Positions 1-1,060 of a DNA stretch of 1,060 nucleotides are shown piece by piece; the first letter of the stretch is position 1; each line of letters begins with the position of its first letter. The stretch is taken from NCBI GenBank assembly GCA_000004985.1, contig GG739587.1. One strand, written 5' to 3'. The position numbers and the translations under genes were made by a program. A model generated the notes under the pieces. That model had not been told where the DNA came from. It made no database searches and worked only from the letters and a program-made list of their open reading frames with translations. This stretch comes from Naegleria gruberi. Taxonomy: Eukaryota.

Positions 1-1
1 A

Positions 2-220
2 TATGGTATTTGTTATGAAAAAAAAAGTCAATTAATTTATCTAATTGATACATTTGCAAAGGCAGTTTATGTATTTAGAAAACATGATATGGGTCTAGTA
101 CATAAATGGGAATTGACTCAGTATTTATCTTCCAAAACATTATATGGCATTTCATTGAATCCAAGGAAGGGAGAATTATTTTTACCTGTTTCTGACCATT
201 CAGTTATAATTATGGAGTAA
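2..220 (+). CDS. 3' end (C-terminal 72 aa plus TAA stop) of a protein-coding gene that extends beyond the left window edge; product unknown. Translation: YGICYEKKSQLIYLIDTFAKAVYVFRKHDMGLVHKWELTQYLSSKTLYGISLNPRKGELFLPVSDHSVIIME*
   Basis: Plus-strand frame 2 is open from nt 2 to 217, with TAA at 218-220. The other two plus frames carry about 6-7 stops each over the same span, as expected in sequence this AT-rich. GC is about 28% over 1-220 (61 G/C by my count) and about 8% in the spacer that follows. The amino-acid composition is diverse and not low-complexity, and the codon choices match the downstream GST gene (caa Gln, cca Pro, ggt Gly, tta Leu). An AATAAA hexamer sits 24 nt past the stop. 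It is missing from the ORF track, presumably because it is edge-truncated or under the length cutoff. I recognise no homology by eye. Confidence 0.5.
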   Translation, partial: YGICYEKKSQLIYLIDTFAKAVYVFRKHDMGLVHKWELTQYLSSKTLYGISLNPRKGELFLPVSDHSVIIME

Positions 221-243
221 ACATTGATTTAATATTAGATTGG

Positions 244-249
244 AATAAA
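244..249 (+). terminator. Putative polyadenylation hexamer AATAAA for the plus-strand gene, 24 nt downstream of its TAA
   Basis: The sequence aataaa is at 244-249. The spacing from the stop is plausible, but such hexamers arise by chance in DNA this AT-rich. Confidence 0.3.
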
Positions 250-307
250 TTATTATTATTATTATTATTAAACAATTAACAATTATTTTTTATTATTATT
301 ATTATTA
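249..307. repeat. Two (TTA)n/(TAA)n microsatellite blocks (about 250-270 and about 291-307) forming most of the 89-bp convergent intergenic spacer (221-309)
   Basis: A direct read shows tattattattattattatta and then tattattattattatta, separated by aacaattaacaattattttt. The spacer is about 8% GC (7 G/C in 89 nt by my count). Confidence 0.9.
289..294 (-). terminator. Putative polyadenylation hexamer AATAAA (tttatt on plus) for the minus-strand GST gene, about 16 nt downstream of its TAA
   Basis: Plus strand 289-294 is tttatt, which reads aataaa on the minus strand. Chance occurrence is likely in DNA this AT-rich. Confidence 0.25.
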
Positions 308-309
308 AA

Positions 310-1060
310 TTAATAATATGGTTCTGAATCTCTTTCAGATTTAACAATTTCATTAACAATTTTTCTATTAAAAATTCTTTCTAAATATTTACCTAAAAAT
401 GGTAAATCTCTAGCCTTTAAATTCATATTTCTAGTCCAAGTAGCAACAACAAATAAATAAATATCAATAATACTATATTCATTATTACCTAAAATATATT
501 CTCTACCATCTTTTAATTCATTTTCAAATATTTTAAATTTTTCAAACATTCTTTCTTCTGTTTCCTTTTTAAGTAATTCTTCTTGTTCAATAGATTTAAC
601 ATAACGATGTGAATAATAATAATGATATGAATCATTTTGTAATGAATTACAAATTAAAGACATCCATTGATGAAATTTTGCTCTTTTTTGTAAATTATTT
701 CTATTTGGTTCTAATTTTCCATTTATAAATAATTCACTTAAAAAGTAACAAATAGCTAATGTTTCATATATTACTATAATAGTAGGTTCATTATTATTAT
801 CATTTATATTATTATTATTATTATTAATATATTCAATTACTAAAGTAGGTACAATTCCTTGTGGATTTAATTTTAAATATTTTTCAGATTTTAAATCCTT
901 GACATCTCTTGATAAATTAATAATTTCAACTTGATGAATATTTTGAGTATTTGTATTATTTAATAATTCACCTAAAATAATACGTGGTATCATACCAGCT
1001 GTTGATGGTATACTATATATAGTAAATTTTAATGGTTGATTAATATCAATGGAAGAGTGG
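310..1060 (-). CDS. Glutathione S-transferase, bacterial beta-class-like (GstA-type), 5'-partial. The TAA stop is at 310-312 and the coding frame continues past the right edge. The ORF-track Met at 991-993 is internal.
   Basis: All GST landmarks are present in order. beta1 plus active-site loop: PLKFTIYSIPSTAGMIPRIILGEL (encoded 994-1035 and downstream), compared with E. coli GstA [22 protein letters not shown]. VDL..NPxGxVP motif: IINLSRDVKDLKSEKYLKLNPQGIVPTL (NPQGIVP = 847-867). ES-AI GSH-binding helix: IYETLAICYFL. C-terminal domain: RAKFHQWMSLICNSL, ELKDGREYILGNNEYSIIDIYLFVVATWTRNMNL and KYLERIFNRKIVNEIV, compared with GstA [49 protein letters not shown] and AFMQRMAERPEVQDAL. Upstream of the Met at 993 the frame reads HSSIDINQPLKFTIYSIPSTAG with no stop before the window edge. 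Confidence 0.9.
   Translation of the reverse strand, partial: HSSIDINQPLKFTIYSIPSTAGMIPRIILGELLNNTNTQNIHQVEIINLSRDVKDLKSEKYLKLNPQGIVPTLVIEYINNNNNNINDNNNEPTIIVIYETLAICYFLSELFINGKLEPNRNNLQKRAKFHQWMSLICNSLQNDSYHYYYSHRYVKSIEQEELLKKETEERMFEKFKIFENELKDGREYILGNNEYSIIDIYLFVVATWTRNMNLKARDLPFLGKYLERIFNRKIVNEIVKSERDSEPYY
790..825 (-). repeat. In-frame coding (AAT)n trinucleotide repeat encoding a poly-Asn tract (NNNNNNINDNNN, residues 57-68 of the track protein) inside the GST N-terminal domain
   Basis: Plus strand 790-825 is almost pure (att)n, interrupted once each by atc (Asp) and tat (Ile). The minus-strand reading is aat codons. It lies between the predicted beta3 (TLVIEY) and beta4 (TIIVIYE) strands. 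Confidence 0.9.

What the first reader, a model, noticed from the sequence alone, without database searches (positions are those of the whole stretch)
994..1060. GST start is mis-called: the ORF-track Met (991-993) is internal, and the conserved N-terminal beta1/active-site segment lies upstream and runs off the window
Translating the minus strand in frame upstream of the track's Met gives HSSIDINQPLKFTIYSIPSTAG(M)IPRIILGEL with no stop. KFTIY followed by SIPSTAG is the canonical GST beta1 strand and catalytic loop (E. coli GstA has [14 protein letters not shown]). A protein starting at MIPRIIL would lack beta1 and the residue that activates the glutathione thiol, so it would be non-functional. 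The true start codon, and possibly a short N-terminal extension or a 5' intron, is therefore beyond position 1060. Any annotation that takes 310..993 as the gene would describe a truncated, inactive protein.
Basis: seen in the sequence. Interest (0 to 1): 0.5.

Follow-up and report, generated by a model that had tools for sequence, protein, structure and literature searches.

The report
GST gene cut by contig end
The window is a whole 1,060-base orphan scaffold carrying an ordinary glutathione S-transferase gene whose true start lies beyond the scaffold end, so the public 227-residue protein model begins at a conserved internal methionine and lacks the first strand and active-site loop.

Summary
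On the minus strand the frame of ORF 310..993 stays open through 994..1059 and reads HSSIDINQPLKFTIYSIPSTAG before the called Met.

- A family HMM built without this sequence aligns from profile position 2 to residue 12 of the extended protein. It scores 13 bits more than the truncated one, and 0 of 500 shuffles of the 22 residues reach that score.
- An AlphaFold model (pLDDT 93.6) puts strand beta1 at residues 10-16 and the loop at 17-22. Helix alpha1 starts exactly at the called Met.
- That Met sits in the family motif A-S-M-x-P-H and is internal in the closest relatives and several bacterial family members.
- 994..1060 holds no ATG in any frame and no AG acceptor before the beta1 codons. 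The Naegleria orthologues are single-exon. The start is therefore beyond the contig end.

The public model (EFC35204.1, Naegleria gruberi, 227 aa, contig length 1060) has exactly this truncation. This is a routine contig-edge annotation artefact in a bacterial-type (beta-like) GST.

One oddity is unexplained: the scaffold has 21% GC and 5% GC3, against 35% for the N. gruberi genome.

The parts
310..1059 (-). 5'-incomplete coding sequence of a glutathione S-transferase: 249 codons plus stop at 310-312. It runs off the right end of the scaffold.
   Evidence: Translation. Pfam GST_C scores 38.7 bits (cut-off 20.7) and GST_N_2 25.8 (cut-off 25). The AlphaFold model has pLDDT 93.6. Foldseek hits are PDB GSTs with TM up to 0.87.
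994..1059 (-). The 22 in-frame codons upstream of the called Met (HSSIDINQPLKFTIYSIPSTAG). They are real coding sequence.
   Evidence: +13.3 bits against the family profile, and 0 of 500 shuffles reach that score. N. lovaniensis residues 10-228 align with query residues 10-249.
1012..1032 (-). Codons of strand beta1 (residues 10-16, LKFTIYS) of the thioredoxin-like N-terminal domain.
   Evidence: DSSP on the model gives E10-16. These residues align with the ikLyy start of the family profile and with MKLFY of GstA.
994..1011 (-). Codons of the beta1-alpha1 loop (residues 17-22, IPSTAG), the position of the catalytic loop in GSTs.
   Evidence: P18 and A21 are in nearly invariant columns of the 12-sequence alignment A1. 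GstA Cys10/Ser11 align with A21/G22.
991..993 (-). ATG taken as the start by the ORF track and by the public gene model. It is an internal Met (residue 23), the first residue of helix alpha1.
   Evidence: It aligns with the Met of A-S-M-I-P-H in N. lovaniensis, N. fowleri, P0153 and bacterial relatives. H23-34.
790..825 (-). Asn-rich low-complexity insertion (NNNNNNINDNNN, residues 79-90) in the beta3-beta4 hairpin loop.
   Evidence: The model has a loop between E72-77 and E94-98, with pLDDT 67 for residues 81-90. The Naegleria relatives have a shorter insertion at the same place.
221..309 (.). Spacer of very low GC between two convergent reading frames.
   Evidence: GC is 0.11-0.12. Sequence.
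2..220 (+). Convergent open frame (72 codons plus stop at 218-220) that runs off the left end of the scaffold. Its identity is unknown.
   Evidence: The only hit is a weak Pfam Arylesterase match (E 0.027, below cut-off). There is no protein or PDB relative.

Best explanation
The window is a complete 1,060-bp orphan scaffold filed under Naegleria gruberi. Its minus strand carries all but the first few codons of an ordinary soluble glutathione S-transferase of a bacterial-type (beta-like) lineage also found in N. lovaniensis and N. fowleri. The scaffold ends inside the N-terminal extension of the gene, upstream of strand beta1. The gene caller therefore fell back on the first in-frame ATG (991-993). 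That ATG is a conserved internal methionine at the start of helix alpha1. The real protein has at least 250 residues, and its start codon lies beyond position 1060. The published 227-residue model lacks beta1 and the beta1-alpha1 loop that lines the glutathione site, so as written it describes an incomplete thioredoxin-like domain. Shown here: the open frame, the homology of the upstream segment, the predicted secondary structure, the absence of any ATG, and the identity of the public model. Inferred: that the truncated form would be inactive, and that the missing part is only a short extension of a few to a few tens of codons.
For: - Frame and sequence are.
- The public model is 100% identical to ORF 310..993 and sits on a contig of length 1060.
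- In an exhaustive phmmer search the best relative, N. lovaniensis C9374_011282, aligns residues 10-228 to query 10-249. Many full-length relatives start 1-3 residues before the residue aligned with query 12-14.
- The internal Met is conserved in ASMIPH / ASMAPH.
- Family profile without the window: extended 183.7 bits covering profile 2-211, truncated 170.4 bits covering 13-211, and 0 of 500 shuffles reach the extended score.
- AlphaFold: pLDDT 93.6, pTM 0.90, beta1 at residues 10-16, alpha1 at 23-34. The fold matches solved GSTs.
- The orthologues are single-exon genes.
- A neighbour-joining tree puts the window protein with the three heterolobosean-type proteins in 100 of 100 bootstraps.
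- There is no ATG in any frame of 994-1060 and no AG before the beta1 codons.
Against: - The missing 5' end was not recovered. No other public protein or contig carries this gene, so the true start codon is not observed.
- Pfam GST_N models do not reach beta1 on this sequence.
- Residues 1-9 (HSSIDINQP) are not conserved, and their coding status rests on the lack of a splice acceptor and on frame continuity.
- Loss of activity in the truncated form follows from general knowledge of GST structure, not from a test.
Confidence: 0.9

Rival explanations
1. The ATG at 991-993 is the genuine start. The upstream open frame would then be 5' UTR or promoter DNA that is open by chance.
For: From the base composition, twenty-two open codons occur by chance about 10% of the time. 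Pfam N-terminal models do not cover the segment.
Against: The segment adds 13.3 bits to a family profile, and 0 of 500 shuffles reach that score. It folds as beta1 with pLDDT above 90. Its GC matches coding DNA, not spacer. All full-length relatives have beta1 before the equivalent Met.
Confidence: 0.03
2. The segment 994-1060 contains part of a 5' intron, and the first coding exon lies elsewhere.
For: About half of Naegleria genes have introns (47% in N. lovaniensis, PMC6125883). AG dinucleotides occur at about 1012-1013 and 999-1000 on the coding strand.
Against: Both AGs lie downstream of the beta1 codons, whose homology is significant. There is no AG between 1060 and 1013. The three closest relatives are single-exon. 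An intron further upstream, beyond the contig end, is not excluded.
Confidence: 0.04
3. This concerns origin, not the start site. The scaffold is not ordinary N. gruberi nuclear DNA but comes from another, very AT-rich eukaryote (a contaminant or misassigned read cluster) that carries a heterolobosean-type GST.
For: - The window has 21% GC and the coding region has 5.2% GC3. Codon use is near-exclusively A/T-ending, with TTA for 24 of 25 Leu and AAT for 30 of 30 Asn.
- The N. gruberi genome is 35% GC (PMC6125883 Table 1). The N. lovaniensis orthologue is 34% GC with 29% GC3.
- There is no synteny with the N. lovaniensis or N. fowleri locus.
- The protein is seen only in the original assembly's annotation, with no Logan or ENA copy.
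- ContScout lists the N. gruberi assembly as contaminated (PMC10831095).
Against: - The closest relatives in 1.84 billion representatives are Naegleria proteins and one metagenomic eukaryote, with 100/100 clade support.
- No dictyostelid or other AT-rich eukaryote relative appears, and the next hits are GC-rich bacterial-type proteins.
- N. gruberi is known to show little synteny with N. fowleri (PMC6125883).
- No N. gruberi DNA was available here to measure the spread of GC3 among its genes.
Confidence: 0.3

Closest known systems
Naegleria lovaniensis C9374_011282 (XP_044554451.1, 228 aa) and N. fowleri FDP41_005761 (234 aa), annotated GSTs
   Same: They are the closest relatives (41-47% identity over the full length). 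They share the N-terminal extension before beta1, the motif (S/G)-M-I-P-(H/R), EKFKIF(D/E), an insertion in the beta3-beta4 loop and the C-terminal EPY(Y/F). The clade has 100/100 support.
   Different: The window gene has a longer Asn-rich insertion, Gly22 for Ser and Arg26 for the nearly invariant His. Its GC is 20.5% and GC3 5%, against 34% and 29%. The genomic neighbours differ. Its 5' end is missing.
Bacterial beta-class GST (E. coli GstA; Proteus mirabilis GST B1-1, PDB 1pmt/2pmt)
   Same: The fold and domain order are the same. The best NCBIfam model is GstA. 1pmt_A aligns chain residues 4-194 to query residues 15-238. Foldseek TM is up to 0.87 to bacterial GSTs.
   Different: The score is far below the GstA equivalog cut-off (51.9 against 198 bits). 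The active-site Cys10 is replaced by Ala21. It carries a eukaryotic N-terminal extension.
Alphaproteobacterial GST family proteins (e.g. Allostella vacuolata, Azospirillum sp., 209-210 aa)
   Same: They are 46% identical to the Naegleria protein and 34-35% to the window protein (P0154 and P0156, the latter from Allostella). They share the motif P-x-T-A-(S/G)-M-A-P-H and the C-terminal EPYY.
   Different: They start directly at beta1 (MYxLY...) and have no loop insertion. They are bacterial genes.

Membership tests
Soluble (cytosolic-type) glutathione S-transferase superfamily | N-terminal thioredoxin-like domain with order beta1-alpha1-beta2-alpha2-beta3-beta4-alpha3 | tested here: met
   DSSP on the AlphaFold model gives E10-16, H23-34, E41-48, H59-64, E72-77, E94-98 and H100-110, with pLDDT 93.6. 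It is met only if the 22 upstream codons are included.
Soluble (cytosolic-type) glutathione S-transferase superfamily | All-helical C-terminal domain recognised by GST_C profiles above the curated cut-off | tested here: met
   PF00043 scores 38.7 bits (cut-off 20.7), PF13410 27.8 (24.9) and PF14497 23.2 (21.6).
Soluble (cytosolic-type) glutathione S-transferase superfamily | Conserved glutathione-site residues of the N domain: the Pro before beta3 (cis-Pro in solved GSTs) and the Glu at the beta4-alpha3 turn | tested here: met
   P71 is invariant and E99 is invariant or nearly invariant in alignments of 12 and 72 relatives. Their roles are taken from general GST knowledge.
Soluble (cytosolic-type) glutathione S-transferase superfamily | Glutathione binding and conjugating or thiol-transferase activity | not testable with these tools
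   No biochemical data are available.
Beta-class GST / GstA equivalog (NCBIfam NF007831) | Score above the curated equivalog cut-off (198 bits) | tested here: not met
   The window protein scores 51.9 bits and the N. lovaniensis relative 97.9 bits.
Beta-class GST / GstA equivalog (NCBIfam NF007831) | Active-site cysteine (Cys10 of E. coli and P. mirabilis enzymes) at the N-terminus of alpha1 | tested here: not met
   The aligned residue is Ala21, and the next (Ser11) is Gly22. The GstA sequence was entered from memory.
Heterolobosean clade of bacterial-type GSTs (N. lovaniensis C9374_011282, N. fowleri FDP41_005761, metagenomic P0153) | Monophyly with these proteins against bacterial relatives, plus the shared motifs EKFKIF and the extension before beta1 | tested here: met
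   Neighbour-joining bootstrap support is 100/100. The motifs are seen.
Heterolobosean clade of bacterial-type GSTs (N. lovaniensis C9374_011282, N. fowleri FDP41_005761, metagenomic P0153) | Conserved genomic neighbourhood (orthology by synteny) | tested here: not met
   In N. lovaniensis and N. fowleri the downstream convergent gene is a 2OG-Fe(II) oxygenase / methyltransferase fusion. The window's convergent frame has no similarity to it.

The most novel reading that the evidence does not exclude
The scaffold is not typical N. gruberi nuclear DNA. It could come from an unsampled, extremely AT-rich eukaryote that shares the heterolobosean bacterial-type GST lineage and contaminated the 2010 assembly. 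Or it could be an extreme compositional island in N. gruberi. Either way, D2W6U8_NAEGR would be both truncated and possibly misattributed.
Probability: 0.3. Interest if true: 0.25.

Novelty: already known. Interest (0 to 1): 0.1.

Why it matters
It matters mostly as database hygiene. The record EFC35204.1 / XP_002667948.1 / D2W6U8_NAEGR should be flagged as 5'-partial. As it stands it enters GST alignments, orthology tables and structure predictions as a complete protein that lacks beta1 and the catalytic loop. Nothing about GST biology changes. The aberrant base composition of the scaffold is a small warning for comparative studies that take the N. gruberi proteome at face value.

Tried and rejected
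- **Dictyostelid contaminant.** This was my first guess, from 21% GC, Asn runs and codon use. The exhaustive search returned no dictyostelid relative. The nearest proteins are Naegleria ones, and the rest are GC-rich bacterial-type GSTs.
- **Recovering the missing 5' end.**
  - An exact look-up of the public protein found no contig on record.
  - A 29-nt exact scan of metagenome contigs found nothing.
  - A protein-guided scan of metagenome contigs gave 600 pattern matches, all caused by the Asn-rich words, and none was a relative.
  - The word-indexed protein search found only the truncated model itself.
- **Synteny with N. lovaniensis and N. fowleri.** I tried it to prove orthology and found none.
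- **Identifying the convergent 72-codon frame.** Pfam gave only Arylesterase at E 0.027, below cut-off. The protein search gave nothing. The best PDB hit had E 1.5. A resemblance to paraoxonase that I recalled from memory was not reproduced by the PDB search and is dropped.
It was uninformative, because coverage starts at profile position 24-31 with or without the extension.

Full report
**What is in the window.** The 1,060 bases are 21% GC. The minus strand carries an ORF at 310..993 (227 aa, MIPRIIL...). Its product is a glutathione S-transferase: Pfam GST_C scores 38.7 bits against a cut-off of 20.7, and GST_N_2 scores 25.8 against 25. A word-indexed search of 5.8 billion proteins returned a single hit. 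It is 100% identical over 227 residues and is named glutathione S-transferase [Naegleria gruberi]. Its accessions are EFC35204.1, XP_002667948.1 and D2W6U8_NAEGR, and its longest contig is 1,060 bp. The window is therefore the entire scaffold, and the ORF-track model is also the public gene model.

**Checking the observation.** Translating 310..1059 on the minus strand gives HSSIDINQPLKFTIYSIPSTAG, then MIPRIILGEL..., with no stop, exactly as reported.
- Base 1060 is the last base of a cut codon, NNC, so the codon adjoining the end is not ATG.
- The stretch 994-1060 has no ATG in any of the three frames of that strand.
- Openness alone is weak evidence. With this base composition about 10% of random codons are stops, so 22 open codons arise by chance roughly one time in ten (my arithmetic from the counts).
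- The GC content of 951-1050 (23%) resembles the coding body, not the 11-12% of the 3' spacer.

**Is the upstream segment homologous to GST N-termini?** An exhaustive phmmer search of 1.84 billion representatives found 377 relatives at E <= 0.001.
- The best is N. lovaniensis C9374_011282 (P0002, 228 aa, 47% identity), aligned 10-228 to query 10-249. The two N-termini are in the same register.
- Many full-length relatives begin 1-3 residues before the residue that aligns with query residues 12-14.
- I aligned 71 relatives returned by a second search and built a profile without the window sequence. The extended fragment scores 183.7 bits and covers profile positions 2-211 from residue 12.
- The ORF-track protein scores 170.4 bits and covers only positions 13-211.
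- None of 500 versions with the 22 residues shuffled reaches the real score (mean 172.6, sd 1.7, max 178.1).
- PDB chain 1pmt_A (Proteus mirabilis beta-class GST) aligns chain residues 4-194 with query residues 15-238.

**Structure.** An AlphaFold2 model of the 249-residue fragment, using the 72-sequence alignment, has mean pLDDT 93.6 and pTM 0.90.
- DSSP gives beta1 at residues 10-16 (LKFTIYS), a loop at 17-22 (IPSTAG), and helix alpha1 at 23-34. The called Met is therefore the first residue of alpha1.
- Foldseek against the PDB returns only GSTs, with TM-scores normalised on the target of up to 0.87.
- A protein starting at MIPRIIL would lack the first strand of the thioredoxin-like sheet and the loop that carries the catalytic residue in GSTs. 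That this makes it non-functional follows from established GST structure, not from a test here.

**The called Met is a conserved internal residue.** N. lovaniensis (TAASMIPH), N. fowleri (TAASMIPH), the metagenomic eukaryote P0153 (SSASMIPH) and bacterial relatives (TASMAPH, TAGMAPH, TASMIPH) all have Met at this position. Other relatives have Leu. This explains why an ATG was conveniently available to the gene caller.

**Where the start is, and whether there is an intron.**
- Relatives have 0 to 16 residues before beta1: bacterial MYxLY..., P0153 MTVHFTLY, N. lovaniensis MATLTMSPNYSITLY, N. fowleri MSSQQQHEPLNSTPTIITLY.
- The window already has 11 residues before Phe12 without a Met, so the start is beyond 1060.
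- The N. lovaniensis, N. fowleri and P0153 genes are single exons, because gene length equals three times (residues + 1).
- The coding strand has no AG between 1060 and 1013, so no canonical acceptor can precede the beta1 codons inside the window.
- An intron further upstream cannot be excluded.

- The family consensus is P-x-x-A-S-M-x-P-H. Gly at the Ser position recurs in other members (P0156, P0084, P0146).
- The nearly invariant His is Arg26 here, as in P0049.
Which residue activates glutathione (Ser19, Thr20, Tyr15) is not established.

**Family placement.**
- The best NCBIfam model is GstA, but at 51.9 bits against a cut-off of 198, and the beta-class cysteine is absent. The protein is beta-like, not a GstA equivalog.
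- A neighbour-joining tree of 40 sequences places the window protein with P0153, N. lovaniensis and N. fowleri in 100 of 100 bootstraps, against 36 bacterial-type proteins.
- The shared motifs are EKFKIF(D/E), the extension before beta1, and an insertion in the beta3-beta4 loop.
- The Naegleria protein is about as similar to alphaproteobacterial GSTs (46-48%) as to the window protein.

**Unexplained composition.** The coding region has 20.5% GC and 5.2% GC3.
- Codon use is almost exclusively A/T-ending, and the loop insertion is an Asn run.
- N. gruberi is reported at 35% GC (PMC6125883, Table 1). The N. lovaniensis orthologue has 34% GC and 29% GC3.
- There is no synteny with the other Naegleria loci.
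- The protein has no copy from any other public dataset.
- ContScout counts N. gruberi among contaminated assemblies (PMC10831095).
- Against contamination, the only close relatives anywhere are heterolobosean-type. The origin remains open and does not affect the start-site conclusion.

**Verdict.** This is a contig-edge truncation of an otherwise ordinary GST gene. The public record should be marked 5'-partial. Interest is low.

Noticed in passing
window 1-1060 (coding 313-1059, minus strand): The base composition is far from that of the labelled organism. The window has 21% GC and the coding region 5.2% GC3, with TTA for 24 of 25 Leu and AAT for 30 of 30 Asn. N. gruberi is reported at 35% GC and the N. 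lovaniensis orthologue has 29% GC3. The protein is known only from the original assembly. It could be a contaminant or a compositional outlier.
   Followed up: partly
window 2-220, plus strand: A convergent open frame of 72 codons runs off the left end and stops at 218-220. Its GC is higher (about 30%) than the rest of the window. The only hit is a sub-threshold Pfam Arylesterase match (E 0.027). No protein or PDB relative was found.
   Followed up: partly
window 790-825, minus strand: An Asn-rich insertion (NNNNNNINDNNN) lies in the beta3-beta4 loop of the GST N domain, at the spot where the Naegleria relatives have a shorter insertion and bacterial relatives have none. It is the only low-confidence part of the model (pLDDT 67), and it probably explains why Pfam GST_N models fail to span the domain.
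   Followed up: partly
L001 6001-6687 (N. lovaniensis), L003 4001-4705 (N. fowleri), L002 1355-2053 (metagenome): The heterolobosean GST clade is about as close to alphaproteobacterial GSTs (46-48% identity; Allostella, Azospirillum) as its members are to the window protein. The genes are intronless. This fits a bacterial origin of the lineage by gene transfer, which was not tested by a proper phylogeny.
   Followed up: no
window 982-984, minus strand (residue Arg26): The His that is nearly invariant in the family motif M-x-P-H is Arg in the window protein, and the usual Ser before the Met is Gly22. Both substitutions recur in a few other family members, so they do not by themselves indicate a dead enzyme.
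   Followed up: partly
(tool behaviour): The word-indexed protein search missed the 47%-identical Naegleria relative when queried with the window protein, and missed the window protein when queried with the relative. This happened although the two share several 5-6-residue words. Only the exhaustive search linked them.
   Followed up: no

Follow-up and report, generated by a model that had tools for sequence, protein, structure and literature searches.

The window analysed here, which is the whole of a 1060-bp scaffold of the Naegleria gruberi NEG-M assembly, is confirmed to carry a real, partial gene for a two-domain glutathione transferase (GST). The best explanation, and in our judgment a probable one, is that this is a nuclear N. 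gruberi GST of a bacterial family, donated to the ancestor of N. gruberi and Naegleria lovaniensis. In appearance this is an old transfer from bacterium to protist, of a fairly ordinary kind. For placement of the gene in the N. gruberi nucleus we depend on the deposit and on N. lovaniensis having the sister sequence, since there is a single 1-kb scaffold and no second record of the protein was found.

A partial GST gene at the scaffold end

The window holds the 3' parts of two convergent genes, each of which runs off one end of the scaffold:

2..220, plus strand: 3' end of the convergent neighbouring open reading frame (ORF), 72 codons and a stop by translation; runs off the other scaffold end
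221..309, no strand: intergenic spacer between the two convergent genes, 7.9% GC, with (ATT)n at 249-307 and AATAAA at 244-249 (plus strand) and 289-294 (minus strand)
310..1059, minus strand: partial coding sequence (CDS) of a cytosolic-type glutathione transferase, 249 codons and a TAA stop at 310-312; the 5' end is lost at the scaffold end
991..993, minus strand: ATG (Met23) used as the start of the RefSeq/GenBank model, whose record spans query residues 23-249

The frame of the GST gene opens at position 1059, the window edge, and is free of stops for 249 codons. With the base composition of the window about 10% of random codons would be stops, and a run of 249 open codons would arise by chance with a probability of about 4e-12. 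From Met23 onwards the window protein is 100% identical to XP_002667948.1 (EFC35204.1, D2W6U8_NAEGR), the annotated N. gruberi product of 227 aa. We judge Met23 to be internal because residues 10-22 align with the N-termini of the N. lovaniensis and bacterial homologues (alignment A1) and are confidently modelled, with strand beta1 at residues 10-16 and a mean pLDDT of 95 for residues 11-20 in the AF2 model. The public model XP_002667948.1 is N-terminally truncated and is without strand beta1 and the catalytic loop. A literature search for these accessions found no paper that mentions them.

The 72-aa neighbouring product has no homologue in a search of 5.8 billion proteins; its sole Pfam match, Arylesterase, is sub-threshold (E 0.027), and a PDB search gave nothing under E 1.5. 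Rfam and tRNA scans of the window were empty. A reading made earlier from the sequence alone (the sequence-only reading) had described the 3' flank of the GST gene as (TTA)n/AATAAA. The repeat at 249-307, (ATT)n on the plus strand, reads (AAT)n on the gene strand, and the window has four copies of AATAAA where chance alone would give 7.9. The copy at 289-294 lies 16-21 nt beyond the stop on the GST strand; as a poly(A) signal the motif was rejected and is given no weight.

Fold and glutathione-binding site

The Pfam models GST_C (1.2e-9), GST_C_2 (2.7e-6) and GST_N_2 (1.7e-5) all match past their cut-offs, as does GST_C_3. An AF2 model built from a 52-sequence alignment (mean pLDDT 92.8, pTM 0.90) presents a thioredoxin-like arrangement of four beta strands with intervening helices (beta1-alpha1-beta2 ... 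beta3-beta4-alpha3), followed by five helices. The protein has the thioredoxin-like N domain and the all-helical C domain by which the soluble GST superfamily is recognised. Foldseek comparison with the PDB returned 679 matches at E <= 0.001, the best 50 of which are all glutathione transferases or GST-family proteins; the top matches are bacterial GSTs with target-normalised TM-scores of 0.82-0.86, a comparison that confirms a GST and by structure alone does not separate the classes. The domains and sites are as follows:

730..1032, minus strand: N-terminal thioredoxin-like (glutathione-binding) domain, residues 10-110 (DSSP on the AF2 model)
minus strand, elements of the N domain by residue: beta1 10-16, alpha1 23-35, beta2 41-48, beta3 72-77, beta4 94-98, alpha3 100-110 (DSSP, AF2)
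994..1008, minus strand: beta1-alpha1 loop 'PSTAG', residues 18-22 (MAFFT alignment with GstA, 4g9h, 1pmt and 3uap)
937..960, minus strand: Asn/Thr-rich 8-residue insertion 'NNTNTQNI' in the alpha1-beta2 loop, residues 34-41 (alignment A1)
847..852, minus strand: Val70-Pro71, conserved 'VP'; P71 is invariant in alignments A1, A2 and A3
790..825, minus strand: poly-Asn tract NNNNNNINDNNN, residues 79-90 (TRF (ATT)n at 790-830; alignment A1)
760..765, minus strand: Glu99-Thr100 at the start of alpha3; E99 is invariant in A1 and A3
334..693, minus strand: C-terminal all-helical domain, residues 123-242 (AF2 helices; Pfam GST_C at residues 148-232)
minus strand, helices of the C domain by residue: 123-148, 157-182, 197-207, 220-230, 233-242 (AF2)
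460-474, minus strand: 'SIIDI' N-capping box, S196-I-I-D199

Val70-Pro71, ahead of beta3, occupies what we take to be the cis-Pro position of the GST G-site. Glu99-Thr100 is presumably the Glu-Ser/Thr pair by which GSTs bind the gamma-glutamyl moiety of glutathione, and S196-I-I-D199 presumably the S/T-x-x-D N-capping box of alpha6. These G-site hallmarks are all present; D199, L202 and W208 are invariant in the family alignment, and P71, E99 and D199 are invariant across 52 members. At the beta-class 'PGACS' site the window protein has Ala21 in the Cys10 position and Gly22 in the Ser11 position. The 'NNTNTQNI' insertion is found neither in N. lovaniensis nor in the bacterial homologues (alignment A1). 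The in-frame poly-Asn tract that the sequence-only reading had pointed out is there, within an insertion of 16-17 residues in the beta3-beta4 hairpin, and this region is the least confident part of the model (block 81-90, pLDDT 72).

We infer that the enzyme most likely carries out glutathione-dependent conjugation or reduction of electrophiles or disulfides, and that the thiol would be activated by a hydroxyl (Ser19 or Thr20) or by backbone amides, not by a Cys.

A beta-like family beside the beta class

GstA (NF007831) is the top NCBIfam model for the window protein, with 51.9 bits over residues 54-242 against positions 36-198 of the 201 in the model. It is also the top model for the homologues from N. 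lovaniensis (97.9 bits), Noviherbaspirillum (108.2) and Azospirillum (115.4), with no other model above 48 bits, and all four proteins score below its cut-off of 198 bits. The co-linear similarity to GstA over both domains that had been claimed by eye is real though weak. The C domain does hold the 'DIYLFVVATW...YLERIF' segment then flagged, and the claimed C-terminal match, SIIDIYLFVVATWTRNMNLKARDLPFLGKYLERI, aligns as it had been given.

Among solved structures the top matches of the single sequence are bacterial beta-class GSTs: 4g9h (5.4e-9), 2dsa and 1pmt (residues 15-238). A profile of the family scores 7.5e-43 to 3e-29 against beta-class structures and lower against all others (rho 8.5e-27, Ure2p about 2e-26, delta about 1e-21, phi and zeta about 1e-18 to 1e-19), in agreement with the claim that the nearest characterised class is the proteobacterial beta class and not a eukaryotic one. 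The label 'bacterial beta-class (GstA-like)' holds for its first half, a bacterial-type GST. Its second half fails on the bit score, on the residue in the Cys10 position and on the tree. That position is an Ala in the whole family, invariantly, and a Cys in four of four beta-class references. The family, Naegleria included, forms a clade without GstA, 4g9h, 1pmt and 3uap in 200 of 200 neighbour-joining (NJ) bootstraps, and the same separation is obtained in 200 of 200 after Dayhoff-6 recoding (NJ, four beta references). As for the second-sphere G-site residues of GstA, His106/Lys107, HMMER sets the His of the 4g9h 'HKG' opposite His146 with a 5-residue gap, in an alpha4 alignment that is ambiguous, and the His146 column is variable in the family (alignment A1). 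Judged by sequence, 'beta-like' is the best term for the family, as a sister group to the canonical beta class.

A relative in the chromosome of Naegleria lovaniensis

An exhaustive HMMER search of 1.84 billion cluster representatives gave one non-self match below 1e-30. This is XP_044554451.1 of N. lovaniensis (C9374_011282, called P0002 in our searches; 1.2e-48), which is 43-47% identical to the window protein over its full length. A word-indexed search had returned the window protein only. The representatives are clustered at 50%, so that close relatives of P0002 are hidden. The P0002 gene is intronless and lies on an 813-kb contig among eukaryote-type genes, for example one for a zf-UBR protein; its GC of 33.6% (28.8% at third codon positions, GC3) is like that of its neighbours. 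By this contig context and host-like GC, the N. lovaniensis gene is integrated in the host chromosome and is not bacterial contamination. No synteny with the window was found, and at the N. lovaniensis locus nothing corresponds to the window's downstream neighbour.

The host had been taken for an amoebozoan, perhaps a dictyostelid, with retention of an ancient family in Amoebozoa as the alternative. This has to be corrected: the scaffold is from N. gruberi, Naegleria is a heterolobosean and not an amoebozoan, the sole named eukaryotic relative is N. lovaniensis, and no dictyostelid or amoebozoan relative turned up in any search.

Nesting in a proteobacterial family

Among the best 150 of 377 matches, the named relatives other than N. 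lovaniensis are all Proteobacteria (Noviherbaspirillum, Undibacterium, Pseudoalteromonas, Azospirillum, Roseomonas, Kiloniella, Roseibium and others), with no further eukaryote. At least 588 bacterial species genomes have the family, whose range takes in Alpha-, Beta- and Gammaproteobacteria as well as myxobacteria. Its bacterial members are 26-36% identical to the window protein and 38-47% to that of N. lovaniensis; the latter is about as close to Azospirillum proteins (44-47%) as to the window protein. Two further neighbours are without eukaryotic traits: the contig of one is dense in genes and looks bacterial, and the other is alone on its contig. Metagenomes scanned with the window protein and P0002 as queries yielded no close relatives, only two bacterial-like loci at 38-39% identity. 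The family is a large, uncharacterised one of proteobacterial GSTs.

Trees were built by NJ with simple distances from 69 taxa and 211 columns, and in them the branch of the window protein is long and compositionally biased. The two Naegleria proteins pair in 300 of 300 and 200 of 200 bootstraps, and in 198 of 200 after Dayhoff-6 recoding. The bacterial members are monophyletic without Naegleria in at most 1 of 200 NJ bootstraps, and the Naegleria node lies at least three nodes deep in 197 of 200. The proposed nesting in a proteobacterial clade is what these NJ trees give, although the nested sequences are not the amoebozoan ones that had been expected.

An Azospirillum-like donor was suggested by the top identities and by an N-terminal signature. 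It was not retained: NJ support is weak, with an Azospirillum-plus-myxobacterial sister group of Naegleria in 97 of 300 bootstraps, and is gone with Dayhoff-6 recoding or taxon removal. As to the donor lineage, there is a weak hint of Azospirillum and no more. The same similarities bear on a different history, in which the gene was inherited vertically or from the alphaproteobacterial endosymbiont that became the mitochondrion and was lost nearly everywhere but in Heterolobosea. The top identities of the N. lovaniensis protein are indeed in Alphaproteobacteria (Azospirillum and Roseomonas, which have the N-terminal signature 'TLY..PSTA.M.PHILLRE' in common), and the sampling of eukaryotes is partial, being confined to the best 150 of 377 matches and to 50% clusters. 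We nevertheless hold this history to be very unlikely: very many independent losses would be required, the named matches in that sample include no other eukaryote, the family is wide in three proteobacterial classes and in myxobacteria with Naegleria several nodes deep, and the alphaproteobacterial link is weak and is lost on recoding.

Divergence of the N. gruberi copy

Of 59 family positions conserved at 85% or more, the window protein keeps 36, with P71, E99, D199 and W208 among them; together with the long open frame and the confident model, this points to a real gene under selection. His26, invariant in 51 bacterial and metagenomic sequences (alignment A3), is Arg, and Gly22 stands where most family members have Ser22; on these substitutions a loss of function is possible. 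The N. gruberi copy might on this account be a decaying relic under relaxed constraint, drifting to AT equilibrium and no longer a working enzyme, as would be in keeping with the other 23 conserved positions being changed, the Asn-rich insertions, the long branch relative to N. lovaniensis, and a GC3 of 5%, near the composition of the spacer. We consider a relic quite unlikely. The 249 codons are open despite the roughly 10% chance of a stop at each, the G-site and fold-determining residues are retained, and the insertions are confined to surface loops of a confidently modelled protein.

Composition and the standing of the scaffold

GC is 21.0% for the scaffold and 20.5% for the GST CDS, close to the 22% or so in the sequence-only reading, and falls over the three codon positions from 31.6 through 24.8 to 5.2%. 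The codon bias given there for caa, cca, ggt and tta is likewise borne out (CAA 8 of 8, CCA 7 of 9, GGT 5 of 7, TTA 24 of 25 Leu codons), and AAT is used in 30 of 30 cases. Phe, Tyr, Met, Ile, Asn and Lys make up 43% of the residues. Azospirillum, Burkholderiales and other proteobacterial genera named here are of mid to high GC. A GC3 of 5%, the poly-Asn tract and a spacer of 8% GC make the window incompatible with the proteobacterial genomes that bear the family, which for the window speaks indirectly against bacterial contamination. The composition fits a long residence in the host ('amelioration'), given the GC3 of 5% here and 29% in N. lovaniensis, where the gene also has the composition of its neighbours. 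The earlier proposal of an old bacterial transfer with subsequent amelioration stands in these respects, with Naegleria nested in the family and composition host-like; the amoebozoan recipient was wrong.

In the history that we favour, a bacterium would have passed the gene to the ancestor of N. gruberi and N. lovaniensis, where it would have acquired host composition; extreme AT pressure in N. gruberi would then have brought GC3 to 5%, the share of the six AT-favoured residues to 43% and Asn-rich insertions into two surface loops.

The N. gruberi genome is reported to have a GC of 35% (PMC9928731), and the scaffold lies 14 points under it. The GC3 of 5% compares with 29-43% at the N. lovaniensis locus. 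Such values raise the question of whether the scaffold is ordinary N. gruberi nuclear DNA at all. One possibility is a Sanger read or contig that strayed into the assembly from another, extremely AT-rich eukaryote, or from an unusual AT-rich compartment; the GST would then still be of bacterial type, with its host mis-assigned. The composition, spacer included, is far from that of the N. lovaniensis locus; the scaffold is read-sized and exists in one record; the protein is only about 45% identical to that of N. lovaniensis; and the adjoining ORF, which is not common to the two loci, has no homologue in the 5.8-billion-protein search. Yet the sole close relative in 1.84 billion representatives is from Naegleria, paired with it in 198-200 of 200 bootstraps, and the two proteins have in common an N-terminal extension of about 10 residues that is absent in bacterial homologues. 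The annotated proteomes searched contain no identical or near-identical protein; one would be expected there if the DNA stemmed from an AT-rich organism already sequenced, for instance a dictyostelid. Nothing close was found in JGI metagenomes or viral contigs. A stray origin is in our view rather unlikely. It is likewise unlikely, and slightly more so, that the scaffold samples an unrecognised, extremely AT-rich genome or compartment of, or closely associated with, a Naegleria-like organism; if it did, the bacterial-type GST would mark an undescribed lineage or compartment.

The direction of the bias recalls giant viruses, since mimivirids are reported to have codon preferences like those of Naegleria but of larger magnitude (PMC11702301), and the window is extreme in that direction. 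Descent from AT-rich, mimivirus-like viruses that infect Naegleria was rejected as extremely improbable: IMG/VR matches are only 25-33% identical, no closer than ordinary bacterial members, a fold search of the BFVD structure library brought up nothing GST-like at E <= 0.001, and the N. lovaniensis homologue sits in a normal chromosomal context. A bacterial gene acquired before the two Naegleria species separated remains the reading that we prefer.

Significance

Neither a bacterial gene in Naegleria nor a bacterial-type GST in a protist is a new kind of finding. What is gained here is a corrected host, in Heterolobosea instead of Amoebozoa, and a public gene model shown to be N-terminally truncated. 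A large, uncharacterised proteobacterial GST family without the beta-class Cys is defined beside the beta class. With members in two Naegleria species, the gene is a candidate marker for dating the transfer within Heterolobosea, for which use the scaffold's composition, 14 GC points below the genome, calls for caution.

Comparison with known glutathione transferases

The N. lovaniensis protein has its domain order and the N-terminal extension in common with the window protein, as well as the motifs 'SMIP', 'EKFKIF', 'KARDLP.LG.YL.RIF' and the C-terminal 'EPY[YF]'. It differs in being without the poly-Asn tract and 'NNTNTQNI', in keeping His26 and Ser22, in its gene neighbours, and in composition (GC/GC3 33.6%/28.8% against 20.5%/5.2% for the window CDS).

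The family in which the Naegleria pair nests is annotated in bacteria as 'glutathione S-transferase family protein' (Azospirillum spp., Roseomonas, Noviherbaspirillum saxi, Undibacterium, Chitinibacteraceae, Pseudoalteromonas). Its bacterial members have, like the window protein, the invariant Ala in the Cys10 position and a C-terminal '...EG..(A/E)P(F/Y)(Y/F)'. They are shorter, at 206-220 residues, without the N-terminal extension or the loop insertions, and mostly read 'PGNAS...APH' where the window protein reads 'PSTAG...IPR'.

Of the characterised classes, the canonical beta class (GstA 1a0f, Yersinia 4g9h, Proteus mirabilis GSTB1-1 1pmt, BphK 2dsa) scores best, with the single sequence as well as with the profile. 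It is co-linear with the window protein over both domains and shares the 'D.YLF..L.W' helix and the segment that follows; it differs in having Cys10 in place of Ala and is about 20% identical (18-21% in Foldseek alignments). Eukaryotic GSTs (rho 3qav, delta 1jlv, phi, zeta and Ure2p-like) have the same cytosolic fold, with clearly lower profile scores.

A GST gene open at the scaffold end

The window, with 21.0% GC over its 1060 bases, holds two convergent reading frames and the following features:

1059 (window edge, frame start) to the TAA stop at 310-312, minus strand: GST open reading frame of 249 codons, open at the window edge
991-993, minus strand: start codon of the public model XP_002667948.1 / EFC35204.1, an internal Met at residue 23 of the open frame
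790-825, minus strand: poly-Asn tract, by translation
2-220, plus strand: last 72 codons of the convergent neighbour, by translation
89 bases between the convergent genes: spacer with (ATT)n and 7.9% GC, by repeat and composition analysis

At this base composition a stop is expected about once every ten random codons, which puts the probability of 249 codons staying open by chance at about 4e-12. Matches of the translation to Pfam GST_C (1.2e-9), GST_C_2, GST_C_3 and GST_N_2, each above cut-off, identify it as a two-domain GST. For the neighbour there is no detectable homologue among 5.8 billion proteins; its match to Pfam Arylesterase is sub-threshold (E 0.027), and its GC3 of 17.8% is above that of the GST gene. 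Rfam and tRNA scans of the window gave no match.

From Met23 onward the window protein is identical to XP_002667948.1 / EFC35204.1 / D2W6U8, annotated as 'glutathione S-transferase [Naegleria gruberi strain NEG-M]', and the window spans one whole small scaffold of that assembly. Naegleria is a heterolobosean (Discoba), and the dictyostelid or amoebozoan host assumed in the sequence-only reading is thus set aside. As the public model begins at an internal methionine, it is devoid of strand β1 and the catalytic β1-α1 loop (991-1059, minus strand). Residues 10-22 (numbered from the start of the open frame) align to the N-terminus of every homologue, and the model confidently assigns them to strand β1 and the catalytic loop; alignment and model thus place the real start codon just outside the scaffold end.

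Predicted structure and active site

The AlphaFold2 model, built on an alignment of 52 sequences (mean pLDDT 92.8, pTM 0.90), presents four β strands with intervening helices in thioredoxin-like order, followed by five helices. Foldseek against the PDB retrieves GSTs, bacterial ones first (4iq1, 4gf0, 2x64 and 3uap; target-normalised TM 0.82-0.86), a comparison in which the GST classes are not separable by structure alone. The protein retains the hallmarks of the G-site and fold, namely Val-Pro71, Glu99-Thr100 and the S-x-x-D199 capping box, together with 36 of the 59 positions that are strongly conserved in the family. Its two insertions rich in Asn lie in surface loops: one (residues 34-41) between α1 and β2, the other (16-17 residues, including the Asn run 79-90) in the β3-β4 hairpin.

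The protein would be soluble and probably dimeric, a transferase or thiol oxidoreductase that depends on glutathione. As the catalytic loop is without cysteine, Ser19 or Thr20, or else backbone amides, probably activate the thiol. In the window protein arginine replaces His26, a residue common to all 51 bacterial and metagenomic sequences of the family alignment, and glycine stands where most members have Ser22; these replacements make an altered or reduced activity possible.

Relatives and composition

Searched exhaustively with HMMER, 1.84 billion cluster representatives yielded 377 matches at E <= 0.001. The sole non-self match below 1e-30 is the N. lovaniensis protein XP_044554451.1 (1.2e-48, 47% identity); all other organism-named relatives are proteobacterial. 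A word-indexed protein search did not return this 45%-identical N. lovaniensis homologue, probably limited by the few 5-mers shared with a low-complexity, AT-driven query. The N. lovaniensis gene is intronless and lies on an 813-kb contig, surrounded by eukaryote-type genes that it resembles in GC (33.6%) and GC3 (28.8%). Its convergent downstream neighbour (L001:10742-12811, minus strand) encodes 666 aa with a 2OG-Fe(II) oxygenase domain and methyltransferase domains; the window contains no counterpart of it, and local gene order thus differs between the two Naegleria loci.

In a scan of one genome per species, at least 588 bacterial species carry the family, among them Azospirillum, Roseomonas, many Burkholderiales, Chitinibacteraceae, Stellaceae and myxobacterial MAGs. 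Neither JGI metagenomes nor the viral contigs of IMG/VR yielded a close relative, and a viral structure library gave no GST-like match. Eight IMG/VR contigs (L084-L091) do carry a member with about 33% identity to the N. lovaniensis protein; the family gene thus sometimes lies within regions that IMG/VR calls viral.

The host-like composition, codon bias and in-frame poly-Asn tract described from the sequence hold: GC3 of the coding sequence is 5.2%, and TTA, AAT, CAA, CCA and GGT prevail in their codon families. The (TTA)n/AATAAA 3' flank is to be corrected in two details: the repeat is (AAT)n on the gene's strand, and AATAAA is not enriched (4 copies in the window vs 7.9 expected). The scaffold has 21% GC compared with 35% reported for the N. 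gruberi genome (PMC9928731). In GC, in GC3 (5%) and in spacer GC (8%) it also differs widely from the N. lovaniensis locus (genes 34-40% GC, GC3 29-43%, intergenic DNA 34% GC), and the window protein is recorded only once among protein records. Contamination from a sequenced AT-rich organism is nevertheless argued against by the sister relation to N. lovaniensis and by the absence of the protein from every other annotated proteome.

Phylogeny and possible donor

Neighbour-joining (NJ) trees were computed from a MAFFT alignment (69 sequences, 211 columns) of the two Naegleria proteins, bacterial members with and without organism names, and four canonical beta-class sequences recovered or verified via PDB search. 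Pairing of the two Naegleria proteins has bootstrap support of 300/300 and 200/200, and of 198/200 with Dayhoff-6 recoding. Their node lies at least three nodes deep in 197/200, and a bacterial-only clade excluding them appears in at most 1/200. The Naegleria genes are thus nested within the bacterial family, in distance-based trees that contain a single long branch of biased composition. This nesting is as would be expected for a transfer that took place before N. gruberi and N. lovaniensis diverged, and a bacterial origin followed by long amelioration is well supported. Genes of bacterial origin are familiar in Naegleria; in the literature searched, neither these accessions nor a prior description of this transfer came up.

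As to the donor, Azospirillum and Roseomonas give the highest identity and have the N-terminal signature 'TLY..PSTA.M.PHILLRE' in common with Naegleria. The Azospirillum-group form (L002-L018) reads 'TLY(G/A)(M/I)PSTA(S/A)MAPHILLRE', compared with 'ITLYAIKTAASMIPHILLRE' in N. lovaniensis and 'FTIYSIPSTAGMIPRIILGE' in the window (994-1032). The N. lovaniensis protein is as close to Azospirillum proteins (44-47% identity) as to the window protein. A sister relation to the Azospirillum type is weakly supported (97/300 NJ bootstraps) and collapses with recoding or taxon removal. The shared signature is thus a hint of a donor in this lineage that the NJ trees do not bear out robustly.

A Cys-less family adjoining the beta class

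The beta class is adjoined by a large proteobacterial GST family that appears to be uncharacterised (L002-L081, e.g. L004:3001-3639). Its members are annotated solely as 'glutathione S-transferase family protein' in the genomes of the carrier species, and its loop 'P(G/S)(N/T)A(S/N)' and C-terminal '(A/E)P(F/Y)(Y/F)' motifs are conserved. Against solved structures, the family profile matches beta-class enzymes best (4g9h, BphK, 3uap, GstA, 1pmt, 1f2e and others; 7.5e-43 to 3e-29), followed by rho (8.5e-27), Ure2p-like (about 2e-26), delta (about 1e-21), and phi and zeta (about 1e-18 to 1e-19).

The co-linear similarity to GstA noted by eye is confirmed: among PDB sequence matches beta-class structures rank first, and of the NCBIfam models GstA scores best with the window protein, the N. 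lovaniensis protein and two bacterial members; the C-terminal segment aligns as claimed. The interpretation drawn from it is partly supported: membership in the beta class or GstA is not supported. All four proteins score 52-115 bits, below the 198-bit cut-off of the GstA model, and the family splits from the four canonical references in 200/200 NJ bootstraps. Where canonical beta-class GSTs have Cys10, the family, including the Naegleria proteins, has an invariant alanine. By score and by this position, the window protein is best described as belonging to a Cys-less family adjoining the beta class, neither GstA nor canonical beta.
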